64,000 nt of DNA from the NCBI GenBank assembly GCA_051942245.1, contig JAVECL010000040.1, forward strand, positions 1 to 64,000, given 5' to 3'. Position 1 is the first letter of the stretch; each line of letters starts with the position of its first letter. Below the pieces are notes generated by a model, which was not told the origin of the DNA, made no database searches, and worked only from the letters and a program-made list of their open reading frames with translations. Positions 1 through 64,000 of this stretch are shown here, one piece after another. The position numbers and the translations under genes were made by a program. This stretch comes from Trypethelium eluteriae. Its lineage: Eukaryota.

Positions 1-140
1 CATCTCGCTGCGAGATGGTCGAGGCGTCCGTGCCACGTCCTCGCTTACTCCTGTTGCGAGACGCGCTCAGTGTTACGCGATTGGTGCACTACAAGTAGTG
101 GCTACCTCCAACGCGTCCTTGGTCAGGAGCGTTCGTAACA
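1..140 (-). mobile_element. Partial LTR of gypsy family A, inserted into the RT of the older gypsy copy; continues outside the window
   Basis: Near-identical to 3364-3504, with differences almost all transitions. Ends ...TTCGTAACA at 140 (TGTTACGAA on the minus strand) and directly abuts RT coding sequence. Confidence 0.9.
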
Positions 141-3100
141 CAGGTATATTTATTAATCCAAATAGCATTATTAAGGATTTAAATAGTCCGTATTTTGTTC
201 TAAATGCAGTTTTTTATTCCTTACCTTCCTTTATGCGGATGGAATTATAGGCATCTCTTTAATCTAATAATATGAGCCACTTTGCTCCGGTTAGGCGGTT
301 TTTTAGTTCTGCCGCATTAAGTAATAGATACTTATTCTTAACGGTAATAGCATTAAGTTTCCAGTAATTAACACATAGTCGCAGTTTGCTATTCTTCTTA
401 AGAACAAAGAGTATAAAGTGTTCTGCTGAAGACTCTAATTTTTGGATAAATCCCTTCTTAAGGTTTTCTCTTAGCTATTCTTAAAGCATCTCCAGTTCTT
501 TTTATAATTAGGGATATAAAGGTCTAAAAGTGGGCTGCTTCCCTAGCTCTAGTTTTATTTTATAATCCCATAATTAGTGCGGAGGCAGTACTTTTTCTGC
601 CCTCCCTTTCTTAAAGAGTAATAAATACTTTTTATATTTAAGAGGTATTATTATAAGTTCAGCGTTTTTACGCTCTGCGTTATCCCTTGGTTAACCTTCT
701 ACCTTTATTAAAATATTAGATATGCCGGATTTAGTTTGTCCTTCTTAGCCATCCTTATTTATTAATATTAAAGCCACACCATAGCTTATCCTTATCTTAT
801 CCCTAAAGCAATTTGCTGCTCCTCTGGGGTCCCGTATAATGCTATATTTGCACCTAAAGAACATAATTTCCCTTATTTCCTAATTAATATCCAGGTTATA
901 ATTCTGCAACCATAATAATCTAAGTATAATATTATACCTAATTAGATTTATAATATTAAGTTGGATTTCCTTAGTGTGCCCTTGTGTAATTATAAAAATA
1001 AATTTTATTTTAGTATTTACCTATCCTTGTCCTGCAAATTGTGGTCCAGTAGCTTTATATAAATTATATAACTTTTTTTTTTCCTTGGTGTTAAATCCAA
1101 TCTTTTTAGTGGTTATTATTGCTCTTATGTTTATTAATACACTATTATTAATTATTACTTTAACTTATTAGTTCTTAATTTTAACCTTAATCTTAAATAA
1201 TCCTATTATTGCTTTGCTAAGAGATGTTACATTACAACTTATTTATAACCCCTTTATAAAAAGTTGTTAACTTTTCCCTCTTCTTTTATTATTTTTCTGG
1301 CAGTTTTATGGCACTCCTGCTATTCCGGTTTTATGCTTTTATAATCCAGGCAATATTTATAACAATTTAGGTTATTGCATTAATATTTTGTATAATAGTC
1401 CGCTTGCTTTTGGCAGTGTTTAACACACACAATGCTAACACATTTTAGCCAGCTTATTATTTTACACACAGATAATTTGTAGGGCGGTTTTGGACACAGT
1501 CCTTATTAGGATTAACTCCTTCCCCAAGCTACATTACTGCCTAGTCTGTGGTATGGGCATATCTCCTTTTTTCTGCAGAATTTTTTGTTAAGTAAGCTAT
1601 AATTACCTTCCTATTTTCAGTAAAATTTATAATTCCTCATCCCACATACTGTGAAATATTAGAACTGGTATTATAGCTTCTTTTTATTTTGGTTTTTTGC
1701 CTATTAATGCTTTAAATACGCATTATTTTAACATTCCTCCCATCCAATTATCCAATTATGGTTAGGATGCTATAAGAGTCTATGGACTTCTTTCTAATAT
1801 CAGAAATTCTTTTGCTTTTAATCCCACATGGTTGGTAAAAGTTTAGGTTTTACACTTACATACGCCTTATAAATATTGCATTTTTATAATAAACATCGTC
1901 CTAAGAGTTAATAGTCTAGGTAATCTGCTGTTTTGGATACTAAATGCACGTAATATTTGTGTTTTCCCTAAGTCACTTCTTTCCCTTAGATTGTGTATAT
2001 AGGTGCTCATAAGTCCTCTTGGCTATTTGCAGGGTTAATAACTTCTTCTTATAAAGTACTTTCTTCCTCTGCATTAGATTTATTATTAATTGTTTAATAC
2101 TGGAAAACATCTAAATTCTTAATATTATTATTACTTATTAATTTATTAATAATAATTTTATCTTCTCCCAAGTGGACTTGGGTTGCTATATTAAATTCTT
2201 CTCTGCAATCTACCTTATTCTTGGATTAACAGTTTCTTATTATATGCCCTGGTTTTCCATAGGCATAGCACTTTTTTTTTATTTAGGCACTTCTTTCCTT
2301 CTTACTTTGCGTAAGGTTGGAGTACTAAACTCCTTTTATTAATTTATTATTATTATAATATTAAGTAATTCCTCCCATTCTTCCTGCTGGAATGTATAAG
2401 GCTAATTACTTTTTTATACGCCTTGCGTAAAATTTATTATCTAGTTTAATTAAGGTGTTAATAAGTTCTCACAACATGTTAATAAAGCTGCTATAACACA
2501 TTAGCTTATCCTTAACATTATCTTTAAGTCCTCTTTAATACATAGGTTATAACACTTTATTATTCTATTTTAATTTATTAGAATACTTTTAGAATTTAGC
2601 TGCGTAATCTGCTATTAAAGTTTTTTATATTAGATTCTAAATTGTTTACTCTGCTATTTTAACTTTATTAAAAATCCCAAAAATTTGTTTAAGCTTTTTT
2701 TTAAATTAAGGGAATCTTACAAAAAGACTGTTAGGGTCCTCCAAGTTATTAAGATATAAAGTTAATTTAGGTTTTATCCAATATTAGGCCTATCCTCTTA
2801 AGTATAATAAGGCTACTAAGGTTTATTAATTATTTAGAATTCTTTTAAACAAAAAGTAGAGTTGGATTTGGTATAGCCATTCTTTTAACTTACTCCTTTC
2901 CCTAAAGTACTTATTGGGTCATCCCACCTTGCCTTTTTTTAATAGGGCTTTGGTGCGGGACTCCAGCCATAGAGTGGATCCTAATTAACTCATCCTTAAG
3001 GGTGTTTTATTGTGTTATAAGCCTATACCCCCTAGTACAAGCACAGCTTATAGCAGGTATATAAAAGGGTCTTAGGAGTTTTTTACATAAGAGCGGAGTG

Positions 3101-3504
3101 TCAAGGATCCAATAATGTAAGAAGGGTTACTAAGCTTTAAACAACTTAATAATAAATAAGGTCTTATTTAATTTAGCTTATAACTAACTGTAAGTATAGC
3201 TAGGTATAATAACAGTAATAAAACGCAAGAAGAAGAATAAGAGTGTGCTTAAAACCCAGTTCCTTATATATTTATTTATCCTCTACTGCAGCCTTCCTTC
3301 TTGCTGGTATTGCAGTAAGGCGGGTGAGATGTTATCTCGCTTATTGCGAGGTAAGATCTCGCTCATCTCGCTGCGAGATGGTTAAGGTGTCCGTGCCGCA
3401 TCCTTGCTCACTCTTGTTGCGAGACGCGCTTAGTGTTACGCGATTGGTGCACTACAAGTAGTGGCTACCTTGCAACGCGTCCTTGGTCAGGAGCGTTCGT
3501 AACA
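141..3504 (-). mobile_element. RIP-degraded Ty3/gypsy LTR retrotransposon: 5' LTR, gag, CCHC knuckle, protease, partial RT
   Basis: Minus-strand translation with many stops. gag from ATG 2993 (KGKVG*PNKYFRERSKLKEWLYQIQLYF...LYLRG*A*YWIKP); knuckle CYAYGKPGHIIRNC at 2229-2270; protease-like VKVIINNSV at ~1135-1165; RT FVLKKNSKLRLCVNYWKLN...KTAFRTKYGLFKSLIMLFGLINIP ending at 141. Confidence 0.92.
3013..3504 (-). repeat. 5' LTR of the gypsy element (492 bp)
   Basis: Inverted termini TGTTATAA...TCGTAACA. Right part matches 1-140 and left part matches 3700-3900. gag ATG lies 20 nt inside. Confidence 0.88.
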
Positions 3505-3699
3505 CTTTATGTCTTATAAGATAATTATTAGCGTTATATTTAATAGCAAACACCCAGTAAGTGCTAATAATATTTATGCCTATAGTATAAGGGATGACAG
3601 TTTATGTGCTGTTAATGCTGTGGGATTTTAACTTTGCATTAATTACATTCTTTTATAACAGCCAGTTAGGTAATAAATATGCTTACTTATACGTGTTAG

Positions 3700-4188
3700 T
3701 GTTATGAGCCTATACCCCTGGTACAAGCACAGCTCGTAGCAGGTACGTAGAATGGTCTCAGAGTTTTTCACGTAGGAGCGGAGTGTCAAGGATCCAATGT
3801 ATGTAAGAAGGTCACTAAGCTTTTGAACAATTTGTAGCGAATAAGGACTTGTTCAATTGGGCTCGCAACTAACTGTAGGTACAGTGTGATAATAAAACGC
3901 GAGGGAGTCAGTTAAGCTGGTTCCCTCCTACATATATATACTTGTGGATTCCCTCTGATCAGCAGCTGCTTGTCCTTGATCAGATCCTTCTGATCTGTGG
4001 TTGATCACTACTGATCAGTATGATAAGTCTTGATCTGTGGGTGAACACTATAGATCACTCTCTCCTGATCTGTAGCTAATCGCTACTGATCGGTCACGTG
4101 ACTTGTGCTTGTTACGACCTATCCGTGGAACGCTTGCATTAAGTACAAAGGAGATGGCGTTCTGCCCTGACGCGGCTGGGTCGTAACA
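3700..4188 (-). mobile_element. Solo LTR (489 bp) with 5-bp target-site duplication GTTAG
   Basis: Termini TGTTATGA...TCGTAACA; GTTAG at 3695-3699 and 4189-4193; GC-richer than its flanks. Orientation inferred from homology to 3013-3226. Confidence 0.93.
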
Positions 4189-7100
4189 GTTAGGGATATT
4201 ATTAAAAGCCTTTATAATAAACGCGTAAGCTTTAATATAATTATTATTAAAAGCTGCAAGTTTGGTGTTCTCTTAAGCCTTACTTATTAGTTTAATAATT
4301 TATCTTATATGCATAATTTATCCTCCAAGAAATAATAATAAATATTTTAATTTAGTTAATAATTTGGATAGGAAGCTACTAAAAATATTATTAAATCTGT
4401 TAGGTTAATAGGACGGGCTGGGAGGCAGAGGAGTGTTTAGTTTAGCAGGGCCTGCTAAGGACTGTCTAAAATAGCCTATTTTAGAGGGCCTTTATAGCTA
4501 AACCTGTGTGGGCAATTTAGGTAAAATAGGATTCTGGCTATTAAATACTGCAGCTAGGTTAGGGTTCTTAGAGTTAATAATATCCATTTCCCAAATAAGA
4601 GCAGATAATATTGTGTATAGTTTAAATTTAATATCTTTTAATTTAATAATAACATTGCGTTAAGGGATGTAAATATAATGTATCTTTAATAATTTGCTGT
4701 AGCCTATAAATATACTATCTTTTACGCGGTAAAGAAACTTTAAATTTAATTTATAAGCCTCCTTTAGGATGTGGATATACACACCTTATCCAAAGGGGTG
4801 AAGGTATTTAATAGTAGGTTTTATTTTATGTAATACTTTAAATAATGTAATGTGGTTAAGCAAGGTGAAATAAAGCGAGATATTTTGTAAAAATGCGGTA
4901 ATGTGAATTGCTTTAGGCTAAAAAAATAGCAGTATATTATCTTAGATGGATGTATAAGTATCTATAATTATAATTTGCATAAATTACTTTAGGACCCTAT
5001 TACTTTTATGGGCATAGGGTGGTGAGGTTTTATGCATAATACCTTATTTCTTAAAGGTTTTTTCTGTGTCCTTATTAATATATTTGCTGCTATTATTAGA
5101 CTAAAAGCATTTAATCTTAAGGTCAAACTGCTTCTCTGCGTAGGTTAAGAAGTTTTTAATAGCATTTAGGACATCAGTCTTGCATACAATAAAGATAATC
5201 CAAATAAAATAAGTATAATTATTAATAAATATAAAAAAGTAATAGGATCCTTTAAGTAATGCTTTTAAAAATTAACCTAAAAGGTTAAAATAAATTAACT
5301 CTAATAATTAAGATAAGCGCTTTACTTTAATTAATAAAGGTTTTATATGTGTTAACTTTAAGGAATAATAAAAGGAGCAGTAATAATTCTTAGGTTTGCT
5401 GGGGATAAGATGTCTATTCTTATATAAATAATAAATATTCTAAGGCAGATGCATATATCCTATAGCAGCGTAAAAGTTATTATATAAGGCAAAGTATCCT
5501 TAAGCTACCTAAGCAAAAGTTTTATTATCCTAGCCCTTAATAGGTTTAAAGTTATTAAGTTGGATCTTTATTAATCTATTAATATATTTAGCTTATAAAG
5601 CATGTAAGCTATTATGCGCAATAAGGTACATATTATTCCCTTTATTTTTAAGATACCAGCCCTTCTTCCTAATATAGGTCTAGCTAAAAAGTTAAGTTAA
5701 TTATAATTTATAGCTATATGTAATATTAATTATCTTAAATATTTTAATAAATCTATTTAAAAGGAGATAATAAAGCTAAATTATTTTAACACCTTTAATA
5801 GGAAGTTAAAGTTTATCAGCACACAAAATTATTCCCTTTTTTAATTAAAGGGAGATAAAGTTCCTTATATTGCTAAATATGTGTTAAAAAGCAGCAGTAT
5901 TAAGGTTTTAAGCAAAGGAATTAGCAAACAAAAAAAAGGCCCATACCTATTATTAGCATTTATTATTAAAGTTAATTAAGGGATAAAAAAATAAATTTAT
6001 TTAAGCATAAAAGCCTTAAATTATAGTTAATATAAAATTATTTAATCCTAAATTTAAGTTAATTTTTATAATATTTGCTTTGCTATCTTTACTCTTCTGC
6101 TTCTTTCCACTAAATAAAAAGCCCTTTTTTTTAGCACTCTTAAAATATTAATAATTAATCTATACATAACTTATAAATATAAAGTTATGTTATTTATATT
6201 AATTGTATTCTTAATTCTTAAGTGCTTTTTTATTAAATTAAGCCTTGCCCTTTCCCTTAATTTTTTTGCTAATAAAGGTATAATAAGCAGCAGAATTAAT
6301 ATTATTAATATTAAAAAAGTAACCTTAAGTAATATTAAGTAGGCAAAGCTAGATGCTTAAAAAGCTTATAAAGTTTTATGCACTTAAAATATTAATAACT
6401 TTTCTTATTAAGTTAGCAAAAAAGAGGACAAAAAAGGATCTTTTTACCTTATTAAACTAAAAGGTAAATTTAAGCCCTTTAATTATTAAGGTTTTAAAAG
6501 AGGTATATTAATTAATAAGGGTGCTTTAATATTTATAAAACTTATTAGTATAGGTTTGGAGGTTATTTTTATTTTAGTATTAAAGCTAACTTAATTAAAA
6601 AAAATAGGTAAGTAATAACTTTATTTATATCCCTATTAAATTATTCCTTAAAACACTTCCATACTTTTAGTAATAATCCACATGTAATAATAAATAATCC
6701 AAGATTAAATTTAATAGCAATAAACAGCATAATTATAATATTGCTATCTTTTTTATTTTAACTCTTTCTTTTTATTAAATTTAATAAATAAGGGGTGTTT
6801 TTATATACAATGTCCTAAATATCTGCATACTTAAGAGCCATCTTTTATATGCCTTATTATTATGTGTAATTCTCCCCTATTGTTTTAAGCTTTAAAAGTA
6901 AGGCAGGGTTAATCTTAAAAAGCAAGGTTAACATAATATATGGGATGCAGAGTAAGGCTAGCTAAGGACTATCTAAGTTAGGGTGTTTTGAGAGGTCCCT
7001 ACTCCAATAAGAGATAGGGTAAATAAGAGTTAGAATATGGTAATTTAAGAATTAATTATGTCTATTTTAGGGCGCTAAAATTGGAGGAAGCAGCATAAAA

Positions 7101-7358
7101 GTTAAGATACTAAAAACAAAGGGAGTATCTATAATAGTATGTTCTTGCCTAAGTCCTTAATCAGAGGAAGGCACAATAAACAGGTTTAAATAAATCTCTT
7201 AGAAACTTTAAACTGGGTGCAGTACTAGCAAAACAATATGTAGTGCAGCCAGGATGCAAGTATAAAGTAAGAGAGTAATTCAAGCAAAGGTTAATAATAA
7301 TGCAGCGTGCTTTAGAGATAAAAGTTCATTAAATCTGATAGCTAACAGCGTGCATCCA

Positions 7359-7369
7359 GGCTCATAACC
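7359..7369 (-). promoter_or_regulatory. Primer binding site GGTTATGAGCC (initiator tRNA-Met anticodon-arm priming, Ty5/copia type)
   Basis: Plus strand reads GGCTCATAACC, matching the tRNAi-Met anticodon arm, directly adjacent to the LTR end. Confidence 0.85.
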
Positions 7370-7509
7370 TGTAGGAACGTAATGGGGACGAAGATGAGTT
7401 GTTGAGTCTAGGTTCGTAAGGAACCGTAGGCGAGACTAAATAGCGTATGCGCTAATACAAATGTGGTAGTGACAACCACCAAAAGACCCAATGCCACTGC
7501 CTTTCAACA
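7370..7509 (-). repeat. Copia 5' LTR (140 bp)
   Basis: Minus strand starts TGTTGAAAG and ends TTCCTACA, immediately followed by the PBS. Confidence 0.8.
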
Positions 7510-7530
7510 AAAGAGACAGCCATATCACTA

Positions 7531-8535
7531 CTACGCGTCTTGAATAAAATAACCCTGCTGTTTCGGCACGTGTCCCACCCACAACCTCCATGTTCCGTAT
7601 TCAGGGCGAATGCTCGCAGGGTGCTCTTCCAAGTATCCTTCATGTGTATCGATTTCTATGGTAACCCGGCTTCTCTGAGTGTAACGAGCATCAGAAGAAT
7701 ATCCGAAGATATTTACTCCTCCCTGGGGAACATTCGGAAATAGATTTCTTAGCCGATCCCGAAGTGAAACAATCTGATGTTCACGATGATGCCCATTATC
7801 TAAGCCAAGAAGAAGGCCAGTGGGTGCTTGCGGTGTAATAATGTAAATATGTACGGGATGTGGTAGAGCTGGGGTCTCCTCAGAAAATAGTTCTCCTCTG
7901 CCTCCGAGTTGTGCAATTCCAAGGCCTGCGCTTGGGCAGATTAGGGTTCCAAGCACTGTTGCTCCGTAGGTACGTATCAAGAACTCCTGCTCAGTTCGCT
8001 GCTGTAAGTGGCCACTCTCATCATGATAGAACGGTGACTCTGCTGCAATAAGCGAGATGAAGACACCTTTCTTAGTTATAATTAGGACGGCTGTGTTCCC
8101 GGCTAAGGTCTCGATGCCAAAAACACTTTCGCCTGGGTAATTTGGGAAACGCAACCCTTGGTTTCTTATTTGACCATTCGGCATGTTGAGATCTATCCAC
8201 ACATGTCGCTGATCTATATTCCTCCATATCGTTCTAATATGGTTGCGCTGATCACGCCAATTATTCAATCTTCTAAGCGTTCGCTTATGCAGACTGTTTG
8301 TTGCATTCGCAGAGATAGCCAGAGTATGAGCTGTATTATTGCATACAGTGCTGCAATTACCGGAATGACAAAGCGTGCGATTGTCTATGTGTAGATCACT
8401 CAAGGTATCAAAATTTAAAGTACGATTTTCCGGAATCTTTCTGCTAAAATTGGAAGCTGGGTTCTCTGCTGAATTAGTACCACTGGCTAGGAGAATGGTC
8501 AAAAAGTTGATTCCAAGATAAGACAAGATACGCAT
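7531..8535 (-). CDS. Predicted secreted protein (334 aa), effector candidate
   Basis: ATG 8535 begins MRILSYLGINFLTILLASGTNSA (signal-peptide-like), followed by a Cys triad and a Kex2-like LHKR site. ORF is uninterrupted, with a TATA-like element upstream (~8625). Confidence 0.75.
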   Translation of the reverse strand: MRILSYLGINFLTILLASGTNSAENPASNFSRKIPENRTLNFDTLSDLHIDNRTLCHSGNCSTVCNNTAHTLAISANATNSLHKRTLRRLNNWRDQRNHIRTIWRNIDQRHVWIDLNMPNGQIRNQGLRFPNYPGESVFGIETLAGNTAVLIITKKGVFISLIAAESPFYHDESGHLQQRTEQEFLIRTYGATVLGTLICPSAGLGIAQLGGRGELFSEETPALPHPVHIYIITPQAPTGLLLGLDNGHHREHQIVSLRDRLRNLFPNVPQGGVNIFGYSSDARYTQRSRVTIEIDTHEGYLEEHPASIRPEYGTWRLWVGHVPKQQGYFIQDA

Positions 8536-10379
8536 TATATTAGATTGAGAAGATGCAAGTTTTGTCGATTTGGTACATATGGATAATGTAAGGGGGAAAA
8601 AAGGGGGATGGGAGCAATAGAGCCTATATATTAATCTCTTATAACACTCACTATGGACGTGTGACTTCGTGCTAGCAGCAGAAACCATTGATTATGGAAA
8701 GCAGATCTGCAAAGATATTTGACGTCATTTATTGCGGTCGGAAAGCTGTTCTTGCCTTGTTTTTACAAGGCCGAGTCGGTCGTGCCGAAGGATACGTAAG
8801 AGATAATCCCGAGACAAACAAACTACCTTTAGCCGCTGTCAGTAGATCTACAGACGATCCTGTATGGTTTCGTACTCACTCGGTAATTTCGACGTGTTTT
8901 CCGTACCTCATAACAGACTAAGACAGACTGTGTCATCCCATAGGGAGTTAGAGTATCTATTCAGAGACTGTATTCAGGTGCTCAAATAATATCAAAGAGA
9001 TTCGGAAATCCTATTCTACGCTAGTTGGAATGAGGTGCCATTATCGCCAGTAAGGTAGTTCAAAAGATCGCCTTTTATATTGATAGATCAATAGCTTAAG
9101 CAGAAGATTAACCAATTGAAGGTTCTCCCACACTAGATCATGAAGCTGAAGGACTGAGGTCACTGAGGTGACTGAGACGAGCATCAAAGGGCAGTTCAGC
9201 GTCCGCAAACAATAAAAACGGCATCGAAGATTAACATACTTTCCAATATAGTAGACTTGCTTTATAGAGCATTTCAACATTTACCTAATTAAGGTAATCC
9301 GTTTCAAGCTTGAGCAGAACTCCATTCTAGCCGAGCTCGGGTTGAGGGTTATGTAAGTAAGTCTGGACCGAGCTCCTTTTCTGGTTGTCCTAATTGCGGG
9401 ATTACGACATGTTCCGATCATCTTCCGATGTCTAAGTCTTATGGACACTAGAGCGCCAAAAATTAGACAACTCTTCTCCCTTCTTATACATAAAATACAT
9501 CTACCTAAATAAGCTAGTAGCGAAAATTTCGTGTCATCAAAAAGTAACACTTAAATGTTAATACCTTCCCAATTAGATATCGTCTCATCGGAAATATGAA
9601 GCTGCTGAGATCTATTCACTGTTAGTCTGTTACACAATTTTCGAGACAAAAGTAAGGGTTGCTGTCGTTAAAACGGCTGACATAGCACTACAACTGTAGT
9701 AAAGCTTGGTTAAATCTATTTATTTTTTTTAATAGAGCTGTAGTTTATTTTAAAACTATTTCTGAAGCTGAATAAATCAACACACACCTTCTCACTCTTA
9801 TCTTATCTCATCCCGTTGCCGTGGAAACCGTAAAGTACTAGATCTGGATTAAGGCTGAAGACCAAATTTGCGACCCATCGCCTCTGGGTCAATAAGCCAA
9901 TTCGCTAGCTTATACTTCATCTCATTCTACATCAGTCACCCGGCTGCGTGAAAGCGTTAAAGCTGATCTAAAATGAACATAAACGATGAAACCCCACGAA
10001 ATATGTTGATCTGTAATTTTATGTAATTTCATGCAAAAATAGTGATATCACAATTATTGTTGGTAAAATAGTAATTGCTAAATAGTTTTACTATTTATTA
10101 TTACTTGTACTATTACTATTTACTATTACTATCATGAAATCTGCGTTATTACGTTATTATTACTTAGTAAAATAGTAATTACCAATTTACCAACCCGACC
10201 CGTCCCATCAATAAGATCCATGTTACCGTGAATTGATACGTAAATGGCCAGCGCTACTATAGTACTGGAGTACCCACAAAGTAGACCAGCTAAAGTGTGC
10301 TCTCTGTCTGAAACCGGTATAAGGCTTAGCACTCTCTGCTTTGAATCAGCATCATTTAGCAAGATTTTTTCCGCTACAT

Positions 10380-12798
10380 TCAACCTAGCATAATGCTAAT
10401 AAATTCCGCATAAGATAAATTGTCATGTGTAACATCGGGAATAGTTTTGTCGCTAGGGAAGAAGTTGTCCAGATAAACGGCCCCAATCACTTGATAACAC
10501 TGCCTCGTAGGCTCGTAACGTATAGCTAACAGAGGATCGTTATGTGTCCTGGTAATCCTTACCACTTTGTCACATAGTCGAAGGCCGTGTGGCCCGTTAC
10601 CAATACGCAACCTTCCCTCTGAGTTGCACAAAAATAGACGCCTACGCTCGGAGGCAAGGTTGTCGCAGATCTGAGCATGAAACTCCATAACATCTGGTTC
10701 GGCTTGTATTTGCTGTAAGATAGTCTGATTGGGACAGGTATCACGTCCTGGTCTCAATCTCATTAAAGATAACCAAGATGAGAAGGTCATATCATGGAGC
10801 CAATCAAACTTTTTCTCATCTATGACCGAAAAGAGGACCTCTTGGCGCCAGCGAGCATGTCGCTCTATTTTGTCACGTCCAGTCTGGTGAGTGATCGGGA
10901 TTTTCTCAAAATTGTGCCAGAACTGACGCCACGGCTCACGAATCTGCTGAATGTTGTGCAAATTCGAGTCCAGAGTAGCTGCATCGTACGGAGTACACAA
11001 GTGTTCGTAGAAACACTCGCTAACCCAGCTGATGTTGCCGATAGCCAGACTCTGCACATTTAGCCTGGACCCTTCTGATGTAATAGAAAACTTCGGGTTG
11101 AACTCTGTGTCTGGTTTGATAAAGCGTTCGTCTAGCTGGATACATGGTTGCCTCCACGCTTGGTGTGAGTGCTCGAGGTCTGGTACCCACGACGGCCTAT
11201 TTGTTTGGAGAGTGTTTGGGTTTGCGTAAAAAAGAAGTCGGCCGGCTCTTGGCCACTCAGAGAGTAACATATAGGGATCCTGGTATATCTCTTGCAGAGA
11301 CTTGGTTGAATCAGGAGTTGGTGGTTGTGTCCCCTGTGATTCTAGGATGCCCCATAGACCATAAGCTTTGTCTCGCGGATCGGTCGCCCGACGAAGTATA
11401 ATCTCGTCAATGAGTTCACCTCTGGATGCTATGCTGTTTGGAAGCATTGCAGCTCTCACCGTGTCACCCCTAGACACCATGCTATCTGGAACCAAGTCAG
11501 CCTTGTCGAGTTGCCACATCAAAGATAAGATCAGCAAGATTATATAAAGAACATCGCCAAGGAAACAGAAAAAGGCTGGAACCTCCATGTCAACATTGGA
11601 CTGGGCGAGGACGAAAAGAATGACGGCACCTATAAAGTGGACTGTTGTAACATGTGTCCCGAAAAGAGTATATATTGTAATAGTGTCAGCTTTTCTCACG
11701 AACTTGGCGTAGTTCGCAAGGCTCGACTCCTTGGACTTATACGTCGATGTGTGTAATCCCTGCTGTTGGTTGGAATGGAATCCAGCCCAAAGCCGTACTA
11801 GCCGTGGCCATTGTAGCCCAGATCCATCACCTGGAGGCAGATGTCTCGGAATTTTTTGGCAATCTTCGTTTAATTCCATCCATGTGATAATATGCGTGAA
11901 GTCTCGCCAAGAAATTATTTTAGTTCCACAGCACAGGATTGGATTCCGACAGAGAAGTACCTCTTGCAGCGTCCAGATTCGGTCTTTCCAGGTCTTGGAG
12001 AGGAGTTCGATCATTCCTCTTCGTAAATCAGCGGGCACGGAAAAGCTCAAAGAGCCTGTGAAAGACAGCCAAGAAAAAGCTGTCCTAAAGACAATCCACG
12101 GTACCATTGCAATGCCTGACCTCTTTTTTAAGCTTCGATAAAAGCGCAGTGGTATTGTAAGAGAGGATTGGTCAGGAATGGAACATACCACAGCATCTAA
12201 TGTCATAATAGACGGCTCGAAAAGGTCGCAAGTAAGCACTCCGCCATACAGCCCTGTAGTACGCTAGGGCGTGCAAGGGATAGAGGTATTGGAACGAGTC
12301 TGGATCACCGGAATCGATGCGAAGGAGATCTTGATAGCCCTGTGTCCGTAGGGACTCTATAGCGTCGTCTATCTGCGAGGTATTATCTCCGAGATACAGA
12401 TATACGACAGTTGCCCGGGAGTAAATATCTTGCATAAGGGGGATCTGGGAAAGTTTCTCCTCTTGTGCTTCTTGATTGATGCACACGGCATCGACCCAGA
12501 TTGTCAAAGCGCCGAAGGTGAAACTGAGATTCCGTAACGCTGACCAGCAGTTTGTCGTAATTTCAATCGTGCAAGACGATCCCTGGCACACAACCGTGTG
12601 GCGTGGTGTGGAAAAGGTGCCCCAAACGTAAGAAAGCGCACAGAAAGACGGGTTATCATCGAGATTCACTACCCGTAAATTTCCAACTACGCTACATTGA
12701 TGTGCGGGGTTAGTTTTGGATCCCATTTTCTGAGTCAGGACGTCGAGCACACGGATTTCGCGTGGGCCCAAAGGCAACATATCGTAAGACGTCGTCAT
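10380..12798 (-). CDS. HET-domain (heterokaryon incompatibility, HET-6-like) protein, 781 aa, two exons
   Basis: Motifs ALSYVWG, IWVDAVCINQ, EKLSQIPLMQDIYSRA, RIWTLQEV, ATDPRDKAYGL, PSWVPD. Intron 12116-12188 (GTATGT...TCAG) joins the two ORFs in frame. Confidence 0.9.
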
Positions 12799-13352
12799 TT
12801 CAAATGAACAGTGGAACTAGATTAATCGTTGCAACGGCTGTAGGTTGTTTCTGTAAGCCGAGAATCAATATTGCGGCCGATAAACCGTGGGACTGTCGCT
12901 CAAGGTATCGACCATGCGAGAAGAGTTTTGCACAATCATAAATAGCAGAGGGCTGGTGAAGTCATAGTTGCGGGAAATCTGGGCCAGACTATCATTTATG
13001 AGCCCAATAATCGGAATCTCGCCAATCAATAGAACCGAGTCCTTATAGAGGTACGCGAGGAAATCTTTCTGGATGTCGTACTCTAGTCTGTGTTCCGGTA
13101 GATAGGCTACTAGATATACTCTACCCCTCTAAGAAAACGATTTCTATTTTGGTGCGATATTGTACACACAGGGTAAGTGTACGTATCTTTCATTTTAATT
13201 ATATTGAAGTTAAGATGATGAAATGTACATACGATGCACGGGGCGGGTCCGTGCAAATCTTTGCCCTTTATCGAACCAACTTCACCTCTTGCCAACCCCC
13301 CACATGCTGAGGTTCAATATCATATCGGCAGTGAGAAGCCGAGTTAACGATC

Positions 13353-15464
13353 ATGAAAGATTTTTCTGAAAACAATCACCATGACTTCTATCAACCCCTC
13401 GACGAAGCTCAGAGCCAGATACGGCTATTCGTTCCACGATCTATCCAAGGCAATATCTTAGACGGCAGCATTTCAGTTGTCTCCCTTGACACCAATCCCC
13501 AATATCAAGCCCTTTCCTACGAATAGAACCCGTCTTTCATCAATGAAGATGGAGGCCTTTTTCTACGAGATCCAGCTGGCATAAATGGCCTGGGTCTAAC
13601 ACCAAATTTTTCCTCGTTTCTGTACCATTTTAGTCAGCAGCGTAAAGGGAATCCAGGGGAGAATTTGCCATTCTGGATCGATTCAATATGCATTAATCAG
13701 CATGATCTACAAGAAATGGCAAGTCAGATACGGCTTATGCATCGCATTTACAGCTCCGCTTCCAGAGTTGTTGTATGGCTTAGCTCTCAATTAGATTGCA
13801 GTAACGAGGCCTTTTCCTCATTAGGCGCCTTTACTGAACCCTGGATTTCTGGTCCAAAGTATCTCTGGAACAGAGATAGTAGACTCTTTCGTAAAGAGCT
13901 AATGAAACCAGTGGACTCAAATGGCGTCTTTACTGCGCTGCGGCTCTTACAACGCTCGTATTGGTACCGAGGATGGATAAATCAGGAACTGGTTTTCTCA
14001 GCACGAAATGCAGTGGTCCATTGCGGATCAATGATGATTGAAATCTCTATATTACTTCTTATTTTCTTGCAAGTGGTCGAAATGGAGCTTCCCTACCGTC
14101 CTTGGGCCTCCACTCGACGTAGATTTGAACCGTTTTCGAATTTATGGAGACCACAGGTGATATTGCGAAGACGCCTCAGAACAGACTTAATGCCGGAAGT
14201 TCGGAATCTTGTTGATCAGATTTCGACGGCCAATGCACCTTGCTCTATGATCACTCAACTTTTACAGTCCAACATAACAGGCACCATTGACCTGTACTCT
14301 TTGCTTCTGTACACTCGGTTCTGTCATATGTCTGATCCACGGGACTGAGTCTATAGTCTCCTTTCGCTAACAGAGCCATACTCATCCTCCGCATTGGAGA
14401 TCGACTATTCGGCGATCTGGCAAGAGACTTGTCGCAGATCCTTTATTTACATAGTTCGAGGCACACGTAGCCTGAACATATTGGTTTGCTGTGGTTCGCA
14501 AGCTGGGGGTCTTCCAAGTTGGGTCCCGGATTGGAGGGACCCTGTCATGGATCGTGACATGATCCATGACCTTGAAGCATTGAAATTCTGGCATTCGAAT
14601 GCGTCGAATGGAGAATTAACAATGGCAATGAAGGAAGAATCTGCAGGAGGTGACGGCTTGGCACCCCAGCAAGTGTCTTTCGGTAAATGAATCCTCAAAG
14701 TTCCTGCCATTTCGATAGCCTCGATTGAACGAGTATTTCGCCCGGTTGAGGAGAGCCAAGACGACAATGATGTTGTACAGGCGACCTTTCCTCGGCTTCA
14801 ATTTTTTCTTTTCGATTTCAGCCAAGCATCCTCTTCCACTCTTGCTGTAGTTTCCTTGTCTATACTAGCTGAAGTCTTTTCATCTCTGACAGGAACTTCT
14901 GTTCAATCCTTTTCGACCCCTCTGTTGAAGTATGGTAACAAACTTCTAGCTATATGGGCTGTTTGGTGGATGAAGGCTCTAGAGATGTTTGTAGGTTATC
15001 GCCAATTTGTACCACAACCACCTAAGCTGGACGATCAGCAAGAAGCTTATAGCCTAGCAGGACGGTGGCTCAAACTGGGACTCCTGAAGCATCGATCGCT
15101 CTTTACAATCTCTACTCCTCAAGAATTATATACCGCAAATGATCTTTGGGAACGGAGGATGGCGTTAATCAAAGAATTCCCTTCCAAAATATGCGCACCA
15201 AAACTCGTTAGAGATTGGAATGAGAAGCTCGTAGGCGAGATGCATCATCTGCCTGGTTCTCGTCTTTTTGGGCTATGTCGCGTCAAAGCACGACCTGGTG
15301 ATAGCGTTTTTGTTGTTCCTGATTGTAGCTTCCCAATGATACTTCGACATGCAGAACAAGATCCGACGTGCTACAAGATCATTGGAGCTGCTTGGATGGC
15401 TGGCGGTATAATGCAAGGTGACGTCTTGGGTAAGCTTCCTGAGACTGCAATATCAATCGTGTAA
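13353..15464 (+). pseudogene. HET-domain gene with three premature in-frame stops and no frameshift
   Basis: Single frame from ATG 13353: YQALSYE*(TAG 13524), FWIDSICINQ, RSYWYRGWINQE, SDPRD*(TGA 14346)VYSLL, LPSWVPDW, GK*(TGA 14688)ILKV, then a typical GDSVFVV...YKIIGAAW...GIMQG tail. Confidence 0.88.
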
Positions 15465-16524
15465 TAGAGAGCAATAAGTCAATTCTATTTATTTTAATCT
15501 GATTCCTACATCTAATTCAACATTTCTATACTAGAATTAGGTAAAAAGTAAAACAAAGCCCTATTATCTCGCAGCTAAGTTCGACCAACAAAAGCACACG
15601 AAACCGCGGCGAAGTACATACGCCGGAATTGGTCGCCAATTCACCAGTAACACTGACTCTCTCACGTAATTTTGAGGTCCCTTATGGTGAATACGTAATG
15701 TGCCTCCTCGGTATTGCTATGTTGAGTAGGAGGTCTCATTACTCGATTCGCTTCAATCATCTCCTCAACTATCTAGTCATGACTGTCTGGATCTTGGCTT
15801 AGGTGGAGAAAGAGGAAAACAGACAAACAAAGAAAGCAAACAAAGAAAAACGAAAAAAAAAAAGGGAGTGGGCGGGAGACACGAGATAGGGCCAACAAGG
15901 CCGACAAACATTGATCTTGGATACAGCTTGGCATACATCTGTGTTCATCTCATCAACCATGCCTTACGAATCGGGATGTTAGAACGCAAGTCTTGCGCAA
16001 GCTATATGTCAGAAGTCTTCTGTCAAAATCAAGTTCTTGATTCTTCAGTGCCAAATTTACGAATCAAGTTCGTCGACAATGATTAATTCACTTTCCCGAT
16101 GTCGAACTTAACCTCAATAACGGTCGATTTCAATAGGATTCTAACACGACGGATAACTTCCAGCTAGTGGGTATTTCCATACATAATTCGCGTCGAGGCC
16201 GTAACGCCAGGCTTTTCAAACCCACAAATGCTGACCGCGTCCATCTAATGACACCGCCAATTCGAGCTCCGCACTGTATGAACCCCAAATAGAGATTATC
16301 GAAGACGATCTTGAGATCTAAGTTCAGCTGAATGGAATGTGATTAGGGCAGCCAGTTGACACGGCAATCGCGCAAGACAGCAACCGAATGCCAGTGAATG
16401 ACCCAAAGATATGAGTCAGGAGCCGGAGATCTTAAGCTTTCAAGTGCCAGGCCTCTATCCCGAAAATGCGCGAGAACAGTGACTGCAAGCTCGCAGAGAT
16501 ATGTTGCGCTGAGGCTGTAACTGG

Positions 16525-18816
16525 CTATGATTTCCCGTTCCCATCCTTCTCGGTAGATTGAGCGGGATCGGCGTCACCCTTCGCTACGTCTGCGTAGCTC
16601 CCATCTAGATCGCCTGTTGTGCGGCTTGTGTCCATGCTCCCAGGTTGTGCATCGCCATTTTCCTGTATCTCTCCCGCATCCTTGCTTTCCTTCGGGTCAT
16701 CAACTGCCTGGTCTTGTAGAAGAGGGCAGGGACTTGGCTGCTCCGCTGCCTTTCGTACCTCATCCGCTTCTTGGATCTTGCTGTCACCCTGAAACTGAGC
16801 TTCAGGAACACCGTCCGTATCGCCGTCCTGACCTCCGTTCGTACTCCCAACAATACTCAACTCTTCTGAGTTATCACCTTTCTCCCTTTTCTGTTGCCCT
16901 TCCTCCCTCCCGTTATCCTCATCCGCTCGTCTCTGATTCCCGTCCATCATCATTCCTCCATTCATTTGATTTGTTTCCTCTGCTGACTTCACATTTTGCA
17001 TCACGAAATCTTCGGCCCTTTTCACCTTCTCTTCCACGCTCCCACTGACGCCAGCTTGGCCTATCTTCTGCCTCAAGCCATGCATTGTGGAATCGCTCAT
17101 CACTTTGGTCCGCTCTTGAAGCGAATCGATTCTCTCTCGAGTATTTGTGTTCTTCAGTCCCCGTCGGAGATCCGCCAAATCTTTCTGTACCTCGGCTCCC
17201 ACGTCCATCAGCTTTCGTTCAGCACGATCTCCCGCTTTCTCCATCTCTCTATCGGTATCCCTTGCGGCATCTTCTGAAGCTTCATAAGCAGCACGACCTC
17301 GAGCTTCGACTGGCTTTCGATGTTTCGTCGGAGATCTCGAAAGGCGATTTGTATACGATCGAACGAAGAAGCGAAGGAAAAGCCACCTAAATGTCATGAT
17401 CATACATTAGTTCATTCAAACAATCCGAGATTGGCAACATCAAGAGAGACAATCGTGTAGGGGAAAAGAGTACCCAAGTAGCGTTATTGTACTCACGTCA
17501 GGGGAAATAGGTATATTAAATTTAACCAAATCGCAAAGCTTTGACCGCTGGTGTCGATGCACGAGACTCTTTGATATTCATTCCGGTATCGCACTTCCTG
17601 AACGCGGTCTAAGACTTTCTGTTCCTCAACGCGAATGGCCTCGTCTACGCTGCCTAGAGGTCGCCCAACATTCTCGGCAAGACCTTCTTGGCCAGCAGCG
17701 CGAAAAGCCATTTTCTTCATGAAGCTCGCAAATTGTGCAGAAGCGGTCGGCACCGCAGAAGACATCAATGAAGAGACTGCCGAGGTTGTAGAAGACGGTG
17801 CAGCACTTGCGATACTCGCAACATTAGAGAATATGTAGTAAGGCGTCGAAACCGGGACAGAGTAGGAGATGAACAGGTGGGCGGCGGCAAAAGACGCCCC
17901 AACGACGAATTGCATAATCTGACATGTTGTGAGCGTTCGTTTGAACCAGATAGGCACGCGATATCCCAGAGCTGACACTGCGTAGTAGCCATACTAAGAG
18001 CAAATCATCAGTGCTAGGTAAACCAAAGAATCTGGGAGCAAGAACACTTACCATCCAGGTGTGTATGAAAGAGTTGACGCATACGAACATCCAAATGGGC
18101 GGGCTCATGTATCGGATACCTGCCCACATGGCGGCCATGGCTCCCGCATGATGATAGACTTGCAGCGTACTGCTCCTTTTGCCCTTCAGAACCAGGATAA
18201 AGCTATCAATCACCTCGTAGAACTTGCTCAAATAGAATAGCCATCCCCAGAAAGCCAGCCCTTCATTCCACAATCGTCCGACATCCGTAGAGTCCGGTGT
18301 CCCGTTCAAAGCAAGGCGGATAGCGGAATTCTTGATGGTCCATCGACTGCTTGAAGCATTGTAGAATGCAGCATCTCCAATTCCACGCGGCCCATGCATC
18401 TTACACAACGAGTCCACAGCTTCAGCAAATTTGTACTCAGAGCCCCCATAGCTCGGCCACGTGTGTCGCAACGCCCGCACCAGCGCTGCACATGTAGCGG
18501 CGCTATACAGCATCAGGAGGATATTGTGTGTCAGAACCAGAAATCGGAAGGTCTTCGTTCTCGAGATACTCCATGGCTGGTTGCCGTTTCGACGATTGAA
18601 AATGTTGAGACTGACGATGACGCTCGCGTAGACAGCAGCGAAGGTTGCCGGTATTGCTGGCTGCAGCCAGAAATTGTAGGTCTCGCTTGAGATAGGCCAG
18701 GGACTTCGGAGTGAGTAAAAATCCGAAGGTGGTGGGACAGCTTTGGGATAGGGATCTGGCTGCAATTTGAAGAGTGAAGAATCCGGAAACGATAGGTAGA
18801 CTGAGGTGGCCGACAT
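16525..18816 (-). CDS. GNS1/SUR4 (ELO) family fatty acid elongase-like membrane protein, three exons
   Basis: Motifs FYLSKFYEVIDS, LQVYHHAG, NSFIHTWMYGYY, LTTCQIMQF. Introns 17994-18051 and 17387-17496 restore the frame. Confidence 0.9.
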
Positions 18817-20984
18817 ATTGGAAGACAGTACGGTGAATATGCGTTGCAGAGCTATAGAGATAATGCTTAGCACGAGCTTCCAATCCCCCGAGGTACTTAA
18901 TTAGTTGATCTGTGGCTCAACAATTTTTCCCGTTCCTCGGTCAACGCCACCAGCAACTTGCCTCTAGGAGGTCAGTAGCGAAGCTTTGAACAAGGTCACC
19001 ACAGCAGATGCTACAATGACGAGGATTGACGAGGGATAGGGCACCGCGCAATTGAGTGGAGAGGTCAAGTGGATGGTGGTGAGAGAAAAAATAAGTAGCG
19101 CAGCTGTTTTGGGCAGAGTACTTAGGTACCTATCCACCTATCCTATCCCGGTCACCAAACGAACGTTATTGCACTATGAGGTCACGGACAAATCTCGTTG
19201 GGTTGCCTCGGCATCATCTCCGTCCCGTCCTACAGGGGGGTAGTCCGCATGCGGTCGCGACACATCGCAATGCTTTCCAGCAGGTATTTCCTACCCATTG
19301 AGGTACCCGTCTCGCCCTGCAAAGCTCAAACGCTCTAATGTGAGCATTCTTTGGTGACAGTGACAGTCGATTCTCAAAAGTATTGTACTGGAACCTTCAA
19401 ACTTCCAAACCAAAGGCCTTCGTAACATATGCACATATATTCTTTACTCCCATCACTGGTTCTTAGGGGTCGTCAATGAAGCATAGGGATACCGCCAGTA
19501 TCAACGAGTCCTATGGTGTTCCAGGTTTGGAGATGTTTAACATTATGATCCGCTAAATCCTTGGCTGCCGAAACGTTTGCAAGCTTCACGTAAACGGCAA
19601 ACGCGTTTGTGACAACGGCAGTACGAAAGTAGCGGAGATAATGACACTATTCCAGATATAGATCTTCACAAGGATTCTGTACCGAGTGGTCAATTGGGCA
19701 AGTTTCTCAATAAGTCGTTTTGGGCTTTGATCGGCCATGAGATAGATGTATCTTATGTCGTAGCAAAAGGCTTTAGTGTATGAATAGTTCATGACTGCAG
19801 AACCCGTTCAGTGATGGCATGCCTCAGCGAATTGCGCATCATGCAATTTCTAAGATGAAAGTTTGCACGCCTAAGTACAGCGTCCGGTGCATACGACGTG
19901 CATTAGCGCCCCCTCATACAAATAGTGGTGGATCTCTCTTTGACGAAGGAAACCGCTTCGGTTCTAAGAATGTTTGGATTGGTAGTTCGGAATCAATGCT
20001 CGAGCCAATCACTTCATTAGGCTTCAATGTGTCTACCGAGGCAAGCGGGAGACCTCTGACACAGGAGCTTGCTGCACAGTTGAGGAGTAAGATGTCGTTG
20101 AGGTGATGTGGCAAATTTGGGTTATGAGGAACAGGAACCTAGACCTGTGGCTAGACGATTCTCGCCGCAGATGAATGTGGCTTCAAGTGGCTCGGGTGGC
20201 CTATGATTCCCCATCAGATCGTCGCAATTCCCATTCCACCGGACCCGCTTGCGCTGAGTACGACGATTCTACTTCAATCCTCCAAGATGAAGCCAGAAGT
20301 CGTTGCAGCTCCCCGAACAGCCATTTTAAGCCGGCCCGCCTTGGCCCACACGTGCAGAACCACGCCACCTGGCCAGGGTACTAGAAGGATGAGCCGCCAC
20401 AACTCCACTGCACTCGTAATCTAATCCCTCCCCGCCAAATGAGCCCATGTCTTTTTTTTTCCCTTTGCCTGACGCCTCTACGCCAGCGCGTCGTGGGTAC
20501 TCTCGGCCTCGTCCCGCGAAGCTCTAGTTGCGGCTGAAGGACCCTGCCGGCAAGTTCTTGAGCCGGCTTTCTGCACTACAATTGTTGCGCCTTTGCTCAG
20601 GCGCCTCCAGGTTCACACTCATCTGTTCACGGCATAGCTGCCCCTTCCGCTACGCAGTGCTGCTTTCCACCATTTATCTCTGAAGGCTGAATTACCTTCA
20701 TCACTTTCTAGGAAGCCCTCGAGACACGTCCAGCCAACAGCGTCTTACTTGTCCATTCGCCCTGTCTTGACTGGACAGCCATAAGATATCCCATATCCGC
20801 CACCTGCTCATACCCCAAGACTGTAGTTCTTGGCAAAGCCGATTACTCACATTTCCTGCTACTGTAAATACCTTCTAAAATTATACACTGAAGAACACTG
20901 CTCAAAGATTCAGTAGTCGGCGTGGGACTAGCCAATAGCTTCTTCACTGAAGAGTCCTCTCCAGTCTCACTTAAAAAAAAAACC

Positions 20985-23214
20985 ATGGCTTCGACGCCTC
21001 CTAGCTCAAATGACGATCAACCCCTTCAACTCCAATCTGATTCTCCTCTTTCGTCTCCAGAACCACCCTCGCCCTCTCCGACAAACGACCGTCCACAACC
21101 GAAGTCACCCACTTCTCTTGCCAACTCTCAAAATGGCGGCCGGACAGGTGTGGCAGCTTCCGCAACAACTGCAGGCATGACTGCGTCCTCTACGCCACTG
21201 GGAAGTCTCAATGCCGCAAGGAGACCTGGGATGACTCCGCCTACGCTATCTACTAGAGGTAGCGGGCTTACTTCAGACATCCAAGAAAAAATGAGGAAGT
21301 TCCATTTGGAGCGGCAGGGAGCTCCTAGACCGGCGGGAACACAAGCAGGCGCGGCTGGCATTCAACTACCAGGCAGTCCAGGACCTGGTAGATCTGGCGT
21401 TCTGTCTCCATCAGGAGGGCCGACTGCAGCTGGGGGTATTCCAAGCAACCTTCAATTGCCGCAGGGCCTTGGGCGACCGACACCGCAGAATATGCATTCA
21501 GCACCTGCCGTGCCTCATTTGGGTGGGGCCAAGCCTTCGCTCGCACAGAAAAGAGGAATGGCCCTTCCTGGAGGACTTCCGGGAGCAGCGCCGTCTCCGC
21601 CGCCGACTTCAGCGCCCGCTCCCGGTAGAAGGAAAAAGCCAGGCCTCACCCTCTCACAAATGAACGCTTCAGACGAGAGTCAGGAAGGGGCAGATACGTC
21701 TCAAAATCAACAGCATGGTGGATCAATGCTAGACAAATATGCTAAATTCATCAACAAAGAAACAGGTAGCCTAACGTTCAAGGACAAAGCTGTGCTCCAT
21801 AACAAGGGCGTCGAATTTGCTGGCGGACAGAGCTTTAATATCTCTCTTGATGAAGTTGACACCTTGGATGAGCTTGGCAAGGGAAACTACGGTACCGTCT
21901 ACAAAGTCCGTCACAGCCGTCCTGCGATTCGAAGACCGGGACTAGGTCTCGCAGGCAACAAGGCTCAGCCAACATACTCTGCTCCTGTCATCCCGACTTC
22001 TCCCACTGCAGCTAAAGCCCTGGACTCTACAGATTCGAGCACGCCAGACAGCCCGACAGTTTCATCGAACAATAGCACGCCGGCTAAGGGGGGTACGACT
22101 GGCATGATCATGGCGATGAAGGAACTTCGATTGGAGCTTGACGACGCCAAATTTGCTGCCATAATCATGGAATTGGACATCCTACATCGTTGCATATCCC
22201 CGTTTATTGTCGATTTCTACGGCGCGTTTTTCCAAGAAGGCGCTGTTTATATTTGCATGGAGTTCATGGATGGAGGTTCTATTGATAAATTGTATGGTGA
22301 TGGCATACCTGAAAATGTCTTGAGAAAAATCGCTCTGAGTACGACGATGGGCTTGAAGAGTTTGAAGGACGACCACAACATTATACATCGTGACGTCAAG
22401 CCAACGAATATTCTAGTCAATACTCGTGGCCAAGTTAAAATATGCGATTTTGGTGTGTCAGGAAATCTAGTGGCGAGTATCGCGAAGACGAATATTGGAT
22501 GCCAGAGCTACATGGCACCCGAGCGGATAAGTAGCGGTGGCGTTGCACAGGCTGGAGCAAATCCAGGAGGCGGCACCTACAGCGTACAGAGTGATATATG
22601 GAGTCTAGGTCTGACGATTATTGAGTGTGCGCTAGGAAGGTACCCCTATCCTCCCGAAACGTATAACAATATTTTCAGTCAGCTCAGCGTAAGTCATCCG
22701 CCTACTCAGGATTGGTTGTCGCCCAATTCTACTTTCTTAGCTTGTAATTATTATTGAGGCTAACAGATATCTCTTGTAGGCAATCGTCGACGGCGAGCCT
22801 CCTGATCTCCCTACTGAAGGCTATAGCGAAGCTGCGCGCAACTTTGTCCACGGATGCCTGAACAAGATACCCAATCTCCGACCCACGTATGCCATGCTTC
22901 TTCAACATGTCTGGCTAGCCCCTCTTCTCAAACCGCCCACCATCTCTGAGGAGGACGAAGAAGCGGCTGCAGGTGCTGCAGAAGGGATCGCAGTGTCAGA
23001 TGCAGCACCTGGAGCGATCGAGGCTGCAGAGCCGACTGTATCCATACCTGTGACTGCTGTAGAGCTGGAGCCGACTACGGCGGACAAAGAAGTCGCAGAC
23101 TGGGTGATGGCCGCGATCGAGAGGAGAAGAAATGGCACTATGGGAAGGAGCGCAAAACCTGCGTTACACACGGCGCCACTGGATGCTGTGCAGAGTCCAA
23201 CCACGGAGCGGTAG
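20985..23214 (+). CDS. PBS2: MAP kinase kinase of the HOG pathway
   Basis: Motifs LGKGNYGTV, HRDVKPTN, DFGVSGNLVASIAKTNIGCQSYMAPER; Pro-rich N-terminus; intron 22689-22779. Confidence 0.95.
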
Positions 23215-23754
23215 GGACTCAAACGTGACGTCATGCATATATAGAGTAGAAAAGGCAGGGAACTTATATAGGTCATGACCGTTAGGAAGTAATGTAATGA
23301 AATTTGTTAAGACCCAATGGAGCGGTTCGAAAAGGCAGTCCGCAGTGCTTGGGACCCGTCCGCGTATGCTCATGCTTATGCTCATGTCAGACTACTCGAT
23401 GCTAGACTTCATGTTCAAATTTTTATCGATTATCGACTATAATTGAGGAGCGTGGCGGGTCCAGGGACCCATTAGTCGCATTTGCTTCGCGACCGTCTAC
23501 TAGTACGCTTGCCCACTCGAGCGGGTCACAAGGGATTCCCGTGGTTCCACAAAGGCACGGCGTGTAATGCAAATGGGCAGAACCCAACACGCAATGGCAC
23601 GATTATGGATAACGGGTCAGGAAGCAACGGCAAGCGAGGACGACAATGCATGCACCGCGGAATTCAGTCTAAGAGGACTTGCATCTTTCATGCTATCTGT
23701 GAAGCAACAAGTACATCCTCATTGAAACGCCTGGCCACCTATAAGACTGGATGT

Positions 23755-24627
23755 TTAACCCTGAGTGATGGCTCTCCTCGCCCTGGTACCTCGTTGCCTC
23801 GCATTCAGCCTCAACTGTTCACGATGAACAGAATGAGGTGCTTTCTGCACAACTTCTTCACCCTCCGTAAGGATCATTTCGATGTGACATGGGTTCGACA
23901 TATAGGGATTAATCTGTCAAGAAACGATTAGCTCGAGAGTCAGAAGTGTCTACGCCATGGCGTTGAAGACACGTACCCTGCCGTGCGCACGATATGTACG
24001 CCTCCTCTGTTTGGGTGCCTGGTTGACTTGGATGTGTTTGACGACAAGGTTGCTAGTGTCAAGACCCTTGGTATCGGCATTCGCTTCGGCGTTTTTGAGA
24101 AGAGAGAGAAGGAACTCGGCGGACTTTACGGGCCAACGAGCCTTCGTGACGCCGAATTGCTTGCCTGATCACAGTGTTAAAGTCGTGTACTTCTGATGAA
24201 TCCATCTTTTCCAGCAAGTGATGCACTCGTCAACCATGCCACCTTTTCCAAATGGCTAATTTGGTACAGTGTAGCACTTGGGGCGTCGTATCAAAGATCG
24301 AAATCTCTTTCTCGCCCAGACGGCTTATGCATCCTCGCAACTGACAGACTTACCCTGTGCGGTGCGGCCAGTGCTCCCAGCATACCGTCTCATTGGCACT
24401 GCTTCTTTGTGTTCCCTCACGTTTTCCAAATAAGCCAACGCCCTGGATACCTTCCAACCGTTGATCGCTTGTGCGGTTTCGCGGGTGTTCTTAAAAGAAA
24501 CCCGAAGGTAAGAGCCTCGAGCGCGAGCGCTCTTGGCGGGTTCAATGTGGGTCGCGGCGTAGCGGACCTAGCTAGTATTTAGCATTGAATATGATAGTAG
24601 TTTAGGTGCAGACATAGTAATTACCAT
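23755..24627 (-). CDS. RPL17: 60S ribosomal protein L17 (uL22), four exons
   Basis: Spliced product [40 protein letters not shown]...[21 protein letters not shown]. Introns 24568-24624, 24165-24353, 23914-23976. Missed by the ORF track. Confidence 0.96.
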
Positions 24628-25087
24628 GGTGTTGGCAGGTCAGTGGTCCTCCAATGTATGGGAAACTCGCTATGGTAGGATTTGAGATCGATGTGGGATT
24701 TGGCGAGGTCGCGCACAGTTGGACGGGCCGGTGTTGTTCCGGTGGGCTCGAAATTTTAGGCGACGCTAAGCTTCTGCAGATAACCCCGACCATCGCGCGG
24801 CCAATCTTGAGCTTCAAGAATTCTCGAGCTCAATATACCACGACTCTCTCTGACAATTGCTCAGCCTTTAAAAACCTAAACGATCTCTCCGAGCTACGAG
24901 TTTCACGTTACACGAAATCAGCTACGGGTCGCCCATCCTGAGCAAAAGTCTTGACTGGTCCAAGCTACGCTGCACAACACCTACCATATCGCATTTGAGA
25001 TCTTCAAGAGCGCTCGTTTCACGCTAGGTATCTCAGATACGCATAAAGCTCAGGGAACTTGAAAGATAGCATCGAGAGCGCCTTGCG

Positions 25088-26189
25088 ATGGCTTTCGCTC
25101 CCAGAGGTGGACGAGCAGGCGGACGCGGAGGCCGTGGGGGAGGTCGCGGGGGAGGGCCTCCTGGTCGTGGTGGACGAGGTGGAAGCAGAGGTTCGTACGC
25201 TTTCTTGTTGGCAGTTTCCGATAAGATGGGACCACGATAATTTTATGCGTATTTTCCTAACGGTTTTCAGGCGGGTTTGGTGATCGCGGCGGAAGAGGAG
25301 GCACTCGGGGTGGGCGCGGCGCACCTCGTGGACGTGGAGCAGTACGAGGTGGCAGAGGAGGAAAGCCAGGCGCTAGAGGAGGTGCCAAGACCATCATCGT
25401 ACGTCTCTTGTTTCTATTTTTCCTTATCCTATTCATATAAGAAACACGCTCACCAGCTTCCCACAGGAACCACACAGGCACCCAGGTACCTTCATCGCGC
25501 GTGGTAAAGAAGACATGCTTGTCACCAGGAATTTAACTCCCGGTGAGGCTGTTTACGGGGAGAAGCGCATCAGCACTGAAGTCACATCTCAGCCAGGTGA
25601 GACGAATGGTGAAGTAGCTCCAGCAACGAAGATAGAGTACCGTGTCTGGAATCCTTTTCGCTCAAAGCTTGCCGCGGGTATTTTAGGCGGCATCGATGAG
25701 ATATTCATGAAACCCGGTAGCAAAGTCCTCTATTTGGGTGCTGCTAGCGGTACCAGCGTCTCTCATGTGTCTGACATCGTTGGTCCGGATGGGACAGTCT
25801 TTGCCGTGGAATTCTCTCACCGCAGCGGACGAGATCTTATCAACATGGCCACTCACCGCCCTAACATCATTCCTATCATTGAGGACGCACGACACCCTCT
25901 CAAATACCGCTTCCTGGTTTCGATGGTCGATTGTATTTTTGCTGATGTGGCACAACCAGATCAAGCTCGAATCGTCGCTATGAACGCCCACCTCTTCCTC
26001 AAGACCGGTGGAGGTATCCTGATCAGCATTAAGGCGAACTGCATTGATAGCACCGCGCCGCCGGAGCAAGTCTTCGCGCGGGAAGTGGTCAAGCTAAGGG
26101 AGGAAAGGATGAAGCCAAGAGAACAGATCACGCTGGAGCCTTTCGAACGAGACCATGCCATGGTGGCTTGTGTGTATAACAAATTTTAA
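25088..26189 (+). CDS. NOP1: Fibrillarin, rRNA 2'-O-methyltransferase
   Basis: RGG-rich N-terminus; [43 protein letters not shown]. Introns 25191-25270 and 25399-25466. Confidence 0.97.
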
Positions 26190-26732
26190 TTTAAAGGAAC
26201 AAAGGACGGGTCTCGATACTTCTTGTGGCTATTGTAGCTTTGGGCTACGACTTTTCGGCATTCATGGCTGCTGGGCGTTTGAAGGGTGTGCCTCTGTACC
26301 CAAGGCTTTGCTTAATTATGGTGTTGAACTGTCCAAAATCTCAAACACTTATGCATCTGTATACTGCAGAAAAAGAAAAGAGAGCATGTAAAAATGCAGT
26401 TCCAATCAGTGTCCTCGACCTCGCATAATGCGCGTAAGGCTTAAGGTACCTACAGGCTCGGTTGTGTGCACGGGCCTCATGATAGTTAGGTAGGCGCGGT
26501 CAAAGGCCACGATTGACGATGCGAGTGCAGACCGTGAGACTCCTGCAACGAAAATCTACTCAACACCGCGATCCCCTGGCACTACTCTTGCCTCCACGAT
26601 GATCTTCTTCGCCGCTTTACTTATCCAGAATCTGAGACATTTGACTCGCTGAGCGTCACTCCTCACCTGTACACTGCCATCAACCTCTGGCGTCTTTATT
26701 GTCCCACTTAAGGACTGTATTATCCCGCCAAA

Positions 26733-28982
26733 ATGTCGACAGACTATACCTACGATGAACAGGTACACTCCTAGATCAGCGTTAATATCTCCACCAGCTA
26801 AACTCCTTTAGGGGCAATTCTTCCCTTACTTTGTCCTTGTCATAACTGGCCTGGTCACACTTCCGACGACCTACTCTCTCTTACGGCCCAGCAAAGGTTT
26901 GCCAAACCCGAGTTCCCTATCTTACTAGTATGAGTCATCTAATTTCAACTACCTTCAGATCCTCAAAATACTGCACCGCGGATCAAATCCGATTTTCAAC
27001 CCGATCATGCAAATCTCATTGAGGGACAGCGGAGAAAGCAGAAGCGACGGGAACTCAAGACCAAGCGCATGCTTACAACATTTGCAGGATGGCTTCTGAT
27101 GGCTTATATGGTCTATTTGATGTTGGTCACCGCGCGCCTTACATCGAAGATATGGGACCCCTACGAGGTTTTGGGCATTTCGAGGTCCGCGGATGAGAAG
27201 GCGATCAAGTCACATTACCGAAGACTATCAATTACGCACCATCCTGACAAGAGGCAGCCAGACGCCGCGAAAAACGAGACCATCGAGACCATCAATGATG
27301 AATGGGTCGATATTACCAAGGCATTCAAGACTCTGACCGATGAAGAGATTCGCAACAATTATCTCCAGTACGGTCATCCGGACGGAAAACAAAGCTTTAG
27401 TATCGGCATCGCTCTTCCGCAATTCATTGTGACTGAGGGCAATGGAAAATACGTGTTGCTGCTGTATGGCGCTCTGCTTGGTGTACTCCTACCTTATCTT
27501 GTGGGCCGATGGTGGTATGGCACGCAACGAGTCACACGAGAGAAAGTGTTGGTGTCGACTGCAGGAAAGCTGTTCAGAGAGTACAATGAAGAAATTGACG
27601 CCGGTGGGGTGATTGGGGCGTTGAGTGCGGGGGACGAGTACCAGGAGGCTCTGAAGGGCAACAAAGCAGAACTAGGGTTGAATACAGTCGAAAAAAAGAT
27701 CACAGCGAAAGGTCAGTCCACACCTATGATCTCGGGCATGGCCGAAAAGGACCGCGACAAGTTGCAAGATTTGGAAGGTGGGCTACGTCGAAAGATTTTA
27801 GCCCTACTTTGGGCGTATCTTGGCCGCGTAGAGTTGGATGACCGGACACTGGATGATGAAAAATTCGAGGTTGCACCTACAGCACTTGCTCTGTCTGAAT
27901 CGTTTATCGCAATTGCGTTGGCTTTTGGAAACACGAAACCTCTGCTTTCTGCTTTCTATGCTCGTCAGCATTTGATTCAGGCCATACCCCCTCGCTCGTC
28001 ACCGCTCCTTCAACTTCCTAATATGACCCCAGCCGCAATATCGGCTGCCGAAGGAGGCAACAGCAAAAAGCATATCTCGCTGCAAACTTTCATGAACTCT
28101 CCGGACCATGTTCGTCAGAAACAAGTAGTCGGCTCCGGCTTGCTTACTCAAGCGCAGTACAAGGTGGCGATACAGACAGCTTCCCAGATACCAGCTTTGG
28201 TGGTAGAGAAGGCCTTCTTCAAAGTCCAAGGCGAACGGCACGTCATCCCAAATTCTCTCGTCTCTCTTATTATCAAAGGTCGCATCATACCGCCTGGGAC
28301 ACGCAACATCCCAGCAATCAACGAGAAAGACTTGCTAGACAAGGACCCTCCAGAAACAACCAAAGCATCTCAGGAAGTGGAGGAAAAGCGAATACAGCCG
28401 CCGCTTGCTCACGCGCCTTACCTCGCGCGGGATCATGCGCCCCGTTGGTATCTCTTCCTTGGAGACAGCAAGCAGGGCAAGATTGCAGTGCCGCCTCCAC
28501 AAACGCCCTTCACTACATTCGACAAGCCAGTCTTTGACGATCAAGGTCGGCCCACGTTCAACATGCAAACATTGAAGATGCAATTTGGAGCGCCACCGCA
28601 GGTAGGAGAATATAAATTTGTGATGCATCTAGTGTGTGATAGTTACGTTGGTTTGGACACGAAGCTGGAGGTTACACTGGTGGTGGAGGATCCGGCCAAG
28701 GCGGAGGAAATTGACGAGGATGAGGAAATTAGCGAACCCGAGGAGGGTAAGTCCAGCATGTTGATCACTCAACAGCGATTTGAGGATGCTAACGTGACCG
28801 CAGACTCGCTGGCTGGCCAGATGCAAGCTCTCAAGGGCAATGCAAATGGCGGACAGACGTCCAAAAAGAGCCGAAAGGCACAGTCGGTCGACGAGGAGGA
28901 TGATAGCGGAAGTGATACTGAAGGCGATGAGGCGGAGACGGAGAGCGAGACCGATACAGACACGGACACAGACGAGGAGTGA
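26733..28982 (+). CDS. SEC63: ER translocon J-domain protein Sec63
   Basis: Start MSTDYTYDEQGQFFPYF; J-domain HPDK; YGHPDGKQSFSIGIALP; acidic tail. Introns 26763-26811, 26897-26958, 28747-28803. Confidence 0.95.
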
Positions 28983-30100
28983 AATGAGGGCTATTCCAAT
29001 ATATTTGTCTACACTACCACGGCGTAAAAGCATAGTAATGGCGCTTGGGGTGGGCATGCCTGTATCGTGCTTGGAGCATAGCTGAATTCAAACTTGTACA
29101 TTGGCTCACGGATGTTCCAAGCGACCCAGGTGCGATGCTTTGTAAGATAAAGTATTTTGGGAAATGGGATGGACTTATGCTACTTGTGATGAGATGATGA
29201 TACGATGATACTCCTTACGTTGCACATGCCAGAAGCACGACCGAAGGGATGCAGAATGGCACATTGCCTTGTTGAATTCCACTTCACTCATTCTTTTGTA
29301 TTCTGCACCATCGTGCATAGTGTCGCCGATGCAGCGCATCACCGTATAAACCTCACAGGAGGTCTTCCTAGTCCTGGAATAATCTGCATAAAAGGCCGGG
29401 ATCAGGCATTAAATCAGGTAAAGCGGCTTTCAACTTTAATCTAAACCTTGGCGGATTCCCTTTGAACCGGTCTCATAAAGTCATGTACATGAAAACATTG
29501 TCCACGGAGATGGCGAAGTCTGTTCTGCGCCGGTCAGCCGGAGCCAGGCGTACACAGCGATTTTTCATTGCTCCCAACACGTTGTCCCGTTGTTGGAGCT
29601 CAGCGGGCTCAGTTACAAAGGTGACGCTGCCTGTGGCACTCCCCCACGCTTTCGACATGGCCCTCTTCCAACCAACAAATGCCATTCATATCGAGCCATG
29701 CTACGTACGTTGATAACAGATCATCGTTTCACGTCATCACTTTTTCTTTACGCTGCATCATGCTCGATACAGTAATCCTATCAATTATGTCGTTGAGCTG
29801 CGCCTCGTAGCACCCAAAGCTTCTGCTGGTTGTGCAAGTACACAGCTTGTGGCATGATACCACAATGGCCAAGATGCATGGACCTATGAAAGCAATGAAG
29901 GATAAGGGCCTGTCACCATGGACTGATGGTCAATCTCCATCCAAGCTACCATCATTTTTCAAAGGTGAGGAAATCCGTTCTTGCCTTTCAACTATCTCCA
30001 GAGTTGGTTCGAAGCTTGACAAGTTCGCCCGCCAAATGCCCATTAAGGTCCCCAAGCTTCAATAGCGAGCAAGGAATTACAATGATCAGGTTGTTAACAC

Positions 30101-31437
30101 ATGTCGACTTTTTCAGCAAACGGCCATCCTCTCCCAAATGCACATGGCAGTTACCTTCGACCACGCAGATATTCCAACGGCACACTCAGACGAATGCGTA
30201 TTAGAAATGCCATCCTCACTATCCTCACGATCATCGCCGCATTCGTGCTTGTTCATCGATACACAGGTCAGCATACAGCAATTGCTCCACAGAGTGGCAG
30301 CCCGCGCATTGCCAAAGTGACAGCTCTCTATGGACATCCACATCCGCTCTATGAGCGCGCAATAAGAACACACAAGAAGCATAACCAAAAGCACGGATAT
30401 CATCAATACGTGCTGGATCGACAGTTAACTAATGGATACTGGAACAAATTTGCATATCTTCTGCATCTGGTCATACAGGAGCTGGCAAAGCCAGAAAGTC
30501 AAAGGATAGAATGGTTCTTGTAAGAACATGTAACCTCGCAATACACTTGGACTAAAGCTGACAGAGAGACTGATCTAGCTGGACCGACCCCAATGTCATC
30601 ATACTCAATCCCAACATACCTCTCTCAATCTTCCTTCCACCCTCCGATCTCACTGACATCAATCTCCTCGCCACCAAAGACCGCAGCGGCCTGAACCCTT
30701 CATCCTTCTTCCTCCGTGTCGACGAAGACTCCATGCGCCTCCTCGTCTCCATCCTCAGCCAACCCGCGCTCGACCCCGAAGAAACCTCCAAAGCCTACGC
30801 CAAAGACCAGGAGCTCTTCCAAAAAGTCGCGCAGAGCGACGAGTACAAGCCCATGATGCTGTACACACCGCGCCCGTGGTTCAACGCCGAGCAGAAGCGC
30901 GCGCACGCCGACGACGACCCCGACGACTTCGCCGGCGTCTTCGAAGGCGGGTACGGCGCGCTGCTGGTGAACTTCCCTCGCCTAAACGGCGACCGCTGGC
31001 AGAGCATGGCGGGCTACCTGGACAAGGTCGAGCGGTCGTCGAATCCGTACAGCGTCGCGCTGCGCGACACCGCGTACGTGGCTAATACGACGCATTTCTG
31101 GCAGCGCGTCCACGGCGCGCGCGACCTCCTTTGGGAGACGGATGACCTGCTGCGCCCGGTCGGCGAGTGGCCGGAGAAATACCCGGGGATCAACTACGCG
31201 CGGAATAAAGTCATTGATATGTTGGCGGCGGAGGCGGACCAGGAGGATGTCCTGAATGAAGCCGTTAAGGGCTTGCAAGGGGAGTATGAGAGGGTCAAGG
31301 CGGAGGAGATGAAGAGTCGAGACGAGTATAAAGTGTGGAGGGCGGAGATGACGCAGCATGAGATTGAGCTGACGAAGGAGATGGAGGGTGACTTGAAGAA
31401 GGAGAAGGAGCAGCGGATGAAGTTGAAGAAGGCATGA
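30101..31437 (+). CDS. GT34 (GMA12/MNN10-like) glycosyltransferase-family type II membrane protein
   Basis: N-terminal TM segment; IAKVTALYG, YERAIRTH, YWNKFAYLL, EWFFWTDPNVIILNPNIPL. Intron 30520-30578. Confidence 0.85.
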
Positions 31438-31822
31438 GGGCTGGACTCGACCTATTGATGAGCCGATTGATCGGCTCTAGCATATTCGCTGAGGTGATCA
31501 CCTGGGGAAAAATATATGGATGGGTTTAAGCGGCATTCATAATGGCGTTGGTTTGGAGGAGCTGTATATTTGTACTTGTCGTTTCGCGTTATGTCTCCAC
31601 GGTTCCTATTCACCAGCGTGCCGCATTCTTCCTGTTGAACGTGGAGATCGCAAAGTAATTCAATAGAGTGATATCTCCTTCGTACATATACGAACGTCTG
31701 AGAATATTCTCGCCTGTCGGCTCTATATACAGAGACTGACTGCCTATTCAGGCGTATATGCAGAGCCAATGGTCAGTTGCTTGACGTGGTGACTGTAGAT
31801 TCCTTTTTCCTAATCCATCCAT

Positions 31823-34800
31823 CTATTGTAGCATTCCATCAAGACTCTCCCCAAGCACCCCTTCGATCTGTTGAATCCATCTATGGACCTCTTTCTCCAC
31901 TATCTCATCATCATCTTCCTGCAGCTCGCTGATGTACGGGATCATTTCCGGCAACATACCCAACCAGTCTTCTCCCAATCTTCCCGTCAACGCTTGTTCT
32001 GTTTTGACCGCTGCAAGGCGGACTGCCGCGCTTGCCGATCGTAGTTTGGGAAGGAGGTGCGAGTTGAGTGTTTTGTGGTGCTCCAAGGACGAGGAAGCCG
32101 ATGCAAAGGCGACGATTGTAGGGATGAGAACGCCGTCAGGGGAGAGCGGATCTGCCTCGGAGGTTTCGCCGCGGTCGAAAGAAGCACTGGTAAGAAGCGA
32201 AAGAAGTGGCTCGCAAATGGGATCACAGTGAGAGGGCGATTGCCAGAACTCGCTCTCGTCGTAGTCAAAGGACTTTCGTAGAGCGCGCAGAGAACCGCTC
32301 AGGAGGATCGAAAGATCACGCTCGCCGCTCTCTTCTTGGACCCCTTGTGCTAGGATCTGCGCTGCAGGCCCGAGAATGTAATGAGAGTACTTTGTGACGA
32401 TGGTTTTGAGGGAATCGAACAAGCGTTCGCAAAAGGAGAACAAGGTGATGGAGCGTAAGATCTTGACGTCTTTTTGAGCTTGATTTTCCGAGGCCGATTC
32501 CACCAACCGGACAAAAAATGGCCGAAAGATGGTGTCGTTTATCTTGAAAACCATCGCAAGCACGCTGTCACATATTAGACTCTCTAGGTACACAATACGC
32601 TCATCTGAAAAGTCGTTGGTATCCCCCGATCTAGTCACAGAGCGAAGGTCAAAGATTTTCAGAAATAGACCAAACAAGATTGAAGAATTTTTGACTACTT
32701 GCTGATTTTGGCTTCCAGAGATAGCTGATCTCAAGATAGCAAGGAACTCTTCAATAGCTTCGGAACCTGCCTGAACTGCGTTGTGCCATGTTCTGTCGAG
32801 TGCAGAGAACAGTTCCTTCGGCCCGGACTTCTTTGGGAGCAGCTCTGTAAATTCTTGACGAGATACGGACATTCTAAATTTGTCGCTAGAAGTCATTGAT
32901 CTGAAACACAATGCGAGTGCCATATCTAGGTGCTTGCCCAACAACATGAAGGGTAGCCGATCGGTCACTGCGATGATCATCCTGAAGACGGCATCGTGAA
33001 GTTGTATGTTAGATTCGTCGGTGGATAGTGTCGATTCTAAAAATTGGAATCCCTTGGACAGAATCTGTGGAAGGAGTGGGATGAAGTCATCCTGTAATAC
33101 CTCCACCATGCCAGCCAAAGTGAGTAGTGAGATCACTTTTATGCTATCGTTGTTATCCCCGAGTGCCTGTTCGCTAGCAATGGCTTTGGCTGCACTCAGA
33201 GCTGCTTCCAAATCTTTTTTCCCGCACTTATCGAGAATATTACCAATGCAAGAAATGGCAGTTGCTTTGAACGCTACTTCAGACGACTTCTGCATCATCT
33301 CAATCAGACTTGGAAGGAATTCTATTAGTGCCAAACGAGCCTTCAGGTCTCGTTCGTCAATACCATCCAGGCGAGCTCCAAGAGCAATCAGAGCCCTACG
33401 GCAGATTTCATGAGAATGTTCTTGTAGAAGGCGCTTAGCGGATTCAATAAAGTCTGTGACTGGTGGCAAAGCAAGAGTTGCCGCTTCCATCTCACGGACC
33501 GAGGCTTGAAGAGGGCTAACGACTTTGACGATCTGCGAAAGCTCAATCGATTTACTAAGAAGTGCGTGGTACTGTGTCCGAATCTCGTCGGTGGTCGTCC
33601 TGTTAGTGCGCTTGACACCTCTGAACTTTGCTTTCAGCTGCGGTGAGCTCAAGATGATAGCTAGAACTTGTAAAATCTGCCTGAGTGATGTCGCGATCTG
33701 GTCCTCCGTCTTTTCATTCGAAGCTAGAAGGACTTGGGAAAGGGCTCCGGATGCTGGTAGCGCATCGACAGCGAGTTCGAGGCATTTTTGGCATGCCTCA
33801 ATTTGCTCGATAGCACTAAAGCTACTCAGTAACTCCTCAGCAAAAGCTTTAGCATCATCGTCGTTGGAGTATCGATCCATGAGCATCGAAATAACAGCAA
33901 AGAGTGATTGCTGGGTTCCAATAGTTTGCAATAGGTTTTGAAATAAATGCAATCGACGATGAGATGGAATATGCTCGTAGGCCGCCACGAAGCTTAACAG
34001 AAGCTCTGAAATACCAGCGATGAGGCCCTGATTCTTCCTCTGCAACGATGCTAGAAGAGGTGGTACAACTCGAGACACTGTTGTATCCACAACGTGCGCC
34101 GAGTACTCGTCAGATTGTCTCATAAGGGTAGAGCCCATGAATGTGAAGATCGGCATCACGCTGTGAAGTACTCGATCGGGAACCCACACTGCTAGGCTTG
34201 AGATGAGCAGTAAAGCGGCGTTGTGGACCTGAGGATTTGATGTCGTTCGCAAGCAATCGACCAAGAGATCGGCACGCACGGAGTGCTCCATCTCCTGAGG
34301 AAGAGTACCTTCTCCATTATCCACGATCTCCGTTATGTTGGTGATTGTAATTGTTTGCAGATAGGAAAGATCAGAGTCAGCCTGGCCCTTGTACTGCTGC
34401 AGTTCGTCGAGCACGTGGAATAGGCTCCGGAGAAGTTCGGGTTTCTTCCTGGAGCTCGAAATTCCAACTAGATCAAGGATGAAGGTAGTTCGCCGGAGTA
34501 TTCGACTCATATCCTCCTGAACAGTAATACCATTTGTTCCTCTTCCACTCCTGCTAGTACGGCGCCTTTTAGCGGCTGGATGTTGATCGACTGCGTGCCC
34601 GGGACTTTGTATGCTATCAAGAAGTAATGTCAGTATCTCCCCAGATAAAGATATAGCTCGCAAGGTGTCTGCGGCATCCACTTGAATGGATTGAATCTGT
34701 ACGTCCGATGGTGTCTCCAGAGACCAATCAAGAAGGGTGTCTGCCATGGAGAGGCGGTTGTTCGCTGAAAGACTGGGCCATATTTCCTGAATGCGATTGA

Positions 34801-37273
34801 AGGCTGCTTGCTGGAGGCCTGCTCGACCACCTGTGGAGCCTCCTTGCGCAGCTGAGCGAAGAAGATCAAGAGCTCCGTCGTCTTTGGCGAACAGGATACC
34901 AAGATAAGCACGGTCGAGGAGTTTCGATGCAAGGTGCTCACGGTCGCATATTGACTCTACTTCCTGCAATGGTAACATAATCCATTTCCGCACGTCAGGC
35001 TGCAGATGTCGACCCCTCGAGGACGATATAGATTTGCCGACTCGTCCAAGGATTTGTAACAGCCGCAATTTCACATTGTATGAGCGGACAACGCAAACAT
35101 GGCTGCATAAGAACTCTGTAAATGCAGTCCTCACCTTAGACTTGAGGTAGACCGAGTCTCCGGATTTTTCTGATTCCTGACCAGTCTGAGGTTTTCTCAA
35201 GACATGCTCGATGACATTCGATATTTGTGAAGCGTCCAGGGCGCATTCGTGGAGTTTCGCAGCAATGACCGACATGACTTTCTCTATTTCGCTCATGAAC
35301 ATCCACTCAATGCCTTCCGCGGCCTGCCCGTAAAGGGCGTTTCTGAAGCTTTCCCTTTGGCCCTTACTCTCTTCGGAAGAGCGCTGCTTCATTGACAGTC
35401 CAAGATCCAGAGCCGCTCTTCGGACCCTCGGAGACTCATCAGCAAGGGCATGCAGCAAATAGGGTATCAATGTCTGTTCGTCGAAGCTTTGGCTTTGCTG
35501 GACTAGATTTGTCATCAGCTCGAGAGCCTTGGTTCTCGAGCCAATTGGAGAAGGTCCCGACCACAGTCGAATGTAGAATGAAGAAAGCGCAGCATGCCCG
35601 CCGTGTTTCCAGATATCCAGTGTGTCAAATTGAAGCTGATAATTATCAGTAGCATTCGCAGGGAAGAACACTTGATGGAGCTGCTCGAATAAGTCTGGCA
35701 TGTCCGTGGTTAAGAAGGAAGCATTTTCCGGTATGTGCTTGGGTAGGCTTCTGACGATGTCCGCAAAAGGCGTTTTGGTATTTTCTTCCAAGACAACGTC
35801 TGAAGACGTTACTTCATCTGAGGTTCCTACTGGGACTTCCAGTCGAGACCTAATGGGAGTTCGGAGTCCTGCCTCCAATTGCTCAAGATCGATATGGAGC
35901 CTTTGAAGCACCTGTTGTGTCAAAGGCTCTAGGTGAGGAGATCCGAGTAGCGTTTCAAAGATGCGAGACAGGGCCTGGGTGAGATCGGCATGCGACATTA
36001 AATCATCTTTCGAGTTGTTTACGACTTCTGCAAAGGCTTCTATGATCCTGGTGGTCTGCGTCTCGTCGAAAATTCGGTTTGACAACAGCTGGTCACCTAG
36101 CCTGATTCCTTGTATACGATCAGAGGGTTTGGATCGCTTCAGTGCACCCAATATTAGTCCGAGGGCCAATTTATCAACTCTGTATTCTTGAGATAGCAAA
36201 CTTAAGCGGCCAGAAAGGCTCTCAAAGGTTATCAGATGTTTGACAACGGCTTTGGGAAGCTTAAAGCTTTGTCTTTCTTGAGCTATGACAGCCAAGGTGA
36301 TCAGACCAGGGTCCGACGAGTGCGTTCCCAGCCCGCCCGAGATTGTCTTCATCATACCATCCAACACTTCATCCTCAAGGTTTCCTTTGGTAGCTAAGAT
36401 TGTGCATATCATATAGCATCCAATCACTAGCTCGGGCACGTTCGAGACTGTCAGTGCATCATTGATCACGGGAAGAGTTCGCAAGAGCAAGTCTTCTTCC
36501 TGCCGTCGCTGAACTTCAGATCTTCCTGATTGAGCTTGATCAATCATGCTGTTCAAAGCCTGAGAAATGATGCTGGCCCAGAACGCTAGTAATGTGGATG
36601 AATGTTGACCAGCCTTTGCTACCCCAGTGACGTATTTATTGAAGGCAGTGAAAGTGGGTGTATTATGTCCGATAGTGTATACAATTGTGCTTCTTGGTGG
36701 GTTCACAAGTGATTTGATGTATGGATATAGGAAACGACAGGTAGGTGGAATGTTCGCTGGTAATATAGAAAGGAGGCCGAGGAAAATGTGTGACTCATGA
36801 TATGGCAGAAAAGTTAAGATCGTGATTTGCGTGTTGTACTCGTGTATTCTGGTAAAGTTATCAATAGGATATTATGTCCAATTCAAATTCCTCACGCACC
36901 TAAAGCGTCTGACGAGCCATTCAACAGCTTTATGAGCTGGCTTGAGCAAAAGTCTGCCACTGACAAGTCCGAGAAACCTCTCAAGAACAGCATCCAGCTC
37001 TTCATTCTCCTTTTCAGTCATTTGGGTGCGATCTTCCAATTTGCTCTGCCCGCTGAATAAATTCCGAGAGAAAGGAATGAAGCGAGAATCGAGCAAACAT
37101 AGCTCTTGGAAGCCTTCCTGACAAATTTGGTAGATGGTATCGAAGCTTTGGGTGACGGCATCCTTGGGATCAAATAATAGAGACTTAGAATGCGCTGCCC
37201 TCTGAGCTTTCAAGTCAAGTTGCTGCGTGCTGTTGGATGCAATTTGTGCAAGTTGTTTCTGTAAAGACGTCAT
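31823..37273 (-). CDS. UTP10: U3 snoRNA-associated HEAT-repeat protein Utp10
   Basis: MTSLQKQLAQIA start; KAVEWLVRRFRIHEYN; VLHSVMPIFTFMG; C-terminal LPEMIPYISELQEDDDE. Intron 36849-36899. Confidence 0.95.
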
Positions 37274-37580
37274 CTTTACTTAAAAGTGAGTTCCTTATAT
37301 TCTTGGCTGATCATGAGTAACCTCGTTCCGATCATGCTGCCCTTCCGTCGTCAGGTACAAAGATTCAGAGATTTATGCACTTAATTGCGAAGAAGATGAG
37401 TTGATGCCGTGTGCGGTAGAGAATTTTGGTAAAGGTACCCGTACCTAAGTCAATTCTGCCATATTTGACCGCCCCTTCTCCGCAACAAACCTCCGGCAGG
37501 AACTCACCTCCGCACCTCCGAATGCAGCTCAGGGTAATACCGCAAATGCCCAGACACTTATTGAAAGTTGAGACTAATAA

Positions 37581-40500
37581 ATGAGCACACAGTCCAATCA
37601 AGTCGCTGCTCCTAGGTTTGGCAGCTTCAAGCCCAAAGGCAAATCCAGACAGACCGAAGCGGATCACTCGCAGGAGGCACGCGCGGAAACCTCGTCAATA
37701 CATTCAGAGCAAGAGGCCACTGAGCATGCAACACGACGCCGCAAGCATGATAATAGGAATAATAAGAAGCGTCGACACCATTATAGATATGGTGATCGCC
37801 AAGAAGTACTCTCGGAGGCCAGGAAAAAGCTACACGAACCGAATATTGTCTTAGCTACGTGGGAAGAAGAACCTTCACTCTACGTCATCGACGTGAATGG
37901 TGACTCCCAGAACATTGCCTATGCAAGGCCTAATACATATCACGTTCCAGCTTATAGACGTGAGGCTGCTGGCGGAGTGCTAGGGTATGATAGCCGTTGG
38001 AAGATAGATCGGCAGAGGAGCAAAGAGCAAGACCTGGTGGTTGTTGACTCGGAAGCTCCTGATGAATCCAAAAGGTCGGAGAACTTGCTGTCGTCCGTTG
38101 GAATCCAAGAGAATGGGCGCTGCCGGGTTATAGGTCCTATGAAAAAGAGACTGGACGAAGATGTAGCTGCCGAGTTTATAGGTCTGTATCCCGAGAGGAA
38201 GACGAACCGCAATTCTCCGCATGTAGATACGAGGCTACGAGATGATAAAGAGCTTGACTACGCGGCTCTTGATAGTACACGATCGCATCAGTATGGATCG
38301 TTCGAATCGGATCGCGAAACGCCTGATTGCTTGGACCAAGCAGGCTCAGAATATGAAGATGAGCAAGAAACATCTTTACAAAATGAGAACGCCCGCCTAT
38401 CTCGTCTTGTTAGAGATGAGCCACATAACGTTATTGCCTGGATACGGTACATCGATCATCAAGATTTTGTAATCCATCATGGTCGAGAAAATTACAGCAT
38501 GAAAATATCTGACAGGCGTGCCTCATCTCAAGTCAAGATTACAATATGTGAGAATGCGTTGAAATCCATCGGAAAAGACACACCCGGCCGAGAGACCCTT
38601 CTTTTGAAATTGGTCGATGAAGGGCTTCAGACTTGGGATGCTGGAACGACGGCACGCAGACTACAAGACATACTCAGGAAGAACCCAACTATCTTTCCGT
38701 TACGAATACGATATCTGAACTTTGTTCAGGTGGATTCGTCGACGTTTCGCTACGAGCACTGCCGTGAAGTTATGCTCGATGCCCTGAAGGCACTAAAGCC
38801 AATGGAAAATTCCGAGAGTACTGGTCAAGCTACAGCGCAAACTGTCTGGTCTCTGGCAGAGCAGCAAATGTATTTGTTCCTTCGCCTCACGAGGCTAATT
38901 TTAGAATCTGGATATCAAGAACATGCCGTGGCTCTTTGGCAAAGCACTATCGAATTTTATCTATTTCGACCCAAACCTTTAGCATATTCTATCGCTGGCA
39001 GTAACTCACAAACCGATTTGATGAAGAGCTTCGAGGAATTCTGGGACGAAGAGGTGCCACGTTTTGGAGAGCCAAATGCTCGTGGCTGGTGCATGTTTCA
39101 TGAAAGTGGTGGAGCCTCTCGAGATCCAGCTACATACCACGTGGACTCCTCTTTCAATCCTGATGGCGACTGGAAAAACTTTGCAGAAACGGAGAAGCGA
39201 CTGATGCATGCTCTAAGAGAACCAGGCAGAACATCTGAGGAAATTGGATCCAATGATCCATATCACACCATACTTTCTTCGGATATCCTTCCCTATCTCT
39301 CATTGCTTCCCTGCTCGATGGATCATGAACTCCTTGTCGATGCGCTGACTTGCTTCTGCCAGCTGCCACCAGCACCAATGTCGAAAAGGCCTACGTCACG
39401 GCAGCAGTGGTGGCTTGATCCCTTCCTCCGTAACGATCTTCTCCAACCCATCATGGAATCAGGATACAGAACTGTTGACGTGCACAGCCCACTACGACAG
39501 CACGGCCTCTCTTTTGGTCAATTCACGACGACGACCCTATTTTCACATCCAATAATGTCCCAGTTCCTATCTGTACCGATTGAGTGGATGCGCTGCGCTC
39601 TAAAAGGTCTTACCGATGCAATACCACAAAGCGATAACCTTGCTGAGTACCGGCTTGTCTTCGAGTACCAGCATGACTCAAAAAACGCGAAGCGGATAGC
39701 CAAGTCTCTTCTCAAAGTGAGGTCTTCGAGCCTGCGTCTATGGAATGCCTATGCCCTTGGCGAATATCGTTATGGGCGCGTAGAGGTTGCAGACAATGTC
39801 ATTACCACAGCTCTTCAGATGAGCAAGACGTTTTCAGAGGCATCGCGAGGAGATACGATATTACTCTTTCAGACTTGGATCTGGGCTGCACTTCATCAAC
39901 TGGATCTGGATATGGCACTCGAACGGGCTCTCCGCCTAAATGCAGGCTTCGACGGCTCTCAATCAATTGCACCAAAAATTATGGATAAGCTTAATATGAA
40001 ACAGAGCATCCTGGGAGCGCGAAACACCTTAGAGAAACATCAGCTAGTGGCTCTCTCGGCACGAGAGCATGAACGCTTTGTAGCTTTTACTGACTGTCTT
40101 GCTCTTGTAGCGTATCTGCCCGAAAAGAGTATAGCTGAAGCTATCTCTGTCTACCAGTCTACTTCAAGCCTGCTTGCGTCTTGGGATTTAGCCTCTGCGT
40201 CGGTCACTGAATTAATTCACCAAGCCGAAGCACAATTGATCGCATACCATATCTCAGGCGGGCAAAACCTGAAATACGATCATGACTACCCGTCATCTAG
40301 CTTACACGCTCCACAACGAGGCTGGATCTATAGCCCGGAACTAATCCGCCAAACACTCCGAGAGAGTCTCTCTCGGTTCCCAGATAATTGTTTCATTCTG
40401 GACGCTCATGTCCACAATGAACTCCGCTTCCCCGTTATTGACCGTGACACGGCCCTCTCCAAGTTCTCACAATTCTCAATTCGTCAAGATCTCCCTCAAG

Positions 40501-40988
40501 GCTTGGAGCGGAAAGTCATGTCAAGACCCTCTAGCGAAGAGCACGAAGCGTCAAACAATTTAGGGCTCGATGGGACAAGCGTAATACGCTGTTTTCACAG
40601 TATTTTGGCGTGCATTGCGCGTCTGCATTCTCAACCAGAGGAGCATTCTGCGACAATCTATAAAGCGCGCTCGATGTTCGAGCGCATTGTCTCGTTAGGG
40701 AGTGGACAGCACAATGCCGGGCTTTGGGCCTTATATCTTGAATTTGAAGTCTACATCGCAGGTAAAGGTGGAGACTTGGAAAGGGCGTGGACAGTCTTTC
40801 TCCAAGGCCTCAGAGCAGTTCCATGGTGCAAAGCTTTTGCAATAGTAGGTTTCGTGCATTTAGGTGAGCACCGTGCTGGCGATATTGCGGGCGTATGGGA
40901 AATGATGGTGGAAAGGGAGTTAAGGCTGCACGTTGACATGGAGCCATTTCTCGGGCGGATGCGCCAACTTAGACAAGCAAAAGGATGA
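37581..40988 (+). CDS. NRDE-2/Nrl1 family HAT-repeat protein
   Basis: 1135-aa ORF with PRFGSFKPK, WIRYIDHQ, SGYQEHAVALWQ, FEEFWDEEVPRFGE and PWCK motifs. Confidence 0.88.
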   Translation: MSTQSNQVAAPRFGSFKPKGKSRQTEADHSQEARAETSSIHSEQEATEHATRRRKHDNRNNKKRRHHYRYGDRQEVLSEARKKLHEPNIVLATWEEEPSLYVIDVNGDSQNIAYARPNTYHVPAYRREAAGGVLGYDSRWKIDRQRSKEQDLVVVDSEAPDESKRSENLLSSVGIQENGRCRVIGPMKKRLDEDVAAEFIGLYPERKTNRNSPHVDTRLRDDKELDYAALDSTRSHQYGSFESDRETPDCLDQAGSEYEDEQETSLQNENARLSRLVRDEPHNVIAWIRYIDHQDFVIHHGRENYSMKISDRRASSQVKITICENALKSIGKDTPGRETLLLKLVDEGLQTWDAGTTARRLQDILRKNPTIFPLRIRYLNFVQVDSSTFRYEHCREVMLDALKALKPMENSESTGQATAQTVWSLAEQQMYLFLRLTRLILESGYQEHAVALWQSTIEFYLFRPKPLAYSIAGSNSQTDLMKSFEEFWDEEVPRFGEPNARGWCMFHESGGASRDPATYHVDSSFNPDGDWKNFAETEKRLMHALREPGRTSEEIGSNDPYHTILSSDILPYLSLLPCSMDHELLVDALTCFCQLPPAPMSKRPTSRQQWWLDPFLRNDLLQPIMESGYRTVDVHSPLRQHGLSFGQFTTTTLFSHPIMSQFLSVPIEWMRCALKGLTDAIPQSDNLAEYRLVFEYQHDSKNAKRIAKSLLKVRSSSLRLWNAYALGEYRYGRVEVADNVITTALQMSKTFSEASRGDTILLFQTWIWAALHQLDLDMALERALRLNAGFDGSQSIAPKIMDKLNMKQSILGARNTLEKHQLVALSAREHERFVAFTDCLALVAYLPEKSIAEAISVYQSTSSLLASWDLASASVTELIHQAEAQLIAYHISGGQNLKYDHDYPSSSLHAPQRGWIYSPELIRQTLRESLSRFPDNCFILDAHVHNELRFPVIDRDTALSKFSQFSIRQDLPQGLERKVMSRPSSEEHEASNNLGLDGTSVIRCFHSILACIARLHSQPEEHSATIYKARSMFERIVSLGSGQHNAGLWALYLEFEVYIAGKGGDLERAWTVFLQGLRAVPWCKAFAIVGFVHLGEHRAGDIAGVWEMMVERELRLHVDMEPFLGRMRQLRQAKG

Positions 40989-42567
40989 GAGATTGTAACA
41001 CTGCAACGAAGACAACGAACCCAGAGCAGAAATACAGAGGGCAGATTTTACAAGCTTCAGCTGCTTGGTTCTTGCTGAGATTCGAGTTGGATACAATTTA
41101 ACTGTGTATGTAGAGGAAAGCAGACGAGCAAAACCCTGAGGGCGACTTTCTAGATTCAAGGACCTAGGTTCATTCGACGAAGGCTTAGTCTATACTTTGA
41201 TTGGATTGGAATATTCTTAAAAAAAAAAAATTCAAAATTACTCTCGCGCTCGGTTTATGATTAATCTTCTGCCACTCCTTCAAAAGGCCACTCACCTCCG
41301 TCGCATCGTATCAGTCTTCGCCGCTACTAAGGAAGGCCTAGTCAACACGGCTGACATCCAAGGCCGGAAGGTGTCTGCCATGTCTGCCATGTCTGCACGC
41401 GGTCATGCTAGCTCTCTCGTCACTTAGTCTCTCGAAAAGCTTGCGGAAAGAGCCCCGGATGTTAGTTTCGTCCATGACTGCCCTGGTCCATTCATATCAA
41501 GCATAGCACGAGGAGGTGGCGCGATGATGTTTCTCCTGCGAACAATCTCTTAGTTAGTCTTCACGCTTATCCGATGAAGAATCTGGTGAGCGACATTTAT
41601 ATCTAGCAACGAGCGCGAATTCTCCCGCAAAATCGGTTACAGTGAGGACTTCAGAGTACGGTGGCAAGAGGAACAGATAGGAACAGTGGGAGTAGCGTAT
41701 ATTCTATCGACCAGGACGGCGAGAGCGCAGCTTCCACGACCGAGGAGCTCCTCACAGGATTGAGAAGAAATGGGAAAGCTGAGGCAATCAAAACCGATTT
41801 GAATGGTGACTTTAAGCGATTTATCGAGGCAGAAATCATGGAGTGAAATTGCTGCCGATGCTCTCAGAACATAAGGCAATGAACGCAACGCTATGATACT
41901 ATAATCATTTAAGGGACTCGACGAGATGAGCAGTCGAGGAATTGCCTGCGCTTGAGTTCAGCAGTATCTCTAAGCTCTACCAGTCATGAAAGTTTTGAAG
42001 CAGCGAACGATGATGAGCACAAGTACAGGACTACAGGGTACGTAGGAGACTGGCGCGGCTGTTGAACGTTTCCAGTTTCTGAGGTGGATCTCCTCGGGAA
42101 GGTGGGCCGTGCGCCTCGGATCTGCACCGGTAACCAGTTACGCAATCCTGTCCATAAAACTTACCATTCGTGCTGCCCACATGGGCAATTGTACTGATTC
42201 CCACTCTTATTGCCTACCTTTTTCCATCGGAATGGTGACCAAGTCGTCCTCAAGCCAGCAGATCTGTATCTACATTTGAATATGCTTGCCTTCTTGAGCC
42301 AATTTTACTCCGTCAACGCCAAGGTCTTCAGGTGAGGCTACCGGCTGTCCCGGCCAAGGCTCCTTTCTCCAGCCGGCGCAGTTCATTAGCGAAGTCTGAG
42401 GCAGAGTGACCTTGTTTTCAGAACTGCATTGGTGCATTGTTGGCCGTCCTTCCACGGTTCTTTCCCCACTCATCATTCAGACCATTGCACCTACCAGCCT
42501 CGTCAGCTCCGTCAGCTTGCTGGTCAGTTCATAGCCTACCGGTGGCGACTGACTTCTTCTGCACACC

Positions 42568-44377
42568 ATGGCTACCCTTGACCTATCCCTCTTCCAACAG
42601 CCACAGGAGATCCCTTTCGGTGACTACGACGTCGTCGACTCTCCGATTACTGCAATGGCGAAACAGCAAGACCATCCGAACTTCGGTCAGCTTCTACTCT
42701 TCGTCTTCGAAGCCATCCTTGAGGTTGTCTGCGTTAGTCTGCCAGGCTATATACTCGCAAGACAAGGAATGCTCGATGCCGAAAAACAGAAATTCATATC
42801 GAATCTCAATACGCAGATATTCACGCCTTGCCTGATCTTTACGAAGCTTGCCTCCCAACTAAACGGCGACAAACTTGTCGAACTGGCGGTCATTCCCTTC
42901 CTCTTCATTGGTATGACGGCCTTCTCATACATCGGCGCATTAATTATTTCGAAGCTCTTTCGATTCAGAAAACGGGCCACAAACTACGTCATTGCTATGG
43001 CTGTCTTTGGCAATTCCAATTCTCTCCCCCTCTCGCTCGTGTCGTCCTTGTCTCAGACTATCTCCGGCTTGCACTGGGATAAAATACCCGGTGATAACGA
43101 CAATGAAGTGGCTGCTAGAGGCATTCTGTATCTGATGATCTTCCAACAGCTCGGTCAGCTGCTGCGATGGAGTTGGGGCTATAACGTGCTTCTTGCGCCT
43201 GCGGATCAATATCCCGACGAAGACGCGTACCAAAACTCGCGGACAGAACAAGGACGATACAGGGATGATCCTGATGAGGCTGAGGAGGACGAACGTCGCG
43301 CCAGTGGACATGTTAGCGAAGCAAACGGTCATTCTCATTCGAAAAGCAGTTCCGGATCCCAAACACCTATCAATGCAAATTATTATGCATCATCCTCTAC
43401 TTTGTCAGAAGCGTCGTCCAGTGGTCACGAGGACCTACTGCCAAATAATCAAGTATATTCCACGCCTACAAACGGAAATATCGTGGGCAGAGGGCCCGGA
43501 AATCTGGCGGGCCACGGATCGAGGCAAGATTCTACCGGCCATATTACAACCTTCCCCAAGCCAGGGAACGGCCATAAGATCGATGATGAAGGCATTCCTG
43601 AGGGCTGGAAGGGCTGGTGGCGACGAGGCCAACAGAGCGTCCAACGTATGTCCGTTGCCACTAGGACCAAGGCTTCGAAGTTCAGCAACCGGGTCTATGA
43701 ATCCATGCCTGCTCCAGTGCAGAAGACGTACTCTGTCATACACCGTTTTCTGGTCAGATTCGCCAAAGGTTGCTGGGAGTTTATGAATCCACCGCTCTGG
43801 GCGATGCTCATCGCCGTTATCGTAGCCTCGGTACCGCCTCTCAAATCGCTCTTCTTCACAGATGGCAGCTTCATCAAGAACTCCGTCTCCAACGCCATTC
43901 GTTCAAGTGGAAATGTTGCAGTCCCACTCATTCTGGTGGTCCTTGGTAGCAATCTGGCAAAAAATACGCTCCCTGACGAAGGGCCGAAGACCAAAGAAGT
44001 CCAAAGAGAGGAGAGGAATATCCTGGTCGCTGCCATTATGAGCCGTATGGTAATACCAGTCATATTCATGGGACCGGTTTATGCTTTCGCGGCCAAGTAT
44101 GTCCCGGTTAGCATACTAGACGACCCTATTTTCTCGGTTGTGTTATACCTCCTACTCGGAGCACCAAGCGCACTACAATTGTCGCAGATTTGCCAGATTA
44201 ACAACGTCTACGAGGTAGTAATGTCGAAATTACTATTCTATAGCTACGTGATATTGTAAGTCACACCTATATTGACGCACACATCTAGCCGCTGACCATT
44301 GTTTTACCAGGATTCTACCCTCTACGCTTATACTGGTTGTCGTGGCGTTGGAGGTGGTCAAATGGGCCCAAGACTAG
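42568..44377 (+). CDS. Auxin efflux carrier (PIN-like, Mem_trans) family transporter
   Basis: Motifs FTPCLIFTKL, FGNSNSLP, RWSWGY, FMNPPLWA, AVPLILVVLG, GAPSALQL. Intron 44256-44310. Confidence 0.92.
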
Positions 44378-45049
44378 GTATCGGGGCTGCGGTGCTGACC
44401 ATGATCAGAGTATATTTGAGCTTGTTGCATGCAATTGCTCTGAAGGCAATAGCGTAGGCGTTTCGGGAGTTGTGGTATGGGTCTAAAATTCGTATGCGCC
44501 ACACAGCCGCATTCATTGGCTGGGGCTTGGAGAGGGGGACACATGATCGCAGCTGCATATCGCGGAAGGAATAGATAAAATATAGGTAGAGGTGGAAGTG
44601 GCAGTGTTGATAGTCTTATCGTACCCAACCCACTATCAATTCGATGCTTCCCCAGCGGAGTAGGAGCCCGACGTGTTCGCCACATAGATAACGGCGAGAC
44701 CAGGAATTTACTTCACCGCTAGATTCCGCCCTACCGTGGACCCTCCGAGGCTTGTTGCTCATTGTCCTCTTCAAATCGCTTTCGTTGCCACCTCCCTCAT
44801 ACAACCCAACCCGCACGAAATCTTTGCCCATCTCGCTGCTGTGGTATGCCCCATTGATGGGACTAATTTTGCTACGAGAAAGACTCGAATTGTTCTAGAC
44901 GCAGGACAATATTCAGACACGTCATTCAAGAGCTTCCCCGTGGCTAGCGAACGGACTGGATCAGACTCGCGCTCGCTCAGCAGTTCGTCAGTTCTGGTTT
45001 CGACGTTCGCAAAGCAAGAAAATACTAGACCCCTGCGATATCCAAACAA

Positions 45050-45535
45050 ATGACGTCCGCCGATGGCCGGGCTAATGCCTTAGTGCCCGCCGCCCACGAC
45101 GACGAAATGCCTTCGCCACGATGGAAGGCTCCCAAAGGTGAGGCGGCATTTCGACTTCTCTATCGATCAAAACATCTTATGTGCCTTGAATCCTTTTCAT
45201 CAACTTCGAGATCGCTAGAATTGCGCGCGTGCGCGTAGGCATCAGCGCATGGGATGGCCGACATCCTTGCCTGCCTGCACTGTCAATTCTACCTCGCTAG
45301 CGAGAAAGCTTGACCCCGTTGTACCAGAGTCCCCCGAGATCTTGCACAGCCTTGGGTCCATGCCACTGCGATTGGACGTTCTCGAGTGATATTCTCTTTC
45401 GCTCTGACGGCGAATTTGCATGCATAGTTTGTCGATAGGCAGAAGCCCACCGCTATTCATGTACATTACCCATGATGGATTCGTGTGCTTTTCCCTGGCA
45501 GAATTGCATCTTAGTACCATCCAACATGGCGCAAG

Positions 45536-45568
<33 letters not shown>

Positions 45569-48270
45569 TCCTTTGTGTTCAACACACAATCAGACCCAAG
45601 CTTACTTTTTTGACCTTTTGCAGTTTTCTCTTACAGTTCAGCCTCCGAACACATCTCTCCAATCATCCTGGGTGGAAGGGAAGAATCAGACGACGACTGT
45701 GACTTTAGTCAGAGGGGAACTAAGCAGCATCGGATAAGTACCACAAGACGTCTTTCCGATAGACTCGCAAGGCTTACGGAGAGCCCATCACTCCTCCCTG
45801 TGACTGAAGCTAGATCTCCTGAACCCCTCCCCTGTGACAATCATTCTGCCACCGATGTAAATCTCCAAGGTCCCGACCCACCTAACTTTTTAGAACAAGT
45901 GGCAGCGTGGCTTGAAGAAGAGAAGGCTAAAAGTAATGCTCGACGAGCTAAACGTTATGCTGTGAAGTCAGGAAATGCCACGACACCGAGAGAGGGAAAG
46001 CGCCATCAAACAATTGGAGGCTCAAGACGGCCCTCTGATGCCTCTGATAGTGCTCTTGCTCTTGGAAAGCTCGAGCGCATCATTGAGAAAGCACTCACTT
46101 TCGCTACGAATCCCAAGAGTTCGGGTTCGAAGAGTTCTCATACTGCACACAAAGCATCTTCGTATCGCAAATTGAAGCGGCATCCCACTAATGTCTCATC
46201 TGATACGGATTTCCACGATGGCGAAACTATTGTGCCATCTTGCGATGCCTGGCTCGACAACGCTAAGACTCTTTCTTATACTGGAGGTACTGCTGGTTCA
46301 TCGGACGTCTTGGAGCTGAGCAGGCCCAAGACAAAGGAGTCTGAAGCTTGGGATACTTTCAAATATGAGATTTTACGCCTTGCTCATACCCTGCATATCG
46401 GAGGATGGCGGAGAGTACCTCTGGAGTGCAGTCGCCACATCAACGTTGAAAGACTAAGTGGCGCGTTAACAAATGCCATCTATGTTGTATCATCTCCCCG
46501 AGATCTGACACTCCTAAATCGTCCATCTCCGTATGGAATTCTCAGGCCTAAGAAGCCTCCATCGTATGTTGCCAGACTCTCATAAAGGGCCTTGTTCCCG
46601 GAATGCTAATTAAAGTGCTAGTAAATTGCTTCTCCGCATCTATGGCCCAAATGTCTCTCATCTCATCGATCGTAACTCCGAGCTTGCAATTCTTCGTCGC
46701 CTCGCACGGAAACGGATTGGACCGCGCCTACTGGGCACATTTAGGAATGGGCGGTTTGAAGAGTACTTCCATGCTCGCCCTCTCACCCCCCAAGACCTTA
46801 GGAACCCAGAGACAAGCAAACAGATTGCGAAACGCATGAGAGAACTTCACGAGGGAATTGCGTTGGAGGAGCACGAAATCACGGCTGGGCCATTTGTTTG
46901 GCAGAACTGGGACAAGTGGGTCGCCAGGTGTGAAAAAATCATCACTTGGCTAGATCGACAATTGTTGAAGACTCAAAAGGCCTCGGGCGCAAACTCTTGG
47001 GGCAAGTATAGGCCGGCCTTCGTCTGTGGTGTCGAGTGGAAGCAATTTCGAGAAGTGGTGGAAAAGTATAGAGAATGGCTTGACGCGCAGTGCGGTGGAA
47101 GTAACCAGATCAAACGACGCCTGATATTTGCTCACAACGATGTGCGTTGATCTGAAGACCTATGCTTTCAGCTCTGGCCGCTGACATTGCTGACCGCAGA
47201 CACAATACGGCAACATTCTTCGCTATGTTCCTCAAGGAGACTCACCCTTGCTTTTGCCCGCAAATGAACACAAGCAACTCGTTGTAATCGACTTCGAGTA
47301 TGCTAACGCAAACGTACCTGGTCTTGAGTTCGCTAATCATTTTGTGAGTTTCCATACTCCTCAATGTCTTCGCACATAGCTTGTCGAATCGCCCTTGTGA
47401 AATCTACATAAACTGATTGCGGTTCAGACTGAATGGTGCTATAATTATCATGACGATCGTTCTCCCTACACCCTGAATCACTGGGCCTATCCGAGTACGT
47501 CAGAGCAATACCGCTTCTTGCGGTCCTACGTCCATCACCAGCCTCGATTCAGCTTCTCTTCCTCGGCGACGAATACACCGCATCTCGGGGCTACTAGCGC
47601 AGGAAATACGCCAGTCTTGACTGATGATACGTCGTTTGCTGCTTCCACGACTCCAGGGCTTACCGCCGCAAGCCCTTGTACACCTGCACTTCCTCCTACC
47701 CTTCTGAGAACGTCAACCAGCAATATGAGCATGTTCACACTCGACACTCGAGGGGCGCTTGAATCCTCGTCCTGCGCACCGGACTCTCCACTGGCAACTG
47801 ACTGGGATAAAGTGCTGGAAGTGGGCAAAGGAGCGACCGAAGAAGAAGAGGAAGAAGAAGTGAATAAATTACTGCATGAAACGCGGCTTTGGCGCGCTGC
47901 AAATAGCGCCCAGTGGGTTGCTTGGGCCATCGTGCAGGCAAGACTTCCCAGGCCACTAGCTCGCGAAATGGAGCGTTGGCTGGCTGATGCGCCTAATTGC
48001 TCTTCTTCCGAGCACACGCCACCCTTTACGCCGATGAGCACTAGTCTTGAGCGATCACCCACGCAGAATGGAGCGACGGATGAGCCAGCTGAATTTCCGG
48101 ACACTGATGAATTAGAGGGAGAAGCGGAGGAGATGGAAGAATTTGATTATCTGGCCTACGCGCACGAGCGAGCCCTATTCTTTTGGGGTGACGTGTTACA
48201 AGCTGGCATTGTAGCAGAGGAAGAATTGCCAGAAGAATTGAGAGCCAAGGTAAAGAAAGTAGAACATTAG
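45050..48270 (+). CDS. CKI1: Choline/ethanolamine kinase, five exons (first exon less certain)
   Basis: Motifs RLSGALTNAIY, LLLRIYG, FAHNDTQYGN, VIDFEY, EFANHFTEW. Introns 45138-45623, 46564-46621, 47142-47199 and 47344-47427 all keep frame. Confidence 0.88.
45538..45567. repeat. (CAT)10 microsatellite in the first intron of the choline kinase gene
   Basis: Ten perfect CAT units. Confidence 0.95.
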
Positions 48271-49095
48271 AGCGGAGAGTGCTGCAAAGTGGATTCAACA
48301 CTCGTCTATGAGGTACTCTCTCGGGATAGGTTTCAGATAGCAGAGCATGGAGTTGGTCATTTTGGCAAGTGCAAATCGCAAATTGGTGGATTTAAGCCGG
48401 TACACGGAGATGAGCACTCACTAGAGGTACAGGGCAGGCGACAAGGATGTAATGATACGGGAGACCCAGCGTCTGAATCACTGTACGGAGGACTACGGAA
48501 TACAGTCGTTTACTCCATTCAATACGAGAGTGCAGTCGCATACAAAGTACGGCCGAAGGGCGGAAGGAATTTTCGCATTTGGCCAAAACTATTATTACCT
48601 TCACCTTTGTAAATCTACGGAGTACTAGGTCAGGTACCTAAGATGCTAAGGCAGATGGCGACATTCCCTACCCTTACATGCCTCATTATCATTGGTCAAT
48701 GCCAAGTGAGATCATGCCTGCACCCCTGAGCACGAGCCACTGACGTCAAGCATCAACACATCCGAGATGAGGCTAAAAAGCGTATCACCGTTTTTTGCTT
48801 CGTTTCTCCACCTCCCCGCATATCCAAGCGACAATAGGCCGGAAAGAGTTGGAAAAGTAATCAATCTCGCATTTCCGCCCCTTCATGGTCACACCCATGG
48901 ACCTCAGCATATGGCGTACCCCGCTACATGGCTTGCCAACGCGGCTCCTGCAGAAGCTGCCGTGGTACCACGAGGGGAGTGGAGAGCATTTAAAAGGCCG
49001 GCTGGCCGCATTGGGGAGTACAATTGCATAATCCCGAGCTTTATTTTCGTTGTGGTCTTTTGTCCTGTCTGAAAAGCCTTGTCGGCGCGCCCGTC

Positions 49096-51056
<1,961 letters not shown>

Positions 51057-51812
51057 GAAGTAGCTTTTTGGGATGAATACTGGCTGTAGTATCATAAAGT
51101 CTAATTAATTTCATTAAATTGCGAAGTAGACCACTGATTTGAAGATCATTCGAATGAAATGGTAATACTTGCTTCGTCACGGCCGGCAACCTTGCCCGAC
51201 CAGCAATAATTTCTTGTCTTTGCACGATCGCCGCAGCGCCATTTGCCTCCCTCCACCTCAAGGGAGACGACTCACAAGTCGAACCAGAGATTCCCCGCAA
51301 ACTACAGCGTGTTCATCCCACATATCGGCCTCGCTTGAGCCTGAAGAAAGCCTGAGGGGAAAAAAGGGTTATGGAATAAAAAGATCAGCAAATCTGTAGG
51401 AAGCTCTCCGCTCTGCTACTCTACACCTCAGACGAAGCCAGCGGATCCGACAAGGCTTCAACTTGAGCTCCAGCCCAACATCGGTTGTCAGGATTCATTG
51501 TTGAGCTACAGAGCAAGAGCGCCTCAATCCGTTTATCAGCGTCCAAGTCGATGAGCTTTTGCCCGTGTGACCACAGATTACGCGTGATCGATGGCTCAGC
51601 TAGATTTGATGGACTGAAGAGTGAGTGGATAAAGAATTCTCGACTATCTATCTACAGAACAACTGTTTCCTCTTTTTTGGGCAAAGGTCCATGGAAACTC
51701 AGAGGCTCAGAATATTGTGCACACCGTCCGAGATTTGGCAATCCCATCAAGCTCTGCAATTCTGCAATTCTGCTGCAGACGACAACAACTTTGTGACATC
51801 TTCCATGAGCCC

Positions 51813-52571
51813 TTAGAGATTCTTGCGAGAAAAGAAAGACCCGGAAAGAAAAAAAAAAAAAGGAATCACATCCACCAACAGAAATATATGCTCAGCGGAA
51901 GCAGAATCAAGGAACAAACAGGTAGAACGCAGTACTTCCACACCACGGCAATGCCAATGCAGCCGTAGCGGCCACCCAGCATTTTTTTGCTCCAGTATTT
52001 CTTCTGCAAAGACACAGTCCTCCACGCATGGGCCCTGCACTCTTTTCTGTCCCCGTTTTTCTTCCAGCTTCTTATCACCTTCCCAATGGGAGTTGTCATT
52101 ATCTTTAACAAGGCGAACCCCTTGGTAATAGCATCGACAACGGCAGCATTGATCTTTTGGGCGAAGATTCGGACCAATAGCTTGCCACGTGTGCCCGGCG
52201 CATTCCTGCAAGGCGGCTCCAGGAGTGTTCAAAAAACACCGTCGGAGCTGTACCCAGCGTTTTGCGTCGGCGTCAATTCGGGTTGAGCTGTTTGCATCAA
52301 TCTCGGCAATATTGTCTAAAGTAGTTCCGGCATGCTTCAATCGACCCTGGACATATCCATCCTGGACCCGTACATCTCTGTAGTCACAAAGGAATTGCAG
52401 CCATTCATGCGTGCGAGAACTCTTTTCCAGCCATTCTGGCTCTGATGACCCAAGTCTTCTCAAAGTCTCGTCGAAACACAGCGTCCGAGGCACAAGAGGC
52501 GGGACCTTTAGGTATGGTGCTTTCTCGTTGCTTCCTTCTCTTTTACCTGGATCGCTATGTTCCCATACAAT
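51813..52571 (-). CDS. Orphan open frame with CxxC...GxCxE motif; no clear ATG, possibly a pseudogene
   Basis: About 250 codons open from 52571 with protein-like composition; contains RPKDQCCRC and GPCVED. 5' end unresolved (in-frame TAG at 52572-52574). Confidence 0.4.
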   Translation of the reverse strand: MVWEHSDPGKREGSNEKAPYLKVPPLVPRTLCFDETLRRLGSSEPEWLEKSSRTHEWLQFLCDYRDVRVQDGYVQGRLKHAGTTLDNIAEIDANSSTRIDADAKRWVQLRRCFLNTPGAALQECAGHTWQAIGPNLRPKDQCCRCRCYYQGVRLVKDNDNSHWEGDKKLEEKRGQKRVQGPCVEDCVFAEEILEQKNAGWPLRLHWHCRGVEVLRSTCLFLDSASAEHIFLLVDVIPFFFFLSGSFFSRKNL

Positions 52572-53007
52572 CTACCCTCTCCATACACCTAATCCGGTTA
52601 GCGGTATTGGAGTGCTGTCTCAGCCAAATTATGCCTGGGCTATGCCCGGGTCAACTGCGCATACGCCCGCACTACTACAGCTTGTACTCTAGTCAACCGT
52701 GCTTAGTCATACTCAACTGCGCTCCATCTTCCTAATAGGGGGCTTAAATTTTATCTAAACCTGGGTAACTATGCTTAGAATCTATTAAGACCTACCTTAT
52801 GTCCCAAATTTAGGAACTATCTACATTAATAAGATTGGGCCGAACCCAATAAGCCGAACTCCGGCCAACATCTGATCTTAGGAGTTGATTGACATTAGCG
52901 GTTAGAGGTCGGCGCTGCGAGGTTTTACACTTTAAGCTTACGAAAATTTAGAAGATCTTTAGCGCAGCAAAGCTTTCAACTCATAAGCAAGTCAAGAAAA
53001 ATTATTC

Positions 53008-53015
53008 AAAAAAAA
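53008..53015 (-). terminator. Oligo-dT Pol III-type terminator after the tRNA
   Basis: Eight T residues on the minus strand immediately 3' of the acceptor stem. Confidence 0.75.
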
Positions 53016-53133
53016 GCCCGATGCGGGTAACCCGCAACCTTGGGATTAAGAGTCCCACGCTCTACCGATTGCTATTTAGAGTTAGTTTTATAACTTCAAA
53101 TACAACTATCGAGTAACTTACAGCTAACCGGGC
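53016..53133 (-). tRNA. tRNA-Lys(CTT) gene or pseudogene interrupted by a 50-nt GT-AG intron (53072-53121), with truncated T-loop
   Basis: Joined sequence GCCCGGTTAGCT|CAATCGGTAGAGCGTGGGACTCTTAATCCCAAGGTTGCGGGTTACCCGCATCGGGC folds into acceptor, D, anticodon (CTT) and T stems. Confidence 0.9.
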
Positions 53134-54256
53134 GCAATGAAGAACCGTTTTTTCATAGTAAATATATATACAAAGTTCAATCTCGCACTTGTCCTTATAC
53201 CTGTAGTTCTATCTGGGCTGTTGAGGACTATAGTCATCTCTAGAATTGAGAAGGTAAAGTCCTTGCTGACATTACTACATATACCTGATCAGGCATATAA
53301 CCCCGGCGATAAGGCTGAGCCAATGGCTGAGAGACTACCGAATCCGGATCTGAGGGCCCTATACATGATCTCAGGTTTGCAATGGTTGCCCATTTGTCGG
53401 GTCTCTTGGCAGTATATAATGGTTAAGAGGGAAGTGGTAATATCCAGTCTTATCGCCCCTTTCACTTGTCTAGGGTGAACGTCTGCGTCTACAGTAGTAC
53501 TTGCCCGCTCTCATTTCCTCTCTGCTCCAAACCCTTTGCCTCGAGCAGCGACTATATCGAGCAGAGCTCCTGATGCCGAGCACAGCCTGGTCCAGCACCT
53601 ACTCATGCGAAAACCGAATCCTGAAGCTACTGTGCGGTCCAAAAGTAGAACGAACAGCATCGACCAGGTATGGCTTAGGCCATCCAGAACCGCAAAGTTG
53701 GAAGACTTCGACTGCGCCAGCTAAATGAAGTATTGCGACGGTCTTTTCTGTGAGATGCTCAAACATACCATCGAAGCGATGAAGTTTCCCCACCTTAAAA
53801 AGAATAAAATCAGATTTGCGGATGGAGATGCTCCAGAGAAGCACTGTATATCGCAGTGGACACATCTAATCGTAACAACTGCGCTATCCCATGCTCAATG
53901 TCAGTCCAACGGCCACGAGCTTCGACCGCCATCCGTCGGCATGGTCGCAGATGGTAACGCCAAGAGACTCTGTGGAAACAAGCCAGACTGAAGGTACCAT
54001 ATGGAAATTGTGCGAAGCGATTTCGAGAGCGAGATCTCCATGCGAAAAGTCATCCGTGGATGGCTCGCTCTAAGGTGCGACATCGATCGGTAAATCCGTC
54101 AAGTCCAGAAATTGACTACGGAGGGAACGCACTCCGATGAACAACCAGTTCTTCCGTGCTTTGATTTTCTGGAGACTTGAGGTGCCTGCCTGGGCATCCA
54201 AGCCAAGGACGAGTTCCCATGCAATTCCGTATTAGCTCTGATCCTAGGTCACGCAA

Positions 54257-55300
54257 TCATCCTCGAGGTGTCATTGCAAGCTCAATCTGGTCCTCAACGC
54301 TCACCCATCCCCTCCGTTTACTCCTCACAGCATTCGCAACGACACCTTTCCAGTCCTTCCACCAAGCCTCTTCACTCTGGACAGCAAATATTCTCTCCCC
54401 TGCTTCACCACTTTCTCCGCCTGGAGCCAGAGTCGCATACGGCCACACCGCTGTTACACCTTCGTACTTCTTGTTCTCCACAAACAGGCTTGCAACGCCA
54501 TGCAAAAACTTGTTCCCTTTCGGAGGGCTTTGGACAATTATCTTGTCATGCTGCACAGGAAACTGTATTGTGACCTGCCCCCGATAGCTTATCTGCGCTA
54601 GCAGGTTCCGGATACAGCCTTCGATATACTCGGTGTTCCAATTCACGACGCGACGCGTCAGAATGAACGTTTTGACCATGGCCTTGTCGTCACAGAAACG
54701 TTCGACCACATCTCTCAGTCCATCCCCTTGGGCATTGTTCACGTTGCCTGCGCTCCGACTGCGCTTTTGCTTCCCGCCGCTTATGCTTTCATTATCCACC
54801 TGGACATAGTTCCACTGTTGTAACTGCCCCCCTCGTTGTATGAGGTAGTGCATCATATTGACCGAAATATCAAAGTCTTTCGACAAGCCGTCGTCTGAGC
54901 GGCCGAGGACACGGATTCGAGGTTTTGGAGGAAGACTAGCCTGGCTTCGGAGAAAGGTTTCGAGGGCATTGGGGTCGGAACTGTAGAGAGGGTGTGTGGT
55001 GGTTATGGTTGTAGCATCGGAGGAGATGGTAGAGTCCGGAATTTGGTACTTCGACCATGGCAGATCTGGGAGGCCTGCAATGAGAGACTGCTGTAGCGAG
55101 GGGGTCGAACGGGTGGAGGAGATAGGTAGCGTCGACGGGCCGGAGTATATTGGTGGTTCATCTGTAGGTATGTCTGTCTCAATGTCCAGGGCTGCATTGC
55201 TCTGGAGTGCAGCTGGAGAACTGTGTTCTCGTTGAACGCTCGACCGGCTGGGGCCAGCTGGGTTAGGCGACGAAGAAGGCACTGGCTTTCGCTTCGACAT
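54257..55300 (-). CDS. Fungal hypothetical protein (347 aa)
   Basis: Uninterrupted ATG ORF; disordered N-terminus with PPIY, then a globular region (PKPRIRVLG, DFDI, YRGQVTIQFP, EEAWWKDW). Confidence 0.85.
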   Translation of the reverse strand: MSKRKPVPSSSPNPAGPSRSSVQREHSSPAALQSNAALDIETDIPTDEPPIYSGPSTLPISSTRSTPSLQQSLIAGLPDLPWSKYQIPDSTISSDATTITTTHPLYSSDPNALETFLRSQASLPPKPRIRVLGRSDDGLSKDFDISVNMMHYLIQRGGQLQQWNYVQVDNESISGGKQKRSRSAGNVNNAQGDGLRDVVERFCDDKAMVKTFILTRRVVNWNTEYIEGCIRNLLAQISYRGQVTIQFPVQHDKIIVQSPPKGNKFLHGVASLFVENKKYEGVTAVWPYATLAPGGESGEAGERIFAVQSEEAWWKDWKGVVANAVRSKRRGWVSVEDQIELAMTPRG

Positions 55301-56610
55301 CGTAGGTAAAGAACTGAAAGGACAACAAGTTGCGAAAGACGACTGCTGGAGGTGGGAAGCGAAACTACAGTCTACTTAACTAAGGAGCTCCTGTGAAAGA
55401 TGAGTTGAAGAGGTGCGAATGTTCGGCTACCTTTTCCAAATACTTCGATAACTTGGATATGATCTCTGCTCCCTGCAGGAGATGGCGACAGCTTGGGTAG
55501 CTAAGGTAGATATTTTGTGTAAGGCTGTAGCGAAAATGCCCCTGCGCTCGCACCTGCCTTATCCCTAATCACGTATCGTGCCAGAGCATAGCCACACTTG
55601 GCCTGCACTCAACACCCAACGCGGAAATGTGTTTCTGCTCTCGGCATGATTGGCAGGAGTAACGGGGTTGCTTGGTGGGCAGGTCGTCTGGTGCTCTCGC
55701 TCAGAATAGCGCTCATGAATCTCCAACCAATAAAGACGAAGTTCACCGAGGCCGACGTCACCGCGGTCTTTACGTATAATTGCCGCGCTTCAAAAGCAAC
55801 GAATTTCTTCCGACGGTCGTCGCGTCGTTTCAGCTATCATCCTCGAAAAAATTCGACGCCAGCTTATTGCCTTCGAAATTTGAATCGGTTCCTTATAGCC
55901 GAAAGTCACATTCCCTGTCATGAAAATGATTGTCCTCCAAAAACGATCATCACGTCGCAACCCTTCTTCGGAGCACCTCCAAATGAAGGAAGTAACATGA
56001 ACTATACCAGGCGTTCAACTCCTTGAGAATGCGAATGGATCGTTCATTGAGATTCCAAGTGAGAAGAGGCAAAGCTGATCGTGCAATGCCGGAGAGGTCC
56101 CTAAGGTAGATCCCTACATAAGTCGGAGATTGACATCAATATAACATTAGACTGTAGTTGCACGAGCCTTGAAGTCCAACGACGCAAAGTCAAGAATTTC
56201 TGTTCTCTGTCTGTGATTGAGAGCGAAAGGCAGAATCACGACTTCTTGTGCGTCGTTGCAGAAAGGATGACGCAACGTTGAAGGGAGACTTCCTGTATCG
56301 ACTCTCTGACTCAGCAGCATTCTCTGCAGGAAGCTTCGTTGATAGGATCAGCACCATCCTACTTCGCTCTGTTTTGCGGTTCATAGGGGAAGTCTGCGGA
56401 TTTTAGGGCAAGAAAGGACAGATCTGCAATGGAGTTCACCTCTATCTGGACCGCACTGTGGTTTGGGTATTGAATATTTCTCATGAAAAGCATCTATGAA
56501 TGCAGTACCTGATAGTACCTGGATGTATTGAGATATGTACACCGAAAGCAAAGTATACACATAGAAGGTGAAATATGTACATCATGCATGCACCGCAACG
56601 ACCGACTACT

Positions 56611-57828
56611 CTAACTGGTGAAAGTCGTGCCAATGTCACCCCAGCGAATGTTGGAGAAGACGACATGGGTCGTTGGATCCTGAGCCTGGATAGTCGCAGG
56701 GTTGCCGGCTGTACTGCTGCAAGGTCCTGCACTGCCACTGTCGAGCCAATTCATGAACTGACTGTTATCGTTCCAGATGCTGAAGACGAGGACCATACCG
56801 CGGCCAAGCGCCTCGCCCATAGTAGTGAGGCTGCCGAATTGGTTTGCACTGCTGTCGACCTCTGCGCACCACGTGGAGTTGATGGTGTCTCCGCTGGGAC
56901 CAGAGATGGCGCTAGGGACGGTCTTTCCGTTTTGCTGGTAGATGCGCTTGATCTCAGTGAGCGTGCCAGTGGTGGTGCCGTCGTTGGTGATGAACTGCGT
57001 GATGATGGTGAAGGGCTTTGAGGTGTCGAGGGTGCCACCTTGTGCCCAGTAGTTCTTGTACCCGAGACCATAAGCGTTGAAGCCGCAGCCACCTTTGTCG
57101 CAGTTGGAGGAGTCGGCTGCGCAAGGGTGGGGGGTAAAAGCGCTGGCGACGGAGTTGGACTCTAGGACGTCCATTTCATTGCAGCAGTAAGCTGCACCGT
57201 TGGTGTTGAGTGTGCCATTCTTGAAGGTTTCCACGGGGCACTGGGCATCGCAGTAGCCCGCGCCGTAATTAGCGGCGCCGGTGTTATATTGGTTGCGGCC
57301 TCCTGTATGATCCATCTCTGAGAGATACAGCGCTCCGTTCTCCCCGCACGGTAGGGTAGACAGATCGACGTCAAATCTGAGCTCCTGGCCAAGGAGATTC
57401 AGACTGGCGTAGTCACCATCTGAGTCCAGGAGATAGATACGAGGAGAGGATGAAGTGGTGGTGCCATCATTTTGTACGAATTGGCTCATCGTCAACGTAT
57501 CTCCTGAGGTCGTTACACCCATTGCCGTATAGTTGGCACCCTCGATGAAGCAGTTCTTGGCACAGGTGGCCTCGTCAGGACATAAGGTCGAGTTGATTGC
57601 TCCACTACTCGTAGTGCAAGAGGTATAGTCAGCAGTGTGGATCCAGCGATAAGCCCAGTCAAGGACCACTGAAGTCTGTTGCTGGACACAGCCGCCTGCT
57701 TTGGTACATTTCGAGGTCTGCAGCTGGGGGTGAACTTCAGGAGTGGAAGTGCCAGGTTGCTGCGCACAGGCAAGCTGGAGAAAAGCCAAAGCAGCAGCAG
57801 CGCGAGAAATGTGGTGTCTTGGTGCCAT
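56611..57828 (-). CDS. GH7 endoglucanase (EG I/Cel7B-like), no CBM1
   Basis: Signal peptide; [36 protein letters not shown], catalytic [17 protein letters not shown]. Confidence 0.96.
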
Positions 57829-60121
57829 GTTTGATGTGAAGTTCGAAAAGCTTGGAGATCCTCTTGAAGAGAGGTTCTCCAGGACATATTTATCGTGACA
57901 CCAGGTGTCTATGAAAACAAACTAAAATCGACTAACCGTTCCCTGGATAATAGCAGATGGTCTCGTGCATCTTTCTTGGCCGTTCAATAGATCTAGTTAA
58001 TATCAAGGAAGAGCATGCCGCTGCAGGGAAATCACAGAAGAGAATGGCCTCGGTCTCCATTGGACGGATATTCTGACGTTTGGATGTTTGAACGTTCTGC
58101 CAAAAGCCGACAGGAATGAAGCGGGCGCTTGAGTGCACTAGATAGATGAAGATGTAATTTAATTCTTCTCACAGCGGGGTTTTCTGGGTTTAGTGGCTGG
58201 CTAATGCTTGATTGAGAAAGATGTTTAGTGCACGTACTATACGGAGAAGCACTCTGCGACGATGATTGGACACAGAGGAGCAGAAGACAGGGTACGACGG
58301 CAACGAAAATCCGGAGTAATCTAGGCAGGGAGACGAAAGGGTCTGGAAAAGCTAAGAGACCCTGCATCATGATATAGAAACGTCGCATCTCTCGGGAGGA
58401 GGTTGCCGAACGAAACTTGTAGGGGGCCAGTGGAGCCAGCGGAGCCAGTAGGGTCTTCCACATTTACCCTGAGCCGTCATCTCCATCATCTCCATAATCA
58501 TTTGGTGCCAGCATCCTAATGAGACCTTCCTGAATGAGTCATTGAAGATCTAGATATTTGCCCTGCATCACAATTTATTGAGGCTGAAAAGAATCCCCGG
58601 TTTTTGAGAAAATTGGCACATGGGCAAAACACCCTTCAAGCTACTAGAGTACACGCACCTGGCCTCGTGATGCGTCTCTGGGGTATCGCTCCAGCTGGCA
58701 CCTTCCCTCTTGTTGCCTTGTCTTTACCAGCTAAAAAGAATACCTGTCAACGAATTTCGAGCCTTCACTTACTCAAGGCACCGCGAACCCTGAATCGTCC
58801 ATCGGTTGGCCAAATTTACACTCAGTCTTGCATGAATTTCTCAATTCTCTATTAACAGCCTCTCTAATTTAATGAATCAGGGAATATGAGCTTTCACCAT
58901 AAGTGTGAATCTTCTGTCGATGCTTACTCAAACGGTCCAGGGATCGGAAACATAAAGTTGCTGCACAGAATGATGAATGCATAAAGCTGGATATGGAGTG
59001 AATAGCATAATTATCTGCATAATACCCATATCTGGCTAGTGCGGCTCAATACATGCTAGATCAGGTTGAATGATAGCCAAGTTGGGGCTAATCTGCACCC
59101 TCTCTATCCCTGCTAGGTCTCTTACTCCTTCGCAAGTCCCGTGACAAGAGGATTACAGACTAAGCTCAATTAAGCCAATGTTGGACCATGTTGGCCCAGT
59201 TGAGGAACCCCCCAAGCGCGGTAAGGTAAGTTTCCGAACCCTACCCGAACCTAACTACTGTACTTGTTCTTGCGCAAAGTTCTCAACCCTCTATTGAGGG
59301 ACTCTATACACGTGCTGTGATCAGATCCAAAGATTCTAAGGGGAGATCGCGAATTAAGGACACACGTGTCAAAGGATGGAGTAAAGAACAAGTCAAGCCT
59401 TCATTTGCTTGAGCATCAGCAACAACGCGCCGGATGCGTCCGTAAAACAGAACCACGGGCATTAGCTTGACTAATGAGAGATGAGAGTGTGCTCCAGCTC
59501 TGGGCCTCGAGTACCAGGACTGCTGCTGTATGAGGACCTTGAGGGCCCATACTAGCGTGTCGAAAGCGTGAGTACTCTACCAGCCTATCGCACTCAGACC
59601 GCGACCGTAAGAGAAAAGATCGAAGAAAAGGCTTCGCTTCACTGGCCTCAGTAACTCAAAGGGATAGGCTCTGCAATTTCTCTGGGGATCAAGCTTCGTA
59701 GGAAATGATGAGTTCCCTACCATGCTTCGAAATTTGTGGTGAGCACCTCAACGAAAGGCTCAGACTCTGACTTCCATACAGTCAGCCTACACGCCAAACT
59801 CCTCATTCTTGCTCTATCTCATGTCTCCTTCAATCACGACAGTCCTATCAATCTTGTTCCCATGGTATCGGCGTTCTATATGGAGACTTGTCGCTAAAGT
59901 TCCAAGTCTCGACTATCCAGACGTGCAATCTACCCATCCTATGGGAAAGTGTCAGACAATATGCAAGACCCACACCACACCATTTGGCTCAACAAAATAA
60001 TGCATTGGCTACATATAAATTCAGGACACCGCAGTCTCCAAGCTTCCTTATCGAACCCTCTCACAAGAACCGAAGCCTTCGAACAAAGTCCTAGCCCTCC
60101 TCTACAAGAACTAGAACGAAA

Positions 60122-60573
60122 ATGTATTTCGGAACCCTTACAGCGCTCGTTCTGGCGGCCTCTTCAGTAGTCACTGCACTACCGCCCCTTGCTCGGACTG
60201 TCGCTACCTCTATCAAGGACCAGCGGGAATTCGTTCGCTGTATCGAAAATGACGTGGAGCGCGGATTCCTGGCCCGCTTCTCTAATGATACCATCGCAAA
60301 TGAAATTCAGGTAAGCGAGATTAACGAGGGTATCTAAAAGACAAAGCGAGAGACTGATACACTTAGGATTTCGATAACCAAACCTCTTTCTTGGCTCATG
60401 CCGTTGAAGGGGGTAAGGTCCATTATATTGCATCGGTACTTGAGCATGAGATGGTCATCCTTCACGCGGCTCGTTCAGCAGCCAAGGCAGGCAGGGAGGC
60501 TCCAAAAGAGTTGATGCCAATACTGGTGGAGATCCAGGCTCTTCTTCACGATGGTATGAACAGAAACTTATAG
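60122..60573 (+). CDS. Small secreted protein (131 aa), two exons
   Basis: Signal peptide MYFGTLTALVLAASSVVTA; intron 60311-60366 (GTAAGC...CTGAT...TTAG) joins two ORFs in frame; TATAAA at ~60014. Confidence 0.8.
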
Positions 60574-61195
60574 TCTTTTCCTTCCTTATCACTTACAGCG
60601 ATAGATAAAATCCTAGGCACTGAAGCTGGGTTGAACCGCCGCAAAATACCTCCATCTTTCCCCACTGGGATGGTAGGAGGGCTGGTTGCGACGTTGGTTG
60701 GGGTTGGACTCTTCATATTTGGAATATAAGTAGTGCTGCCCGTTGCATCACAGACACGCACAGAGGTCGGAATGGTGGCCGAGTATCGAATAGATCATTG
60801 AATAATGTATGCAGAGTATATATATTTACCTGATATAACGACTGGATAAAATTAATAATATTCAGTAAATATCCACTCGCTGCTAAGCTCCATTTGAGTA
60901 ACCAACATAGGCGTAGGGACTCTGCTGCCCTAGAACTGGAATTAGTCAGACTCATCTCTCATCCCGTGAGGCTCGTGCCTGTATTTCTGTTCTATGGATG
61001 CGTCCATCGCATTGTTGCTGGTGCTTATTAATACATTACGAAATAGTGGCCTCGGGCAGCTTCATCAAAAATACTTGAAACTAGCTCTGAATGGATAGGT
61101 GTATCGATAGACCGGAACATAAATTGGAGTCTTTTGCTAGTCAAACTCTCGCAAGTGCGTGTAGATTTTCACATTTTTCTGCTTTTCCGCTATCC

Positions 61196-62743
61196 CTACT
61201 GCTCTGACTTGACGTACTCAGCATAGTCGTTTCCCGGGCTTACAAAACCGAAGATTTCGTCCATCTGATCCATACGGAGGCCTTTGGTTTCGGGAAGAAA
61301 GAAGAATGCATAGATCGACGCACAGACGAGACAACTTGCGAAGAAGATGTAAACGCCATATCCGGCCATGCTTGTAAACATGTACGGTAGCGACTTGGTG
61401 ACAACATATGTCCACAACCAGACGCACATCGAAGCCCATGGACCAGAGATGGACCGCAGTGAGGAAGGAAAGATTTCTGCAGAGATAATCCAAGGCATTC
61501 CATTGGCACCTGCTGTCCAGATGGCTCCAAATATCATGATCGCAGCTGTAGCAGCCTTACCACCAGCAACCGTCGATGAAGACTGGGCAGCTCCAATCTT
61601 CGGCTTAGCCACGGCGATGTAAGCCGCGAGATAGTACTGACAGAGAGCGCAAGCGAAGCATGAAATGATCCAAGGCCACTTCCTACCGAGCCTGTCCAGG
61701 AACCATGTGAAGAAAATCACAGCGGCGACAGCCTTAATAATACCGTAAATCCCCGTCCATAGAGTTACATCCGTAAGTCCGATCGAGGTAAAGATAGTAG
61801 GCGAGTAGTAATTTATTGCCGAACTGCCCGACCAGGCTTGCCACACGAACAGCATGAACACAAGTCCAAAACGGTTCCGTATGCCCCTCATCAATGCTTC
61901 TTTGCCAGCACCTCGAAGGTAAGCCGTAAAGTCAGCACGGCCACCGGTCGAGAGAGCACGCTCATGTTCGATTTGACCCTTGATGTACGCGACGTCTTCG
62001 GCAACGTAATCGTGGTCGGCTGGGAGATTACGCAAGAAACTGAATACTTCCACAGCTTGTTCTTCCCTCCCCCGTTTCACCAGCCAGGTAGGGGATTCTT
62101 TCAGTAGGGGAACGAAAATAGCCATGAGGCCAGTCGGGATCATCTGAACGGCCATGGGAATCCTCCAACTCATCGATTTAGTTGGATCGATGTGATGAAC
62201 GATACCATAGTTTATCCAGAATCCGACCACTGAGCCAATCTGGTAGGACGATTCTATAAAGCCGATCAGACGGCCTCGTATTGCAGGAGGCGATATTTCA
62301 GCGATATAGATTGGAGTAACGGCGGCCAATCCACCAACACCAAGTCCCGAGAGCAGTCGGCCAGCATAGATAAGACCAAGTTGATTCTGAGCAACAGTGC
62401 AAAGAATGGCGCCGAGAATGAAAATGGCGTCTGAAATAATGACTGTGCTCTTCCGGCCGAGAAGTTCTAGGGAAAAGGACACGAAAAGGGCACCAAAAAA
62501 GCCGCCAGCTGAGTATATGCTTGTCACATTACTTGAAACGTTATTCTGCTCGGACTTGGACATATGATTGAGTCCAAAGTCGCGCACAAAGCTGGGCTGT
62601 GTGATCGTGGTACCAATAAAAGCAGTGTCGTAGCCGTACGCGAATGTACCGAGAGCGAGGATTAGCGCGAATGCATATACCTTCCAGTTGTATATTTCTT
62701 TTGGTGTCGGGCGATCCTCTTTTGCGCGGGTAAAGCTAGTCAT
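61196..62743 (-). CDS. MFS sugar-porter family, quinate permease-like transporter
   Basis: N-terminal EDRPTPKEIYNW; GYDTAFIG, YIAEISPPAIRGRL, INYYSP, FFLPETKG. Confidence 0.92.
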   Translation of the reverse strand: MTSFTRAKEDRPTPKEIYNWKVYAFALILALGTFAYGYDTAFIGTTITQPSFVRDFGLNHMSKSEQNNVSSNVTSIYSAGGFFGALFVSFSLELLGRKSTVIISDAIFILGAILCTVAQNQLGLIYAGRLLSGLGVGGLAAVTPIYIAEISPPAIRGRLIGFIESSYQIGSVVGFWINYGIVHHIDPTKSMSWRIPMAVQMIPTGLMAIFVPLLKESPTWLVKRGREEQAVEVFSFLRNLPADHDYVAEDVAYIKGQIEHERALSTGGRADFTAYLRGAGKEALMRGIRNRFGLVFMLFVWQAWSGSSAINYYSPTIFTSIGLTDVTLWTGIYGIIKAVAAVIFFTWFLDRLGRKWPWIISCFACALCQYYLAAYIAVAKPKIGAAQSSSTVAGGKAATAAIMIFGAIWTAGANGMPWIISAEIFPSSLRSISGPWASMCVWLWTYVVTKSLPYMFTSMAGYGVYIFFASCLVCASIYAFFFLPETKGLRMDQMDEIFGFVSPGNDYAEYVKSEQ

Positions 62744-64000
62744 CGTGATGGAGTTTTCGTTGAACGGCCTCGTATTGGAACTCCTCAAGCAAATGAAAGA
62801 TTAAGACAGAGCGCGGGAGCAAAGGGCTTATCCACCCTTGTTTTCATACCTTCAGAATACCAAACCACGCTATCTATCTTCGCACGGGATTCTTTCCCGA
62901 GACTTGCTCGAGTCAACCAACTTACTGCGTCCATTTTCTTGCGATGTAGACCCAATCAGAAGGTTTCTCCAAGGACCTTCAGCAGATCACACCTACACGA
63001 ATCAGCTCTAGCCAAGCTAAAGTCTTACCTTGCGGGGGATCAATAGAATTCCGTCCGCGATCTCTGGATGGCGTCCAGTATCATACAAGATTGTTAGCTC
63101 ACGACCACGAAGGATGCCGTAGACACCGGAGGGAGGAGGGCGATGCATGATGGCACGAGCCAGGATCATCTACTAGTGCGGCTACGGCCTCGCCCACCGG
63201 ATTCCGAGCTTGGCACGTTGGCTAGACTTCAGCAGACAAATTTTCAGAGCTGAATTGGACCTCGCTTTGTTCCATGAATTCTCGCAGCTGTCAACATGGG
63301 AGATGGCAATGCCGCGACCCGTACCCGGCTACTGTACTTCCTAAATCGTGACAATCTTTCACGTATGTTCTCTGCAGTCGCAACAGAATTAATCGCCTTT
63401 GGCAGCTAGATCTTCTCTGTTCCCAAGAGGCGAGCGTTTCCCGCGGATTCTCCGGACGATCGCCCACTCATGGTCTCTTTGGAACGTAAGCATGGAAGCA
63501 GAGCGAAGAGGAAAGAGAAAGGATAGCCAGCGAAAAACTAGACACATGGGAGGATATACGGAGTACAAAGGATATGAAGCGACAAAGAGCAAAGACTTTC
63601 AATAACAGACGAGGGTAAGAAGCAAGTATGGAACATGGCAAGGGGGCCTTCTCGCAATGACCAAGTCGGATCGGTGGTACAATCGATTCGGCAGAGCGAT
63701 TTATATATTTGATTCCCAGGCGAATCAAGTGACTCGTGCGACATCGTAACGTCCGCAGTATGAACCCGTATCTCCTATTGATACTGATCCTTGAACATGT
63801 GCATTGTTGGGCTCAGTATATTGTCACCTGCCCTTTTTTGGATATTATGTGGAATAGGAAGACTTCAATGACCACTTCGAGAGCCTGTAAAAGTCCCACA
63901 TACTACATTCGAAAGCGAGAAGGTGTGGATGTGGGTGTCGAAACCTTCAAAGACTTTCAGAGTACCGTGGTACTGTGATCGTGCAGGCGTAAACCAAGTG

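Follow-up and report, generated by a model that had tools for sequence, protein, structure and literature searches.

The closest described systems are spliceosomal introns in structural RNA genes of fungi. Schizosaccharomyces pombe and other fungi carry an mRNA-type intron in their U6 snRNA gene (Tani and Ohshima 1989, 1991; PMC5855946), and reverse splicing is, in the accessible part of the last of these sources, the favoured idea for the origin of the U6 introns. Spliceosomal introns also occur in fungal U1, U2 and U5 snRNA genes and in rDNA (Takahashi et al. 1993, 1996; Bhattacharya et al. 2000; PMC5855946), and U3 snoRNA is named as a further host (PMC5832005), as far as the available sections of these papers extend. 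In the literature searched, in which subscription journals are thinly covered, no account was found of a tRNA gene with a spliceosomal intron. Textbooks and recent reviews handle spliceosomal introns and tRNA introns as separate systems. To illustrate, a paper of 2025 terms the intron types of eukaryotes 'completely unrelated' in its introduction (PMC12530127), and the accessible text of a 2014 review on tRNA introns contains no word beginning 'spliceosom' (PMC4090602). Here we describe a tRNA-Lys(CTT) gene that carries a spliceosomal-type insert in its D-stem, together with related copies from the same genome and from environmental DNA.

Layout of an interrupted tRNA-Lys(CTT) gene

The window, by which we mean the whole 64,000-nt stretch of DNA analysed, carries on its minus strand a tRNA-Lys(CTT) gene in two parts. 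Exon 1, GCCCGGTTAGCT (12 nt, 53133..53122), comprises tRNA positions 1-12, namely the acceptor 5' strand, U8, A9 and the first three bases of the D-stem. Exon 2 (56 nt, 53071..53016) comprises positions 13-72, with the remainder of the D-arm, the anticodon arm including the anticodon CTT (53050-53048), the variable loop, the T-arm and the acceptor 3' strand. Between the two lies the spliceosomal-type insert of 50 nt (53121..53072), which is 74% A+T with a longest T run of 3. It opens with the 5' splice site GTAAGT (53121-53116), contains the branch-site motif ACTAAC (53086-53081), whose branch A lies 10 nt short of the insert end, and closes with the 3' splice site TAG (53074-53072). A T8 run of Pol III terminator type (53015-53008) abuts the acceptor stem, and a TATA-like run, TATATAT (53170-53164), begins 37 nt and ends 31 nt before the tRNA 5' end, all features being on the minus strand. 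The first-pass annotation had claimed a tRNA-Lys(CTT) split after nucleotide 12 by a 50-nt GT-AG insert, with a consensus 5' splice site, an ACTAAC about 10 nt from the end and a TAG acceptor, and both the layout and the signals were located as it had described them.

The insert sits between tRNA positions 12 and 13 and divides the A box; the anticodon loop, CTCTTAA, is intact, so the interruption is not at 37/38. Because the bases on both sides of either boundary differ, the junction is unique, and GT...AG removal alone joins TAGCT to CAATCGG. Exact GT-AG excision rebuilds the GCTC/GAGC D-stem and is the sole cut that restores a canonical D-arm, as had been asserted from the first inspection. 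The chance of finding GTRNGT, CTRAY and AG together in a random 50-mer of local composition is 1.2e-5 (2,000,000 trials). A loose regular-expression tally of intron-like strings across the window, 19 against 21.05 in shuffles, has no discriminating power. Such strings are common in the window, and it is the placement at a fixed site that counts.

In its gene content the window looks like a filamentous ascomycete, with GH1 and GH7 glycosidases, UTP10, NRDE-2, Sec63, a sugar transporter and others. Seven ORF-joining introns in the window measure 51-119 nt (median 58), and 2 of the 7 end in AAG; 5' splice-site and branch motifs formed part of the intron filter, so that only the sizes serve as an independent yardstick. 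The likeness of the insert to mRNA introns of the window, for which the 51-nt UTP10 intron had been the original example, was borne out: that intron was verified at 36899..36849 (GTGCGT...CAG), in a gene with U3snoRNP10 and BP28CT domains, the GH1 gene likewise has a 51-nt intron, and the 50 nt of the insert were accepted as intron-sized beside these two and the 51-119 nt set. Neither the insert of the window nor that of the environmental gene L001, described below, contains a T4 run, although such a run is present in only 2 of the 7 reference introns, so that its absence is too weak to serve as evidence for Pol III.

The stretch around the tRNA locus is gene-poor: no coding gene overlaps it, and the ORFs flanking it gave no Pfam match. 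A dispersed short repeat lies at 52551-52656, about 360 nt downstream of the locus, and six other contigs of sequencing run X1 match it over 34-91 nt at approximately 80-92% likeness. Farther out, a GH1 beta-glucosidase-like gene (49380-51056, plus strand), a GH7 cellobiohydrolase-like gene (56611-57921, minus strand) and an MFS sugar transporter gene (61196-62800, minus strand) lie within 13 kb and may form a cellulose-utilisation neighbourhood. A gene for an NRDE-2 family protein (37581-40988, plus strand; Pfam E = 4.6e-83) adjoins UTP10. A weak match to the snR39 C/D-box snoRNA family at 32514-32608 on the minus strand (25.6 bits against a gathering score of 40, E = 3.1) falls inside the long UTP10 ORF and is probably due to chance.

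As a tRNA, the window copy has one conspicuous defect. Its T-arm reads GCGGG-TTA-CCCGC, with a loop of 3 nt (TTA, 53028..53030 on the minus strand) in place of the 7 nt, TTCGACC, found in the paralog and in L001, and the B box is gone. The first-pass annotation mentioned a 'TTA loop' only in passing; the loop is indeed TTA, but the gravity of a 3-nt loop and of the lost B box was underweighted. The short T-loop is not an assembly slip, because the independent Logan assembly of run X1, possibly the window's own source, reproduces it with 0 differences over 1501 nt at depth 428. ARAGORN reports no tRNA anywhere in the window, and it calls neither the joined nor the unjoined locus at any of four settings, including -i and lowered thresholds. 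The Rfam tRNA model (RF00005) scores the unjoined locus at 22.4 bits, against a gathering score of 29, and at the gathering threshold Rfam finds no match in the window. Judged as a functional tRNA gene, the window copy lacks a 7-nt T-loop, an above-threshold score (ARAGORN on the joined sequence, Rfam on the unjoined) and the pair of A box and B box. The joined 68-mer nevertheless yields a cloverleaf fold (-29.0 kcal/mol) that includes a triloop, and, the TTA loop aside, all exon bases, the splice signals and the terminator are intact.

Related copies in the same genome and in environmental DNA

The sequencing runs listed for the locus, none of them RNA, comprise X1, a DNA data set whose contigs span it in full, and four runs with a small share. 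X1 and three of these four were aligned to positions 52400-53900 at 80% likeness. Eight pieces were recovered from X1, comprising the locus itself, six copies of the unrelated repeat at 52551-52656, and a paralog, X1 record 8. The last is a 7810-nt contig representing a separate locus, with a depth of 456 against 428, as expected for a single-copy-like region. Its alignment covers 53029-53138 and so runs from exon 2 across the insert and exon 1 into 5 nt of flank; 17 letters differ and there are 5 gaps. Past 53029 the contig has a T-loop of the normal 7 nt, a T-stem and acceptor strand like those of the window copy, and a T run, while its upstream loose end carries TATATAAA approximately 31-24 nt before the gene. 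Judged by the same standard, this paralog has, in the part of its sequence seen, the 7-nt T-loop and an exon 2 identical to that of the window up to the T-loop. No uninterrupted Lys(CTT) gene occurs among the X1 pieces, which stem from filtered contigs in which repeats are collapsed.

The paralog and the window copy have diverged unevenly. Over 53029-53104, for which the differences are fully listed, there are changes at 0 of 43 positions in exon 2 and at 10 of 33 in the insert, the latter with three additional 1-nt insertions (Fisher p = 9.7e-5). The listed differences extend to 53104 and account for at least 10 of the 17 in X1 record 8 and at least 6 of the 12 in X4 record 22, a root-metagenome copy. 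TAG and ACTAAC are untouched in X1 record 8, where one change makes the branch site TACTAAC. GTAAGT and exon 1 also appear conserved in both X1 record 8 and X4 record 22, judging from alignments that reach 53138 and 53134, respectively. Because the exons are identical on both sides of a diverged insert, and conversion would have homogenised the insert too, the pattern argues for selection on each copy rather than for gene conversion.

An unbiased scan of JGI metagenome contigs with a 34-nt exon-2 pattern returned a single match, contig L001, which is the only complete independent gene recovered; the same pattern gave 0 matches against viral contigs. In L001, exon 1 is GCCCTGATAGCT. An insert of 47 nt (GTGAGT...ACTAAC...AAG) follows, again between positions 12 and 13, and leads into an exon 2 of 60 nt whose T-loop has 7 nt; a long T run comes next. 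ARAGORN identifies it as tRNA-Lys(ctt) with a perfect cloverleaf once joined and does not call it when unjoined, even with -i. The expectation that a tRNA finder would separate joined from unjoined sequence was therefore borne out for L001, which is called only when joined, but not for the window copy, which goes uncalled both ways. Relative to the window copy, the pairs 5-68, 7-66 and 50-64 of L001 are doubly compensated, 6-67 changes from G-U to G-C, and 0 pairs are broken. The two inserts agree in 32 of 51 columns, hardly above the 27.2 +/- 2.2 of shuffles (maximum 32 in 300), and share the 5' end, AAACTAAC and AG. The TAGC duplication seen at the window insert is absent from L001. The flanks of L001 share nothing with the window, and there is no synteny. 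TATA-like runs, read by eye, lie about 24-37 nt upstream in both X1 record 8 and L001.

GTRAGTTA at the insert 5' end (53121-53116 plus the next two bases in the window; 474-481 in L001) and AAACTAAC at the branch site, common to both inserts, slightly exceed the minimal splice consensus and may reflect an extended splice consensus of the lineage.

Several shorter fragments add to this picture. X4 record 22 (1588 nt) aligns over 53044-53134, through the insert, with a branch motif ATTAAC, and the alignment of a second root-metagenome piece, X4 record 23, reaches 53097 inside the insert. Exact matches to exon 2, each immediately preceded by AG, come from X2 record 9 and X4 record 19, the former also with a TACTAAT some 15 nt upstream. 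A further six of the pieces displayed end exactly at 53071, five of them with 2-7 mismatches. At least some of the six appear to continue as ordinary uninterrupted tRNA genes, with loose ends starting AGCTA, and the five mismatched pieces are probably other tRNAs or come from other organisms. Every copy visible far enough upstream is interrupted at 12/13 (4 of 4: the window copy, X1 record 8, X4 record 22 and L001). Among the inserts, GTRAGT at base 1 takes the form GTAAGT in the window and GTGAGT in L001, and CTRAY near the 3' end is ACTAAC in the window, X1 record 8 and L001, with ATTAAC in X4 record 22. The terminal AG, usually expected as YAG, reads TAG in three copies (those of the window, X1 record 8 and X4 record 22) and AAG in L001. 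The first-pass annotation had named a lack of conserved splice signals in orthologs or paralogs as evidence against an intron; what was found is TAG and ACTAAC kept in X1 record 8 and the full set GTGAGT...ACTAAC...AAG in L001.

One fragment from a soil metagenome, X3 record 11 (235 nt, depth 2.7), matches exon 2 at 53020-53071 with 0 differences, the TTA loop included, and diverges from the window copy in the acceptor 3' strand and upstream. It is either a short-loop variant at another locus or in another organism, or a chimeric contig of low depth, and its TTA loop is not easily squared with a private, recent lesion in the window copy. A search of genome contigs with a 19-nt TTA-loop pattern returned one match, in an Acetobacter contig; it is a hairpin outside any tRNA setting and was rejected as a chance occurrence.

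The preferred reading and its alternatives

We consider it fairly probable that the insert is a genuine U2-type GT-AG spliceosomal-type intron at 12/13, inherited within the tRNA-Lys(CTT) family of a filamentous-ascomycete lineage, and that the window copy is a young pseudogene; the intron part of this statement, taken alone, commands higher confidence than the whole. The original interpretation of a spliceosomal-type intron thus holds in so far as the same 12/13 site, the kept signals, the diverged interior and the intact exons recur in the paralog and in environmental genes, and it needs amending in that the window copy itself is most likely a disabled duplicate. Weighing against the reading are the AAG rather than YAG end of L001, the ATTAAC rather than ACTAAC of X4 record 22, and the recovery of only one complete independent gene.

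We infer both spliceosomal removal of the insert and Pol III transcription of a gene whose A box is split. Transcription by Pol III is suggested by a TATA-like run ahead of the gene, a T-run terminator immediately behind it and an insert free of T4 runs, and it would be driven by the B box in the intact copies together with a TATA-assisted promoter. The spliceosome would then recognise GTRAGT, ACTAAC and the terminal AG, much as with the U6 snRNA of fission yeast, which is a Pol III transcript and is spliced (PMC5855946). Excision of the 47-50-nt intron would rebuild the D-stem and the A-box sequence, and ordinary tRNA end processing would follow. The window copy would later have lost four T-loop bases and the B box, a loss that looks recent and disabling, with the intact paralog supplying the tRNA. 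Because of its 3-nt T-loop and missing B box, the window copy is most likely a young pseudogene, a recently disabled duplicate whose intact paralog elsewhere in the genome provides the tRNA, and, unaccepted as a tRNA even when joined, the locus may never be expressed. Since its exons and signals were kept while about one-third of the insert changed, it nevertheless appears once to have been a working, spliced gene, and for most of its history. A paralog that keeps exons and splice signals while its intron drifts is itself evidence that the interrupted gene once functioned.

Two alternatives differ from this reading over which copies are functional. It is unlikely, in our estimation, that the window copy is alive, a conserved tRNA-like gene whose T-loop has 3 nt and whose transcript is spliced as in the paralog but serves some purpose other than standard decoding. 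Apart from the loop, its exon bases, splice signals and terminator are intact, the joined RNA folds as a cloverleaf, and X3 record 11, which combines an identical TTA-loop exon with another acceptor 3' strand and upstream sequence, favours a live copy. That contig, however, at 235 nt and depth 2.7, may be chimeric or derive from the same species, the genome-contig scan gave no second TTA-loop example save the bacterial chance hairpin, and the copy has lost its B box. A loop of 3 nt is unable to make the elbow between T-loop and D-loop that cytosolic tRNAs need in processing and translation. At the other extreme, all interrupted Lys(CTT) copies might be pseudogenes, their splice signals coincidental or relics, with uninterrupted genes supplying the tRNA. 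The defective window copy is what such a view would expect, yet it accords badly with exons that are identical between paralogs while the insert diverged, with compensatory stem changes in L001 that break no pair and leave a perfect cloverleaf once joined, with terminators directly after each gene, and with signals that recur in at least three independent insert sequences at a chance of about 1e-5 each; we regard it as quite improbable.

Other alternatives concern the nature of the insert or of the transcript. The TATA-like run upstream, and the fact that the spliceosome normally acts on Pol II transcripts, could be taken to make the locus part of a Pol II transcript, be it a non-coding RNA or a UTR, to which the intron belongs and in which the tRNA-like sequence is a passenger. 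This is very unlikely given that no coding gene overlaps the locus, that the flanking ORFs are without Pfam match, that the exon borders coincide exactly with the tRNA ends, and that a T run comes immediately afterwards in each of three copies (window, paralog and L001) whose flanks are otherwise unrelated. Removal by the tRNA splicing endonuclease and a ligase, the insert being a non-canonical ectopic intron of the kind found in archaea and red algae, has a precedent in the ectopic tRNA introns, D-arm included, that the accessible text of two sources describes for Cyanidioschyzon merolae and nucleomorphs (PMC3728597; PMC4090602). Those introns depend on bulge-helix-bulge (BHB) motifs, whereas neither the window copy nor L001 has such a motif (two 3-nt bulges that hold the cut sites, with a 4-bp helix between them), and the minimum free energy folds show none. 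The best approach to BHB geometry forms 3 of the 4 central pairs and would put the cuts in the wrong places; it is equalled by 623 of 1000 shuffled inserts for the window and by 640 of 1000 for L001. The elements kept from copy to copy, GTRAGT, ACTAAC and AG, are spliceosome signals, and the fungal endonuclease, according to the available part of one review, measures from the tRNA body to 37/38 (PMC4090602), which makes removal by this enzyme highly unlikely. Lastly, TAGC is found where exon 1 ends and recurs across the insert end, which could indicate the insertion of a mobile element or other DNA with target duplication. As the first-pass annotation had argued, removal on that basis fails, leaving the D-stem two bases short (UAGC--AAU in the Rfam alignment), and the duplication is missing in L001. 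Nor is the insert a fragment of a dispersed repeat, an origin that had been raised at the outset, as evidenced by the lack of any further copy in the window and by the paralogous tRNA gene being its only other match in X1. We therefore hold an insertion of this kind to be exceedingly improbable.

Returning to the reading of an inherited spliceosomal-type intron, its consequences depend on whether uninterrupted genes also contribute to the tRNA pool. That all 4 of the 4 judgeable copies are interrupted at 12/13 is incomplete evidence for a supply from interrupted genes, and we regard it as an evenly balanced proposition that the AAG-reading lysine tRNA of this lineage is made only from genes with an mRNA-type intron. 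If true, an essential Pol III transcript would need the spliceosome to mature, linking translation capacity to pre-mRNA splicing. Standard tRNA finders would systematically under-count the tRNA genes of filamentous fungi, and 'missing' tRNA genes in fungal annotations would find an explanation. More generally, an mRNA-type intron kept by selection in a tRNA family would mean that the spliceosome can act on pre-tRNAs. It would add tRNA to U6, U1, U2, U5, U3 and rRNA as intron hosts, and would provide a natural setting in which to examine whether introns are gained by reverse splicing into abundant RNAs.

Comparison with known introns of tRNA and other non-coding RNA genes

The canonical eukaryal tRNA intron resembles the present insert in being an intervening sequence in a nuclear tRNA gene. 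It is located at 37/38 and, in the accessible portion of the 2014 review, is described as having no conserved splice-site sequences (PMC4090602), whereas the insert described here lies at 12/13 and has such sequences. The tRNA introns of Cyanidioschyzon merolae and of nucleomorphs come closer in position, since the available text of the sources places them outside 37/38, the D-arm included, and has them invisible to standard finders (PMC3728597; PMC4090602). According to the same partial texts they are short, of BHB type and cut by the endonuclease, whereas the present insert is without a BHB and has GTAAGT, ACTAAC and TAG.

The introns of fungal snRNA, rDNA and U3 genes are, like the candidate intron, mRNA-type introns in structural RNA genes, and are often missed by standard RNA gene finders, as the accessible parts of the literature have it; the lists of hosts in those parts include no tRNA gene. 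Of all these systems, U6 of S. pombe offers the nearest parallel, being, in the sections of the source available, a spliceosomal GT-AG intron in a small Pol III-transcribed fungal non-coding RNA gene that cuts a conserved structured part. The two differ in that the host here is a tRNA, so that closeness to the spliceosome active site cannot explain how the intron entered. They also differ in their relation to the internal promoter: the S. pombe U6 intron carries a B-box match, reportedly described by Frendewey and colleagues in 1990, whereas the present insert, whose splicing is predicted from its sequence, splits an A box.
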